Source: a virus (Duplodnaviria > Caudoviricetes). Taken from it: a DNA stretch of 55,082 nucleotides. The position numbers and the translations under genes were made by a program. This document shows positions 1 through 55,082 of the stretch, piece after piece. The notes under the pieces are model-generated. The model was not told the DNA's origin. It ran no database searches and was given only the letters and a program-made list of their open reading frames with translations. The first letter of the stretch is position 1, and the number at the start of each line of letters is the position of its first letter. Location of the stretch: the IMG/VR virus record IMGVR_UViG_3300030430_005159, positions 1 to 55,082 of that record; one strand, written 5' to 3'.

Positions 1-1
1 G

Positions 2-55
2 CCCCCAGAAGGTTACGCAAGAATCGATGACCAGCTAATCAAGCTGATACCGTAG
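2..55 (+). CDS. 3' end of a truncated gene, probable DUF2589-family paralog
   Basis: Frame from nt 2 reads PPEGYARIDDQLIKLIP*, matching the PPEGLMKVLDML C-terminal motif of the next gene; the stop overlaps a GGAG RBS. Confidence 0.55.
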   Translation, partial: PPEGYARIDDQLIKLIP

Positions 56-64
56 GAGTGAACA

Positions 65-667
65 GTGGCAGATCAACTTGTAAAGATGTCAGACCAGTTT
101 GGTGGTCTTCCCATGGACCAACTCATTGGTGGACCTCTGAAGGCGGCCTGTAGCGCTCAAACGTTGCTTGCTAAGGCTTCCAGTGACTTCATCAAGGACG
201 TGGGGCTCGACACCGACGCAGGCGGCAACATGGCCGCACGCACAGTTGATTTCAGCTTCAATCGACCAAGCACAGCAGCAGACGGCACCGCCACCATGGA
301 AAAGGTGGATCTTCAGGTGCCGCTGCTTGCCATCATCAACACCCCCAGCTTGTCAGTCAAAGAGGCTGAGGTTCGATTTACAATGGAAGTGAAGTCTTCC
401 ACATCGAGCAAAACAACCTCAGATAGCAAGGCTGACCTGACTGCTAAAGCAAAGTACAACGCTGGCTTGTTTAGCTGCGAAGTTACGGTTCACGGTTCAG
501 TGGCAAACCACAGCGAAAACACTCGCGCGTCGGACAACAGCGCCAAGTACGACGTCAAGGTGGTCGCACGGGACGACGGGCCTCCAGAGGGGCTCATGAA
601 GGTTCTGGACATGCTGAACGACGCGATTGCACCATCGCCGACTCCAGCCACCACAACCAAGAAATAA
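65..667 (+). CDS. DUF2589-family protein
   Basis: 200-aa ORF, GTG start after AGGAG; motifs FGGLPMDQLIGGPLKAA, VPLLAIINTPSL, FTMEVKS, SAKYDVKV, PPEGL recognised as DUF2589-like. Confidence 0.75.
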   Translation: MADQLVKMSDQFGGLPMDQLIGGPLKAACSAQTLLAKASSDFIKDVGLDTDAGGNMAARTVDFSFNRPSTAADGTATMEKVDLQVPLLAIINTPSLSVKEAEVRFTMEVKSSTSSKTTSDSKADLTAKAKYNAGLFSCEVTVHGSVANHSENTRASDNSAKYDVKVVARDDGPPEGLMKVLDMLNDAIAPSPTPATTTKK

Positions 668-673
668 CGTCCC

Positions 674-750
674 CCTGACCCCCCACCCATGTCGCTTGTC
701 CCATCTCGGGGCGTGAGCATGGGCGATTCCTACCGGGTGGGGGGCTCAGG
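674..750. terminator. GC-rich stem-loop between convergent genes (possible bidirectional terminator)
   Basis: CCTGACCCCCCACCC pairs with GGGTGGGGGG(C)TCAGG, with an inner TCGC..CCCAT/ATGGG.CGA stem; lies between the + stop (667) and - stop (752); no clear U-tract. Confidence 0.45.
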
Positions 751-751
751 C

Positions 752-1138
752 CTATTTGGGGACCTGAACGATCTCAATGTCGACCATGCCTTCCTGTGTG
801 CAATCGACAATATCAAAAGAGATATCTGATGGCAGGTCACTTACTTTCGAAAGAAAGCTGAAGGTGGCCGAGCGGAGCCGAGCAATGGACTCCTCGTCGT
901 TGCACTTCGGCGAGATCGTCACCACAGTTTTGGACACAAGCTCCGGCTCTGGAGCGGGCTCAGGGTCAACCGATACTTCAGGCTCAGGTGGAGGCAATGG
1001 TGTCGGCTCTGGTTCCGGCACGATCTCCACAGGTTTCGGCTTTGGTTTTTTTGAGCGACCGTCACCCTCAACAGCAAAGCTCAAGCCGGCCGGGAGGATG
1101 ACAAAGGTGCCCAGAAAAATCAGAGCCGTGACAATCAT
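752..1138 (-). CDS. Secreted or membrane-anchored Pro/Glu-rich hypothetical protein (lysis region)
   Basis: N-terminal hydrophobic signal, PEPEP linker, small C-terminal domain with 2 Cys; start overlaps the upstream stop. Confidence 0.6.
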   Translation of the reverse strand: MIVTALIFLGTFVILPAGLSFAVEGDGRSKKPKPKPVEIVPEPEPTPLPPPEPEVSVDPEPAPEPELVSKTVVTISPKCNDEESIARLRSATFSFLSKVSDLPSDISFDIVDCTQEGMVDIEIVQVPK

Positions 1139-1773
1139 TTCTGCTCAGTGATCTCGAACAACTCATCAATCCGCTTCTTCATGCGCTTGATTTGACGCTC
1201 GACATCTTCACCGTCGAAGTCTGCTGAGATCATGGATGTCTTCTTTTGCACGGCGCTCAGCTTCGACTTTACGTCATCCAACTCAGCCTGCATCTTTTGA
1301 GTTGCGGCTTGGCAAGCAGGAGGCTGTTGTCCGTCCATTCCTTTGGACTGTGCTTCGATCTTGAGCTTCTGCATCTCTTGTTCATGCTTCTGCTCGGCAC
1401 GGTCACGGTAGTAGCTCCATGCTTTTGATCCACCGGCAACGGCCATACCAGCCAACGCAATCGCCACCATAGGGGCATAGTCGCCCCCAAGGGATTGGGC
1501 GGCGTCAGCGGCCGCTGTGATGTCCTGAGCAACGCCAACAGACTCTACAAGATCTGGCACGGCAGGAGTTGCCGCAGTCTCAACAGCCGCTGGTGCAGGC
1601 TCTGGAACAGGATCCGGCGCCTTCTCGGGTGCAGGTGGCGGTTTCGGTGCCTCTTGTTTGGTTTCGTTTGCCACAGGTTTTGTCTCCTCTTCAACAGGCT
1701 TTTCGTCGTAGATCCGAATCGGGGAGCCCACATCGAGCTTACAGTCAGACCCCTCTTGTACCACGCACTCCAT
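1135..1773 (-). CDS. Membrane protein with Pro/Ala linker, central TM helix and C-terminal coiled coil (lysis region)
   Basis: 212 aa; TM segment YAPMVAIALAGMAVAGG followed by heptad-rich charged helices. Confidence 0.65.
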   Translation of the reverse strand: MECVVQEGSDCKLDVGSPIRIYDEKPVEEETKPVANETKQEAPKPPPAPEKAPDPVPEPAPAAVETAATPAVPDLVESVGVAQDITAAADAAQSLGGDYAPMVAIALAGMAVAGGSKAWSYYRDRAEQKHEQEMQKLKIEAQSKGMDGQQPPACQAATQKMQAELDDVKSKLSAVQKKTSMISADFDGEDVERQIKRMKKRIDELFEITEQK

Positions 1774-1779
1774 CGAGAC

Positions 1780-2088
1780 CTACTTGTTCCGATCCAAGAT
1801 GCGTTCGAGCTTTGCCACGATGTCATTGTGAACTGCCGTGCGTGCAATCAAAAAGTCTTTGGACTGGGAGTCTTCGCGGTCCCGATACTCTTTGATCACA
1901 TTGTCGTAACGCTCACGCATACGCTCTGTGCGTTCGTCATATTCGGCTCGCATTTGTTCTACCTGATCCTGAAAACCTTCAACAAGCTTGTCGAGGCGCT
2001 TCTGCATCGTAATGAACTGGTACAGCAGGAAGGCCGCGAATACTCCGAGGTGGCCGTCTGCAAGCAGCGAGTCGACCAGCGCTTCCAT
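1780..2088 (-). CDS. Putative holin, BhlA/UviB-like (single N-terminal TM plus charged coiled coil)
   Basis: LLADGHLGVFAAFLLYQFI then charged helix; immediately downstream of the endolysin and translationally coupled. Confidence 0.55.
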   Translation of the reverse strand: MEALVDSLLADGHLGVFAAFLLYQFITMQKRLDKLVEGFQDQVEQMRAEYDERTERMRERYDNVIKEYRDREDSQSKDFLIARTAVHNDIVAKLERILDRNK

Positions 2089-2675
2089 CAGACCAAGCCT
2101 TTCTCTTCTTCAAGGATCAACGTGTAAGAAAACGCGTTCCCCCATTTGTCGCGAGCCTTCCGGCAGATGACCATAAACTCATCGAAGTCAGACTCGTTGG
2201 CGAATACTTGGCACCCAGCAGACCACTTATCGATTTGAGTCGAGTGGGCGCCGGCTTTGTGAATGTTGATGCCGTAAAAGCCTTCAGTAATCGAGTCGGG
2301 GTCACAATCGATGACATCATCCTTGTTGTCATCCCGATACACCTTGACGGTGCCGTTGCGCTGACACAGTGCTTCGTACTTGCCTTGATGCAAATCAATC
2401 TTCCACACGCTTCGATACTGACCGGGAACCAATACTGCGGTGCCGTTCACATTGGTCGGGTTTTCGAGCCAATACTTGCCCGGTTCTGTGGTGCATGGCC
2501 ACGCCTTCTCGATCCAATCTCCATCTTCGTCTTTGTACACGCAGTGAATCGTGTCATCGAAGCGATTGGGCTCATGGTGGGCGCTGCGAATGCCAATGAT
2601 GTTGATGTTGTACTCACCATTGAGAAAAACGGTGTGACCCAACGATTTGGCGTAGTCAAGAATCTCAGGATGCAT
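2088..2675 (-). CDS. Putative endolysin, L,D-transpeptidase (YkuD-like) fold cysteine peptidase
   Basis: Real start most likely MHPEIL at 2675 (the longer ORF overlaps the upstream gene); motifs IIGIR, NRFDD, TTEPG, GINIH...WSAGCQV (His/Cys catalytic pair); flanked by membrane genes. Confidence 0.75.
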   Translation of the reverse strand: MHPEILDYAKSLGHTVFLNGEYNINIIGIRSAHHEPNRFDDTIHCVYKDEDGDWIEKAWPCTTEPGKYWLENPTNVNGTAVLVPGQYRSVWKIDLHQGKYEALCQRNGTVKVYRDDNKDDVIDCDPDSITEGFYGINIHKAGAHSTQIDKWSAGCQVFANESDFDEFMVICRKARDKWGNAFSYTLILEEEKGLV

Positions 2676-2676
2676 T

Positions 2677-2985
2677 TCAGTTACCACTACTGCAATTGGC
2701 GTTTGTGGCTTGGCAAATCTGTGCGATGTTGACTGCTTGGTGCTGTTGATTTTCAAGCATCTTTGAAACAATGTCTTCCATTTTATCCAGACGCTTTTCA
2801 ACACCTTCAATTTTGACATCGACCACCTCTTGATGAGTAAGCGTGTTTGCTTTCTTGCTTTCCAGCACAGTGACACGCTTGTCGAGGTCTTCCACATCCT
2901 GAGCCGCAGACTCAAGGGAGGCAAATGATACACCTGCCGCGAAAATCACCGTCAGAGCAGGCACTGCGATATCTTTGACTTCCAC
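2677..2985 (-). CDS. Small TM plus coiled-coil protein (holin/antiholin-like)
   Basis: GTG start after GAGG; IAVPALTVIFAAGVSFA TM then heptad repeats; directly upstream of the endolysin. Confidence 0.6.
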   Translation of the reverse strand: MEVKDIAVPALTVIFAAGVSFASLESAAQDVEDLDKRVTVLESKKANTLTHQEVVDVKIEGVEKRLDKMEDIVSKMLENQQHQAVNIAQICQATNANCSSGN

Positions 2986-2996
2986 GGCACACCTCT

Positions 2997-3380
2997 TTAC
3001 TGTTCAGCGATCTCAGGACAACTATAAGACCCAAGCAGCTTATCCGTCAACTTGGATGGTTCGCATCGTTGCTTGTCTGTTTCACCCGTCCGAATGCACA
3101 GCGCCCACATGCATTGGAGGGACATTGGATCACCGCCAACCTCTTTGATGCAGGGCGGAGGCAGGTCGGTCAGCTTGTCTGCAATCTGACTCTCTCGCTG
3201 AGCCTGCTCCACCGATACTGCCTGCACCTTATCGACCAAGGCTTGATTGCCAGTATTCAACTCTTTGATGGCGTCAGTTTGAGCCTCAAGCGCTTTTGCT
3301 CCGGCATCCGGCTTCAAGCCCCAGCCTGCACCAAAACCCACCCCAAGTGCAGCTAAGACAGCTATAGATGCGATTGTCAT
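2997..3380 (-). CDS. Signal-anchored coiled-coil protein with Cys-rich C-terminus (possible i-spanin-like)
   Basis: Start MTIASIAVLAALGVGFGAGW at 3380; coiled coil then 5 Cys; lysis context. Confidence 0.55.
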   Translation of the reverse strand: MTIASIAVLAALGVGFGAGWGLKPDAGAKALEAQTDAIKELNTGNQALVDKVQAVSVEQAQRESQIADKLTDLPPPCIKEVGGDPMSLQCMWALCIRTGETDKQRCEPSKLTDKLLGSYSCPEIAEQ

Positions 3381-3491
3381 TTCATTCACTTCGAAAAAAT
3401 TTGATGAATCAGAAACAGTCATTGCACAGCACAAATCATCATTAGAGCGCTACATCAGCAAACAATGACTGCTTGATGATAGTAGATGATT

Positions 3492-3752
3492 TTACTTTTT
3501 TGTTGTTGATCGTTTTTTGGGTGCAGCTTTTTTGGCTGCCGGCTTTTTCGCGACAGGTTTTTTAGCTGTTGTAGATTTTTTAGAAGTTTTAGATTTTGCA
3601 TCAGCTTTCAAAGATGCAATTTCAGTTTCGAGGTCCGCAATCTTGGTTTCAAGCAAACTGATTACCTTCAACAAATCGTATCCGGCAGACCGGGCATTGC
3701 CGAACTTCGACTGGAGTTGAATCTTTGCTTTCGAAATCGTTTGATCAATCAT
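3492..3752 (-). CDS. Small protein with coiled coil and histone-H1-like Lys/Ala/Pro tail
   Basis: C-terminus KKSTTAKKPVAKKPAAKKAAPKKRSTTKK; AGGTG RBS. Confidence 0.7.
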   Translation of the reverse strand: MIDQTISKAKIQLQSKFGNARSAGYDLLKVISLLETKIADLETEIASLKADAKSKTSKKSTTAKKPVAKKPAAKKAAPKKRSTTKK

Positions 3753-3759
3753 TTTTCAC

Positions 3760-4152
3760 CTATGAGGAAAGAACCGTTACTTTAATGTCAGCGGTTGGTG
3801 GAGTTTGGCTCGAAAGCGCTGCGCTTGTGACGTTCCAAAAACTCAAACCACTCGAAAACGCCCAACCGCCAGAAATGACGTAAGTGGTTTTTTCACCGAT
3901 CGGAGCATACAAGACCAACTCCGGGATCGAGGAAGAGTTGCCACCACCCGTAACGTTGCTGCTCGCGTCAATAATCTTGACGTAACAAGCCGGCTCGTCG
4001 GTTGTGGCGATACCCGCAGTGGCATCGATTTCAACCATGAAGAGTGACCCGGTGCCAGCGGTAACATGCACAGCGGGAGTGTTATCTGCATCGGTGTCGA
4101 CAACGAGTTTTGGAGCAAGGTCGTCTTTGACCGATGTGAGTGCAACAGACAT
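3760..4152 (-). CDS. Small beta-rich virion protein (paralog family, copy 4)
   Basis: 130 aa; shares the YVKI.D...P..V..P......I..G..F..GLS pattern with 4152-4526, 47336-47728 and 47738-48112. Confidence 0.7.
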   Translation of the reverse strand: MSVALTSVKDDLAPKLVVDTDADNTPAVHVTAGTGSLFMVEIDATAGIATTDEPACYVKIIDASSNVTGGGNSSSIPELVLYAPIGEKTTYVISGGWAFSSGLSFWNVTSAALSSQTPPTADIKVTVLSS

Positions 4153-4526
4153 TAGTGCTCCGTCACGATGGTAACAGCGATTGCTTCTTGACCGGACACG
4201 CTGGGTGTCGTGTTGTCAGCCGGTGTAGCGTTTTCCGTAGCCGCAGCAGACAAGGCCGTGAAAGCAACGCCATTAGGGATTTCGAAGGTATACGTGCTCG
4301 CAGCGGGGCATGAAAAAATCCAATCAGGGTTGGTCGAACCCGATGTCGCGGTCACTGCGTTGTAAAGCTTCACGAAAACCGCCGCGTTGTTGCTGTTCGC
4401 GATTTTTACAGAGACAAGCCTACCGGGCCCATCCGTAAGATTAGACGTGACAGAATTTGTTGTCTGAGAGTTGAACGAGATCTTGTAGGAAACGGCCCCG
4501 TCAAATTTGGTCGTAACAAATGCCAT
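4152..4526 (-). CDS. Small beta-rich virion protein (paralog family, copy 3)
   Basis: 124 aa; VKIANSNNAAVFVKLYN...PDWIFSCP...IPNGVAFTALS. Confidence 0.7.
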   Translation of the reverse strand: MAFVTTKFDGAVSYKISFNSQTTNSVTSNLTDGPGRLVSVKIANSNNAAVFVKLYNAVTATSGSTNPDWIFSCPAASTYTFEIPNGVAFTALSAAATENATPADNTTPSVSGQEAIAVTIVTEH

Positions 4527-4529
4527 TCA

Positions 4530-4721
4530 TCACTTCTTCGAGATTGCGCTCATTGCTTTTTCGGCAGAATCGCCAGCGATATAAGCAAGGCTAAGATACA
4601 GCCACTGCTCAGAATCAAGAAGACCACCGGCCAACAGTACAGTTCCGAGAAGGAGCACAGCAAGTCGCCGCCACGATACTCGCTTTTGCGAGCAAAAAAG
4701 TTTGTCGATAAAAGTCTGCAT
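4530..4721 (-). CDS. Small 2-TM membrane protein (holin-like)
   Basis: 63 aa; SWRRLAVLLLGTVLLAGG and WLYLSLAYIAG hydrophobic helices. Confidence 0.6.
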   Translation of the reverse strand: MQTFIDKLFCSQKRVSWRRLAVLLLGTVLLAGGLLDSEQWLYLSLAYIAGDSAEKAMSAISKK

Positions 4722-4744
4722 CAGATTCTCTCAAATAAATTGTA

Positions 4745-5920
4745 CTAAAGCGGCAAGACTACGTCGCAGGTAACCGATGTAAAGTCATCCGAACTGTCTG
4801 CGCCTTGATTGTCGGCAATCTGACTCCACGATGCACCGGCGTTTGTGGACTCCCAAACATCACCATCACTGCAAGCGAGAAGCCATGTGGATCCATCGGT
4901 TGCAACGTCTCGAATACCGTCACTGGACATGCTCAAAGTCACAAGGTTGCTGTTGCTGATCACCTTGCCATTTACGTCAAAGTAGTACAGATCGGATTCG
5001 TTTTTGTTGGTTGTGGCAACGACACGACCTGAAGCGTCTGCGGCCATTTGTCCCTTGTCACCATTGCTCGACATGTGCAAAAGATTGTTCAGTCGAACTT
5101 CGTCTCCCCAATCCGTGATATCAGACGCAGCGCAGGAGCGAACATGAACTTGAGAACTATTGCTGTACATGATCACCCACGAGTTGTTGGTGAAAATGAT
5201 CGCATGGATTCGTCCGGGAACTCCTTTGCCCTGCCCACTACTGAAAGGAGTTGACACAGCAAAGGAAGCACCATCGTTCGTGCTGTAGTAAAAACGATTT
5301 GCCTGAGCGAAAGCCCACTTTCCTAATCCATCGCTAGCAATTCCATTGATAAAAACGCTGCTACTGTGCCCTGAAAGACTCGAAAGATCGATCGCGCTCC
5401 AGTTCGCGCCTCCATCCGTAGATCGATAGATGTCTTCGTCCCCTTGGTGACCAACAGCCATCCAAGTACCGGAAACGGTTCCGTCCGATCGAGCACCCCA
5501 AAGAACCTGCATGATGTTCTTTTTGTTGGTGGCTCCTCCACCCTCTGCTGCCGAGTTGGTCGAAACGTCGGTCCAAGAGGCGGTTGAGGTCACATCGGTG
5601 CCTGAAACCTGAAGCTCACGCGCTCCACCGTCCCGTGTGCAAATGTAAATGCCACTTCCACTGTTGTCTTTTCCAAATGCAATATCAAAGTCGTTGTCGT
5701 TGGTGTCTGCGCTGGAGATGCTGTCGTATGTTGTCCACGAGGTGCGGTCGCTGTTAGCGGCATGTGCAATGAGTGCATCATCTGCACCGATCACCCAACG
5801 GGTAGCACCCAGCGATGGCGACGTAAAGCCATTGCATTCTGCGATCGACGCGTAGGCTACCCCGTTGATCTCAACGATGTCTGCGGCTGCAACGTCGTTG
5901 ACTTTTGTGTAATCAGGCAT
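4745..5920 (-). CDS. BNR/Asp-box beta-propeller protein, probable receptor-binding fibre tip
   Basis: Asp-boxes YRSTDGGANW, YYSTNDGASF, WESTNAGASW; N-terminal repeated xxVN/INGV motif; follows the fibre gene. Confidence 0.75.
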   Translation of the reverse strand: MPDYTKVNDVAAADIVEINGVAYASIAECNGFTSPSLGATRWVIGADDALIAHAANSDRTSWTTYDSISSADTNDNDFDIAFGKDNSGSGIYICTRDGGARELQVSGTDVTSTASWTDVSTNSAAEGGGATNKKNIMQVLWGARSDGTVSGTWMAVGHQGDEDIYRSTDGGANWSAIDLSSLSGHSSSVFINGIASDGLGKWAFAQANRFYYSTNDGASFAVSTPFSSGQGKGVPGRIHAIIFTNNSWVIMYSNSSQVHVRSCAASDITDWGDEVRLNNLLHMSSNGDKGQMAADASGRVVATTNKNESDLYYFDVNGKVISNSNLVTLSMSSDGIRDVATDGSTWLLACSDGDVWESTNAGASWSQIADNQGADSSDDFTSVTCDVVLPL

Positions 5921-5923
5921 TTG

Positions 5924-7987
5924 TTAGAGCGTAATGGTTGTGGATGACGGATTGAAGTAGATGACGTTCGTGGTGGCTGTTCCATACCCAACGATGCGAA
6001 CGTGATCGCCCGCCGCCGATGGAGCAGTGAAATCGATTTGCGACTCTGCCTCGCTGACGTAACAGGGTTGGCCAACCGCGAATGTGCCCTCGATGTAGCT
6101 GTTTAGTTTGAAAAACCCTTTCAGCAGAATGCCCGCGCTAATCGCGTCACCCAGTGCAATACCAATCAAAGAATTCGTGGAGCCTACAGCGTCTGCGTCC
6201 GCATACTTCCAATTTCCGCCGGGATGCAAATACATGAGTCTTCCGGCCGAAAGGGAGTCGGTCCCATCCTCAGTTCCGAAGTAAACAATCTCACCGATGC
6301 CTGTATCGTTTGCAAGGTTCGCGATCCCACCAAAGTTGCTGGTGACGCCGAAGGTATCAAAGATGGCCACGGGTGTCGCGCTGTGCGCGCCGGTACCGCT
6401 GCTGGTGGGGATGCCCGATGCAATCTCAACGGAGCCGGGGACCCCCGTACCAGTGCCCAGTCCACCACCGATCGTGATGTTTTTTCCGTCTTGGTTTGTC
6501 CCAGATGTCGCCGTTGCCGATACGTTCGGCAGAGAACTTCCTCCTGTAATACTGACAAGGTCAGCACCGTTGACTCGTAGCTTGATCTCGTTGTCCGTGC
6601 CGAAGTCAATAAGGTTGTCGGCATCGCGACCGATGGTCAGGCTCGCATTCTTGATTTCTGAGATTGCGCTATGGGTTGCAGCCATGCGCGCCGCGGACAG
6701 TGTGCCGGTCGAGATGTTTGATGCATTGAGTGTCGTCAAACTGGCGCCGCTACCAGAAAACACTGTGCTTGACAGTGTCCCCGTGCTTGGGTTGTAGGTC
6801 AGGTTGCCATCCATCTCCAGACCAACGTTGCCCGTACTCGAAGTCGCATCCTCAACAAACGTAATGAGGTTTTCTTCGTTCGTGCTTTCGTTGTCTGTGA
6901 CAAGGACATGGGATGCGTTTGTTGCGTTCGTTGCATTCGTCGCGTTCGTTGCGTTGGTCGCATTCGTAGCGTTTGTGACCGTTACACCGGCAATGACCGT
7001 GTTGAGTGCGACACCACCGACTGTAATCGCGTCAGCTTCCAAAGTGCCGTCAAAGTCTCCATCAACGGCGTCAATGTTGCCTTTGAACACTGTAGCCGTC
7101 AACGTGCCACTGCTTGGGTTGTACGTGAGGTCTCCGTCCATTTCAAGGCCCACGTTACCGGTGGTGCTCGTGGCATCCTCAACAAACGCCAACAGGCACT
7201 CCTCGTCAGTGCTTTCATTGTCAGTCACAAGAACATGTGAGGCATTCGTAGCGTTCGTGGCATTTGTCGCATTCGTCGCATTGGTCGCATTGGTCGCGTT
7301 TGTAACTGTAACGCCAGCAATCACGGTATTCAGTGCTGTACCACCCACTGTGATGGCATCAGCTTCAAGCGTGCCGTCGATGTCCGCATCACCACTGATG
7401 TCCAGCGATCCAGCATCCAACTCGCCTGTGAGCGTGACGTTGCGGAACCCTGTGATGTCTTTGTTAGTGTCGACCGTAACGGCCTTGGATGCAACAACTG
7501 TTCCGGCCGTTGAACCATCAAGCTTGTTGAGTTCCGCAGTGCTCAGTGTTGCGCCATCCAGAATCTCAAGCTCTGTTTCGGTGATTGCGGCGCTGCCGAT
7601 CGTGAAACCTGTGGCGGTCACGACTCCCGACGAGGTAATTGCGCCAGTCTTCAAAGCAGCGTCCGTAAGTGACAAGTCACCAGTTGAGGCGCCTGTAAAC
7701 GTGCCTGTAGCAACCGTGACCTTGTCTTCGCTTTCGTCCCATCCAATAAACACGTTGTTCGAGCTACCACGCTCAATGACAAGCCCTGCATCGCCAGATG
7801 GCGTACCAGAGGTTCCGTTTGCCAACTCAATTAGCTTGTCCGAGATGACGCTGTTGGTCGTAGCAATTGTGGTCGTTGTCCCGTTTACGGTCAAACTTCC
7901 AGTGATGACGGCATCGCCACTAATATCAGCATCGGTAGCGCTGATTTTTTGTCCGCGCCCAGTAAAAGATCCGTTGAATGTGGGCAT
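5924..7987 (-). CDS. Tail or head fibre protein with internal duplication
   Basis: 687 aa, Gly/Thr/Ala-rich; fibre motifs LTVNGTTTTI, DAGLVIERG, LTYNPSxGTL; C-terminal ILLKG...YVS...TAP...VRIVGY...YFNP domain. Confidence 0.8.
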   Translation of the reverse strand: MPTFNGSFTGRGQKISATDADISGDAVITGSLTVNGTTTTIATTNSVISDKLIELANGTSGTPSGDAGLVIERGSSNNVFIGWDESEDKVTVATGTFTGASTGDLSLTDAALKTGAITSSGVVTATGFTIGSAAITETELEILDGATLSTAELNKLDGSTAGTVVASKAVTVDTNKDITGFRNVTLTGELDAGSLDISGDADIDGTLEADAITVGGTALNTVIAGVTVTNATNATNATNATNATNATNASHVLVTDNESTDEECLLAFVEDATSTTGNVGLEMDGDLTYNPSSGTLTATVFKGNIDAVDGDFDGTLEADAITVGGVALNTVIAGVTVTNATNATNATNATNATNATNASHVLVTDNESTNEENLITFVEDATSSTGNVGLEMDGNLTYNPSTGTLSSTVFSGSGASLTTLNASNISTGTLSAARMAATHSAISEIKNASLTIGRDADNLIDFGTDNEIKLRVNGADLVSITGGSSLPNVSATATSGTNQDGKNITIGGGLGTGTGVPGSVEIASGIPTSSGTGAHSATPVAIFDTFGVTSNFGGIANLANDTGIGEIVYFGTEDGTDSLSAGRLMYLHPGGNWKYADADAVGSTNSLIGIALGDAISAGILLKGFFKLNSYIEGTFAVGQPCYVSEAESQIDFTAPSAAGDHVRIVGYGTATTNVIYFNPSSTTITL
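6773..7378 (-). repeat. Two ~279-bp direct repeats (327-bp period) in the fibre gene, each with a tandem Asn-Ala-Thr array
   Basis: DGTLEADAITVGG.ALNTVIAGVTVT(NAT)5NASHVLVTDNEST...LTYNPS.GTL encoded at ~7100-7378 and ~6773-7051. Confidence 0.9.
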
Positions 7988-7996
7988 CGTCCTTCC

Positions 7997-8425
7997 TTAT
8001 GTTTCGGTGTGCCAATGCAGTCGAGCCTTGCTGACCTTACAGGGTTCTCCGGGCTTGATCCACACGTAGCATTTTCCGGCTTCTGATTGTCCCGATGGGG
8101 CGGTAATGAACAGCTTGTCCAATGAGATGACACAGTGAACCACGCCGCTCGAACCGCCCGTAGTTACTGCTACACCCGTGATTTTCGATGTCAGCGGATC
8201 GTCCCCTGTCGAATCCCACGTCATGTAGACCGCAATATCATCTGTGCCCGCATATTCCGTGAGAACCAAATCAAGCTGTGAAAACGAGCAAGACTGAGGC
8301 AGCGCTCGTGACTTTGCATCACTGGGGGTACCCGTGGTCTGCTCAGCCAAAAGCGTAGATGTGAAAACAGATGTGTCCGTAATGTTCGTCACTGCCGTAT
8401 TCGTGATGAACCCTGATCGAGCCAT
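7997..8425 (-). CDS. Hypothetical virion structural protein
   Basis: 142 aa beta-rich; AGGAGG RBS at 8431-8436. Confidence 0.65.
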   Translation of the reverse strand: MARSGFITNTAVTNITDTSVFTSTLLAEQTTGTPSDAKSRALPQSCSFSQLDLVLTEYAGTDDIAVYMTWDSTGDDPLTSKITGVAVTTGGSSGVVHCVISLDKLFITAPSGQSEAGKCYVWIKPGEPCKVSKARLHWHTET

Positions 8426-8444
8426 GCGAGCCTCCTAATAAAGG

Positions 8445-8474
8445 GATTGAGGGGGCCTTAAAGCCCCCCGAATC
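8445..8474 (-). terminator. Stem-loop downstream of 8487-9095
   Basis: GATT-GAGGGGGC/GCCCCCCG-AATC inverted repeat followed by CCCTTTATT on the minus strand. Confidence 0.5.
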
Positions 8475-8486
8475 AGTGGTTCAGGA

Positions 8487-9095
8487 TCAGGTAGACGGGT
8501 TGACGATGTCTACGCAGAACACGTCTGAGCGGCAGGAGTTACTCGCCGACGCTGCACTCCATTGAGCACTGATAGCAAGAGTCTGCTCCACAGTTGTGTC
8601 GAGTGCAAATGACGCCTTGATTGTGCGCTTGGCTTGTGTCCCAACGGCATCGGGATCTTGATACTCACACATTGCTACGGCTGTACCAGAAGAACCAATG
8701 GTGCGAACTTGAATCACAGCATCGACATAGAAAACATCATTTGCAGCTACTTCAGCGTCAGTAGTGGTAATAATTTCTTCTCGGCTAGCCAGTGCAGTTG
8801 ACGTTGGTCCGAGGCTCAAGAAAAACTGAAGATCGGGATTACTTGTTACCGCAGTAACAATGCTCATTCCTTGAACACGAATGGTCGAACCGGCAACAAG
8901 CGTGTTGGCAGGAATCGCCAAAGAATCCAAAGCGGTTTCGGTCGTTGTGTTGGTGAGTGCGGAGCTAGCAGCCGTCTTCGTGGCAGCTTGACCACCAACA
9001 TGCATTTTGGCTCCACCACCGCGACCGTGGTCAACCATCATTGCAATACCGTGTTCGAGGGCGCGGCCTCCGGTCAGTTCAGGAATTTGAGACAT
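8487..9095 (-). CDS. Hypothetical virion structural protein (beta-sandwich-like)
   Basis: 202 aa, Thr/Ala/Val-rich; IPANTLVAG and TLAISAQWS motifs typical of phage structural proteins; GGAG RBS. Confidence 0.65.
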   Translation of the reverse strand: MSQIPELTGGRALEHGIAMMVDHGRGGGAKMHVGGQAATKTAASSALTNTTTETALDSLAIPANTLVAGSTIRVQGMSIVTAVTSNPDLQFFLSLGPTSTALASREEIITTTDAEVAANDVFYVDAVIQVRTIGSSGTAVAMCEYQDPDAVGTQAKRTIKASFALDTTVEQTLAISAQWSAASASNSCRSDVFCVDIVNPST

Positions 9096-9191
9096 TTAAT
9101 ACTCCATATGGGGAAGGGGAAGTGGATTCGGGTTTAGGGTAACACAATGACCTATATACGTGGACTTATATTATCAAAGCAACATCGGTAC

Positions 9192-12100
9192 TTATTGTTT
9201 ATCGGTTTTTGTCTTGTACGTCTCGATGTCCCCGCGAAGCGCACGATTGATTGGTTTTTCGATAACAGGATTTGGAGCCAATCCGCCTAATAAGATTTTT
9301 GTACCTTCGAGCGGGAAAAATTGAACTCTTGGCAAACTAATTCGAGTGCCATCGCTGGAGACAAATGTAAAGGGTTGACCCATGCGAACGGATTGCGTTG
9401 CCGTCTCAAGATCGAATCCACCAACCCGGTCACTCGGGCGTACGAAGGTTTCTTGTCTTTTGTCTCTCGCAAAGCCCAACTCAACAGCACCCGGAATGTA
9501 CGCCAATGCAGGCTTGTCTCCAGAGATGTCTCGGACGAAGTCAGAAACTTGAAGACCAGACTCAATGACTCCAATGTTGGATCGTGCCACAGCCTCAAGC
9601 ATTTTGCCCGCTCGCCCAGTGAAGGGAGTCTGCAAGAAATTCAAAAAGAAAGCCGCACGTTTTTTGTTGTTGGCAACGTAAATTCCGTGGCCGGGCGTCT
9701 CCAGCTTCTCGGGATTTATATACTTTCCTTCATCGTCTGCGAAAGTTCTTTTGATTGAGCCGTAAGGAATGAACTGGATGTCCAAGGAATCTCTGAGCGC
9801 ACCGCCAGTAATGTCATCGTCTAACTGCACGATGTATGAGGGGACTTGGAATGTCGCACGATCCAAGTCGAAGCCGCGTGGGTCCCGACCTATTGCCTGT
9901 TGAAGCAACTGTGATATGAATGGGTTCGCGCGATTGAAAACAGCGTTTAAAGAGGCTTGTTGCTCCAGCGGTCCGACACCGACGCCGATTGAACTTACAA
10001 GCTCTACCAAAAGCTGAAGAATGTCAGCCACCAACATGTACGGCAACCGCACCATTTTGCCGCCAATCATAAATGGCAACGTCACACGAGTCTTGTCATA
10101 CGGCGCCATCCCCAACTCGGGATCTTCGAAATCCAAAGCCTGCAACTGGCTGTTCCGCGCTAACTTCAGTTGGGCAATAATTTTATCTGGATTTTCAACT
10201 AACGTCCGAGCAAACAATTGAGACGCTTGAGAGAAATAGGTCCAAAAAGCGAAGAATGCTTTGAAATACTCTTTATCCATCGCGGATACTTGACTGTAAT
10301 CCAAAGCGATTTTTCGAGTCCCTGTAGCCGCAGCTTGCAAAGATTGTCCCTCATCGACAAGCTGTCGCGCGATGCTGATTCTGGAAATGAGATCGATGGA
10401 ATTAAAAACTTCACGATAAAAATTGTTCAACCGAGCCACAGGATTATTTGGACTCAAAAGTTTTCCGATTGTTAGACCGCCAGCGGATCCGAGCGCCATT
10501 CCTGTTGCAGCACCTACAGGTCCAGCGTTCATGAGGCCAATCGCAGAACCCATGACCCCACCAATTCTCATCGCTGTAAACTCGGGATGTGCTTTGAAGA
10601 ACGCATCACGAATTCTGTTGGATGCTTGTGGGCTGGCCACGGACGCAGCAAACGATTTGTTGAAACCATTGGCAATGAAGTTGTTTGCAAAATGTTCTGC
10701 TGTAAAAATGCGCCCATCAGGTGTGACGTGGGGCCGAGTGTCGGGATTAGATTTGCCGTGACCAAACATTCTGGCCACGACTCCAGCGCTGAAGTTGACT
10801 CCACCTCCGCGCATTTTGTCGGCCGCCAGTTCGATCGGAGTTCTCAAGGTTTCGGCAGCAACCCTCCCTGCTGCTTTTGTGCTCAACCCAGCGTGAATCT
10901 GGCTCAGGCCACCCACAAACATACTGAATGCGTACGGAAGCATTGGCAAGCCTCCAACACCAATCAAAAGTCTGCGGTAATGGGTGGAGGGATTGAAAAC
11001 TAAATCGCCTAACTGCCCAATCATTGTGAGCGTGTTGGACAATTCTTGTTTCGAAAACTTTTTAAGGGCCTCGATATCGAAAGTGTCTGGAATGCTTTCA
11101 TTTTTCTTGTAGAAAACAATGTTGTTTTCACCAATATTTCGTTCGAAATATTTACCAAAAAAAGTTGTAGATACACGCCTGTTGGTTTGTTCAAATATTT
11201 CATTGATGCTATTCAATAGATTATCTGGAATAAGGAATTTTTTGTCACCCAAAAACACCTCGGCAAGGTCGCCTTTAGCGCGAGGGAGGCCAAGAGAGTC
11301 CAATATTCTGCCAGCCTCGAAACGGGCCTCGTTTTCGAACCGCGTGTATGCTTGATTTCTGTTATCGATGTATTTTTCTTCAAAAACACCGAGCGCATCT
11401 TTCACCGGTCTGCCAGCAGGTATTACTTTATCTCCAGCATCCGGTGTCTTGACTATGGTTGTTTTGGTGTCGAATCGCAACTCAGCGCGAATAAACTCGG
11501 CAACCAAGTCTGTGTATTTTGCGCGATCGGCGGGCATGCCCTCAACAGGGTCCAACGTGTCAACAATTTGCCGCCTAAATTTAGCGAAGCCGAGATCAGA
11601 AAGTTGCTTCCCGATTGCATTCAACATTTCATCTTGCTTCATATAAACAAGAATATTTGTCATCATGCTTAGCTCATCACCATATTGTTCGAAATTCCTT
11701 TCGCTTTCCTTTGTGAAAGCCTTCTGTTCTTCGAGTGATCGCCTATATACATCCCTTGATTTTGCTATCAATCCGCCGAGATCTTTTTCGGTCGTCGCTA
11801 CAGCTTTGACTCCAAGCATATTTCCAGTATAAAAATCTTTGTATAACTTTCGTACTGTCTCATGAGAAAAACTATATGTATTAATATTTTTAATTGAGTT
11901 CGCGTCTAAATCTCCGACTGCGCGAGCAAACAAGCTGTTTGTGGTCGCAACAACGTAGTCTCGCTTAGATTGCAAACCGGTCATCAAAATTTGCACAGAC
12001 TCAGCGATAATATTCATCTGCTCCTGAGTAAGGGGGGCATCATCGAGTCCGACCTTTTGAATTTTTAGTTGCCGCAGCGCTTGAAGTGATTTGCGCTCCT

Positions 12101-15100
12101 GACGAGTCATGCCATGGAACCCATCCAAAAGATTTTGAATGGCGTAAAGCTCTTTGTAAAGGACTGGCAATGTGACCGGATCGTCTGCTATTTCGAAACT
12201 TTTAGGAACCCGAAACCCGAACGGCCGAGCGTCAGCAGTTTCGGCATTTTCAAATGCGCGTCGAGTGTCTGCATCGATTCGAGTCTTGTACCCCTCAAAC
12301 AGATCTGTGAGTCGAAATAGCTGGTCGACACTTTCCAGAGCGATTCTGGGTACGAACACCTCGACCATGTCCTTATAAAACTCAAATGGGAACTTTGATG
12401 GATGCGCCTCCGCAAGCCGTGCAAGCTCATTTGGCACGTCTGCCAGACTACGAAGCCACTTGTCCCATTGCGCTACAAACGCTGGATCCGCGTTCTTTTT
12501 TGTGATTTTCGGCAACTCCGCGAGGAACTTTTCCGAAACAAAATCGAGGATGCTTGAAACCCAAGCGAAGTAGGGAACACCGTAAAACCTGAACATCGCA
12601 AAATATTGAGAAACATTTGCGAGATAGCCGGGATGAACTGAATTTCGATCGAGCCTATGAAGTGGGCTTACAGCGGTATCCTGCACCACCTGAATAATTT
12701 TATTGAACTCATTCACGGACAAAATTGTGAGGTTAGCGTCGGGATCCAACAGGCTTATCGGAAGATTGTTTGAAAGAGGGCTCTTGCCGAGTTCTTGAAG
12801 CAAAGTTTTCAGCCCGGCCTGCTCTACTGGCTCCAACACCAAAAACGGCTCAGTGTTGATGATTGTTTGAAGTTTTGTTTGAGCTTTGCGATGCAGCGGC
12901 ATCGCCTCTCTTTCTCGAATGCGGTTTGCAAATGCAGTGATATCTGCCTGTGTGACACCCTCGATGTCCTTGCCCATACCGATATCGGTGAAACCTCGCT
13001 CGCCGTCCTCAGCAAAGTTTCGCCCTCTGGTTCTGCGACCGATTTCATCTGGGGGTAAACCCATGGCGTCAGTCATCATTTGACGTTGTTTATCAATGAT
13101 TGCGGGAACTCTGAACTTCGGCACCGAAAATCGCTCTGTACCCACCGTTACATCAGTTCCCGCACGATGTGCTTTGCGAAACTCTTGAACTCGGATCAGT
13201 GCATAAATTTTATGACCAATATCAATAGGGTCATAGGCAAAGTCGTCAAACGTCTGACGTGCAGAACGCGTTCTTTGACCAGTCCGGGCATCCACTCCCT
13301 CATCCACTACAACTCGCATTTTCAAACCGAAATATGAACGCAACGCCTCCAAAGACATGTTCATTTCGGTTGCAGATGCGGCCGCAGCAACACGGCGTTT
13401 ACGATCGTTAAAAGAACGCTCTTGTTCAGTTCCGCTTACAATGATCGGATCCCGATTTCTCCTGCGTACATCCGACACAATCGCCTGCACAGCGTATCGA
13501 TCCTGAGGAAGCTCACCAAACTCAAGATCCCAGTACTCACGAACTTGACGTGGCAATAGGCCGGGTCGCTTTCGCAGCTTCGAAAAGAAATGATGCAGGT
13601 TGAACCAGAGGTTGTGCATCAGGTCTGATGTGTACGTGTCTGATAATGATTTTGTTCTTCGGTAATGGGTCCAAGCGGACGACAACTCATCACTGCCAGT
13701 TTTGGTAAGCGTTGCCACGCCGGCATCGTCTACCGTGTGGTCGAACATCTTGATCAGCTTTTGAGAAAACTCAGGACCGGTCAAACGAATCAACAATTGT
13801 GAATCGGCAGACCAGAGGTCATCGATTTTTCCATCTTTGAAAATGCTTAGTACGGCTTTGCCGGTTGCAGCGTCGTATTGAAAGTCCGATGCCGGAACAT
13901 CACCATCACCCTGCAATCGCCTTCTGCCGGCGGCTGAAACCAAGTCCATGTTGACATCTGGGCCTTCGTCCAGAAAACGAACCTCAAGGCCGTCGATGAC
14001 TTGTTCTGCAAAGTTGAAAGGAGTCCTCGTGTCGTCTGCTGCCTTGAATGCGCGGTGCTCGATCTGTGCGAGAAACGTTGCCCCATCGTCGGCGCTAATT
14101 CGACCCTGTGATACCGCATCGTTGATGGATTTACGAATGTTGCCGAACGCAGGTGATGACCGAAACGCAGCAACACGATGATTGCCGAGTTTTCGTATGA
14201 CTGCTTCGGCGGATCGTGACACTTCACCTGATTGTCGTGTCACTTGTTCAAAAGCAGCAAGCACAACTTTGAAATCCACACCGATTGCATCGGCAATCTT
14301 TTCAGCAGTTGCACGTTCGAACGCAGTTAAAACCAGCGGGTCGTTGCCTCTTGCGCCTTTTGGTCGCTGCAACGGGTTGACGTTCCGGTTGGTCATGTCG
14401 ATCGCTTGGTCATGCAAAATGTTTCGCATGTTCAACACGGGATCCACGTTTTTATCTCGTGTCGTGCTCCCCATGACTTCTTGTTGGAACGCTCGATTCT
14501 TGAATCCCGGAGCATAGAACCTTTGACGGCTTGCGTATTTTGCGGCACCCGTAGTCATGGTAGCGGCTCGCTTGACGCCTTGAAGCAAGCCTCGCTCAAC
14601 ATTCATCATGTCGAGGGCGCCGCCCGTCAGGTTTGCAAAGTTGTATCCGAAGTCTCCCGGCTTCAAACCCTTGGAGCGAGCGATCTCGTTGAATGCAACG
14701 CCGAAGCCACCTGTTCCCGTGACAAGTCTTGCGTGAGCCTTAGCAAAATAACTTGAGTTTGGTGGTCGAATCCCGATACCTCCCATTCGGTCCAAACCGG
14801 CGCCGGTGGGAAGAGCGATACCGTTTGGAAGACCGAGGGACTCGAACAAAGGCTTGGATGTTGGGGTGGGGCTGAACCCGACCTCCACTTCGGAAAGCAG
14901 TGTTGGCACCGCATTTGCCAAGTCGGTCAATTGACCCATTGTGGAACGTTTCATCAAAACGCCATGATCGTCCGTCTGAACAGGCTTGAGGTATACACCC
15001 AAGGCTTCTTTTTCTGTGATCCGAGTCGCGCGCGCGCCTGTTTCCTCGTTCAAATATCGATTCGTTTCATTTGCCCACGCCTTGACCGCATCGAAGTCAG

Positions 15101-16721
15101 GGGTTGTATTTTCAATCAACGCGGGAAATCCGAAAGAATGACGAAACACACCTGTTGGGATTGCATTGATCATCGACTGCAATTCGGCATCCGTAGCCGA
15201 CATGTCATGAACCGCTTTGATTGCGCCCATCACGTCCGGTGGCAGATCATATTGAAACATCGGATGATCTTCTTTGATCTGGCGAGCAAACTCGATGAAC
15301 GTCGACAGGTCAGGCATCTCTCCGCGCAGTTCAGGGGGCAAGGAGTTGTACGATGAACTGTCAATCCAGTCTTGAATTACTGGCTTGATTTCGTCTTCTT
15401 TTTCAATCTTTACATCGACGTTGTGAAAGCGATCGAGCGCAACCCAATCATCATCTGTGGGCTTTTGTTTGCGAGAAAGAGCATCGACATCCGCCTTTCG
15501 CTTAACCAAAAAGTCCTTCCGTACTTGAGAGCGCATCTCTTTGTACTCATCAGACCTACCCACTTCATCTACAATCTCATGAAGGCCCAACAAAAAGTCA
15601 TCGCCTACAAAGTTTACAAATTCACGAATTGATCGAGTTGCCATCAGTGACGTAAAGAAGTTCGTCGGCACGATGTCTTGCTGTTCAAGCTCTGCCTCAA
15701 GTTTTCGAATTGACTCAGAGCCTTTGTTCCTCAGATCGTCCGCAGAGTTGACCTCGTTGTCCCGCGCCCACTCTGCGACTTTTTCAACACCCAAATATTC
15801 AGCAAGCTCAACAATGTTGTTTACGGCCTCGTCACGGACAGCAGGGGAAGACACCGCCAAGAAACCCACCATGTCGTCTGGGATCCCCATGAGCGTGTAC
15901 AGCCGTTTTGTGAGATCAACGGCGTATTCTCTGGAACTGTATTCTTCAGGCAAAGCGGACAGTCCGCCCAGCACCAATGACGAGGCCGATCCAAGACCGA
16001 AACCCGTCAATCCACCCAACAGACCGCCGCCCACCAAGCCCACGGGACCCGCTGCCTTAAACCCTCCGATGGCACCGACACCTGTGCCCACAGCAGTGGT
16101 TGCCAATGTGAGCGCCTCCAACCTTTCGGGTGTGACCTCGATTCCTAGAATTTCTGGTTCGTCGATTCGCTCTCGAATCAGTTCGAAGTTTTCATCGACA
16201 ATCCTTAGCTCTTGCGCTTGCTCTCCAGTCAACAAGGTTGCAGGATCAGGATCTGGATCAGTTATTGCGTCAGCAAACTTGGCAACAGATTCGCCAAAGG
16301 TCAGGCCCTCGAACATCTCTTGGCTGCGCTGCAATTGAACATCGAAAATCGGAATGGTGCCGGATGCTCCAGCACGGGTGCGAAGGGACACAACAGAAGG
16401 AGTCAAAAACAGGTTTGTATCGAGGGGGTCCCCAACAATTCTGCTTTGATCTTCGATGAATGTGGAGGGATCGTACGTTCTTCCGACAATTGCGTAGCGC
16501 ACTCGCTGCTCGATTTGTTCGTCCGTATCATCGGGGAACTTCTCAATCGAATCAGCGCGTATCTGAGACTTAAACGCAGCCAATGCTTCGTTTCGTTCCT
16601 GTAGATTGATTTCTACTGGAGGTTCGAGGCGAAAAATATCCTCTTCTTCATAGCCGGGAGGAGCCTCTGGCGTGGCGTCGGCAACATCGAACGCAGTAAA
16701 GTCGTCGTCTTTTCTCGCCAT
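9192..16721 (-). CDS. Giant (~2500 aa) internal virion / DNA-ejection-type protein
   Basis: Single very long ORF; likely start MARKDD at 16721; largely helical with two Gly-rich hydrophobic hairpins; positioned after the tail genes like podovirus ejection proteins. Confidence 0.7.
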   Translation of the reverse strand: MARKDDDFTAFDVADATPEAPPGYEEEDIFRLEPPVEINLQERNEALAAFKSQIRADSIEKFPDDTDEQIEQRVRYAIVGRTYDPSTFIEDQSRIVGDPLDTNLFLTPSVVSLRTRAGASGTIPIFDVQLQRSQEMFEGLTFGESVAKFADAITDPDPDPATLLTGEQAQELRIVDENFELIRERIDEPEILGIEVTPERLEALTLATTAVGTGVGAIGGFKAAGPVGLVGGGLLGGLTGFGLGSASSLVLGGLSALPEEYSSREYAVDLTKRLYTLMGIPDDMVGFLAVSSPAVRDEAVNNIVELAEYLGVEKVAEWARDNEVNSADDLRNKGSESIRKLEAELEQQDIVPTNFFTSLMATRSIREFVNFVGDDFLLGLHEIVDEVGRSDEYKEMRSQVRKDFLVKRKADVDALSRKQKPTDDDWVALDRFHNVDVKIEKEDEIKPVIQDWIDSSSYNSLPPELRGEMPDLSTFIEFARQIKEDHPMFQYDLPPDVMGAIKAVHDMSATDAELQSMINAIPTGVFRHSFGFPALIENTTPDFDAVKAWANETNRYLNEETGARATRITEKEALGVYLKPVQTDDHGVLMKRSTMGQLTDLANAVPTLLSEVEVGFSPTPTSKPLFESLGLPNGIALPTGAGLDRMGGIGIRPPNSSYFAKAHARLVTGTGGFGVAFNEIARSKGLKPGDFGYNFANLTGGALDMMNVERGLLQGVKRAATMTTGAAKYASRQRFYAPGFKNRAFQQEVMGSTTRDKNVDPVLNMRNILHDQAIDMTNRNVNPLQRPKGARGNDPLVLTAFERATAEKIADAIGVDFKVVLAAFEQVTRQSGEVSRSAEAVIRKLGNHRVAAFRSSPAFGNIRKSINDAVSQGRISADDGATFLAQIEHRAFKAADDTRTPFNFAEQVIDGLEVRFLDEGPDVNMDLVSAAGRRRLQGDGDVPASDFQYDAATGKAVLSIFKDGKIDDLWSADSQLLIRLTGPEFSQKLIKMFDHTVDDAGVATLTKTGSDELSSAWTHYRRTKSLSDTYTSDLMHNLWFNLHHFFSKLRKRPGLLPRQVREYWDLEFGELPQDRYAVQAIVSDVRRRNRDPIIVSGTEQERSFNDRKRRVAAAASATEMNMSLEALRSYFGLKMRVVVDEGVDARTGQRTRSARQTFDDFAYDPIDIGHKIYALIRVQEFRKAHRAGTDVTVGTERFSVPKFRVPAIIDKQRQMMTDAMGLPPDEIGRRTRGRNFAEDGERGFTDIGMGKDIEGVTQADITAFANRIREREAMPLHRKAQTKLQTIINTEPFLVLEPVEQAGLKTLLQELGKSPLSNNLPISLLDPDANLTILSVNEFNKIIQVVQDTAVSPLHRLDRNSVHPGYLANVSQYFAMFRFYGVPYFAWVSSILDFVSEKFLAELPKITKKNADPAFVAQWDKWLRSLADVPNELARLAEAHPSKFPFEFYKDMVEVFVPRIALESVDQLFRLTDLFEGYKTRIDADTRRAFENAETADARPFGFRVPKSFEIADDPVTLPVLYKELYAIQNLLDGFHGMTRQERKSLQALRQLKIQKVGLDDAPLTQEQMNIIAESVQILMTGLQSKRDYVVATTNSLFARAVGDLDANSIKNINTYSFSHETVRKLYKDFYTGNMLGVKAVATTEKDLGGLIAKSRDVYRRSLEEQKAFTKESERNFEQYGDELSMMTNILVYMKQDEMLNAIGKQLSDLGFAKFRRQIVDTLDPVEGMPADRAKYTDLVAEFIRAELRFDTKTTIVKTPDAGDKVIPAGRPVKDALGVFEEKYIDNRNQAYTRFENEARFEAGRILDSLGLPRAKGDLAEVFLGDKKFLIPDNLLNSINEIFEQTNRRVSTTFFGKYFERNIGENNIVFYKKNESIPDTFDIEALKKFSKQELSNTLTMIGQLGDLVFNPSTHYRRLLIGVGGLPMLPYAFSMFVGGLSQIHAGLSTKAAGRVAAETLRTPIELAADKMRGGGVNFSAGVVARMFGHGKSNPDTRPHVTPDGRIFTAEHFANNFIANGFNKSFAASVASPQASNRIRDAFFKAHPEFTAMRIGGVMGSAIGLMNAGPVGAATGMALGSAGGLTIGKLLSPNNPVARLNNFYREVFNSIDLISRISIARQLVDEGQSLQAAATGTRKIALDYSQVSAMDKEYFKAFFAFWTYFSQASQLFARTLVENPDKIIAQLKLARNSQLQALDFEDPELGMAPYDKTRVTLPFMIGGKMVRLPYMLVADILQLLVELVSSIGVGVGPLEQQASLNAVFNRANPFISQLLQQAIGRDPRGFDLDRATFQVPSYIVQLDDDITGGALRDSLDIQFIPYGSIKRTFADDEGKYINPEKLETPGHGIYVANNKKRAAFFLNFLQTPFTGRAGKMLEAVARSNIGVIESGLQVSDFVRDISGDKPALAYIPGAVELGFARDKRQETFVRPSDRVGGFDLETATQSVRMGQPFTFVSSDGTRISLPRVQFFPLEGTKILLGGLAPNPVIEKPINRALRGDIETYKTKTDKQ

Positions 16722-16728
16722 TTCTTCC

Positions 16729-17316
16729 TCAGAGTCTTGTTTCAAGCATTAACGAGTCGGCCTCATCATCCATCATGTAATCTTTAAAAACTTCCGGCAA
16801 ACTTTTCAGGGGATCCATTGGGCGAAACCTCCCTTGCGAAATGTCTCCATGCTCGAAGTGAAGGTGCGGTCCCATGCTGTTGCCGGTTGAGCCGGCTTGC
16901 ATGATCACATCACCCGCTAAAACTTCATCCCCTACTTTGAGGTTCGAGGGTATTGATGAGCCATGGAAGAAGCGTGTTTGCGTTCCATCATCGTGATCCA
17001 CATAAACGGAGATTCCAGCGGCACCGCTCGGGTCTTTTTTCATGAATGAAATTGTTCCGTCCATGACAGACATGATGTCGAGGTTGCCGTCAGCAGGACG
17101 CGCTCGCAAGTCCACGCCCTCATGAGCACGGCCCTTGCGAGGCCCAAACACGTCTGTGATAACGAGATTGCCCATGCGGTCCGGCTTTGTCGGTGGATGA
17201 AAAGCAAGTCGGACATCCACTGGTGCAGATGGCTGAAACGTCACATCTTTCGGAAGCGTCTGTTCCGCAAGAAACCGGACGTTTCTTTGGTACTCCTCGT
17301 CGTCGTGTTTGCTCAT
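16729..17316 (-). CDS. M23-family metallopeptidase (peptidoglycan endopeptidase)
   Basis: HEGVD (HxxxD), GSTGNSMGPHLHFE (HxH), LKVGDEV motifs. Confidence 0.9.
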   Translation of the reverse strand: MSKHDDEEYQRNVRFLAEQTLPKDVTFQPSAPVDVRLAFHPPTKPDRMGNLVITDVFGPRKGRAHEGVDLRARPADGNLDIMSVMDGTISFMKKDPSGAAGISVYVDHDDGTQTRFFHGSSIPSNLKVGDEVLAGDVIMQAGSTGNSMGPHLHFEHGDISQGRFRPMDPLKSLPEVFKDYMMDDEADSLMLETRL

Positions 17317-20024
17317 AATCCTGCCTGATTCATCGTCCCGCGAGGAATATCAAAGTCTGCACTGTTTCGGTTGTACAGATCTTCGAGTTGGGCTTGCTGA
17401 TCTGGGCTCATTCCGAGACCCTCCGCCATCGAGTTCAAACGATCCGTGGCGTTCTGCAAAAATTCCTGACCGGGTTCACGTCCCGCCGTGGTTCGGAATG
17501 CACGGATTCGATCCAAAACGTCGACGTACAATCCCAAGTACGCATCCTGCGATTTCTTATCCACACCCACCTGATCCTCAATCGTTGCAGACTCCATCGC
17601 AATTTGTCCGTCTGCGGGTGCAAATTGGATGTCCTCTGCGGTAGGAGTTTTGACGGGAGCAGGAGCAGGGCTCTTTGTTTTTGCGGGCTTCGGTGCAGTC
17701 ACAATCGCAGATGGCGGAGTCGCTGGTGCTGCTGGAGCAGGAGCAGGCTTCTGTTCGCCGGGCAATCGACCTGTTGGTTTAGTGCCGAGATCCGCCAATG
17801 AACGCGCCAATTCTTCGTCATCACCGGTGAGAGTTGGAACGTCAATGGTCCCAATCTTGCCACCTGAACGGTCCACAGGGCCTCGTGCGGCGAGTCCGGT
17901 AGGCCTTGCCTGTGGTCGCACTCTAAGACCCTCCGACGCCTCCATGACGTCTTCCATGGACGCCATACGGACACCCGCCAAACGATCGCCTTCCTGAATC
18001 TGAGAAATCGACTCGTCCGCCTCTTGAATGACCTGAGCAAACGCTCCCTCAAGGTCGGGACTGGCGCCCGGATCGAAGAAAGCATCCTCGTCTTGCATCA
18101 TGAGGTCTGTGACTTCTTTGGACAGATTCAACAAGGATGTGCCGGCACCGCCCAAAATCGATCGGGTGAGAGCTTGTGGGCCCGACCCTGTGGGTGCAGG
18201 CATTTGGTCTTCCGCAACCCCCAAAGCGCTTTCATGATTCAAGAACTGCATCAAGCTCGTTGCTTGGTTCGATTTTTCGGACGGGAACGTTTCGTCTCTC
18301 AACTCCAAGACAAAATCAGCCACCCGGGCTTCGTCGTCGAGGATTAAGTCTTCGAAATCATCCATGATGCGCCGCAGTTTTTGTCGCTCCACTTCGATTT
18401 GGTCGCCGCCTTTTGTGTCCATCGTCGCAAGTTCATCGATTGCATTGACGAACGCAATCGGAAACCGGCTTTTTACAGAATCAGGCAACTGATTGAAATC
18501 CGCTGCCAACTCTTTTGGTGTTTCAGCGCTGGTTTCATCGAGACTGCTCTTGAGTCGCCGCACGATGGCTGGAACCACACGAACACCCGGAAGGCCAACA
18601 GGGCTGTACTCCGACATGCTGTCTGGCTCACGAATCGTAAGGTCCGGCTCAAAATCATCCGGGCCTTCGGGATCCGATGCCATGATTTGCTCATCAGTCA
18701 GACCGGTGCCAGATGCGGCCACGGGATCGACAGATAGAGGCGTAACAGCCTGCGTCTTGGCTTGAAAGTCACCTGAAAATGCGAGTGATGAAATCGGCAA
18801 CGCTTCTCGAAATCCGGGTGCTGGTAAAAACGGATGACTCAAAAGTTGAAGTTGACCTGTTGTTACCGGCCCCCTTCGAGATGCCTCAGTCAAAATTGCA
18901 TCTCGGCGTTTCGTTAAGCGTTCGATTTCTGCATCGATATCGCCGAACGTCGTTGACGAACTGAACGACTCCGCAACGAACTGGGGACTAGATGCAAGCG
19001 CCTGATATGATTGTGGCAATCGCACTTGTCGGGAGGTCAATTGATTTGTCACGGCCTGCTGAAGTGATTCAGGCAGCTTCGGATTCACCGTTACCTGACC
19101 ACCCTGAACGACCAATCCGGGAAACTGAGACCGAATGTACGCTGTTTTTTCTTGATCTGTAGCAGAGACCGCGGGCGGTTGAGTTGGGCGTGCCTTGACG
19201 GTTCCGTACTTCGGCCTCAATCCGACTTTTACGCGGTAGTGATCGATTTCTTCACTGAGGTCTTCGCCTGCAGGCTTGATTTCCGCGTCCGAAGAGTACA
19301 TTCGGAGTGTTTCGAGACCCTGTTGTGAATCTGCTCCTGCAAGTAGCTCGGGGATCTTGGCTACATCGGTGATGAATTTTTCATTCACCAAATCAGTAAA
19401 TGATCCTACAACTTCTTCATTGAATACTTTTTGGTATTCGTCCTTGAAAAATTGTATGTGACCATCGATTACTTCATTTCTTTGTGGATTGTCTGATCTT
19501 TGCTGCTCAAGCATTTGTTCTATTTTTTGCAATGCATATGCCGCAGTTTTTTTGAATTTTCCTATGTCTTGAACTTGCCCAGTTTTAGGAAATATTCGAG
19601 CAGTTTTTAAATTGGTTACTAAATTACCCCTCGCTTCGTTTCGCGCATTAACATTCGAATTGAATAGTCCCGGATTCAAACGCTTCAGGAAGTCATTGTC
19701 ATTAACAGAATTCTTGAAGTTGTTATTCTCCTCGATCGTTTTTCGAGCGGCCTTACTGTTTTTCTCATTCCACTTACGGACGCCCTCACCAAATTTTCGT
19801 TGTTCTTTTTCGTAGCCGGTCAACGCTCGACGATCGGACTCTTTGCCCCCGCGAGCAGTTCGCCGGCTGTAGGACGCCTTGTACCGTCTCAACGTTGAGA
19901 TTTGACGATCAATCGAGTCGGCTCGGCGCATGGCATCTTTGTTGTCGCCCTGTACCTTTGAATAGTACGCTTTTGCTGACGCATTCAGACGACCCTGAAG
20001 CTCTCGAAGAAAATCTTTGCTCAT
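17313..20024 (-). CDS. Large internal virion / ejection-type protein
   Basis: 903 aa, helical charged N-terminus, Pro/Ala-rich linker; coupled to the M23 gene. Confidence 0.6.
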   Translation of the reverse strand: MSKDFLRELQGRLNASAKAYYSKVQGDNKDAMRRADSIDRQISTLRRYKASYSRRTARGGKESDRRALTGYEKEQRKFGEGVRKWNEKNSKAARKTIEENNNFKNSVNDNDFLKRLNPGLFNSNVNARNEARGNLVTNLKTARIFPKTGQVQDIGKFKKTAAYALQKIEQMLEQQRSDNPQRNEVIDGHIQFFKDEYQKVFNEEVVGSFTDLVNEKFITDVAKIPELLAGADSQQGLETLRMYSSDAEIKPAGEDLSEEIDHYRVKVGLRPKYGTVKARPTQPPAVSATDQEKTAYIRSQFPGLVVQGGQVTVNPKLPESLQQAVTNQLTSRQVRLPQSYQALASSPQFVAESFSSSTTFGDIDAEIERLTKRRDAILTEASRRGPVTTGQLQLLSHPFLPAPGFREALPISSLAFSGDFQAKTQAVTPLSVDPVAASGTGLTDEQIMASDPEGPDDFEPDLTIREPDSMSEYSPVGLPGVRVVPAIVRRLKSSLDETSAETPKELAADFNQLPDSVKSRFPIAFVNAIDELATMDTKGGDQIEVERQKLRRIMDDFEDLILDDEARVADFVLELRDETFPSEKSNQATSLMQFLNHESALGVAEDQMPAPTGSGPQALTRSILGGAGTSLLNLSKEVTDLMMQDEDAFFDPGASPDLEGAFAQVIQEADESISQIQEGDRLAGVRMASMEDVMEASEGLRVRPQARPTGLAARGPVDRSGGKIGTIDVPTLTGDDEELARSLADLGTKPTGRLPGEQKPAPAPAAPATPPSAIVTAPKPAKTKSPAPAPVKTPTAEDIQFAPADGQIAMESATIEDQVGVDKKSQDAYLGLYVDVLDRIRAFRTTAGREPGQEFLQNATDRLNSMAEGLGMSPDQQAQLEDLYNRNSADFDIPRGTMNQAGL

Positions 20025-20030
20025 GTGAAC

Positions 20031-20558
20031 CTACCTGCTGAGATAAAAAATCAGTAACTTGTCAGAGCTTGTTGCGGTGCCGCCCGTGTTGTCGATTGTA
20101 TCAGCTTTCTTTATCGAGAACTCCGCAGTCAAATCGGTCAAGATGCCCGAGGTCCCATTCTGCTCAAGCACCGCGATCAACTGATCATTCAAGCGGATTC
20201 CGGCAACGGTATGAGCCCCGGCCGATCCTCCAGTAATCAACGCTACCTTGATGCTGTTCGATATCTTCGAGCCAGTGACGCTGCCGTCTGCAAGCATGCG
20301 TGAGCTAATGAATCCGTCGCCTATGAGATCGCTCAGGCCGCTTTTGACGGTGAACGTGGCCTTCGGGATGGCTTGACGTAAAAACGACGCTGTGAACGAT
20401 CCTGCGACCACCAAAGAAGTGAGCACGGACTCTGTGAACGACTGATCCTCGATGTCAGACCCAGACGGTGCCCGAGTCACACTGAACGAAGAATCACCGC
20501 CACTCGGAACCACATCTACGGAGCGGTTTGAAATGTATCGTCCATTTCTCCAAGGCAT
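20031..20558 (-). CDS. Hypothetical virion protein
   Basis: 175 aa; ATG overlaps upstream TGA; Gly/Thr-rich C-terminal beta domain. Confidence 0.6.
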   Translation of the reverse strand: MPWRNGRYISNRSVDVVPSGGDSSFSVTRAPSGSDIEDQSFTESVLTSLVVAGSFTASFLRQAIPKATFTVKSGLSDLIGDGFISSRMLADGSVTGSKISNSIKVALITGGSAGAHTVAGIRLNDQLIAVLEQNGTSGILTDLTAEFSIKKADTIDNTGGTATSSDKLLIFYLSR

Positions 20559-21550
20559 CAGAAGTTTCTGGGGCCGAACAAATTTTGCAGACCGGCAAGA
20601 GCGCGGGCGCGTCGAATTTGCTCAGCCTGCAACAGTTCGGCTTGAGATGTCAGCTTGCCTGCTTCGGTAAGCGCCTCCTGAGCGAGGTCATCTTTGCCTC
20701 TTCGTTCAAGTCGCTCTGACCGTTTTGTCAGTCTGGCCGCTTGGTCTTCGAGGCGACGAGTCGCCGTCTTTGGTCGAGTGGCCCCGAAGGCACCCACAGC
20801 GGCTTTTGCAATCGCGAGCCCTTTCTGTCTTTTGGCATCCTTTTGGATCGCCTCTTCTTCAGCCCTCGCGACTCGAAGATCACCGATTCGCTTTGTTGCT
20901 TCAAGATCTTTTGTTGTTTCGGCAACCTGACGTTGAGTTTCGGCAGCAAGCTCGCCCTCTTCCATGACCCGCTGGGTTTCTCTACCCAGCGCAGCAATGC
21001 CTTGGGCGGCCCTTGTGGGGTCTTGAGCGAGGGCTTCGCCTACTCGTCGACCCGAAGCATCCAACGCCTGTTTGGCTTGTTCTCCGGCAAACTCGATGTC
21101 GACGTCTTGGTCTCTGATTTCTTTGAGGTCTTTGATCTGATCTTTGATGGCTTCTAGAGTGCGTTTGGACTTGTCTTCAGCAGTCCTGATGTCTGACAAA
21201 TCGCCGAGCAGTTGAAGTCCTACCCCAGCACCGGTGCGTTGAGCGTACTGTCTTTCTTCGAGATCTCGCGCAGCCCTAAATGCTTGAATGAGATCCGCAT
21301 CGGCACCTGTAGCGGGGGTGGCGGGAGCAGTCGCAGGCGCAGGCGTAGGCGGAGCAGCAGCCGGAGCAGTGACAGCAGGCGCAGCAGGCGCAGCAGGCGC
21401 AGCAGGCGCAGCAGGCGGAGCGGTAGTGGTTGAACCAAACGCTTGAGGCGCTGGAATGCCAAAACGCGCAAAAAACAAAGACATAGGGTCTGCTGCACTG
21501 AAATTTGTTCCAGGCCCATCAATCGGTGTGAATAAGTCGTGTTCGGACAT
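20558..21550 (-). CDS. Putative internal virion protein with (PAA)n linker and coiled coils
   Basis: 330 aa; 9-bp GCAGCAGGC tandem repeats at ~21340-21420 encode PAAPAAPAA; GAGG RBS. Confidence 0.65.
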   Translation of the reverse strand: MSEHDLFTPIDGPGTNFSAADPMSLFFARFGIPAPQAFGSTTTAPPAAPAAPAAPAAPAVTAPAAAPPTPAPATAPATPATGADADLIQAFRAARDLEERQYAQRTGAGVGLQLLGDLSDIRTAEDKSKRTLEAIKDQIKDLKEIRDQDVDIEFAGEQAKQALDASGRRVGEALAQDPTRAAQGIAALGRETQRVMEEGELAAETQRQVAETTKDLEATKRIGDLRVARAEEEAIQKDAKRQKGLAIAKAAVGAFGATRPKTATRRLEDQAARLTKRSERLERRGKDDLAQEALTEAGKLTSQAELLQAEQIRRARALAGLQNLFGPRNF

Positions 21551-21557
21551 GTGAACC

Positions 21558-21977
21558 TCAGGCTAAAGTTTGCTTGCCGTATGTGCGGCTCATGTATTGA
21601 TCGTAGGGAGTGCCACCACCAACGCCGATGCTCGACGCCAAAACTGCGTCCTCAGGAGAAAAACGCACCCCCGGAAGATCAGTCGCATCTTTTGCTGCTC
21701 TTGCTCTCCGTTCCGATGCCTCTTGCTTTTCCCTTCTTTGCGCACTTTTGAGTCTTGCAGCAGCATTCTTTTCATCTCGACGAGCTTTACGGCGCGCCCT
21801 TTCGATACGCTCTTCGTCGCTTTTCCGGCCTTTTTCGCCGAACAAACCGGCGACAAGCCCCACCCCGGCGCCAATAGCGGTGCCGATTCCGGGCAAGACG
21901 GCGGTTCCGATCGCAGCACCAGATGCTGCGCCCCCTGCTCCCGCCAATGCGTAGTCGCCTGCATCTCCGTTGGCCAT
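21558..21977 (-). CDS. Small internal virion protein with glycine-zipper N-terminus
   Basis: GAGGAASGAAIGTAVLPGIGTAIGAGVGLVAGLFG followed by a charged helix, typical of podovirus ejection/pilot proteins. Confidence 0.7.
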   Translation of the reverse strand: MANGDAGDYALAGAGGAASGAAIGTAVLPGIGTAIGAGVGLVAGLFGEKGRKSDEERIERARRKARRDEKNAAARLKSAQRREKQEASERRARAAKDATDLPGVRFSPEDAVLASSIGVGGGTPYDQYMSRTYGKQTLA

Positions 21978-21998
21978 GAATCCCTCTGTGTATTTATA

Positions 21999-22793
21999 TC
22001 ACTTGTAATGGCAATCTACGACGAAGTTTCTCGCATCGAAAAGCAGATGCTTTACATTTTCATCATCTCGCCTTTTCAGTCGATAAACGCATCGATAGCT
22101 GACTTTGTTCTCGCCCTTGGTCAAAGAAATCACATTTGTAAATGATTGATTTTGACGACGCATGTTGTATTGTCCTTCGCCTCGCGAAAAAATCCTGCGA
22201 CGACTGCGTACAACGGCCTGAGGGCCCGATCCATCCATGGTGTCAACAAACAGCATGGTTTCTGCCACAATTCGACCCGCCAACAAACATCGATGATATG
22301 CGGCTCGTTGTCGATCTCCACCTTCTTCTAAGTCACGCAATTTGTTTCGATAGCCGTCCGAGCCACCTTGATCCAAGGTGTAAAAATTGCCCATCACAAA
22401 TGCAGCGCAACTTTCTCTTACAAACACAGTCGCAGCCATTCCCTCGATTGGCTGCCAAGCGCTGACCTTCGTTCGAGTGGTATCAGAGTCGTAGTTCAAC
22501 GCCAAAACGCTGCCGGATTGCTCGTGTCGATAATATCGATCCAAGCGGTTGCCTGTTCTCTGCCGGAACACAGTGTCGGAGGATACCGCCTCTACCCGGG
22601 GGTGTGGGCTGCCATAGAACTCCGGTTTTTCGATGTGTTGAGACTGAATAAAGTCGGTGTCAGCAAAGTCAACGTCCGGGTTGATGCCACCGTTGAGGAA
22701 TCTTTGAAGCTCAAGAAATCGAGCCCTCAAATCTTCCGCATCCACGGGATCGTTGGGGTTCACATCTTTAAAAATAGTTGGATCGATGGGCAT
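21999..22793 (-). CDS. Tail-associated protein (paralog trio, 3)
   Basis: 264 aa; N-terminal ...FLELQRFLNGGI, C-terminal LFDARNFVVDCHYK. Confidence 0.6.
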   Translation of the reverse strand: MPIDPTIFKDVNPNDPVDAEDLRARFLELQRFLNGGINPDVDFADTDFIQSQHIEKPEFYGSPHPRVEAVSSDTVFRQRTGNRLDRYYRHEQSGSVLALNYDSDTTRTKVSAWQPIEGMAATVFVRESCAAFVMGNFYTLDQGGSDGYRNKLRDLEEGGDRQRAAYHRCLLAGRIVAETMLFVDTMDGSGPQAVVRSRRRIFSRGEGQYNMRRQNQSFTNVISLTKGENKVSYRCVYRLKRRDDENVKHLLFDARNFVVDCHYK

Positions 22794-22794
22794 A

Positions 22795-23751
22795 TTATTT
22801 TTGTATTTTGTATCCGTAAAGATTGAAATCTGAAACGAAGAATCCGAAAAATTCTGGTTTCAAGCAACCGTCTGGGCTTGCACCTCCAGCTTTTGTATCC
22901 CCTCCTCCGGCAAACCAATCATTGTGAGAACCCCAAACGGCAAACTGCACATTGTCGTATGCGATCAACGGGTCCAACAAATGAGCGACCGTATAGTCAA
23001 CGCTCAACGCAAATGGCTGACTATCTCTATAAGAAATATCATATCGTGCAGGACTTGACGTGCTGGGATCTGTGGTGTCTCGGTGCTCTCCAGAAGTGCC
23101 AGTAGTGACACCCGTATTGCTCCTTTCTTCGTTTAAGCCTCGACCTGAATGGTTAAGGTGAAAAAATGCCGATAAATCCGCCGTAAAATCACCAGTCGTT
23201 ACAGTACCTCCAACGGTTTTACATGTGACGAATGACAAACTACTGTCACTCGGTATTTTGCCACCGAAAGCACAACTGAATTCTTGGTGAGTTGACGGAA
23301 CGTTTTGCCAGCCTTCATCGTCACCAGTCACTCCGTCCTCGACGTTGAATCGATATCTCAACATCATTCGTATGACTGGATTTGTCCCCTCAAAAAATGT
23401 CTTGAACCCATAGTCTGGGAGAGTAATTCTACAGCTTGCTCTCACCAGTATTTTATCCGTACGTGAAATATCAGAGAACGTAATTCTATTTTTAGAAATC
23501 CAGTTTTGATTATCTGCTCTCCAAAGCTGATATATCCCTCTCCTATCGCCGGTAATCGTTGTACTTCCAAAACCATCTTCGAAGTGATTTGAAAACACAG
23601 TGTTTTCTTTCACTAAGTTTTGATTGATTGCTTCATTTGCAATATTTTGTCCATCAATCTTCAGGTCCGCCAAGGCTTTATTCAATTGATTAAATTTGTT
23701 GGACGTTATCTCGTCGCCTTCTTCGAACTCGGGCACCACTAATCGACTCAT
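22795..23751 (-). CDS. Tail-associated protein (paralog trio, 2)
   Basis: 318 aa; N-terminal GDEITSNKFNQL...IDGQNI, C-terminal FFVSDFNLYGYKIQK; visibly AT-richer. Confidence 0.6.
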   Translation of the reverse strand: MSRLVVPEFEEGDEITSNKFNQLNKALADLKIDGQNIANEAINQNLVKENTVFSNHFEDGFGSTTITGDRRGIYQLWRADNQNWISKNRITFSDISRTDKILVRASCRITLPDYGFKTFFEGTNPVIRMMLRYRFNVEDGVTGDDEGWQNVPSTHQEFSCAFGGKIPSDSSLSFVTCKTVGGTVTTGDFTADLSAFFHLNHSGRGLNEERSNTGVTTGTSGEHRDTTDPSTSSPARYDISYRDSQPFALSVDYTVAHLLDPLIAYDNVQFAVWGSHNDWFAGGGDTKAGGASPDGCLKPEFFGFFVSDFNLYGYKIQK

Positions 23752-24782
23752 TACGCCTTCCTATATTGAACAACAAGGTTGGATGTTTTAACAAAACAAT
23801 CGATTCCGATTTCAATTTTTGAAACTGAAGACTCACCCTGAGCGACCCCTTTGAACTCATCGACCTCAACGAATCTTCGTTCCGGCAAGGGGTAAAGCGC
23901 TCTTTGAGTTGAGTCTGAGACTTTGGGGTTGAACTCACCGATTGGATCACCTTTTTTTGTAATACCCGCCAGTCCTCGCGGACTGGATTCGAGCTTGATG
24001 TTGGAGACACCTCGCACCATGCTCTGAATTTTGTTTTTTCCGGCAACAACGGGTACACATCCGGTCAAGTAAATTCCGTTGCGAATCAGTCCGTTGAAAA
24101 GCAGCCCTGTTTCAGAAATTGTGGTGCCGTTAACGTCCACCTTGAAAGAAACGGCAAAGCGGTCAATGGGTCGACCAATCCAGCGGCCTTGCGGAAAGTT
24201 CTTGTGCTTGAATCCTTCAAAACTGCTTTCCGGGGTATAATTCTCAATGATAAGAAGCCCATCTTCTTTGAAAACTTCACTGCAACTTACGCCCATCCAG
24301 CCTCCGGGAGGAGTTGCAGGATTTCCGCAAATAGTGTCGTGTTGAAAAAAAGGTTCGAAGTTTTTCTTGGAGACTTTCAATTTTTGCGCAGCCTCATCCG
24401 CGCTCACTAAACCATTGCCTTTCCACTCATACGAGGCCATAAAATCAATAATCACCCACCCGTCGGACGATGCGTCAAACTCGACAACGGGCATCTCGAC
24501 ATTGTTTGCATCATCTCGGCTGACGTAGCCGATCGTGTTGTGATTCAACTGGAACCGTGACTCTTCGGAAAACAGACCATCCAAACTTGAAACAAAATTT
24601 TCAGTGAACGCTCCAGACTCGAATCGACCTTTATCAATACCGTTTCCGGCTGGATTTTCGAAATTGTCAGAGTCAAGATTGCCGTTGATTTCATCAACAA
24701 ATTGTTTCAGGTTTAAGTTGAAGTCGTCAGGGTGAACGATTTCGCCAAGTTCTGGGCGTATTGAAGGGAACTTGATGGCCAT
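23751..24782 (-). CDS. Tail-associated protein (paralog trio, 1)
   Basis: 343 aa; N-terminal GEIVHPDDFNLNL...INGNLDSDNF, C-terminal CFVKTSNLVVQYRKA. Confidence 0.6.
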   Translation of the reverse strand: MAIKFPSIRPELGEIVHPDDFNLNLKQFVDEINGNLDSDNFENPAGNGIDKGRFESGAFTENFVSSLDGLFSEESRFQLNHNTIGYVSRDDANNVEMPVVEFDASSDGWVIIDFMASYEWKGNGLVSADEAAQKLKVSKKNFEPFFQHDTICGNPATPPGGWMGVSCSEVFKEDGLLIIENYTPESSFEGFKHKNFPQGRWIGRPIDRFAVSFKVDVNGTTISETGLLFNGLIRNGIYLTGCVPVVAGKNKIQSMVRGVSNIKLESSPRGLAGITKKGDPIGEFNPKVSDSTQRALYPLPERRFVEVDEFKGVAQGESSVSKIEIGIDCFVKTSNLVVQYRKA

Positions 24783-24785
24783 GAC

Positions 24786-27041
24786 CTACCTCTTGTCTGC
24801 CGACAACACATCGGTCAGCGAGCGAATATTCCGCTGTTCACCGGTCTTAACGTCTACACTGTATCCAACAATCATCATGCGATTCGGCAGCACGTTCTCC
24901 GCATCTTGCAAAATCCGAATCGCAAACTCTGTGGTCAAAGCCTTGTGCATGTGACTGACATCGAATCGAATGACCACTGGTCGATGAAATCCAAACTTGT
25001 CACCGTTATCAAATCGAGCAATTTTTGGGAACAAGCTGGATGCGTTGCCGTACACAGGCTGTCTTTCCGACTCATCAGTATGTTGTTGCTTCCGACCTTT
25101 GTTTTTGTCCAGAGCATCAATATACGAACGATTGACCTTGAAGTTGGTCTTGATTGGCTCATCACCATATGCGACCGCATACAGATTGATGTAGGCCACC
25201 TGAACCGCACTGAAAACACTGTTGAACGAAATAGGCGCCGTCTCATACACTGGAAAATCAGTTGTCGCGGTGTAAAAGGCATCGGGGACACCATCTTGAT
25301 TTAAATCAAGAGTTGCGGAAGTACTGCCTCTTTCGTTTTTGATGCGGAAAAAGTTCGAAAACACATGAATGCCGGGCGAGTTGACCAAGTCGTGCGACCC
25401 GAAAAGTACGTACGGAACTCTGCCTCGCACTTCTGTAGAGCATTGAATCGGGTAGTTTTCCCTGAAACTCCAAGACCCAATCGTGTAATGCCACACGAGC
25501 AACAGATTGTTTTTCTTGCCAATCGTAGGAACGCAGAGCCAATACTCTTTGTTGATGCGATCGATGGTCCCCACGGCAGATCCGGCACTGCTGTAGCAAA
25601 TGCGCTCCACCAAATCCTTGATCGGCGTACTCAGCTTCACAACGACTGTTGCATCGTTGGTGTCTTCGAGCATGCCCTTTAGAACATACACGCCGTTGCT
25701 GGCAAGAAATACCAAGCCAGTGTTCGGAACATCTTTGATCGAGTTGGGCGCAATGCATCCAATGTCGCGAGTAAGTGTTTGAACGAAGAAACCTTGCCTT
25801 GAGTCACCTTTGATGAAAAAGATGCCGTGCTCTTTGAACACCACAAGAGCATTGGTTGTGGAATAAAGGCCGGTGATGTCCCCTGCTTCAGCATCGCCAA
25901 TATCAAATACATTGCCCTCAGGGAACACCTCTGGTGTTCCGGGGGCACTGAATCGAATCCGATTGTCGGGCATGCCAGCCACAAAAAGCGTATTTTTGAA
26001 GGCCGTAATAAACCTGCCTTGCGCCGGAAATGGTCCAAAGTCTTCAGGGTCGCGTATGGCGCCAAGATTTGAATCACTGACGCCATCCTCAATCACAGTC
26101 GTTTCGTTGTCTTGAACCTCTTTGAGAAAGAAAAAGTTTCGGCCGACTTCGGCTGTAATCGGATTACCAAAATCATCGTAGATGTCTCGTGTGCGGTAAA
26201 TGCGTCGAGCAACCACATTTGGTCCGCCCACCGGCAAAGTCAGTGCCACATATCGACGAAGCCCATCGGCACATTCGAACTGACAAATATCACTCGGATC
26301 TGAGAGGGGACTCTCTTGTCCTCGACTGTTTACGAAGCTGACTCGATATTGATACGCGCAAAGTTTGGCATCGAGAAAATTGTCCTCTTTTGATTTTGCG
26401 CCTTTCGGCTTGAGGCTACCCAGTCCCTGACCTCTTACCCTCGTCCCCAAAAAGTATTTTGTTTCATTCTCGTCTGGATCCTCTACTGCCTCTCGATAGA
26501 AATCCCGAAACACCACTGTTGCAGATGGCGAAGACGGTGAGGCTGAAAAACCAGCAGGGCTTACAAATCGTCCGTCGAAAACCGATGGCTCATCCGCTCC
26601 ATTGACGATGTAGAGTCGACCACCAAAAGTGACGCTTTGCGAACCGATCGAGGACGTAGATGGTGTGAACCTTTTTCTTGAGCTTGCAGTTGCAACGCCG
26701 TTGTATGGCCTCCCTTCGAGATCCTCAAGAAAATCAAACGGATCGACTGATGGGTCATTGAACTTGAAGGGTGACAAGCGGGCAAGCTGACCTTTGCCAG
26801 TTTCAAACAAAACAAATCGTTGAGCACCGTTGTGTCGAAGCAAAAAATGAATCGAGGTGATTTCTTTTACGGAACCCCAGTCGAACGAGGAGCCGGTGAC
26901 TACGTCGTATGCTCCGGCTTGACGCCAGCCATCATAGTCATCCCAACTCATCTCTTTGATTTCTTCGGCGGAGTCAGCCGATACTCGCCACCGCTGGTCC
27001 ATTCCGCGAAGCCGCGCGACCTCTAAACGTTGAGTCTTCAT
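24786..27041 (-). CDS. Tail nozzle / stabilization protein (P22 gp10 / T7 gp12-like beta-propeller)
   Basis: 751 aa; ITGL...LVVFKE, IGCIAPNSI, LVFLA..GVY, LSTPI, EYWLCVP motifs; inserted YQYRVSFVN..GQESPLS / RRIYRT module; follows the adaptor. Confidence 0.7.
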   Translation of the reverse strand: MKTQRLEVARLRGMDQRWRVSADSAEEIKEMSWDDYDGWRQAGAYDVVTGSSFDWGSVKEITSIHFLLRHNGAQRFVLFETGKGQLARLSPFKFNDPSVDPFDFLEDLEGRPYNGVATASSRKRFTPSTSSIGSQSVTFGGRLYIVNGADEPSVFDGRFVSPAGFSASPSSPSATVVFRDFYREAVEDPDENETKYFLGTRVRGQGLGSLKPKGAKSKEDNFLDAKLCAYQYRVSFVNSRGQESPLSDPSDICQFECADGLRRYVALTLPVGGPNVVARRIYRTRDIYDDFGNPITAEVGRNFFFLKEVQDNETTVIEDGVSDSNLGAIRDPEDFGPFPAQGRFITAFKNTLFVAGMPDNRIRFSAPGTPEVFPEGNVFDIGDAEAGDITGLYSTTNALVVFKEHGIFFIKGDSRQGFFVQTLTRDIGCIAPNSIKDVPNTGLVFLASNGVYVLKGMLEDTNDATVVVKLSTPIKDLVERICYSSAGSAVGTIDRINKEYWLCVPTIGKKNNLLLVWHYTIGSWSFRENYPIQCSTEVRGRVPYVLFGSHDLVNSPGIHVFSNFFRIKNERGSTSATLDLNQDGVPDAFYTATTDFPVYETAPISFNSVFSAVQVAYINLYAVAYGDEPIKTNFKVNRSYIDALDKNKGRKQQHTDESERQPVYGNASSLFPKIARFDNGDKFGFHRPVVIRFDVSHMHKALTTEFAIRILQDAENVLPNRMMIVGYSVDVKTGEQRNIRSLTDVLSADKR

Positions 27042-28522
27042 GATTTACTCGGGATGCCGAAGCGCTCACGATCGGCCATTGCACGATCGAATCCTCGACG
27101 CACGTACATGCGATCAGTGCGCGATAAATACTTGTTCTTCATTCGCTCTAAAAGGTCCTTTGCTCGCGCTTCATAGACTTGGCTGTACGTTGCAAGGCCG
27201 TGCTGCAAACAAATGTCCTTGAGGGAAGAATAGACCAGATAATGGTGATATTGAATCGGCCATTCCGGCGCGTCTGCATCATTCACAAGCCTGAAGGGTC
27301 GCTTGTGATAACGAGCCTCGACCATGTAATCGTCTTTCGGTGTGTACCAAAGGCGAAGAAACTGTCGAGGACCAATCTCATTCAGTCGTGACACCTCAAA
27401 GATGTCGCCCGAAGGAGCTACGAAGTCGGAGAACAGCACAGTCGCTCCCGCCAACTCATGGCCCTCATCAGAAAAAGTGGTATCGTTTTCATCGACCGTT
27501 CCGATATGCCTCCAGTTGCCGACCCCGTTTTTTAATAAGTCGGTGGTCATGGATTCAAACCCATCTACCGGCTCAACCAGTCGACGGTATATTTTTTTCA
27601 ACCGGCCGGTGTCTTTTGTGGTGCTCGGATCTCTTAAAGCAGACGTATCCATCAGTTTGCTGATTATCACCCTCACTTTGGATGTGTCCGTGCCAAAGCC
27701 GGCCGTGCTTATAGAAGCCGTTGGGGAGGGCGGACTCTCCATTCCGGCAAACAAAAACGTGTAGCAATACTCGTACACTTGGTCTTTTGCAAGACCGCGT
27801 GCTGGCACAAAGCTATCTCCCTCAAGGAACAACGTTCCGGTGATATCGTCAGTGCTCAAGCTGGGCGCGTAGTCCGGCGGCTGCAAGTTTGAATGCATCT
27901 CTTCGATGCTGACAAACGGATCCCCTGTGTCCACACGATCGAGGTACAGATTTTCCTCTTTCCTTGCGTCCAAAAACATGAACCGACCGCGGTTGCGACC
28001 CTTTGTGGTTTTTGTGGATGTGTAGTCTACTGCATCTGTTCCCGTATAGGGAATGGTCTCGGTGAATGAAATCCCACGATCCATGATGCCCAACACTTCA
28101 ACGCAATCCCGGGGCATCGGATATTTGGTGTACCTGATCTCCCAAGAAGTGTAGCTCCCGGCCGGAATGTCAATATCGACCACGAACGTTCGTGCATCGA
28201 TTCGTCTTGTGATCAAAAACTCTTGGTTGTTCAATACGAAAGTTTGACCCTCAATGTCTTTTGGTAGATTGACCGAAGATGCTGAGGTCGGCAGGGAGAG
28301 CCTGCGGGCACCGACTGATGTAATTGTATTGGTTGTGCTGCCCAAAATGTCCGCACGAATCAAAAACTGAAACCTCTTCTGCATGAACAGCCACTGATAC
28401 TGGCTTGAGATTTGCAGATAATGACGATTGATGACTCGCGTCAGGTTGTCATCGTACTGTTTGAGGTCCGGGTTGTAGTCCAACGCAGAGTTGATTTCTT
28501 GGCGGATTTCTTTGAGATTCAC
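27038..28522 (-). CDS. Head-tail adaptor (T7 gp11 / P22 gp4-like) with inserted domains
   Basis: GTG start at 28522 after GGAG (MNLKEIRQEI); C-terminal LWYTP...YHKRP..LVNDADAPEWPIQYHHYLVY typical of adaptors. Confidence 0.65.
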   Translation of the reverse strand: MNLKEIRQEINSALDYNPDLKQYDDNLTRVINRHYLQISSQYQWLFMQKRFQFLIRADILGSTTNTITSVGARRLSLPTSASSVNLPKDIEGQTFVLNNQEFLITRRIDARTFVVDIDIPAGSYTSWEIRYTKYPMPRDCVEVLGIMDRGISFTETIPYTGTDAVDYTSTKTTKGRNRGRFMFLDARKEENLYLDRVDTGDPFVSIEEMHSNLQPPDYAPSLSTDDITGTLFLEGDSFVPARGLAKDQVYEYCYTFLFAGMESPPSPTASISTAGFGTDTSKVRVIISKLMDTSALRDPSTTKDTGRLKKIYRRLVEPVDGFESMTTDLLKNGVGNWRHIGTVDENDTTFSDEGHELAGATVLFSDFVAPSGDIFEVSRLNEIGPRQFLRLWYTPKDDYMVEARYHKRPFRLVNDADAPEWPIQYHHYLVYSSLKDICLQHGLATYSQVYEARAKDLLERMKNKYLSRTDRMYVRRGFDRAMADRERFGIPSKS

Positions 28523-28532
28523 GTCAGACTCC

Positions 28533-28574
28533 AAAAAAGAAAACGGCTGCTGGAGAAGTATACCCCAGCAGCCG
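28533..28574 (-). terminator. Rho-independent terminator after the capsid/decoration genes
   Basis: Perfect 10-bp stem CGGCTGCTGG/CCAGCAGCCG followed on the minus strand by TTTTCTTTTTT. Confidence 0.85.
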
Positions 28575-28606
28575 AAAATGGACCGAGGTCCGGTAGCGAA
28601 TATGGC

Positions 28607-29080
28607 TTAGAAGAGGCCCTGATCGATGATCATGACATCTGCCAATCCTGCGGTGTCGGCCTCAAGGGAAAACCCGCAAGCTGGAACCACGTCAGAAGCA
28701 ACAAGAACCTGCGCTTTACCTACTGCGGCCGTACCTGCATTGGACACACAAAGCACTTGGCCAGCAGTCATGCTGACGTCTACATTTGCATCAACAAACT
28801 TACCAGCAGTTTGAATCTTGATGTTCTTGAATGCTTCAGCAGCGCCTGATGAATTATCGAAGGTCTCAGTGATGACGCCAAAAACCAAAGGCTCACCGTT
28901 CGCAGTGTTACTTGCGACCGTTGCGGTGCCTCCGAGTCCATTCTCAGTATCCGTAAGATAAATCTTCATCCAATCACCCTTGGTGATTGTTGCTCCCGCA
29001 GCAGCGCGAACTCGAAGAGTTACAAACTTCTTCGGAAAATTGGCGTCTCCGTCGACACCATCGATCTTGTGAATTGCCAT
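28607..29080 (-). CDS. Capsid decoration/cement protein
   Basis: 157 aa directly after the MCP; ITKGD, VFGV, IQTAG, AGQVL, CGFSLEAD motifs; GGAGG RBS. Confidence 0.65.
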   Translation of the reverse strand: MAIHKIDGVDGDANFPKKFVTLRVRAAAGATITKGDWMKIYLTDTENGLGGTATVASNTANGEPLVFGVITETFDNSSGAAEAFKNIKIQTAGKFVDANVDVSMTAGQVLCVSNAGTAAVGKAQVLVASDVVPACGFSLEADTAGLADVMIIDQGLF

Positions 29081-29117
29081 GTTGTCCTCCCTCTTTTGAC
29101 TAAATGGCTATGAAATA

Positions 29118-29144
29118 GGGTGGGGATCACCGCGACCCCCACCC
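29118..29144 (-). terminator. Stem-loop after the major capsid gene
   Basis: GGGTGGGG/CCCCACCC stem followed by TATTT on the minus strand. Confidence 0.55.
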
Positions 29145-29156
29145 AATCAGGATGAC

Positions 29157-30215
29157 TTAGAAAGTTTCCAAGTCGAATGCGAGACCGCTGGAGCCGAGGT
29201 GCTTGGCGATCAACTGACCACGGCACCGAAGCTTGGCAGCGCGAACGTCGTACTCACCCGAAACAGTCTCGAAGTCCGACAGGTCGAAGTAGCCCTTCGG
29301 ATCCCACAGGACGTAGATGTCGTTCATGTTCAGGAAGTAGAAGCTGATGGGATCAGCAGTGGTTCCCGAGGATCCACCGTCGTTGGGCATGTTGTACTCA
29401 ACGTTGATTGGAATGCCTTGGAAGACCTCGACCATACGTCCACCGTCGATCTGTGCTTGATCCACGTAGCGCTCGTGAGCCCGCAGAGCGCGCTTCAGAT
29501 TCTTGAAGCCAGCACGAGAGGCAAGAATCACGTTGGGAGCGCCAGAGGGCGACACAGCGTTGATTTCAACCAGCAGATCGTACAGACCAGCAAGGCCGTT
29601 CGCGTTGAAAGACCCTGCACCATCGAAGCGCTGGTTCTGCCAACCGGTCTTGTCTTGGAAGCTTCCCTTGTCGACACCGCCAACAGAGTTGACTTGAGCG
29701 CCCACAGCGAGATCTTCGAGGAACCCTTGGTGGTCACCAGAGGTCACGTCGATTCCGTTCAGGGTGTTCCAGTCGTTCCAGCCGGTTTGGTTGCCCTTGA
29801 CGATTTGCTTGACGAACTCACGCTTGAGTGCGTTTGCAGTCATGGTCACCCGGCTTTCGAGGATCGAAAGGACGGCTGCATCGCCTTGGTTAACCATTTC
29901 TTCTTCCGAGGAGATGGCAACAGGGCGCACAACGTGACCAAAGTCATACTGTGCAGGTTGGAACACGTCCTCGACACTCAGGTCAATGCGCTCGAAACCG
30001 GTTTGCATGCGGGTTGTGGAAGAGTGCTCACCGAAGCCAAGCGGAATGACAATGCGTGATCCACCGGCTTGAGTTGGGCGACCTGCACCGTGAATACGCT
30101 CCTGTGCGTCAAGAAACGCGACAGACTCGTAGATGTTGTCGCGAAAATCCTTCATCAGGATGTGCATGGTGGTGGAAAGCAGTTCGTTTCCAATAGTCAG
30201 GGGAGTAGTTGCCAT
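29157..30215 (-). CDS. Major capsid protein (HK97 fold)
   Basis: 352 aa; GGSRIVIPL, ISSEEEMVNQGDAAVLSILESRV, VGGVDK...W.N, FYFLN motifs; after the scaffold; AGGAG RBS. Confidence 0.85.
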   Translation of the reverse strand: MATTPLTIGNELLSTTMHILMKDFRDNIYESVAFLDAQERIHGAGRPTQAGGSRIVIPLGFGEHSSTTRMQTGFERIDLSVEDVFQPAQYDFGHVVRPVAISSEEEMVNQGDAAVLSILESRVTMTANALKREFVKQIVKGNQTGWNDWNTLNGIDVTSGDHQGFLEDLAVGAQVNSVGGVDKGSFQDKTGWQNQRFDGAGSFNANGLAGLYDLLVEINAVSPSGAPNVILASRAGFKNLKRALRAHERYVDQAQIDGGRMVEVFQGIPINVEYNMPNDGGSSGTTADPISFYFLNMNDIYVLWDPKGYFDLSDFETVSGEYDVRAAKLRCRGQLIAKHLGSSGLAFDLETF

Positions 30216-30227
30216 TTTTGGCTCCTA

Positions 30228-31208
30228 TTAGCGGTAGTTGTTGGAGATAACCTTAGCAGCTTCGGGATTGGACTGGAGCCAAGCAGCAATCGAAGCCGCA
30301 CCTTGCTTCTTGACATCAGGGGGAATTTCCACGGAATCAGGCGATCCGCTAACTGAACTTCTCTGCACGCGACGAGCCGCTTCAGAACGAGCACGTCGCT
30401 CTTGGTCCGAACGTCGCCGTTGTTCGACCATAATCTTTCGGGCACGCACAATTTCATACGCATCTTGCGTAGAGATTGGAGCATCTGTTTCTCGACGATC
30501 GCTGACCAGTTTAGCGACTTCCTTCTTGAATGCAGCGTCCTTCATTTCTGGGTGTGCATCCAAAAAATCCAAGTACGCATGCTCTTGCCGGCGTTGCGCC
30601 GATACTTCTTGCATTGGCGCAAATACGCTGGACACTGCTTCGGCGATGCCGCGGTTGATTCGCGCTTGGATTCCATCCTCCGACATAATGTCGGGAAGTT
30701 CAGATTCCTCTACCTTCAAAGACTCTCGAATCCGGGGATCGTCGATGATGGACGCGAACTCCGCTTGTCGGCGCGCGAAATCACGCTCCAAGCTTTGAAT
30801 CTGTTGCTCACGCTTTTGATACTGCTCTTGACGAGACGCATGGCTAGACTCAAGCTCGTTTTGCTTTTGCTTGTAGGCCAAACGGAAATTGTGCAGCATG
30901 CGCCGCGCAACAGTCGGCAGTTCTTTGATGTCCTGCTCAGTGATGTTTCCGTAGAAATCATCTGTCGCAAGCTCTTGGTCGTCAATATCGGAAAAGAGCG
31001 GGTCGAAACTTCGTTCATCAACCGCTTGAAACTCGGATTCATCGGCGCTTGACGCGGCGCCATCGTCTTCTTGCCCGAAAGAATCGATCTCTTCACCCGA
31101 GTTGTCGGAAGCAAAATCAACCCCACCGGCGACGTCATCGTCCCCCAAAAGGCCCGTTGATCCTGCTGATTCCGTCATCTCGATTTCATTATTTTCTTCG
31201 TTTTGCAC
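30228..31208 (-). CDS. Capsid scaffolding protein
   Basis: 326 aa; acidic disordered N-terminus and long coiled coils; directly upstream of the MCP; GAGGAG RBS, GTG start. Confidence 0.7.
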   Translation of the reverse strand: MQNEENNEIEMTESAGSTGLLGDDDVAGGVDFASDNSGEEIDSFGQEDDGAASSADESEFQAVDERSFDPLFSDIDDQELATDDFYGNITEQDIKELPTVARRMLHNFRLAYKQKQNELESSHASRQEQYQKREQQIQSLERDFARRQAEFASIIDDPRIRESLKVEESELPDIMSEDGIQARINRGIAEAVSSVFAPMQEVSAQRRQEHAYLDFLDAHPEMKDAAFKKEVAKLVSDRRETDAPISTQDAYEIVRARKIMVEQRRRSDQERRARSEAARRVQRSSVSGSPDSVEIPPDVKKQGAASIAAWLQSNPEAAKVISNNYR

Positions 31209-31234
31209 GAAAACTCCTCACTTGTTTATTATTG

Positions 31235-31263
31235 CATATACAACTGTATCACTAACATTTCAA
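31235..31263 (-). promoter_or_regulatory. Candidate sigma70-like promoter for scaffold/capsid
   Basis: Minus strand TTGAAA-N17-TATATG in an AT-rich gap. Confidence 0.35.
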
Positions 31264-31266
31264 TGA

Positions 31267-32028
31267 TTACTGCATTCCAGCACGAAGCATATCATCATCT
31301 TCGTTCATTTCAGTCGGTGCTGGGGACATGTCCGCTTCTTGTGGTCCCTCGTCACCGGCCATTTCAGGTCCCTGCTGAATTGCTGCAACACCCTCGATGA
31401 ACTTTTTGTCTTTGGCCATCATCTTGAGTTGTGCAGTAACCTTGCGAAGGTCGGTATCGTTTGCAATGCCGAACGGGTCGAAACCGAACTTGCCAACAAA
31501 ATCACCGCCGGAAACCATTGCAATCAACTGAGCGATGGCAACCAGAGCCAAAAACACATCCGCTGGAATCGGAGCATCGATTTTTCCGTTTTGAGCAGCA
31601 GATGAATCGAGTGTGATTTGTGGCAACGGCTCAGCAGAAATCTTGCTCATGGTGTCGTTGATTTGCTTGGTCAACGTTTCCAAAGACTTCACGGAGTAAG
31701 GCTTATCGGGCGGCGGAGCAGACTTTGCAAGCTGATCCAACTCGCTTTCCATCTGTGCAGTCGCATCCATGCCTTCTGCGGGGGGCTGCTCTGCCATGTC
31801 CCCGCCTTCGTGACCGGGCCCTTTTTCAGAGTGCATCATGCCCTTTTCGTCATGATACCCGCCCTTCTCTTTGTGCATCATGCCCATTTCCTTGTGCATC
31901 ATGCCTTTCTCTTTATGCATGGGGCCCTTTTCTTTGTGCATGGGGCCCTTTTCCGTGTGGTACATGCCCCGCTCCATCATGGTCGCGTATCGAGGCATAC
32001 CTCGCCGTTTCATCTTCATTCCGGGCAT
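31267..32028 (-). CDS. Hypothetical head-region protein with His/Met-rich heptad repeats
   Basis: Start MPGMKMK at 32028 after GGAG; seven xxHxE(K/M)G repeats. Confidence 0.7.
   Translation of the reverse strand: MPGMKMKRRGMPRYATMMERGMYHTEKGPMHKEKGPMHKEKGMMHKEMGMMHKEKGGYHDEKGMMHSEKGPGHEGGDMAEQPPAEGMDATAQMESELDQLAKSAPPPDKPYSVKSLETLTKQINDTMSKISAEPLPQITLDSSAAQNGKIDAPIPADVFLALVAIAQLIAMVSGGDFVGKFGFDPFGIANDTDLRKVTAQLKMMAKDKKFIEGVAAIQQGPEMAGDEGPQEADMSPAPTEMNEDDDMLRAGMQ
31801..31965 (-). repeat. 21-bp tandem repeats encoding (M/Y)H(K)EKG heptads
   Basis: MYHTEKG PMHKEKG PMHKEKG MMHKEMG MMHKEKG GYHDEKG MMHSEKG PGHEGG. Confidence 0.9.
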
Positions 32029-32029
32029 C

Positions 32030-32629
32030 TTAACTCCGTTGTTCCTTGTCTCGTGACTCACGAAACTGTCTAAAAGCTGGGTGGTGATCTAACCGCTCAC
32101 AATAGTCAGCGTACTCTTTTTCTTCTTTTTCAACTCTGGTATCCCATTTACTAAACTCTTTTTCAACATCCCAGTCCCCATCTACTGGAGTGAGACCCCG
32201 AGCTTTGCAAATATCTCTACGATGTTGCTTACTTTGCAACATTACACCAAGGCCACGATCGAAGTATGGAAACTTTTCACTAAACCGGTCGATTTTTGCC
32301 ATGGGAACCCATCTTGAATTCGTAGATCCACACTTATTGCATGGCTGGCTATCTTCAAAATGTTCACCCTTGCTGAAGTCTATAAGCTCTTCAAACTGAT
32401 GGTCACAGTCTCTGCATTGGTACATGTGCATGACCAGCCCATTGGTCCGGGCACTGCTTCGAGTCACCTTATTGTACGGATCGTTTGTTTGTGAATCGGC
32501 AACCCGAAACACTCTTCGACTCACTCCACCACAATCATTGCAGTCCAAAGTGTCCGGTCGATTTACAAACCGGCATCGGTGATCTTGTTCAGAACCGCAC
32601 GTCTCACATTGATAACTATAGGTTGGCAC
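32030..32629 (-). CDS. Double FmdB-type zinc-ribbon protein
   Basis: MPTYSYQCETCG...CNDCGG and MYQCRDCDHQFE...CNKCGS: two CxxC...CxxC ribbons; directly downstream of the portal. Confidence 0.8.
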   Translation of the reverse strand: MPTYSYQCETCGSEQDHRCRFVNRPDTLDCNDCGGVSRRVFRVADSQTNDPYNKVTRSSARTNGLVMHMYQCRDCDHQFEELIDFSKGEHFEDSQPCNKCGSTNSRWVPMAKIDRFSEKFPYFDRGLGVMLQSKQHRRDICKARGLTPVDGDWDVEKEFSKWDTRVEKEEKEYADYCERLDHHPAFRQFRESRDKEQRS

Positions 32630-35006
32630 TCAAACTCTCCACTAATTGTGCAATCGCTGCCGGCTGTTGGTCCGGTGGCAACTGAGCAATCTGGTCTAAT
32701 ACTTGTGCGACTTCAGGTTGGTTGGGCAGCATCTCTCGCAATGTCGCGATTGCTTGATCTGGGGGAAGCTGAGCAACTTGTTGAAGGATCGATGCCGGAT
32801 CCGCTTGACCCTCAGGAGGGGGCTCTGGTGGAGCGCCAGATGCGGGTGGAGCGCCAGATGCGGGTGGAGCGCCCGGTGGAGGGGCAGCAGCCGGCTGAGC
32901 GGCAGGAGCCTTTTGCTCTTGCTCATCAAGCTCGGCTTGGAGTTCGTCGGGGTGCAGGTCCTTGGGAAGATCGAAACGATCGGCCAAAACTTGCATATAG
33001 TTCCGGGCGATGATGCCTTGAGGTCCGCCTTGAGTTGCTTGAGTCCACAGCGCCATGTAGGGCTGCATCAATGCGACCAAGTTTTGCTGCATGGCCGCGT
33101 CACTAAGCGGCGTCCGGCCACCCTCTACAAAGCTGATTTCGAAGGATGCATCGAGATCTTCAACGGTCACTGAAATAATCTCAGTCCGATCTCGCAACGT
33201 CAATGATTCCTGAGTAACGTTGAAGCCATCATCTTCTTCTTCGACACCCAGTGAAGACACCACATCTTCATCAACCAAGGGCTCTTGCATTGATGCAGTG
33301 CTTCGAGCGAGCGCCATGTCCACCTGTTGCTGTTCTCGCTCGCCCTCCGCCTCGCGAAGCTCTGCTTTGCGACCAGCCAGCGTTGAGCCCAACAGTTGAA
33401 GCTCTTGCTCGTTCATGTCCTCAAGGATGCGTTTGCCTGTGATGGATGAAGACAAGTCACGGAAATCATCGGAGTCGACATCGATGCCCGCGACTTCGGC
33501 CAGCGCTTTGATTTCAACGATTCCAAACTTCTCTTCTTCGCGAGGCTCGTCACTGGGCTCTGCACCGTCCGGTTGAGCACGGGCGCCCACCTCAGCCATG
33601 TCGACTGCCTGTGCCTCGTATGCGCCTGAACTGTCTCCCTCATCGACCATGGCCCCAATCAAGGCGCGGAGCATCAACTCGGTCAGATTTGAGAGCCACT
33701 GGTCCTTGATGGCCGCGTGCAAACCAAACTCGGATTCGGTGTACATTTGTACGGTTTCGATTTCAAAGGCAGTCGCTTTTGTCACGATCCCACGAGATGC
33801 GGGACTGGTGCCAATCACCCGCTCGATGTCAAGCTCTACGTCTCGCACGTAGGATTGAATGTTGCTGGAGATCGCGGCGTTTGAAATTGGAACGATTGCA
33901 TCATTCAGCGGTCGTTCGTACCCAGAGTCCACCTCAAGAATCAAACCATCGTGACCTTCGGTCAGCAGCGTCATTTCATCTGAGTTGAACGTGCCCTTTC
34001 GGGTCACATACTGACGAGTATCTTTGCGCGTTGCCATTGCCATATAGGAACGGTAGGCGTTCAGTTCTTTGAACTGCGGCATCAATCGCCGAGTGTGAGC
34101 GATGCCGCGCAGAGGGAACTCGGGCTCGTAGTTGAAAATCAACGGAACAATGTGAGCCATGGGGTCGCCGTTGTGACGAGCGAAAGGCAGGGGGCCCACA
34201 TAAACGGGCTCTTTCGAGTCCTTCCCTTGGCCCAAGATGTAAATCTCCAACCGGCCTTCGTATTTGATGTCAGGGTTGTTTGGGTCGACGTAGCAATCAA
34301 CAAGGTTGCAGAACTCAAGAACACGGACAAAGTTGTTGTCCTCTTGAGCAGTCTCGTAGCGCCGGCGATTTTTCTTGTCGTCGCTGTAAGAGTCGGACGC
34401 AGACAAAAAATCTACCCGCCGAGTGCCTGCCAAGTCTTCGATACCGTATTCTTCCTCGACCTCATGCTTGGGTCGGTAGTACAGGTGGCCTCGAAACCGC
34501 TCGTCATCCACGTCGGAGACTTCTGTATCGAGCAGCATCTCCCAAATTGGAATGACTCGCATCCAAACTCGGTCAAGGGCGCTGCCTCTGCCGTGGTGAT
34601 ATCCCACCTTGATTCCAGCGCCCGGATACAAAATCGCCTGACGCAAAGCGGTCATGACTCGCTCATGAATCTTGCGACTCGAAAGCATCCTGTTCACGGC
34701 AAGCTCTGCCTTGGCAGGGTCCCCCTTCCCAGCAGGGTCCGCACCCAAAATGACCCGGCTGGCCCGTGGATACAGGGCCGACAAGTAAGCGGTGATCACG
34801 CCCCAGAGACGATTGACCTCGATCTCCACTTCACGCAGACGACGATTCCGCTTGGGCATGTCGTCACCCGTGATGTACTCCCAATACTTGGTCATGTATG
34901 TATGCTTATACAAGGACCAATCTTTTCTATTATTGCGAGCATATCGATCGTGAGCACGAACAAATTCATGAATGAGCTTGGGGCTGATTTGATCTTTTTG
35001 TTTCAC
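32616..35006 (-). CDS. Portal protein
   Basis: 796 aa directly after the terminase; ELNAYRS, IERVIGTSPASRG...TAFE motifs; Pro/Gln-rich tail with 18-bp GAPPAS repeats (~32827-32880). Confidence 0.8.
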   Translation of the reverse strand: MKQKDQISPKLIHEFVRAHDRYARNNRKDWSLYKHTYMTKYWEYITGDDMPKRNRRLREVEIEVNRLWGVITAYLSALYPRASRVILGADPAGKGDPAKAELAVNRMLSSRKIHERVMTALRQAILYPGAGIKVGYHHGRGSALDRVWMRVIPIWEMLLDTEVSDVDDERFRGHLYYRPKHEVEEEYGIEDLAGTRRVDFLSASDSYSDDKKNRRRYETAQEDNNFVRVLEFCNLVDCYVDPNNPDIKYEGRLEIYILGQGKDSKEPVYVGPLPFARHNGDPMAHIVPLIFNYEPEFPLRGIAHTRRLMPQFKELNAYRSYMAMATRKDTRQYVTRKGTFNSDEMTLLTEGHDGLILEVDSGYERPLNDAIVPISNAAISSNIQSYVRDVELDIERVIGTSPASRGIVTKATAFEIETVQMYTESEFGLHAAIKDQWLSNLTELMLRALIGAMVDEGDSSGAYEAQAVDMAEVGARAQPDGAEPSDEPREEEKFGIVEIKALAEVAGIDVDSDDFRDLSSSITGKRILEDMNEQELQLLGSTLAGRKAELREAEGEREQQQVDMALARSTASMQEPLVDEDVVSSLGVEEEDDGFNVTQESLTLRDRTEIISVTVEDLDASFEISFVEGGRTPLSDAAMQQNLVALMQPYMALWTQATQGGPQGIIARNYMQVLADRFDLPKDLHPDELQAELDEQEQKAPAAQPAAAPPPGAPPASGAPPASGAPPEPPPEGQADPASILQQVAQLPPDQAIATLREMLPNQPEVAQVLDQIAQLPPDQQPAAIAQLVESLSANL

Positions 35007-36571
35007 GAAACTCTCGCTCCACTCATGACATTAAAGGGATTTCTGCGAGCATGATATCTCTTATTGCGTCTCATGGGCATGTCTTTGGCCTGCGGCATTT
35101 TGCGACGATTCCACTCGGCAAGCATCAATGCGTCGGCGTGGTCATCGTGGTAGCCGTCTTGCCCTTCGATCTTGCCATTGTGCTCGCGAATGTGCATGAG
35201 TTCTTGAACCGTGGATAGATCGTTGAGAAGCAGTGCGTCCCCATTAACGATTTGCCGGAGATGTGCATACGCCTCTTCTTTGTTGCCCCGAGTGGTGGTC
35301 CAATACTTGGGTGTTCTGCTTGCGTTTTGACCCGGCGCAGGTGGTTTGTGCCACAAGGGAATGCCCACCTTCTGAAACTCTCGCAAAACAACGGGCCCAG
35401 CACCGCCTGTGTTGGCTTCTACGAGCGTACGGGCCTTGTTGTAGTGGAGTGCAAGTTCGGCGGCTTTACGCGCAAACAGGACCTCTCCACCTTGATTCAT
35501 GGACAACGTCGCGACTTGCCGACCGTCCGCACTGAGAACCTGCGCCACCGCATAGTCGCCGCCATTGCACCATGAAGGGTCGACGCCAACTGCGTAATTC
35601 ATTCCCGGATACGGTCGCTCGAAGATTCTCAACTCACCCTCGACGGGCTGTAGAGACGACAAAACGCTGTTCAAATAGTCGGTATCAAACCAACTTCCGT
35701 CATGAATGGCAAAGCCGTCTTCGATTGTGAGCGGGTACTCTCGCCTGAACCTTCGAATGCCAATGCCGTTGACGCCGTGAATCTTGTCGTGGCGCCAATA
35801 CAACTGACGCATCGTCAAGTCGTGTTGTTGACCCAGAAGCCACTCTTCTTGGTCCGGTTCCCACCCATCGGGAACATCCGCCTGATATGCGAAGTGATCC
35901 GACCACTTGAAGAAACGAAAACGAACGGTTTTGTCGCCCTTTTGTTTGGCCTCGATGGCGCTCAGCACTTTGGAGTGAAACAAGTTGCCGGGGCCGTCCG
36001 CAGTCGAAATGATGATGATTTTCTTGTGCGGTCCTTCGTGAAGCGTCGAAGTCACCGATGCCCACACATCCTCTGCGTTTGGCCAGAAAGCAAGCTCGTC
36101 GGCATGCAGCCGCTGGTACGTCCAGCCCCGAGCATCACTCTTACCGCCTGCCGTCATGCATCGGAAACCCGCCATGCTGTCTTTGAAGATCAACTCTCGC
36201 TTGTTTGATCGTTCGATGGGCTTCTTTAGCATTTGTGGAAGCGACCGGTAATAGTGCCGAACCCGACCAAAGATTGCATCTGTTGAGTCGTACGAGTCAG
36301 CGACCACCAAACAGCGGGCCGGATCCATGGTCCAATACAGGTAGTTGAAGTTGTACGCCGTCGCGACCGTTGTGTCTCCAATCTGACGGGGCTTGTAGTG
36401 AATGACCGTCTCTGCATCGGAGTGAAAGTCTTGCAGCGCCATGACCTGCTCGGCAAATGGCGTGTTGAAAAAGCGCTCTTGCCCCTTCTCGTCGACGATT
36501 TTCAACCGAGAGATGAACTCCCCCGGCGTTTGCGCGAGTTGAGCAAGAAGCTTTTTGTCGTGTTCATTCAC
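35003..36571 (-). CDS. terL: Terminase large subunit
   Basis: Walker A-like KPRQIGDTT, Walker B LHADELAFW, coupling motif ISTADG, nuclease GVDPS...DY, LVEAN, HDDHADAL. Confidence 0.92.
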   Translation of the reverse strand: MNEHDKKLLAQLAQTPGEFISRLKIVDEKGQERFFNTPFAEQVMALQDFHSDAETVIHYKPRQIGDTTVATAYNFNYLYWTMDPARCLVVADSYDSTDAIFGRVRHYYRSLPQMLKKPIERSNKRELIFKDSMAGFRCMTAGGKSDARGWTYQRLHADELAFWPNAEDVWASVTSTLHEGPHKKIIIISTADGPGNLFHSKVLSAIEAKQKGDKTVRFRFFKWSDHFAYQADVPDGWEPDQEEWLLGQQHDLTMRQLYWRHDKIHGVNGIGIRRFRREYPLTIEDGFAIHDGSWFDTDYLNSVLSSLQPVEGELRIFERPYPGMNYAVGVDPSWCNGGDYAVAQVLSADGRQVATLSMNQGGEVLFARKAAELALHYNKARTLVEANTGGAGPVVLREFQKVGIPLWHKPPAPGQNASRTPKYWTTTRGNKEEAYAHLRQIVNGDALLLNDLSTVQELMHIREHNGKIEGQDGYHDDHADALMLAEWNRRKMPQAKDMPMRRNKRYHARRNPFNVMSGARVS

Positions 36572-37134
36572 TACGCTTCACCGGGACGGACCGTCCAAGC
36601 ATCGCCACCACCCGATCCGAAGTATTGACGCAACTCGTTCAGGGCATCCGATTCGGCCTGATCTTTTTTGGCAGATGCTGAATCGAAACGAGTCTTGGCA
36701 TATTGGCGATACGCCCACTCTTCACCCTCGGTCATGGCATCGCGGACACCGGTCCAGTACTGCATGTCCAGCATCTTGAATTCTTCTTCCGACAACTCGC
36801 GAGTGTCGGGGAACTCAGAATAAAACCAGTCTCTGAATTTGCTGCTTTCTTCGCACCACCGATTCCAAATCCTTTCATTGATACGGACTCCGGTGTACGA
36901 TTTGTTTCGGGTGGCATCAAACCACTCATTGCGAAAAAATCGATTGCGGTTTGCCATCTTGTAGGCCAACTCGCGAAACTTCACCTGCTGAACAGAGGGC
37001 TTGAAATCGTCTTCTCCGGGCTCAAGCCACTTATCGACATCCGGGTGCCCCACATGATTGGTGTCTTCGTTGATCTCGTATTTGCTCAGTCGACTAAAAA
37101 AGACCACATCATTATCGTCATGTTCATCAGACAT
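36571..37134 (-). CDS. Probable terminase small subunit
   Basis: 187-aa helical protein coupled to terL; AGGAG RBS; positional inference only. Confidence 0.5.
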   Translation of the reverse strand: MSDEHDDNDVVFFSRLSKYEINEDTNHVGHPDVDKWLEPGEDDFKPSVQQVKFRELAYKMANRNRFFRNEWFDATRNKSYTGVRINERIWNRWCEESSKFRDWFYSEFPDTRELSEEEFKMLDMQYWTGVRDAMTEGEEWAYRQYAKTRFDSASAKKDQAESDALNELRQYFGSGGGDAWTVRPGEA

Positions 37135-37180
37135 ATGAATCTCCTGTCAATGCATTATCACACATAGAGGTCTATCCACC

Positions 37181-37351
37181 ATGATCAATAAACAAAACGC
37201 ATCACCTGAGCAGTTCTATACAGTCTTGCAAAAACTGAAAGAAGAAGGCGTAATCGGTGAAGAACCAGCCCCCGACGAACGTCAGGAGCGGTTGGATTAC
37301 ATCATCAAGCTCACGAACCTCTTCAGGCAACGAATCTACCACAAAGACTAA
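37181..37351 (+). CDS. 56-aa hypothetical protein on the opposite strand
   Basis: AGAGG RBS then MINKQNASPEQFYTVLQKLKEEGVIGEEPAPDERQERLDYIIKLTNLFRQRIYHKD*; fills the gap; stop overlaps the SSB stop. Confidence 0.55.
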   Translation: MINKQNASPEQFYTVLQKLKEEGVIGEEPAPDERQERLDYIIKLTNLFRQRIYHKD

Positions 37352-37764
37352 AACGGGATCTCTTCGTCTTTTCGTGAGTACGAGTTGTCGTTTCCGCTGA
37401 ATGACTTGTTTTGGGCCTGAACAATCGAGGAGTTGTCTGCTCGGCCACCCAAGAATCGCACGTTGTCCGCAACGATTTCAGTGGAAAACTTTTCGACACC
37501 GGCCTTGTCGGTGTATTTACGAGTCTGGATTCGACCCTCGACAAACAGTTCCTTGCCCTTCGAGCAGAACTTGGCCACGTTGTCAGCGGTGCGGCCCCAA
37601 ACAGTCACGTTGTGCCACTCGGTGTGATCGACCCATCCATCGCCTTCTTTGCGTCGATCGCTGGTTGCCATGCGCAGGTTGACGACTGAGATGCCGTTGC
37701 CGGTTGTGCGAAGCTCTGGATCTGCTCCAAGTCGGCCCACAAGAATTGCTTTATTCACGCTCAT
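37348..37764 (-). CDS. ssb: Single-stranded DNA-binding protein
   Basis: MSVNKAILVGRLGADPELR...TEWHNV...VEGRIQTR, acidic tail DEEIPF. Confidence 0.97.
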   Translation of the reverse strand: MSVNKAILVGRLGADPELRTTGNGISVVNLRMATSDRRKEGDGWVDHTEWHNVTVWGRTADNVAKFCSKGKELFVEGRIQTRKYTDKAGVEKFSTEIVADNVRFLGGRADNSSIVQAQNKSFSGNDNSYSRKDEEIPF

Positions 37765-38177
37765 TTTTTCTTCTTCCTTTCATAGATATTGTACCCGGCG
37801 GCCAAGGCGGCATTGTGTTCGTCTTTGGACATGTCCGGGTCTTTTTTGTATTCACTGCGCATGTGTTTCGCCAGAAACTTGTTCAACTTCGGATCGCCCT
37901 TTTCTTTGCTTTTCTTGCCCTTCTTCACCTTCGTTGCGACGTAGGTCGGCTTTCCTCCAACGCCCTGCGGCTTTGCTCGCTTGCGACGAACTGCGCTATC
38001 AATTTCCTTTGCAGTCATCTTCTTGGCTTTCGCGCGAGGCACGCATTTCGGATACCCCCGCTTGGATTTTTTCGCAGATTTCCGGCCACACTTTTGAAAC
38101 TTACCGTTCTTCTTGGGGGCCCCGATATCGACCCAATCCTCGTCCTTGAACCATTTTCCCAATCCACCTCTAGCCAT
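37761..38177 (-). CDS. Basic conserved viral protein (WFKDEDWVD...CGR...YPKCVP)
   Basis: Start MARGGLGKWF at 38177; very Lys-rich; motif recalled from uncharacterised viral proteins. Confidence 0.7.
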   Translation of the reverse strand: MARGGLGKWFKDEDWVDIGAPKKNGKFQKCGRKSAKKSKRGYPKCVPRAKAKKMTAKEIDSAVRRKRAKPQGVGGKPTYVATKVKKGKKSKEKGDPKLNKFLAKHMRSEYKKDPDMSKDEHNAALAAGYNIYERKKKK

Positions 38178-38179
38178 GA

Positions 38180-38704
38180 CTACCCCATCCGATACCCGCC
38201 ACCGCGCTTCTTGTAAGTTCGAACAAGCCATGCGTTGGCGTATGCACTTGGGTAAACATCAAACTTGCGCTTTGCTTCTGCTTTCACGCGAGCGTACAAC
38301 GCTTTGTTTGTAGGGATTGGCTTCTTTTTCTTCTTCTTTTTCTTTTTGGGATTGCCGGTTTCATACATCATGTCGGGGCCGGCAAGAGCCACAACCAACG
38401 TGTCGATGACCTGCTCGTGCTTTTCCATTGGAGACGGCCGATCGTCCATCATTTGCTCGATCTCGCGTTTCAACGAGTCTGAAATGAACCCATCGATCAC
38501 AAGCTCACGAAATTCCTCAGGGAAACAAGACAAGGTTTTCTTGATCTGCTGATTGAGTTCGTACGACTCAAGAGGGCCGGGATTCTTCTTGAACATGGCC
38601 ATCGCCCGCAGCCCATCGAGCATGTCCAACTCGGACTCGTGCTCCTCTTCATGGTGATGGTCCATGAAGTCGTCTTTCGACATGGCGTGATCGTAAAAAA
38701 ACAT
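38180..38704 (-). CDS. Acidic N-terminus, poly-Lys linker and conserved PSAYA..W.V..YK..GG.Y domain (DUF5872-like)
   Basis: Start MFFYDH at 38704 (TGATG overlap); K8 run; family name from recollection. Confidence 0.65.
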   Translation of the reverse strand: MFFYDHAMSKDDFMDHHHEEEHESELDMLDGLRAMAMFKKNPGPLESYELNQQIKKTLSCFPEEFRELVIDGFISDSLKREIEQMMDDRPSPMEKHEQVIDTLVVALAGPDMMYETGNPKKKKKKKKKPIPTNKALYARVKAEAKRKFDVYPSAYANAWLVRTYKKRGGGYRMG

Positions 38705-39117
38705 CAGTTCACTCTCCCGGCCCAAACCTTGCACACCCGCATGGACGCACACTTGAAGTCTAAGGCCTGACAATATCCGAGTTCACCGGCCTCAACCGCC
38801 AACTCAGGGTCACCTTCATCACCGATTCCTTCGGCAATGCATTGCAAAATTTGCGGGGATCGATCGAAAAACGAGCAGTTCCCGCAGCGCATCTGCATGA
38901 CGTTTTCAATCGTGTCATTGAACATGTCAGCATATTGCTGCCAAAACGCCTGATTGCCGCCGGTCTCATCCAACTGAGGATTGGCCGGACCATACATCTT
39001 GGTATCAATCGCTTTTTGGCGATTCTCAAGGTTCAACTCCAGATCTTTCGTCGCACGAGGACACCCGTTTGGCTGGCCAAACTCTCTCATGCTTCTCATC
39101 AACATTCCGTCGTGCAT
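38704..39117 (-). CDS. Cys-rich protein with HiPIP-like CxxC...C...C..W pattern
   Basis: Start MHDGML at 39117 (TGATG overlap); CGNCSFF...LGYC....FKCAS.RVC..W. Confidence 0.65.
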   Translation of the reverse strand: MHDGMLMRSMREFGQPNGCPRATKDLELNLENRQKAIDTKMYGPANPQLDETGGNQAFWQQYADMFNDTIENVMQMRCGNCSFFDRSPQILQCIAEGIGDEGDPELAVEAGELGYCQALDFKCASMRVCKVWAGRVN

Positions 39118-39416
39118 CAGCCCTTCACCTTCGATCCTGCTCGCCACTGAAAGCAGGACCAATACTTAGCGGTCAGTTTGTTTTTTGCAGCAGGCTTGTC
39201 GCATCCATGACGTGACCTAAAGTTTTTTCGAGCCTTGGGATTATCACGTCGAATGGCCATATTGGCATCACCGAAGCGAATCACCTTCTTCTTGCCACCG
39301 GAGCTAGCGACCACGACAAACTTCTTCTTGCCGTAACCGGGCTCACCCTTACGGATTCGTCGGGGCTTGTTTGTTTTCATGCCCCCCTTGAGAAGTTGTT
39401 CGGCAGATTGGCCCAC
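39117..39416 (-). CDS. Small basic viral protein (FG....R..F..RH.C...YWS; DUF5754-like)
   Basis: KKFVV...KVIRFGD...ARKNFRSRHGC...AKYWSC; family name from recollection. Confidence 0.7.
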   Translation of the reverse strand: MGQSAEQLLKGGMKTNKPRRIRKGEPGYGKKKFVVVASSGGKKKVIRFGDANMAIRRDNPKARKNFRSRHGCDKPAAKNKLTAKYWSCFQWRAGSKVKG

Positions 39417-39419
39417 GGA

Positions 39420-39770
39420 TCAGTCGTCCTTCATCTTCTTCGCGATCGATTTCACTCGGCCAGACTGCTTTTTATGCATCGCCGAAGCTCCCGTGAGTTG
39501 TTGCGAAATCTCCTCCAAGTCCTCCTTGGGGCCGCCATGCTCGAATTGATGCATGCCTTTTTCCCGACGACCCATGAACATTTGCAGTGCCTTGAGTGCG
39601 CTGGCGCGTTGATCGGACGTGACGGGTTTGGGGTCTCCAAGCTCATCGGCAACGTTTTGAGCGAGACCCTTTTCTTGCATTCGGGGGTTTCGGTATCGTT
39701 TGGACAAAATGGTTTTGCCCTGTTCAAGGGCGCCCATCAATCGCTTCTTGTCAGCGTCTCGGTTTTGCAT
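39420..39770 (-). CDS. Hypothetical protein
   Basis: 116 aa in operon; AAGGA RBS. Confidence 0.6.
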   Translation of the reverse strand: MQNRDADKKRLMGALEQGKTILSKRYRNPRMQEKGLAQNVADELGDPKPVTSDQRASALKALQMFMGRREKGMHQFEHGGPKEDLEEISQQLTGASAMHKKQSGRVKSIAKKMKDD

Positions 39771-39781
39771 GAGGAAAGTCC

Positions 39782-40624
39782 TTATTCAGCAGGGGGTTGT
39801 TCTTCTACGAGGCCGGTGCCCGCACGATCAGAGGTGTTCATGCCCTTCATCAAGGATTCACGCTCCTCATTCGCTCGGACCTGCTCCAGATACTCAAGGT
39901 ACTCCAGCCTGCCAAGCTTTTGCATGTCCATGGTGTCGACTGCGGGAGTGCCATCGCCACTGGTTTTCATGCCGTATGAGATCTCGTTGCGAAACGCTTC
40001 TGCCCTTTCGGATGCATTTTCCAACTCAACAGAGTTGGGACGGATCATGTTTTCTTCGGCTTCTGTGTTTGCTTGTCGAAAGCCGACATCGTACGCTGGA
40101 TTTGCGCGAACTTGACTAAGAAAATCAGACCGTAGACGCGGAGAGGGTGGAGGTGGAAGTTGATTACGACGGACCTCATCCCTCATTCGATTGTATCCAA
40201 GATCTTCAGCGATCTCGTTCATAGAAGGACCGGAAAATCCTTCGACCATCGCCCGCTTCTTCATACGGTCAAAGTAAGTGTCTGAAGGCATCGTGTTTGC
40301 TAGATCCAGCGCATCGCCCATTGGAGAACGCTCCATCAAGGGAGGTGCTGGACGAGTGGCAGGTCGCGCGTCCGAGGAGGCAGACGGAGGCGGAGGAGGT
40401 TCCCGATCCGACTCGACCTCGATCAACGACATTCCAAAAATGTTCCGAAGTGTTTCATTAATCAAATCGACGTTTGCGCCCTCAGATAGAGTCTGAGACA
40501 GGTATTCTAACTCTCGCTGATCCTCGGGGCTCAAGCTTTGTTTGTCCGAAAGCTGCACGTACCTTCCCATCATCAAAGCCTGACTGGGGTCGATTCTGTC
40601 TCGGTTATTTTTATGACTGGGCAT
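39782..40624 (-). CDS. Hypothetical Met/Pro-rich protein
   Basis: 280 aa; GAGG RBS; contiguous with neighbours. Confidence 0.6.
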   Translation of the reverse strand: MPSHKNNRDRIDPSQALMMGRYVQLSDKQSLSPEDQRELEYLSQTLSEGANVDLINETLRNIFGMSLIEVESDREPPPPPSASSDARPATRPAPPLMERSPMGDALDLANTMPSDTYFDRMKKRAMVEGFSGPSMNEIAEDLGYNRMRDEVRRNQLPPPPSPRLRSDFLSQVRANPAYDVGFRQANTEAEENMIRPNSVELENASERAEAFRNEISYGMKTSGDGTPAVDTMDMQKLGRLEYLEYLEQVRANEERESLMKGMNTSDRAGTGLVEEQPPAE

Positions 40625-40632
40625 GAATACCT

Positions 40633-43600
40633 CTACAGCAACTCTACGTCGCCAATAAGCTCTTTGAACAGCAGGAACGATATCAATCCTGCTTCATTGA
40701 GATCTTGTACATTACTCATATCACTTTTCAGCCTAATTTTCTCTGAACTGTTGAGTTGCACAGACTGCAATGGATGGCCGAACAGTTTTGCTTTGTTGAA
40801 GATGTATCGATTCATCGGTCCGTTTTTGCCGATGAGATCCACCACTGCGGTGCCATCAGTGTTTGTTTTTTCGAATCGTTGTCGCTGCTCTTCTTCCTGC
40901 AAAGCCCGGATCGTCTCGTCTGAAATGATTTTCGGACCGCGAGACCCCTTGATCGTAAATGCTCGTGTCTCATCCAAATCGAAGATTGGGTAGAAGCTCG
41001 TGTCATAGAAGAAGTCATCTCCGCGAGCGCCACGCTCCTGTTCCAGCGCCATGAGGCGGCCCTCAGCCTCTTTGAACTTGGCTCCGGTGTCGTCGTACCA
41101 TTCACGCAATGCCATGCCTTGTGAGCCCTCCTGATCATCTCTGGGAAGCTCTCGATATTCGGCCTCGATCATCAGCATCAGTTCCAACAACTCGTCAGCC
41201 AACTGCTTGCGGTCTCGGTACGTGGATCGGAAGTCTTCGATTTCAGACAGGTCCAAAGACATCACCTGCTTCATCGGCTCGTTTGGATCACCGATCTCGG
41301 GTGACTCAGATGGGATTCGTTCTGCCGGCAGTGTCGAGAATCGTCCTGAGGCAAACATTTCTTTCGGGTTGACGAACATGCTGAACACCTCGATGTCGTC
41401 AATCTCGGAGGTCATGTCTGGGTTGGGGTTGCCCTCTTCCTCTTGTCGCTGAGAGCGCACGGCGGCAGCAGCGGGGATTGTTGCGCCTACTCCGATGCCC
41501 TTGAGAATGTTTCCGCTTGGGTCAAACGTTCCTACGTTGCCGGTAGCTGACTTGATTTGCTCCGGCTTGAAGGCCATGTAGTGGTAGGTGCCGGGGGTGA
41601 CGCCTTCCATTCCCAGTTTTTGAAAGCCTGTGGATCCATCTCTGGGGCCAAAAAAATGGTACGCATCGGCAATGATACCGTCGAAACCCATTTGCTCGAA
41701 GACTTGTCGGATAAACTCCGAGGTACCATCCTCGCCCATCTCCGTTTCAAAATAATAGTTACCGTCTTTTACCTCTTTGAAGATATCAAAGGCATCTACC
41801 TCTTGTTCGGTTCTACCTATTCGGGAACTTGCGCTTAGCTCTTCTATAATAAAGGTCTTGAGATTTTGAACGTTGGCTGGTGCTGTGTCGAAGTTGCCCG
41901 CAACATCATCGATGGTCTCAAGCAGGTCAATTACTGAGCCGCTTTCATCCACGATGTTACCGACCTCGTCGAACTCAACATCATAATCAAAAGTCGTCCT
42001 GCCTTTGGTTCCCGATGGATCCAAGTAGACAGGGTTTTCGATTTTGACATACGTCTTCATTACACTGAAGGCTTCGTCTCCAAGAACCCTCTGTCGAGCA
42101 ATTTGTTCGATTAAGTCGGGCTCAAGTTCGTCTTTGAGTTTCTCTACATCTCCGGTCTTAATCGCCTCCAGCAATTCGGTATCCGTCGACTCAGTTCGAT
42201 CCATATATCGCTGGGCTGCATTCAAGATGTCATCGTCATCAGCATCGTCAAGACTGTAGATTCTATCAATCTCTTGATCCACCCTGTTTTGAATGTCAGG
42301 GCCTTCGGCGCGAGCATAATTTACGTTTACATCATCAACATTGTCACTTGTGTAAATGGCCGAACCAAACGCGCTCTCGGGGGAACCCGCACGGAACTCA
42401 TCGAAATCGCCGGACGTTCCATGGAACACCGGCAGGGGCTTACCATCGTCATCCACTACCTTGGAGTCACCAAAAAATCGCTTGAACTCTGGCGTGTCGG
42501 TCTGGGCGGCGGCGGAGGCGGGGGTGTCCGCTAGGTTTGGGCGATATGTCTTACCCACAGGAAGGTAGTTTGGATCATAGTCGTCGCTATCTGGAACGTG
42601 CCACGCTGCATCTGGAGTGACTGATTTACCACCAGCAGCCCTCTCGTCCGGCAATAGCCTCACATTCGACGCAGGATCGACCAAGCTCTGCATCATTTCG
42701 GGCGTGATGTCTCTGCCTCTATCAATCACACCCCTACCAAATACGTGAACAGGTACTGGTACATCGGGCTGAATGGAATCAAGCGCAGTCATACGAGCGC
42801 GACCCTCATGCTGGACGACCCGAAAGCTACCAGCATCGTCTCCCTCTTCGACCAACCCAACCTTAAGGAAGGGGGGGCCGATCGGTTTACCATCCTCAAT
42901 CGCCTCAGTGACTGCTTTGACCGTATCAGCAGCACGCTCAGTCGGGCGAACCGGATTGAGCCCGAGAAAATCTCGTGGCTTCATCCACGCAACGAAGCCC
43001 ATGTATGCAACGTTGGTGTTGTTTGGAACGGCACCCATGCCATCTTTAGAGTCAAATACAACCTTGCCAGCCGTTTGCCGGCCCTCATAAGCTGAGGTTT
43101 CTGTCGGAACCTCCAAGTCGGAAACACGAGCACCCTTGGCGGCTTCGTCGGCCTTACCCAACTGCTGAATCGGCTTCTCCATACGGGAGATAAACTCAGT
43201 GCCCGGTCGCGCCGAAAGCTCATCAAGCGGAGAGTCAAGCAACTTTTCCGTTTGCAGAAGCAACTCAGACAGTGCGTTCTGGTCTTTCTTCGAGATGCCC
43301 AACAGTTCGGCGACCTTCTCAACAAACGTAGTCCAAGCAGACTTGGTGCCGACCTTGACGGTCATCAAGTATTCTTGAAACGGCCTGTTCGTCAGCCCAT
43401 AAGCAACGAACTCCTTTTGATCCTGTGTCGCCCTGACCAGCAGTTGTCTCAAATCAGGATCAATCTCGTCCGAGTTAATTTGTTGCCGAGCCACCTCCAC
43501 GACATTGTTGCGAAGATCAATAATTGCACTGGAGGCTTCCTCCAGTTTCGTGCCCTTGTTGGCCACCAAATTGCCATCGCGCAGCCTTCGAACTGTTGCG

Positions 43601-46600
43601 GCATGCACCAACTCATGGAGCGCTACCTCCGCAGTGGCACCGGATTGATCCACGACCCCCCGAATGAACACATCGTTGAAAGCTTCACCTTCGGATGACC
43701 AGTTCAGACCCTGAGTGACCGACCGGAGACGACTTTCGTGTGCAGTCATCAAAGCCAGCGAGTTGAACACGCTGACATCTAAGTCGCCCTTTTTGGCTGA
43801 CTCCACTACAAATTCAGGAAAATCTTCTGCTTTGCCGGTGAGAACGTGTACATCCGTGTCCTCCAAGTGCGGCATGATTCGCTTCGCGATGGTTTTGTAT
43901 GTGGGATTGTCTGCATTTTTCGCAATGAACTCGGCCAACTCCGTGCCCGACTTGATCTTACGCATGGCGTCAATCGCGCCCTCGACAGTCAAGTCACCCA
44001 AGCCAACGTCTACTTTATCGCCCCTCTCAGGGACGCCCTCTATTGGCTTGAGTCTAGATTTCGCTACTCCCACCAAGTCGGAACCCTCAACCACCTTGTT
44101 GAGTCGGGAGCCCCGGTAAAGGGCCATGCCGCCCAGCCCAATCGCTCCCAGAGCGGCAGCCGCTGAAAGCTCCTCTTCCTCCGCTGCGGCGGCTCCTACG
44201 GCGATTCCGGGCAATGCAACGCTGTACAGCTTCTGGGGCTTGATGACCCGGTCTTTGACTTTGTCGGTGAGTTCGAAGAAGGGGACTTCGATGGCATCTC
44301 CCTTTCGAACGAGTCGATCAAGCGTCGTCTGCATTACCTGAGTGCGAGGAGGCCCCCCCGGAGTTCGGGGTACTCCGACTTTCGAAAATCCGACATCTCT
44401 CAACTCAATATATGTCGTCCCTTGCTTCGCCTTCGTCTCTCTCTTGGCGATGCTGGGGATGAGCTTGTCGTAGTAGTATTGGTTGCCGCCAAACACTGTT
44501 TCAGCTTGTTCTGCGCCGCGCGCTACTTCCCCGCCTTGTTTTTTCAGTTCTGCAAGACGCTTCAAAAACGCTTCGGGGTTGCCCATCACATCGAGCGCCT
44601 CATTTTCCGGCAAAGTCACCAAAGGCGTGATCATGTCCGAACGGCTAAACGCTACGCCGTCATAGCCCCCCTCCGCCGCCTCGCGGAAGATGCGCTTGAT
44701 TGAGAGGGCTGTCCAATCCTTGGTGTCTTTGAATGGGGCGTCGGGGACAGGTGGACCCCCGCTCGTCATAATGTTCCACCGTTCCCTAAACGTGTCGAAA
44801 CCGCCGACACCAAATTGAGCGTAAAACGTGGGCGGCGAAAGGAAACTACGATTGAATTGCTTGTCCGGGTCATTCCGCTTGATGGCTTCAGCGAAGTTCT
44901 TTTCAGCCTCGCGCTGCTCTTTAGCCGAAGCTTTTACTTTTGCCTCTAAGGCAGTCATTTTTTCGAAACTAAGGTTACCTTCGCCGAGTGATTCCGAGTA
45001 ACGTTTTTGTGCGGCTTGCGCCTCACGTTGGGCCTCCATGCGACGATTGAAGGCTGACTCAAGATCGTCAGGAAGTTTTTTAGGCTTACTTTCATAGCCC
45101 GAGTTTCGACCCTTCTGATGCCAGTCAGACTGGATCTCCTCAACAAACAAGATCCTGCGGCCCTTGCTGTCGACACGGTCCTTCGTGCGGATGTGGACCA
45201 TGACGTTGGGAATTTTTCTGTGGTGAGATTCGGTGAAGTCATCTTTGACACCCATCGAAGCTCGTTTCTCTGGGTTCTCTCTAAGGTAAGCTTCGATTCT
45301 ATTTTTTTGGTAATCTTTATTGCGCTCAAAGAATGGAACAAATTCGTCGCTATAGTCATTCTGCTTGTACCAATCTAAAAACTCGTCGGTCACCTTGATA
45401 TTGGTAGGAACCGTCAGCAGAATCTCTTGGTAGTCCTCGCCGCCGGGGACAGTGTAATATTCCCACTGGGGTTTTGAACCCGGTCCTGAAAACTCGTCTT
45501 CCTTGACGCGCTTGATATCGTAAAGTTCCCTGAGACGCTTCGTCTTGGGCAGCGACTCAAACTCCTGAAGCGCAGCGAGTCGAGTCACGGCCTCTGGCAT
45601 GCTGTTCAAGATGTTGGCAGACTTTTTAATGTCTTCGTGCTGCTCTAAAAATTTACCTATGGGTGCGTCAGGATGTGTACGAGCGGTCATTGACTCGTCT
45701 AGTTTGGTGTACTCTTGGTCAACCATCCGCGCATACTCAGGATCAGCCAGCTTCGCGTTGACCGCATCGCGCGCCTTTATGATCAGCGCGGCCTCCTCAA
45801 GCGTCCACGTATACGGACTCCTACCCGAATCGATTAAATCGGTGATTTCATCAAAAAATGGCTTGATATCCGGTGGGATATTGTCGAAATCCTCCAACTT
45901 ATTGATGTCAACAATGTAGTCCGTGTATTCCCCACGAAAGAAAGTGGGAGAGTTGCGAAGGCGGTCCACTGAGTCGAGCACATTGTTTGGTGTCAGCTTG
46001 CTCGCAACAGCGGTTGCCTCATCCCTGATGTCATCGAAAGCAGCTTGGTATTCAACGCGCAAATCTTTCAACTCTTTTGGAGGCTCTTTTGGCGACGTAC
46101 TCAGCCGAACCTCTTCGATCTGGACCTTGTTTTCATCCAGATGTTTGATCAACTCGTCTTTGGTGACGCTTTTTTTGCCCGCCGCTTTCGCGTTTTCAAT
46201 AAACTCAGGAATCTTTGTGTCGACGATCTCTGATTTTTTGGCGCCCTTGCCACTCAAAAACTTCTCAACGTCGTCCACCCCCAGCTTGTTCGGCACTTTT
46301 TGCGTTACAACCTTTTCGATTTCGGACTCAAATACTGGATTTTTCAACTCAGGATCAATTCGAAGTGACTGCTGATACTCTTTGATCTGAGTTTTCACGA
46401 AAAAGGGAACATTCAACGCCTGAAAAACAGCCGAATTTGCAGATTGTTCTGCGGCATCGGCCACCGCATCGATCAGACCTTGCTCGTCTATTTTCTTTTG
46501 ATTCTTTTCAATTCGTCGACGTGTTTGCTCTTTTTGCTCCGATAAGAATTCCTCGATTTGTTTTTTTGCAGAGGGCTCAATTGTTTTCAAATCGATGTCT

Positions 46601-47331
46601 TGAACCAGAAATTTTTCGATTTCACTGTCCGGTATTTGGATTCGAACGTCGGAAGAAATCTTGCCAGCACCCGTAGCAGCGTCGTCGCCGCGAATCGCAC
46701 GCTTCAGCGCCGCTCCACTCAGCAAACTGCCCACCAATGGTGCCGCTGCCAACTGAATCAGGCCTGCCGTACCAGATATGCCAACGTCTACCAAGTGAGA
46801 CGTGCGCCGCTCAGGGTCCGAAACCGCCAATCGACCCGATTGCGTAGCCGAAAGCAGGTCAGAAAACCCGCTTGGGTCCTTGAATGACGCGATATCGGCC
46901 AAGTTTCGGGTCGCTTCGGCGTCTCCCTCGAAGGCTTTTTCGGCCATTTCGTCCAACGCACGGTTCGCCCGACGTATGGAACCCACCGGATCCATGCCAA
47001 TTGCACGCAACTCGCTCTCGCGAAGGTCCGTCACAAACTCCGGTTCGCCCTTTACGTCCTCGCCACCAAAGAAATAATCCGCCGCGTCGTCCAACTTTTG
47101 ACCCGCAGACTGCCGAAGCTCCGTAATCTGGGTCTCAAGCTCACCGCCCGGCGCCACATAATCCCGAATCTGCTGGTATTTCTGCCGCAAATCCTCAATC
47201 GAAGACTCCTCGGACTCGTCACGAACATCGGCAGCTACCTGAGCGCGGAGCGCAGGTTCGTCCAGAGGCTGGCCCTTCTCCTTTCGGAAGCCCCTCATGT
47301 TCCCCATCAGCACGTCATCGAATGACGCCAT
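40633..47331 (-). CDS. Large polyvalent protein: EEIQSD domain, zincin metallopeptidase, ParB-like domain, ADP-ribosyltransferase (ART-PolyVal-like)
   Basis: FVEEIQSDWHQKGR (~45110-45150); ALHELVHA HExxH (~43603-43617); VVQHEGRAR (~42793-42820); FKRFFGDSKVVDDDGKPLPVFHGT...AIYTS...GFDGII...YMAFKPEQIKSATGN (~41520-42486). Confidence 0.8.
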   Translation of the reverse strand: MASFDDVLMGNMRGFRKEKGQPLDEPALRAQVAADVRDESEESSIEDLRQKYQQIRDYVAPGGELETQITELRQSAGQKLDDAADYFFGGEDVKGEPEFVTDLRESELRAIGMDPVGSIRRANRALDEMAEKAFEGDAEATRNLADIASFKDPSGFSDLLSATQSGRLAVSDPERRTSHLVDVGISGTAGLIQLAAAPLVGSLLSGAALKRAIRGDDAATGAGKISSDVRIQIPDSEIEKFLVQDIDLKTIEPSAKKQIEEFLSEQKEQTRRRIEKNQKKIDEQGLIDAVADAAEQSANSAVFQALNVPFFVKTQIKEYQQSLRIDPELKNPVFESEIEKVVTQKVPNKLGVDDVEKFLSGKGAKKSEIVDTKIPEFIENAKAAGKKSVTKDELIKHLDENKVQIEEVRLSTSPKEPPKELKDLRVEYQAAFDDIRDEATAVASKLTPNNVLDSVDRLRNSPTFFRGEYTDYIVDINKLEDFDNIPPDIKPFFDEITDLIDSGRSPYTWTLEEAALIIKARDAVNAKLADPEYARMVDQEYTKLDESMTARTHPDAPIGKFLEQHEDIKKSANILNSMPEAVTRLAALQEFESLPKTKRLRELYDIKRVKEDEFSGPGSKPQWEYYTVPGGEDYQEILLTVPTNIKVTDEFLDWYKQNDYSDEFVPFFERNKDYQKNRIEAYLRENPEKRASMGVKDDFTESHHRKIPNVMVHIRTKDRVDSKGRRILFVEEIQSDWHQKGRNSGYESKPKKLPDDLESAFNRRMEAQREAQAAQKRYSESLGEGNLSFEKMTALEAKVKASAKEQREAEKNFAEAIKRNDPDKQFNRSFLSPPTFYAQFGVGGFDTFRERWNIMTSGGPPVPDAPFKDTKDWTALSIKRIFREAAEGGYDGVAFSRSDMITPLVTLPENEALDVMGNPEAFLKRLAELKKQGGEVARGAEQAETVFGGNQYYYDKLIPSIAKRETKAKQGTTYIELRDVGFSKVGVPRTPGGPPRTQVMQTTLDRLVRKGDAIEVPFFELTDKVKDRVIKPQKLYSVALPGIAVGAAAAEEEELSAAAALGAIGLGGMALYRGSRLNKVVEGSDLVGVAKSRLKPIEGVPERGDKVDVGLGDLTVEGAIDAMRKIKSGTELAEFIAKNADNPTYKTIAKRIMPHLEDTDVHVLTGKAEDFPEFVVESAKKGDLDVSVFNSLALMTAHESRLRSVTQGLNWSSEGEAFNDVFIRGVVDQSGATAEVALHELVHAATVRRLRDGNLVANKGTKLEEASSAIIDLRNNVVEVARQQINSDEIDPDLRQLLVRATQDQKEFVAYGLTNRPFQEYLMTVKVGTKSAWTTFVEKVAELLGISKKDQNALSELLLQTEKLLDSPLDELSARPGTEFISRMEKPIQQLGKADEAAKGARVSDLEVPTETSAYEGRQTAGKVVFDSKDGMGAVPNNTNVAYMGFVAWMKPRDFLGLNPVRPTERAADTVKAVTEAIEDGKPIGPPFLKVGLVEEGDDAGSFRVVQHEGRARMTALDSIQPDVPVPVHVFGRGVIDRGRDITPEMMQSLVDPASNVRLLPDERAAGGKSVTPDAAWHVPDSDDYDPNYLPVGKTYRPNLADTPASAAAQTDTPEFKRFFGDSKVVDDDGKPLPVFHGTSGDFDEFRAGSPESAFGSAIYTSDNVDDVNVNYARAEGPDIQNRVDQEIDRIYSLDDADDDDILNAAQRYMDRTESTDTELLEAIKTGDVEKLKDELEPDLIEQIARQRVLGDEAFSVMKTYVKIENPVYLDPSGTKGRTTFDYDVEFDEVGNIVDESGSVIDLLETIDDVAGNFDTAPANVQNLKTFIIEELSASSRIGRTEQEVDAFDIFKEVKDGNYYFETEMGEDGTSEFIRQVFEQMGFDGIIADAYHFFGPRDGSTGFQKLGMEGVTPGTYHYMAFKPEQIKSATGNVGTFDPSGNILKGIGVGATIPAAAAVRSQRQEEEGNPNPDMTSEIDDIEVFSMFVNPKEMFASGRFSTLPAERIPSESPEIGDPNEPMKQVMSLDLSEIEDFRSTYRDRKQLADELLELMLMIEAEYRELPRDDQEGSQGMALREWYDDTGAKFKEAEGRLMALEQERGARGDDFFYDTSFYPIFDLDETRAFTIKGSRGPKIISDETIRALQEEEQRQRFEKTNTDGTAVVDLIGKNGPMNRYIFNKAKLFGHPLQSVQLNSSEKIRLKSDMSNVQDLNEAGLISFLLFKELIGDVELL

Positions 47332-47335
47332 GATA

Positions 47336-47728
47336 TCAGGTACCGATCAGTGTGACAGAGACCGTGCCCGTTGGCGCCGTCGTCCCAGCCGTGCCCGCTG
47401 TGGTCACCACTGCCAAGTGCAGGTAGTTGCTCGTAGCAAACTGCACGCCGCCCGGAATCAGCATCTCGACCGAACGAGAAGCCGGAGCCTTCAACACAAA
47501 CGAAGGAACCGTCGTGCCCACTGAAAGCTGACCGGCATCCGCGTTGGTGCTCTCGTACAGCTTCAAATACACCGCTTCCGTCGAGTTGGCGCTGTTGTCC
47601 AGCTTCACCACGAACATCTGTGGCGCCGTCTTGTTGAACACGTTCGCAACCGGAGTCGCGTTGGCTGCCGTCTCCCTGAAAATCAAGGTTCCAAGCGGAC
47701 TACTTACAGTCTTGAGAATATCGGCCAT
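47336..47728 (-). CDS. Small beta-rich virion protein (paralog family, copy 2)
   Basis: 130 aa; VKLDNSAN..AVYLKLYE...PSFVLKAP...IPGGVQF. Confidence 0.7.
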   Translation of the reverse strand: MADILKTVSSPLGTLIFRETAANATPVANVFNKTAPQMFVVKLDNSANSTEAVYLKLYESTNADAGQLSVGTTVPSFVLKAPASRSVEMLIPGGVQFATSNYLHLAVVTTAGTAGTTAPTGTVSVTLIGT

Positions 47729-47737
47729 GAATCTACC

Positions 47738-48112
47738 TCAGCTAAAAATCACGGTCACGGACACATTCTGAGTCGGATCGCCGATATTGCTCGTGGCGCC
47801 GGACTGCACGCAGCGAAGCGAAAGACCGTTTGCAATCGTCAAGCCGCTCGGAAACGAAATCGTGCGGTTTGCCGCGTTGTCGATCACAAACACGTAGTCC
47901 GGCTCCGTTGCGTCCACGTCAATGCCACCATCGACCAAGTTGTCATACAGTTTCAAGAACGATCGATCGTTTGTATTTAAACTGTTATCCACAATAATAG
48001 AGTGTACAGTTGCCGCTCCATTTGTAATGTTTTGAAGCGCTGAACTTCCCAGATCGGTCTCGACGACAATCTTGTTTGTGACGTACGAATTATCAAGCGT
48101 TGTTGTTGCCAT
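47738..48112 (-). CDS. Small beta-rich virion protein (paralog family, copy 1)
   Basis: 124 aa; IIVDNS...SFLKLYD...PDYVFVI...FPSGLTIANGLS; GGAG RBS. Confidence 0.7.
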   Translation of the reverse strand: MATTTLDNSYVTNKIVVETDLGSSALQNITNGAATVHSIIVDNSLNTNDRSFLKLYDNLVDGGIDVDATEPDYVFVIDNAANRTISFPSGLTIANGLSLRCVQSGATSNIGDPTQNVSVTVIFS

Positions 48113-48139
48113 GCTGTCTCCGACGAATCGTTCCCGACA

Positions 48140-48167
48140 ACTTTACCTTATATCGCCAATATAGCAA
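48140..48167 (-). promoter_or_regulatory. Candidate promoter for the virion operon
   Basis: Minus strand TTGCTA-N16-TAAAGT just downstream of the rusA terminator. Confidence 0.3.
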
Positions 48168-48201
48168 ACAAAGAAAAGGGCCCCACAAAACGCAGGGCCC
48201 T
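48166..48201 (-). terminator. Rho-independent terminator after rusA
   Basis: AGGGCCC/GGGCCCT stem followed by TTTCTTTGTTT on the minus strand. Confidence 0.65.
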
Positions 48202-48271
48202 CGCAAACAAACAAACAACATAGGAGAGTTACTTCCCACCAAATGGTAACGCGGCGGTCAGAAAACGTCAA

Positions 48272-48787
48272 TCACCACGGCAAATCATCGTCGATTGGGC
48301 ATTCCACAGGTTGAGCCATGTGGTCCGGCAACTCATCCCACCAGCCCGACTCAGGTTCCGGTTCGGCCATGCGTAGCCGCAAGCACAGCCTTGGACCCCG
48401 ATTCCGCTCGGCATAACAGTCCAGTATGGTCACTCGAACGACCTGTGAGTCGTCGCGTACCACGCCTGCCATCACGAGCGCGTCCAACGCCGATTTGCAG
48501 ATGTTGTCTGCGTCTGGTTTGGAAACCTTATATATGACGTGATCTGGATCTCGTTTTCGCATCAGACGCTTTGGCCTGTGTGCGAACGCGGCAATCTCGA
48601 CCTCTACAGGACCGTCAATCGGTGCCTTGCGCCAACGACTCGACATGATCGTCGCAGCAGAGCGCTCCCAGTCGGCCGTCTTCTTTGGTGTGTACAAACG
48701 AACGGATCCGCCGATGCTTGCGCCCCGCGGTCTGCCTTTGCCAATCGGAGGACCCGCTATCTCGACCCTGTAGAGCCAGTCACTCAT
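48272..48787 (-). CDS. rusA: RusA-family Holliday junction resolvase
   Basis: GPPIGKGRPR, YTPKKT..WE, KPDADNICKSALDAL...GVVRDDSQVV. Confidence 0.92.
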   Translation of the reverse strand: MSDWLYRVEIAGPPIGKGRPRGASIGGSVRLYTPKKTADWERSAATIMSSRWRKAPIDGPVEVEIAAFAHRPKRLMRKRDPDHVIYKVSKPDADNICKSALDALVMAGVVRDDSQVVRVTILDCYAERNRGPRLCLRLRMAEPEPESGWWDELPDHMAQPVECPIDDDLPW

Positions 48788-49178
48788 AGTTTTCCTCGTG
48801 CCAACGCATTAGCTCGTTTCGCAATCCCGATATGTCAGGCACGCCATCCACAGACTCGCAGGCCATGTAGATCTCGTCGACCACACGGAACAACGCCTGA
48901 ATCATGCCCCTGTTTTCCACGTGACGCTCCAAGTCATGCAACGCCCACGGCACATCCAACCTTGCAGCCACCGTCTTGCACCACGGCGGAACACCACGCC
49001 AGTCTTCTGGAGACATCGCCTGATTTGCAAGCCAAGCGTGCCAATCGCGAATCGCGACCATCAGGTTTCTCGACACAAACGCAGAATCCAGCATCAGTTC
49101 CACCTCGGGCAGGGCTTGTTGTTGCCCAATGAGTTCGAGAAGTGCATGGGATCGCGCAGATCGCTCCATTCTTCCCAT
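48780..49178 (-). CDS. Hypothetical helical protein
   Basis: 132 aa; stop overlaps the rusA start; 5' end uncertain (overlaps the upstream ORF by up to 85 nt). Confidence 0.55.
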   Translation of the reverse strand: MGRMERSARSHALLELIGQQQALPEVELMLDSAFVSRNLMVAIRDWHAWLANQAMSPEDWRGVPPWCKTVAARLDVPWALHDLERHVENRGMIQALFRVVDEIYMACESVDGVPDISGLRNELMRWHEENYE

Positions 49179-50059
49179 TCGACGTAGTTCAGAATCTTCT
49201 CAATCTCGTCATCCTCCAGACGCACCCATCGGACGACACGCTTGGACGCGACAAACGCCAAAGACGACGGCAAGGATTCTGGATCCTCGATGTACTGCCT
49301 GCGGACCCTGCGCCAGAAGTTCTGTGCAAGCTTGTCGGTACGGCGTGTGTGCAATCGCATGTATCGGCCAAACTCCTGATCGGGCACGCCCAGCATGGCT
49401 CGGTTGTGGACACGAATGCGCTTTTTGAACAGATACAGGCCGCTGGAGTCAACATCTGGGCCGTGCTTGAACAGATACTGGTGAATGAACCGCATTGTTG
49501 CCCATGCACAGCGCTGCTTGTGAGCAACCCCGACTTTGCGCTCTATATAAGGGTCATATGAGGCAAGCTTTTTGTCATGCTCTGTCTCAAGCAAGATTGT
49601 GTACGCTGCCGGAAAAAGCCGGCGCGGTGTGCCCTTCTTTGCGCGCAAAACAGCCAATCTGCCATCAGGATCACTGATTGCCACCTGATAACGGTCAGAT
49701 GAAAGTTGCCATGTCCCGGTTGCGAGCGATTTGGCTCGTACGTCCTCTGCGTGCTCCCAGTCAATAGGCTTGGTCTTGTACTTGCTCACCATGGTCGCTG
49801 TTTCGACCTTGCGGAGAACATCCAAAAACTTTTCCGACAAACCGTCGTATTTGACCACAATGTCTCCCGGCTTCAAATGGTTTTTGGCGCTTTCTGGAAT
49901 TGCGGTCAAACGAACAAACTGCACGCCCTGTGGAGACCCTTCGGGCAAAATGCAGGAACGATAGGTGGCGATTTCGGCCTCGCTGTCTACGGGCAACCCC
50001 AAAACGCCCTCTATGCCAGCAGCAGGAAATCGGTTCACTAAGCAAACGTAGTCTTTCAT
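49094..50059 (-). CDS. Hypothetical protein, first gene of the minus-strand block
   Basis: 321 aa; GAGGT RBS; no recognised motif. Confidence 0.65.
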   Translation of the reverse strand: MKDYVCLVNRFPAAGIEGVLGLPVDSEAEIATYRSCILPEGSPQGVQFVRLTAIPESAKNHLKPGDIVVKYDGLSEKFLDVLRKVETATMVSKYKTKPIDWEHAEDVRAKSLATGTWQLSSDRYQVAISDPDGRLAVLRAKKGTPRRLFPAAYTILLETEHDKKLASYDPYIERKVGVAHKQRCAWATMRFIHQYLFKHGPDVDSSGLYLFKKRIRVHNRAMLGVPDQEFGRYMRLHTRRTDKLAQNFWRRVRRQYIEDPESLPSSLAFVASKRVVRWVRLEDDEIEKILNYVEWEEWSDLRDPMHFSNSLGNNKPCPRWN

Positions 50060-50327
50060 AAATACCTCGGCTGGCCAGTTTATGATTGCGAAAGGTTCGC
50101 GTCAACCCTGACCTTTTCAAAAATCAAAAACGTGAATCGCTCATCATTAAGGGGGGCTCCGCCCCCCAGCGCGCAAAAAACGTTGATTATGGGGGGGTCG
50201 CGTGTGTGTGCGCGTGGAATCGGGCGCGCGCGGGCGTGGCTCCGCCAAAACCCAGGGGGGAGGCCGTTTTTCGCGAAAAATACCGCGCATGGGGGGGCGG
50301 GTATGGCGGGGCGCGTCACACGGCACA

Positions 50328-50645
50328 CCCCCCACCGCCAAACAGCCGGGCCACCACACGGGCCGCGCTACGGGCGACGGTCGCCACGCGGGCGCATGCG
50401 GCACGCGATACGCGAACCACGCGCGCGGGGATTGCGCGAACGGCCGCGACCATGGGGGCGACGGCGCGAGCGGTGACCGCGACCACGGGGGCGACGGGCG
50501 CAAGGGGGGCCACGGCAGGCGGGGCCGGGTTGACTGGAACCACCACCACACGGGGGGCGCCCACCACGCGAAGCGCAGCGGCCTTGACCCACGCGACGAA
50601 GCGACCCGTGCGCGTACACCGCGCCCGTTGACGGGGGGCGTCCGC
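50328..50645. repeat. Degenerate GC-rich direct repeats (CCAC/CATGGGGGCGACGG-like)
   Basis: CGCGACCATGGGGGCGACGG, CGCGACCACGGGGGCGACGG, CCACACGGGGGGCG, GACGGGGGGCG. Confidence 0.55.
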
Positions 50646-50907
50646 TGTGAGGTTCGAAAATGCGAGGGTGAGTTCCATACCTCCAGCGTAACCATACCGG
50701 GCACACCTGACAAGGGGGGGCAAGCAAAAAAGTAAAAATACTTTGGCACGGGTATTGCATGCGTACACGTACGCGGGCGCACGGTTTCCTTTTGTTGCGA
50801 AAACGGCGAGACGCTGAAAAAGGGGTCCACAAAAAAAAATGAAAAAAAATTCCTCAATGATTCTAATAACTTACGGCGATATTGACTATTTTTTTTGGAT
50901 ACCACAC

Positions 50908-50990
50908 TTGCACTACCTGCCATACCGTGCAATCTTGTTTGTGTGGCGGGGGAACACCCCCCAAAACAAAACAAGACAAGCTCTTTCAAA
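50908..50990 (+). promoter_or_regulatory. Candidate early promoter, hairpin and boxA-like antitermination element
   Basis: A/T tracts at 50830-50897; TTGCAC at 50908 (weak -10); stem-loop 50933-50976; GCTCTTTCAAA at 50980-50990 resembles boxA (GCTCTTTAACA). Confidence 0.5.
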
Positions 50991-51002
50991 TCGCGAATAG
51001 AT

Positions 51003-51795
51003 TGTACGTGCAAGATGGAATCAGCCCACGAACCCGAAGGGTGACGGCATTCCGAGACGCAAGCCGGGCGGACGAACCCGGCCGCCGATGACCAGTAGGG
51101 GGAGGACTCTGTCGCCCGCCGAAAGTCACAAGCGAAGCCAAGCAACACCAAGGGAACGGAAACCGGCCACGGCCGGGTCCCAAGTGAGTGACAGCGGGAG
51201 CGAAGGTAGGCGCGTTTAGTGGCGAGGACCCCAGCAAACGGGCGAGCCGAATCGGTGAACATCCCACGTGCATGCATAGGCGATTGAAGACGCCTGACAC
51301 CCCATGACCCCCCGCGGCTTAGCCTGACGTGAGGGGGACCCGACACCCGGCCGCGCTCAAGCGGCCACCCAAACAAGGCCGGCGGATAGCTCTCCGCAGT
51401 CTACAAAACGAGCCGCCCGCCCCGTGTGCGACACCTACGGGGGCCCCGTGTGCCGTGGCCACGGGAAGCAATGCGCCCCGGCGAGCGCGTAATCGCCGCC
51501 CCTTTTTTGAGCAGTCCCCCGGCGCATGTTCGCCGAGCCTGCCCACGGTCGCGGTCCCGATACCAGCCGCTTACCCTCGTGACCAGCGCCGCGCATATCG
51601 GGGGGAAGCCGGAAGGCACAGCGGCGCATTTATCCGCGACATAGTCAAACCTAAGCCCCGCGCGGGGGGCTCGCTCATCCACCGCCGGGCGTCCGGGCAG
51701 GGTGAGAGTCGTAAACAGGGCGCCCACTACATAGCCCGCGCCGTGGGCTCCCCTCGCGTATCGAGTAGGGTAGAGCCCCGGCGCGCGGCGGACCT
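51003..51795 (+). ncRNA. Candidate large structured non-coding RNA (family unrecognised)
   Basis: No credible ORF; nested long-range helices (51003-17 with 51260-72; 51112-29 with 51188-203) and many local hairpins; hairpin plus T6 at ~51480-51508. Confidence 0.55.
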
Positions 51796-52069
51796 CTACC
51801 AAAAAAGCGCGTATTTCTTCAAGTGTGCCGGTTTCCCCTGAACCTTTCGCAGTTTGCAGGGTTTTTCGCGGTTTCGCTCCGCGCAAGTCTCGCGCAGTTT
51901 ACCCGGCGGCGGTGCGTTTCGCCCGCCCTATCGTTCGGCCCATTCTCGGCGTTGAACGCCCGGTATCGCGTGGCCGTTGGTGCTTTGAAACTCGCCGAAA
52001 ACGACGCGCGGGGGACCCACTCGCACCCTACCAAAACGCTCGAAACCTTGGGCGCCCCGGTGTTCCGGC

Positions 52070-52420
52070 CCAACCTGTCCCGGACCCTGTCCCGTACCCC
52101 TTCGCACTTGACACACCCGACGCACCTGTTAAACTGGGGTCATGCAATCACAAGGTATGCCAAGTCGTCAAACTGTCCCGTACCCTATCCCGGCGAACTG
52201 TTCAGCTTCCCCGGTGGTTTTCTCGGTTTGTCCCAACCGTCCCAACCTATTCCGGCACATTTTGAGTCGTCTGTTTCTCTCTCTACTACTCCCCCTCTAC
52301 TCGTCTACTTTTTTACTCAAGTAGGTTAGGACGGTTAGGACAAATGACCATAACCGGCCGCCAACCGAAACCTTTCGCTGTCCCATACGGTGGGACGTTT
52401 GTCCCATGACCCGGGACAGC
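52070..52420. other. Origin-like array of TGTCCC/GGGAC repeats with a 23-bp inverted repeat
   Basis: TTTGTCCCAACCGTCCCAACCTA (52227-52249) vs TAGGTTAGGACGGTTAGGACAAA (52322-52344), 2 mismatches; pyrimidine-rich spacer; further (T)GTCCC copies on both sides. Confidence 0.5.
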
Positions 52421-52437
52421 CAACCCTTGGAGGCCCC

Positions 52438-52653
52438 ATGTCTTACGAAACTATTGAGCGCGGACCCCACGGCGATAAGCTGTGGTGCATCACCGAGTGC
52501 AAAGCCTGCGAGGGTCGCGGGACCGTCTGGTACCCCGGATGCGATGCTGCCCCTGCCGACTGCGGACAGTGCCACGGCATGGGCGAGATCGCCCGATTCA
52601 AGCGCCTTGACCTCAACGGCAAGCCCCTTGGGGCGTGGCGTACCTCCGACTAA
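52438..52653 (+). CDS. Small DnaJ-type zinc-finger protein
   Basis: Start MSYETI after TGGAGG; CKACEGRG and CGQCHGMG (two CxxCxGxG). Confidence 0.75.
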   Translation: MSYETIERGPHGDKLWCITECKACEGRGTVWYPGCDAAPADCGQCHGMGEIARFKRLDLNGKPLGAWRTSD

Positions 52654-52767
52654 ACCCGATTCAACAGTGCGGACAGCCCTTTTGGCAGTTTCGTAATCCG
52701 CCTTCAGCGAAAAAGCACGGTTAAAAACTGCCACCCCTTGCAAGCAAACACCCGACACCGGAGGCCC

Positions 52768-52803
52768 TCGTATGGCGTTCCCTTCTCGTATGGCGTTCCC
52801 TTC
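52768..52803 (+). repeat. Perfect 18-bp tandem duplication spanning the start codon
   Basis: TCGTATGGCGTTCCCTTC x2, giving MAFPSR-MAFPSY. Confidence 0.95.
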
Positions 52804-53491
52804 CTATCTCGCGACCGCTACAACCACGAATCGAAAAACAGGCAACGTGCCCACCATCGCCATCGGCGCCACCCGCGAGGAATCGCTGGACTCGTGCCGC
52901 GCCGTGGGCTGTCCGTTGCTGCACAAAAAGCACGGCGGCGAGGGCGATGGCGATAATCCCCTGTGCTATTCCCAACATGGCACCCCGTCGTTCTCTCACT
53001 CCGCCATGGTCAAGGCCCACGCGAAGGGCAAGCGGTACAGCCTCCGGGGTGCGCTGGCGAATGCATCGCGGGCCGCTCGCATGGTTCGGCTCGGGTCCAT
53101 CGGTGACCCGGCGGCCCTCTCCCCGATTGACGGGGCGTACATTCGCAAGGCCGTCAGGGACGAAGGGTTCGCCTTGGTTGGCTACACCCACGGGTGGGCC
53201 ATGGACATGGCGAAGCGCTGGAAAGGTCACATCATGGCCTCGTGTGAGACCTTGGAGCAAGCCGATACCGCCATTGCGGACGGGTGGCGGGCCGTGGTTG
53301 TACTGCCCGAAGACTTCGAGGGCACGACCTTCGACACCCCAGACGGTCACCGGGGCATCGTTTGCCCGGCTCAGCTTGAGCCCGATATCGTGACCTGCAA
53401 TACCTGCCGGGTGTGCGATGCCTCGAAGGCGGGGCCGGTTGTCGGCTTCATCGACCACAGCCCCGGCAAGGCTACCAAGCGCAAGCGCTAA
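52772..53491 (+). CDS. Cys-rich Gp88/DUF7227-like phage protein (possibly Fe-S binding)
   Basis: NRKTG, C....CPL...CY, RLGSIGD, GYTH, SCET, GWR, CPAQ...TCNTCRVC; GGAGG RBS; family name from recollection. Confidence 0.7.
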   Translation: MAFPSRMAFPSYLATATTTNRKTGNVPTIAIGATREESLDSCRAVGCPLLHKKHGGEGDGDNPLCYSQHGTPSFSHSAMVKAHAKGKRYSLRGALANASRAARMVRLGSIGDPAALSPIDGAYIRKAVRDEGFALVGYTHGWAMDMAKRWKGHIMASCETLEQADTAIADGWRAVVVLPEDFEGTTFDTPDGHRGIVCPAQLEPDIVTCNTCRVCDASKAGPVVGFIDHSPGKATKRKR

Positions 53492-53536
53492 ACCTGAACC
53501 CCTTACCGGGGGCTTCGGCCCCCACTGGAGAATCTC

Positions 53537-53857
53537 ATGCCCACTGTTACCATCGCAACCGTAGACGGAACGCAAGAAGTACCCGCAAGGCCGACCAACA
53601 TTCCGGGGCTGGTCATCACCGGCCCTCGGACCTGTTACTCAATCACCCACGTTGCCAGCGGATACCAAGTCTGCCACGCGAGCATTCACAACGTGAACGC
53701 GACCCTGCCACAAATCCGCGCGGCCATGATTAAGGCGGGCATCGGTGAGATTGACTGGACCCTGCCCGGCGACCGCTTGCCGTTCGACGCCTGCCGCGCG
53801 TGGTGCATCCGCTTCGGCGACTATGTGAGTGTGCCGAGCATTGCTCAGCTTCCCTAA
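53537..53857 (+). CDS. Hypothetical early protein
   Basis: 106 aa; TGGAG RBS; YSITHVASG motif. Confidence 0.7.
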   Translation: MPTVTIATVDGTQEVPARPTNIPGLVITGPRTCYSITHVASGYQVCHASIHNVNATLPQIRAAMIKAGIGEIDWTLPGDRLPFDACRAWCIRFGDYVSVPSIAQLP

Positions 53858-53899
53858 GTAGAACCCACAACCGGGGCCTCGCGCCCCATTGGAGACCCT

Positions 53900-54070
53900 A
53901 TGCCCGTCCGCATCACCATTGAATTCGACACCAACATTGACCCCGACACCCTCAAGGCTCGCGTCGTCGCGGCCATCGGTCGGGGCGAGCCAGCCCTCGA
54001 AGACAACGTCCGCGAGTACTGCGAGGCCGACCCCGACACCGTGACCGTAACGGTCATCGAGGAGGACTGA
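53900..54070 (+). CDS. 56-aa acidic hypothetical protein
   Basis: TGGAG RBS; MPVRITIEFDTNIDPDTLKARVVAAIGRGEPALEDNVREYCEADPDTVTVTVIEED* (below the ORF-track cutoff). Confidence 0.7.
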   Translation: MPVRITIEFDTNIDPDTLKARVVAAIGRGEPALEDNVREYCEADPDTVTVTVIEED

Positions 54071-54246
54071 TGCCAGACTGGACCATGGAAAACCTGCTGA
54101 CTGAGATATTGGGCCTAATCGAAAACATCGACGCAGCATTGGATGAGGGCGACGATGAGGCAACCCAAGAGGCTATCGATACAGCCTGGGCGATCGTACA
54201 CCATGAAACAAAACAGGCTTGGCTCAACTCTGTGCTTTCTATCTGA
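54070..54246 (+). CDS. 58-aa acidic hypothetical protein
   Basis: TGATG coupling, GGAGGA RBS; MPDWTMENLLTEILGLIENIDAALDEGDDEATQEAIDTAWAIVHHETKQAWLNSVLSI*. Confidence 0.7.
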   Translation: MPDWTMENLLTEILGLIENIDAALDEGDDEATQEAIDTAWAIVHHETKQAWLNSVLSI

Positions 54247-54288
54247 ACCCCAACCCGAACCGGGGCACCGTGCCCCATTGGAGCAAAC

Positions 54289-54510
54289 ATGCTTTTGCCA
54301 CGAGACACCACCCGGCTGGCCGCGGCCATCGATGCCGGTATCGTCAAGTTCAACCACACCCACGCGTTCCAGTGCACCACCGAAGGGTGCACCAATCCCC
54401 TGCTCGAGCCCATCGCCTTCAACGCCACGAGCCGCATCGATGGCGAGTACATCTGCGAAGGCTGCCGCGAGTGGGAGACCACGCAAGGAACCAAGTGCCC
54501 GCAAGGGTGA
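54289..54510 (+). CDS. Small zinc-finger-like protein
   Basis: 73 aa; CTTEGC...CEGC; TGGAG RBS. Confidence 0.65.
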   Translation: MLLPRDTTRLAAAIDAGIVKFNHTHAFQCTTEGCTNPLLEPIAFNATSRIDGEYICEGCREWETTQGTKCPQG

Positions 54511-54561
54511 ACCATCAACCGGGGGCGCAAGCCCCCACCATTCAAACAACGGGAGCCCATC

Positions 54562-55020
54562 ATGGGAACATCTACGCCCAACGGAATCGTCATCGCTCAT
54601 GATGACCATGACCTTCAACCCCCACACCTCGCGTTCATCGACGAGGCACTGTCCGATTGGGACGGCTCATTCATGCTTCGGGTGCTGACCTTGCCCGATG
54701 ACTGCCCCAGCCTGCCCTCCGCCCTCTACGGGCCCACCGCCGGCGATGCACCCGTAACCGAGGACCGCGTAACGTATGAGAAGCGGAACAATCGGCCCGG
54801 CCCCTCGCGTCTCATCGATGCACCGATGCGGCCTGCCCGCAACATGGTGGTCATCGGCATGCGCGTCGAGGACGGGACGCTCATGCTGTTCACGGCCTAC
54901 GGCACGCAGTCTGCCAGCCCCTCGCCTCGCGAGTGGTGGGACGCAGGCATGAAGCCTCACGAGGCCGTTGAGGCGGCGCAGTTTTGGTCAACGCATGCTC
55001 TTGCAACGGGGGGTGAGTGA
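54562..55020 (+). CDS. Hypothetical early protein
   Basis: 152 aa; GGGAG RBS; ALYGP..GD.PV, R..PSRL, LFTAYG..PREWWD motifs look like a conserved phage family. Confidence 0.7.
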   Translation: MGTSTPNGIVIAHDDHDLQPPHLAFIDEALSDWDGSFMLRVLTLPDDCPSLPSALYGPTAGDAPVTEDRVTYEKRNNRPGPSRLIDAPMRPARNMVVIGMRVEDGTLMLFTAYGTQSASPSPREWWDAGMKPHEAVEAAQFWSTHALATGGE

Positions 55021-55082
55021 TGCCTGTTGGTTTCGATGAATGGTGCAAGATGAGCGGTGTGCCAAACCGTTGGGAGTCTACG
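55020..55082 (+). CDS. 5' fragment of the next early gene
   Basis: TGATG coupling; MPVGFDEWCKMSGVPNRWEST... runs off the window. Confidence 0.5.
   Translation, partial: MPVGFDEWCKMSGVPNRWEST

What the first reader, a model, noticed from the sequence alone, without database searches (positions are those of the whole stretch)
50900..51795. rrn-style hairpin+boxA leader followed by a 500-800-nt densely structured, unclassified RNA
Seen: an AT-rich upstream tract, TTGCAC, a stem-loop (50933-50976) and GCTCTTTCAAA, in the boxB-then-boxA order of rRNA leaders. An ORF-poor region follows with nested helices: TGTACGTG..GATG (51003-17) closes on CATC.CACGTGCA (51260-72) with one G-U pair, and TCGC-CCGC..GTCAC (51112-29) pairs with GTGAC.GCGG..GCGA (51188-203). 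Local hairpins include GCCGGG/CCCGGC, AGGCG/CGCCT, GGCCGC/GCGGCC, GCGGA/TCCGC and GGGCTC/GAGCCC. A hairpin+T6 terminator-like site lies at ~51480-51508, with a second structured block to ~51795. Known: boxA recruits NusB/NusE for antitermination, and phages encode large ncRNAs such as GOLLD and ROOL. Inference: a new large phage ncRNA, or an RNA antitermination device at the start of the early transcript.
Basis: partly seen in the sequence, partly recalled or inferred. Interest (0 to 1): 0.82.

Follow-up and report, generated by a model that had tools for sequence, protein, structure and literature searches.

The report
Large structured RNA of marine phages
A small lineage of uncultured marine phages carries a gene for a folded RNA of roughly 570 bases that matches no known RNA family and begins with a motif like the one that starts ribosomal RNA operons; what the RNA does is still unknown.

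Summary
Window ~50940-51508 (+ strand) is a non-coding, conserved, structured RNA gene. I found it in 7 phage genotypes, always at the same place (rusA - 321-aa gene - 120-aa gene - RNA). Compensatory base changes support the fold. Window versus its closest relative gives 15 double changes and 0 broken pairs among 135 predicted pairs, against 4.5 +/- 1.75 in permuted controls, and only on the + strand. The four divergent genotypes give 33 among 117 pairs. The boxA-like motif (NNTCTTTNAMATN) is present in 7 of 7 genotypes, and the terminal hairpin keeps pairing through a C-G to U-A swap. Rfam 15 gives no hit. Transcription, Nus-factor binding and function are untested because no RNA-seq run holds the region. 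Most likely this is a stand-alone early phage ncRNA made through an rrn-like boxA leader.

The parts
50907..50936 (+). Promoter-like stretch: -35-like TTGCAC (50908-13), 17-nt spacer, weak -10-like AATCTT (50931-36). Implies a start near 50941-50945. Inferred, not mapped.
   Evidence: TTGCCA/TTGTCA/TTGCAC followed by YACCTGNCA is present in 6 of 7 genotypes, not in L253. The related motif recurs at 52107-52122, at the promoter-like site before the early genes. The consensus scan did not call this site in the window because its hexamers are too weak.
50948..50961 (+). 5' hairpin P0 (GGGGG AACA CCCCC), the 'boxB-like' position.
   Evidence: One search tested 3 genotypes: the hairpin is present at the same place in the window, L003 (3 bp) and L021 (GGGGA/TCCCC). 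By my reading of the alignments, L250 and L253 also have one.
50980..50992 (+). boxA-like motif GCTCTTTCAAATC.
   Evidence: NNTCTTTNAMATN is found in 7 of 7 genotypes. It is the only exact copy in the 55-kb window. It matches rrn boxA UGCUCUUUA (PMC2724277) at 7 of 9 positions.
51003..51017 (+). P1 closing helix, 5' strand (8 nt, CAA bulge, 4 nt).
   Evidence: Pairs with 51260-51272. The 8-bp part occurs as TGTACGTG, AATGGGTG, TAGACAGG, TAGACGGG and TAAGGTCG, each with its own complement.
51018..51259 (+). Domain 1 interior. Contains P2 (51017-21/51049-53), P3 hairpin with ..ACGAA loop (51063-82), hairpin CCGGC-CACG-GCCGG (51163-76) and the conserved 22-mer with an AGCAA-loop hairpin (51227-48). 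The central junction fold is unresolved.
   Evidence: P2 and P3 covary between the groups. The AGCAA hairpin stem changes on both sides at 2 pairs in L253. Group B carries insertions and a GAAA-loop hairpin in place of P2.
51260..51272 (+). P1 closing helix, 3' strand (4 nt, C bulge, 8 nt).
51273..51478 (+). Domain 2: a row of hairpins (51278-95, 51349-66, 51382-97, 51420-43, 51445-65). The last ~120 nt form the module best conserved across all 7 genotypes.
   Evidence: Compensatory changes occur in each of the first three hairpins. The hairpin around the GCCGUGGC tip covaries at all 5 outer pairs across the 7 genotypes.
51479..51508 (+). Terminator-like hairpin CGGCGA/TCGCCG, then CCCC, then T6.
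   Evidence: The stem is kept in 7 of 7 with a C-G to U-A swap, 4 to 3. A run of 3-5 C always separates the stem from the T's. The T-run is T4-T6 in 6 genotypes and TTTCT in L250. Assemblies of related strains break or diverge at 51511.
51687..51797 (+). Second, separate long hairpin block. It is downstream of the terminator and is not shown to belong to the RNA.
   Evidence: 79% identical to L003 over 118 aligned columns. It has 31 predicted pairs, of which only 1 is compensatory. nhmmer matches overlapping the block occur in L251 (window 51723-52424) and L252 (51729-51801). In one search, W versus L021 is only 51% identical over 51700-51799.

Best explanation
Window ~50940-51508 (+ strand) is a gene for a structured non-coding RNA. 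It is about 570 nt in the window's subgroup and about 650 nt in the divergent subgroup. It is specific to one lineage of uncultured marine tailed phages.

Shown:
- It is conserved.
- It is not protein-coding.
- Its fold is kept by compensatory changes on the + strand only.
- It sits at a fixed place, at the head of the rightward (early-looking) side of a divergent promoter region.
- It has a fixed order of parts: short hairpin, boxA-like motif, an 8+4-bp closing helix (P1) around a multi-helix domain, a row of 3' hairpins, and a final hairpin followed by C's and a short T-run.

Inferred mechanism:
1. Host RNA polymerase starts at a sigma-70-like promoter (TTGCCA class) of the same type as the promoter before the early genes.
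2. The nascent boxA-like sequence recruits NusB/NusE(S10) and the other Nus factors, as in rRNA operons.
3. This protects a long untranslated transcript from Rho. By holding the 5' leader at the polymerase, it may also help the distant 3' strand of P1 find its partner.
4. Most transcripts end at the terminal hairpin, and the RNA then acts in trans.

Its trans function is unknown. By analogy with other large phage RNAs it is more likely a scaffold or a binding/sequestering RNA than a regulator of a single neighbouring gene.
For: Conservation and distribution:
- There are 7 genotypes: window; L003; L253; L021 (=L022/L023); L250; L251; L252.
- Where the locus reaches those genes, each is next to homologues of the same 321-aa, 120-aa and RusA genes.
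- In 4 marine runs from 4 studies, the contig pieces over the core differ at 4 of 474 and 6 of 534 positions. Flanking pieces carry 30+8 differences in 971 nt and 42+17 in 654 nt.

Non-coding:
- Substitution phases are 31/30/28 and no indel is a multiple of 3.
- The neighbouring DUF7227 gene, as a control, gives 14 of 17, 10 of 11 and 6 of 7 substitutions in one phase.

Structure:
- Window versus L003: 135 pairs, 15 changed on both sides, 9 on one side, 0 broken.
- Re-running alifold on 150 column-permuted alignments gives 4.5 +/- 1.75 (maximum 10), and consensus energy -147 +/- 7 against -183 observed.
- The minus strand gives 5 against 5.8.
- Slid controls give 0-1.
- A structure predicted from the window alone still collects 6 compensatory pairs against 1.6 expected (8 of 2000 permutations reach it).
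- Group A, 3 sequences: 20 of 141 pairs.
- Group B, 4 sequences: 33 of 117 pairs, slid controls 5-9.
- 3' module, all 7 sequences: 13 of 34 pairs, slid controls 0-6.
- P1 has at least four mutually compensated versions.

Leader:
- The boxA-like motif is present in 7 of 7 genotypes while its flanks vary.
- The rrn order boxB-boxA, and boxA as the necessary and sufficient element, come from PMC10250234 (passages).
- The boxA sequences come from PMC2724277 (passages).

Own unit:
- Promoter-like motif in 6 of 7, shared with the site at 52107.
- Conserved terminal hairpin.
- About 900 nt of non-coding DNA with a separate promoter-like site lies between the RNA and the first conserved rightward gene.
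Against: - No expression data. Of 22 runs listed, none is on record as RNA. The start, the end and the very existence of the transcript are inferred.
- Folding energy is not better than dinucleotide shuffles.
- Only 7 genotypes from one phage lineage are known, and two alignments have only 2-4 rows. All structures were derived from the same sequences they are scored on. No R-scape-type significance is possible.
- The interior of domain 1 is not resolved and differs between the subgroups. The model R1 built from group A aligns L021 at only 23 bits.
- The promoter hexamers are weak in the window (TTGCAC, AATCTT), and the consensus scan did not report them.
- The terminal hairpin is separated from the T-run by 3-5 C, and the T-run is short or broken in group B, so termination may be partial.
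- The boxA-like motif deviates from UGCUCUUUA at 2 of 9 positions in the window and at more in group B.
- Near-matches to the motif are at chance level elsewhere in the window: 9 found, 6.2 expected.
- The host, and hence its own boxA, is unknown.
Confidence: 0.6

Rival explanations
1. It is a cis-acting leader of the early operon. It works as a processive antitermination or attenuation device. The boxA-modified polymerase reads through the terminal hairpin into the downstream early genes, and the folded body has no life of its own.
For: - It is on the same strand as, and upstream of, the rightward genes.
- The boxA-like motif is conserved in 7 of 7.
- The terminal hairpin has a C3-5 spacer and a T-run of only 3-4 in three group B genotypes, so readthrough is plausible.
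- N-type complexes resist intrinsic terminators (PMC10250234).
- nhmmer also aligns the downstream non-coding DNA 51723-52424 to L251.
Against: - A 570-650-nt body with conserved multi-helix structure is far more than boxA-type antitermination needs.
- About 900 nt of DNA at only 41-77% identity follows, with its own promoter-like site (TTGACA-16-TAAACT, 10 of 12 matches) and an operator-like repeat cluster.
- The first downstream gene (87-aa zinc-ribbon) is absent in L021 and in one laid run.
- DNA right after 51511 is swapped between strains and genotypes while the RNA body stays.
Confidence: 0.2
2. It is part of the replication origin: a structured pre-primer or activator transcript, in the manner of ColE1 RNA II (recalled, not from a call). 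It would work together with the AT-rich tract and the repeat cluster in this 1.8-kb non-coding region.
For: - The non-coding span between the 120-aa gene (50316-50678) and the next ORF (the ATG near 52438) is unusually long. It lies between divergent gene blocks.
- A/T runs lie at 50820-50900.
- 7 of the window's 15 TGTCCCR sites fall in 52076-52418.
Against: - The AT-rich tract is upstream of the RNA, not at its 3' end.
- The RNA ends in a conserved hairpin plus T-run rather than in a hybrid-forming stretch.
- GC skew shows no switch here.
- More distant relatives have ordinary protein genes at this position and only a short divergent spacer.
Confidence: 0.08
3. It is not a functional RNA. 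The conservation reflects recent recombination or hitch-hiking, or a structure used at the DNA level (single-stranded DNA hairpins or protein binding sites).
For: - The identity pattern is mosaic, with sharp breakpoints between genotypes.
- Folding energy equals that of shuffles.
- There is no RNA evidence.
- G-T pairs would also be tolerated in single-stranded DNA of the same strand.
Against: - The excess of compensatory changes is strand-specific.
- It is repeated in independent comparisons.
- Helices are kept even where sequence identity has decayed, as in P1, P3 and the 3' hairpin.
- Promoter-like and terminator-like ends frame the unit.
Confidence: 0.05

Closest known systems
rRNA operon leader (boxB hairpin - boxA - boxC, leader-trailer helix; rrn antitermination complex)
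   Same: - Order of a hairpin and then a boxA-type sequence near the 5' end.
- The sequence core GCUCUUU matches, at 7 of 9 positions of UGCUCUUUA.
- A long-range helix starting ~11 nt after boxA closes over a large structured RNA. This resembles boxC and the leader-trailer helix 18-19 nt after boxA (PMC10250234).
   Different: - It is not an rRNA and has no Rfam rRNA hit.
- P1 has 12 pairs, not 25-40.
- The boxC-like TGTTTGTGTGG lies upstream of the hairpin and is present in only 4 of 7 genotypes.
- Nus binding is untested.
Lambda nut sites with protein N (boxA - spacer - boxB)
   Same: A phage-borne boxA-type element at the start of an early transcript. The lambda boxA is CGCUCUUA.
   Different: - The order of hairpin and boxA is reversed.
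- The motif is of the rrn type (CUUU).
- No N-like protein was identified. The neighbouring 120-aa protein has an arginine-rich N-terminus, but its family occurs widely (83 hits).
- The element is followed by a 500-nt folded body.
ROOL and GOLLD (large ornate phage and prophage RNAs)
   Same: Phage-encoded, 600-800 nt, elaborate conserved secondary structure, no known protein partner, function unknown (PMC12286853, passages).
   Different: - No covariance-model match to any Rfam 15 family, a library that should include these two (that it does is recalled).
- It is not next to a tRNA island. The only tRNA is 3.4 kb away on the other strand.
- Its distribution is narrow.
- A boxA-like leader is not described for those RNAs in the passages I read.
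- Oligomerisation is untested.
HK022 put RNA (recalled from memory, no call)
   Same: A phage RNA element in the early leader that acts on the transcribing polymerase to suppress termination.
   Different: As recalled, put is about 70 nt, consists of two stem-loops, and needs no Nus factors or boxA. The present RNA is eight times larger and carries a boxA-like motif.

Membership tests
Any Rfam 15 family (library of 4227 models; that it includes ROOL, GOLLD, RNase P, tmRNA, introns and riboswitches is recalled) | Covariance-model score at or above the family's gathering threshold | tested here: not met
   - 0 matches at gathering in the whole window.
- With relaxed filters on 601 nt, the best + strand hits are blv_FSE at 16.5 bits (threshold 34) and PreQ1 at 14.8 bits (threshold 39). 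The best hit overall is a minus-strand miRNA model at 24.8 bits (threshold 55).
- Relatives L003 and L021 give only sub-threshold hits.
boxA (NusB-NusE site of rrn leaders and lambda nut) | Sequence close to UGCUCUUUA (rrn) or CGCUCUUA (lambda) | tested here: met
   The window, L003 and L253 have AGCUCUUUC, matching at 7 of 9 positions. The core UCUUU, then any base, then A, is present in 7 of 7 genotypes. Reference sequences are from PMC2724277.
boxA (NusB-NusE site of rrn leaders and lambda nut) | Lies in the nascent 5' leader, next to a hairpin and ahead of the RNA to be protected | tested here: inconclusive
   The order hairpin - motif - P1 is seen in every alignment made. The transcription start is only inferred from a weak promoter-like site.
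boxA (NusB-NusE site of rrn leaders and lambda nut) | Binds NusB-NusE and confers resistance to termination | not testable with these tools
   This needs binding and transcription assays, and the host is unknown.
Intrinsic (Rho-independent) terminator | G+C-rich hairpin followed at once by a U-tract | tested here: inconclusive
   The scan calls it in the window. The stem is kept in 7 of 7. However, 3-5 C separate stem and T-run in all genotypes, and the run is T4 in L251 and L252 and TTTCT in L250.
rrn leader-trailer processing helix | Long (25-40 bp) helix between leader and trailer enclosing the mature RNA | tested here: not met
   P1 has 8+4 pairs with two bulges. The length criterion is from PMC10250234. 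The topology is alike, but the size is not.
Protein-coding gene | Three-base periodicity of substitutions and frame-preserving indels | tested here: not met
   Phases are 31/30/28, and 7 of 7 indels are not multiples of 3. No PHROG hit was found for the long spurious ORFs.
tRNA / tmRNA | Cloverleaf or tRNA-like domain with tag frame | tested here: not met
   ARAGORN finds only tRNA-Thr at 47454-47532 in the window. It finds nothing in L002, L003, L021 or L022.
Large ornate phage ncRNAs as a kind (ROOL/GOLLD-like) | Over 500 nt, phage-encoded, multi-helix structure supported by covariation | tested here: met
Large ornate phage ncRNAs as a kind (ROOL/GOLLD-like) | Self-assembly into homo-oligomers; location near tRNA islands | not testable with these tools
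   Assembly needs biochemistry or cryo-EM. There is no tRNA island here.

The most novel reading that the evidence does not exclude
A new class of large phage RNA is built the way a cell builds ribosomal RNA. In this reading the phage copies the rrn leader logic: a hairpin, boxA, then a leader-to-trailer closing helix. Host Nus factors then escort and fold a ~570-650-nt untranslated RNA. The finished RNA acts in trans on the host, for example as a scaffold or cage like ROOL/GOLLD, or as a sink for NusB/S10 that starves host rRNA synthesis. This would be the first non-ribosomal large RNA known to depend on an rrn-type antitermination leader.
Probability: 0.2. Interest if true: 0.85.

Novelty: new variant of a known kind. 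Interest (0 to 1): 0.64.

Why it matters
Large structured RNAs outside the ribosome are rare, and each class found so far has opened new questions. Examples are ROOL, GOLLD and OLE, whose assemblies were solved only recently (PMC12286853).

This candidate has features that make it tractable:
- It has clear boundaries.
- It has a closing helix with strong comparative support.
- It comes in two structurally diverged subgroups that can be compared.
- It has a testable handle, the conserved boxA-like leader. That leader links it to a well-understood host machine, the Nus-factor antitermination complex that also chaperones rRNA folding.

If the link holds, it would show that phages borrow the rRNA production line for their own RNA. 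It would also give an experimental way in (boxA point mutants, with or without Nus factors and Rho), even before the RNA's final function is known.

If the link does not hold, the RNA is still a new family for Rfam-type libraries and a marker for this phage lineage.

Tried and rejected
Homology searches that found nothing beyond the 7 genotypes:
- blastn of 50700-52400 against 50,697 cultured-phage records gave no match.
- Four IMG/VR motif scans returned only the known relative plus chance hits. One search gave 1 of 1 loci, the known relative. One search gave 17 loci, 16 of them chance by blastn. One search gave 4 loci, 3 of them chance.
- One search gave 11 loci: the known relative L004 plus 10 others. 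Those 10 are 4 unrelated AT-rich sequences, one repeated six times and one twice.
None was homologous by nhmmer. Prophage copies in bacteria are therefore not excluded.
- The synteny route through the DUF7227 neighbour gave 69 metagenome loci and 25 IMG/VR loci. The RNA was present only in L003/L213 and L021-L023.
- Relatives in which the 321-aa protein is only 23-26% identical (L035, L039, L217 and others) carry protein ORFs at this place instead.
- The scan that finally worked used the 3' end as bait. 4 of its 6 new loci are true homologues. L248 and L249 are chance hits in G+C-rich coding DNA.

Expression: no RNA holder was listed among 22 runs.

Ideas dropped:
- tmRNA or tRNA-with-intron, because ARAGORN was negative.
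- PreQ1 riboswitch in the 5' hairpin plus A-rich tail (14.8 bits against a threshold of 39).
- boxC, because TGTTTGTGTGG is present in only 4 of 7 genotypes.
- Long-range pairing of 50934-47 with 51364-77, which by my reading is not kept in L021.
- An RNA-protein module with the 120-aa protein, because its family is widespread (83 hits).
- The + strand ORF 50086-50631. There is no periodicity, and indels break the frame upstream of 50316.

Tools that were not available:
- Structure-aware MAFFT (Q-INS-i) is not installed. Alignments of the divergent subgroup are therefore sequence-based, and its interior fold is provisional.
- Supplements of PMC10690425 could not be opened. That paper lists 8,495 candidate viral RNA motifs of 29-151 nt from IMG/VR 3.0. 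Single hairpins of this RNA may be listed there.

In-print check: searches returned no paper that, by title or abstract, describes a boxA-led large phage RNA.
Full report
**Setting**

The window is a 55,082-bp linear IMG/VR virus record estimated 75% complete.
- Minus-strand genes run from 4745 to 50059. They include a large terminase subunit, a major head protein, an internal virion protein, a 2517-aa protein and a 2232-aa polyvalent protein. That last protein has a virion-RNA-polymerase-like stretch and an ADP-ribosyltransferase domain. A RusA resolvase and a tRNA-Thr also lie here.
- The terminase is at most 26.7% identical to any of 50,697 cultured-phage records, so this is an uncultured lineage.
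- Related DNA is held by marine and estuary metagenome runs from 9 studies.
- G+C is about 50% over the structural genes and 60-65% from 50,000 onward.

**What lies around the finding**
- A real small gene lies on the minus strand at 50316-50678 (120 aa). In the stretch 50535-50678, 25 of 38 substitutions against L003 and 19 of 31 against L021 fall on its third codon position. Upstream of its stop codon there is no periodicity and indels break frames.
- Rightward genes start with an 87-aa zinc-ribbon ORF (52390-52653; likely ATG near 52438). It is absent in L021 and skipped in one laid run. A conserved DUF7227 gene follows at 52772-53491.
- The truly non-coding span is therefore ~50679-52437.
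- Substitutions show no periodicity at 51500-52400, while the DUF7227 control shows 14 of 17, 10 of 11 and 6 of 7 in one phase.

**The observation**

Thermodynamics does not single the region out. Folding z-scores are -0.74 for 50900-51795 on the + strand, +0.34 on the minus strand, -0.42 for 51000-51275 and -0.28 for 51273-51510.

**Homologues**

Homologues came in three steps.
- The two flanking proteins led to one IMG/VR contig of 73,969 bp (L002/L003). In it, window 50936-51516 is 83% identical by gapped blastn, with long runs of identity. The 100-200 nt on either side are about 40-55% identical.
- A profile of the DUF7227 protein fetched 69 metagenome loci and 25 IMG/VR loci. Only L021/L022/L023, which are identical to one another over the shared stretch, carry the element, in a much diverged form with insertions.
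- A pattern from the best-conserved 3' end found L250, L251, L252 and L253 in IMG/VR, plus two chance hits.

All four new loci have the same neighbours. RusA is 67-71% identical, the 321-aa protein 51-60%, and the N-terminus of the 120-aa protein 66-78%. That makes 7 genotypes in two subgroups:
- Group A: window, L003, L253.
- Group B: L021, L250, L251, L252.

Relatives in which the 321-aa protein is only 23-26% identical have ordinary rightward ORFs in this position and lack the element.

**It is not coding**

Between the window and L003 the 89 core substitutions fall 31/30/28 over the three phases. The seven indels are 1, 1, 2, 2, 1, 2 and 1 nt long. The long ORFs that cross the region (for example 409 aa on the minus strand) have no PHROG hit.

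**It is a structured RNA of the + strand**
- Window versus L003: RNAalifold predicts 135 pairs, of which 15 changed on both sides, 9 on one side and none is broken.
- Because alifold rewards covariation, I re-ran it on 150 alignments in which L003's letters were permuted among columns with the same window base. This gave 4.5 +/- 1.75 compensatory pairs (maximum 10) and a consensus energy of -147 +/- 7 kcal/mol, against -183 observed.
- On the reverse complement the observed count is 5 against 5.8 expected.
- Sliding the 3' partners by 1-3 columns leaves 0-1 compensatory pairs.
- A structure predicted from the window alone, blind to L003, still collects 6 against 1.6 expected (8 of 2000 permutations reach it).
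- Adding L253 gives 20 of 141 pairs.
- The four group B sequences give 33 of 117 pairs, with slid controls of 5-9.
- The 3' part aligned over all 7 sequences gives 13 of 34 pairs, with slid controls of 0-6.

Individual helices:
- The closing helix P1 reads as follows:
  - TGTACGTG/CACGTGCA in the window.
  - AATGGGTG/CACCCATG in L003 (7 of 8 pairs).
  - TAGACAGG/CCTGTCTA in L021 and L251.
  - TAGACGGG/CCCGTCTA in L250.
  - TAAGGTCG/TGACCTTA in L252.
- Its 4-bp extension reads GATG/CATC, ACTC/GAGT and GCCA/TGGC in the window, L003 and L021.
- P3 keeps an 8-nt loop ending ACGAA while its stem changes from CCGGG/CCCGG to GGGAG/CTCCC.
- The hairpin capped by GCCGUGGC covaries at all five outer pairs.

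Limits of this evidence:
- The alignments are shallow.
- The structures were derived from the scored sequences.
- The centre of domain 1 is unresolved.
- Group B has a GAAA-loop hairpin where group A has P2, plus two inserted hairpins. Model R1, built from group A, aligns L021 at only 23 bits.

**Selection in the wild**

Contigs from four runs of four studies were laid on 50060-52770.
- Pieces over the core differ at 6 of 534 and 4 of 474 positions.
- Flanking pieces carry 30 differences plus 8 gaps in 971 nt, and 42 plus 17 in 654 nt.
- Assemblies break or diverge right after 51511, and 51610-51728 is deleted or replaced.
- These are DNA contigs of related strains. They show conservation, not expression.

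**The ends**

Upstream:
- TTGCCA (TTGCAC in the window, TTGTCA in L251) followed by YACCTGNCA is present in 6 of 7 genotypes. About 17 nt further on lies a weak -10-like hexamer.
- A related motif sits at 52107-52122, where the scan finds TTGACA-16-TAAACT before the early genes.

Downstream:
- The stem CGGYGA/TCRCCG is kept in 7 of 7 with a C-G to U-A swap, 4 to 3.
- It is always followed by 3-5 C.
- The T-run is T6 in the window and L021, T5 in L003 and L253, T4 in L251 and L252, and TTTCT in L250.

The unit therefore looks like a gene of its own, with a terminator that may leak.

**The leader**

The motif NNTCTTTNAMATN occurs in 7 of 7 genotypes:

| Genotype | Motif |
|---|---|
| window, L003, L253 | GCTCTTTCAAATC |
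| L251 | GCTCTTTTAAATC |
| L252 | GTTCTTTGACATC |
| L250 | AATCTTTGAAATC |
| L021 | ATTCTTTGAAATA |

- The surrounding leader varies, and group B has a ~47-nt hairpin inserted before the motif.
- In rrn operons the order is boxB, boxA, boxC. boxA is necessary and sufficient to assemble the antitermination complex. The leader then pairs with a trailer across the whole 16S rRNA (PMC10250234, passages).
- The present RNA has the same order of parts on a small scale: hairpin, boxA-like motif, then 10-11 nt later in the window and L251 (further in L252) the 5' strand of a helix that closes 250-330 nt downstream.
- This is a resemblance. Binding of Nus factors is untested, the host is unknown, and P1 (12 bp) is far shorter than a leader-trailer helix.
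- Near-matches to the motif elsewhere in the window are at chance level (9 found, 6.2 expected).

**Comparison with the known**
- Rfam 15 gives nothing at gathering thresholds in the window. It gives only sub-threshold noise when the core or the relatives are searched alone with lax filters.
- ARAGORN finds no tRNA or tmRNA in the region or in four relatives' loci.
- The nearest kind is the group of large phage RNAs ROOL and GOLLD: phage-borne, 600-800 nt, ornate, function unknown (PMC12286853, passages). There is no sequence or model similarity to them, no tRNA island here, and a much narrower distribution.
- A 2023 survey of IMG/VR 3.0 reported 8,495 new motifs of 29-151 nt (PMC10690425, passages). 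Its supplements were closed, so I cannot say whether single hairpins of this RNA are listed there.
- My paper searches returned no paper that, by title or abstract, describes a boxA-led large phage RNA.

**Verdict**
- The RNA is real: about 0.9.
- It is a new family: about 0.85.
- It is a stand-alone trans-acting RNA rather than a leader: about 0.6.
- The boxA-like motif works through Nus factors: about 0.35.
- Its function is unknown.
- The second block at 51687-51797 is a separate, conserved, G+C-rich hairpin of uncertain meaning.

Noticed in passing
window 50316-50678 (-): An unannotated-looking 120-aa gene with SD GGAGGT. It has a conserved arginine-rich N-terminal ~45 residues, then Ala/Val/Pro-rich 11-residue repeats (a 33-nt DNA repeat at 50444-50497). 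L003 lacks one repeat unit. Its N-terminal domain has 83 database relatives, and one source names one of them a minor tail protein.
   Followed up: yes
window 52076-52418: 7 of the window's 15 TGTCCCR sites are clustered in 343 nt around the promoter-like site 52108-52135. Some sit in direct repeats (CTGTCCCGNACCC) and some as inverted pairs, and they are partly conserved in L003. This looks like an operator or iteron array in front of the early genes.
   Followed up: partly
L003 ~1205-1260 (just after the RNA's terminator); also a loose end in run X4 behind window 51511: A canonical T-arm-like sequence (GGGGTTCGAATCCCC) replaces the window's sequence here. A second GGTTCGAAC lies about 100 nt on. 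ARAGORN finds no tRNA, so this may be a tRNA fragment or an attachment-site remnant.
   Followed up: partly
window 52767-52802: A perfect 18-nt tandem duplication (CTCGTATGGCGTTCCCTT twice) spans the start of the DUF7227 gene. It gives MAFPSRMAFPS, and relatives align only from residue 7.
   Followed up: no
window 52390-52653 (+): An 87-aa CxxC zinc-ribbon ORF has weak hits to the DnaJ zinc domain and to a Q-like antiterminator PHROG (E about 1e-3). It is absent in L021 and skipped in run X8 (52421 to 52653), so it is an accessory gene.
   Followed up: partly
window 40633-47331 (-): A 2232-aa polyvalent protein combines a stretch like N4-type virion RNA polymerase (PHROG 2206, E 2e-19) with an ART-PolyVal ADP-ribosyltransferase domain. 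It hints at an injected multi-function protein.
   Followed up: no
window 50697-50712, 50907-50922, 52107-52122, 53394-53409 (+): The motif CTTGCCAYACCTGNCA (up to 3 mismatches) recurs four times on the + strand within 2.7 kb. The whole window has 7 matches against 2.6 expected. It may be an early-promoter class of this phage.
   Followed up: partly
L102 and L134 (Dehalococcoidia MAG contigs): Arrays of a ~114-nt tandem repeat containing the 19-nt bait motif turned up by chance in the genome scan. They are unrelated to the finding.
   Followed up: no
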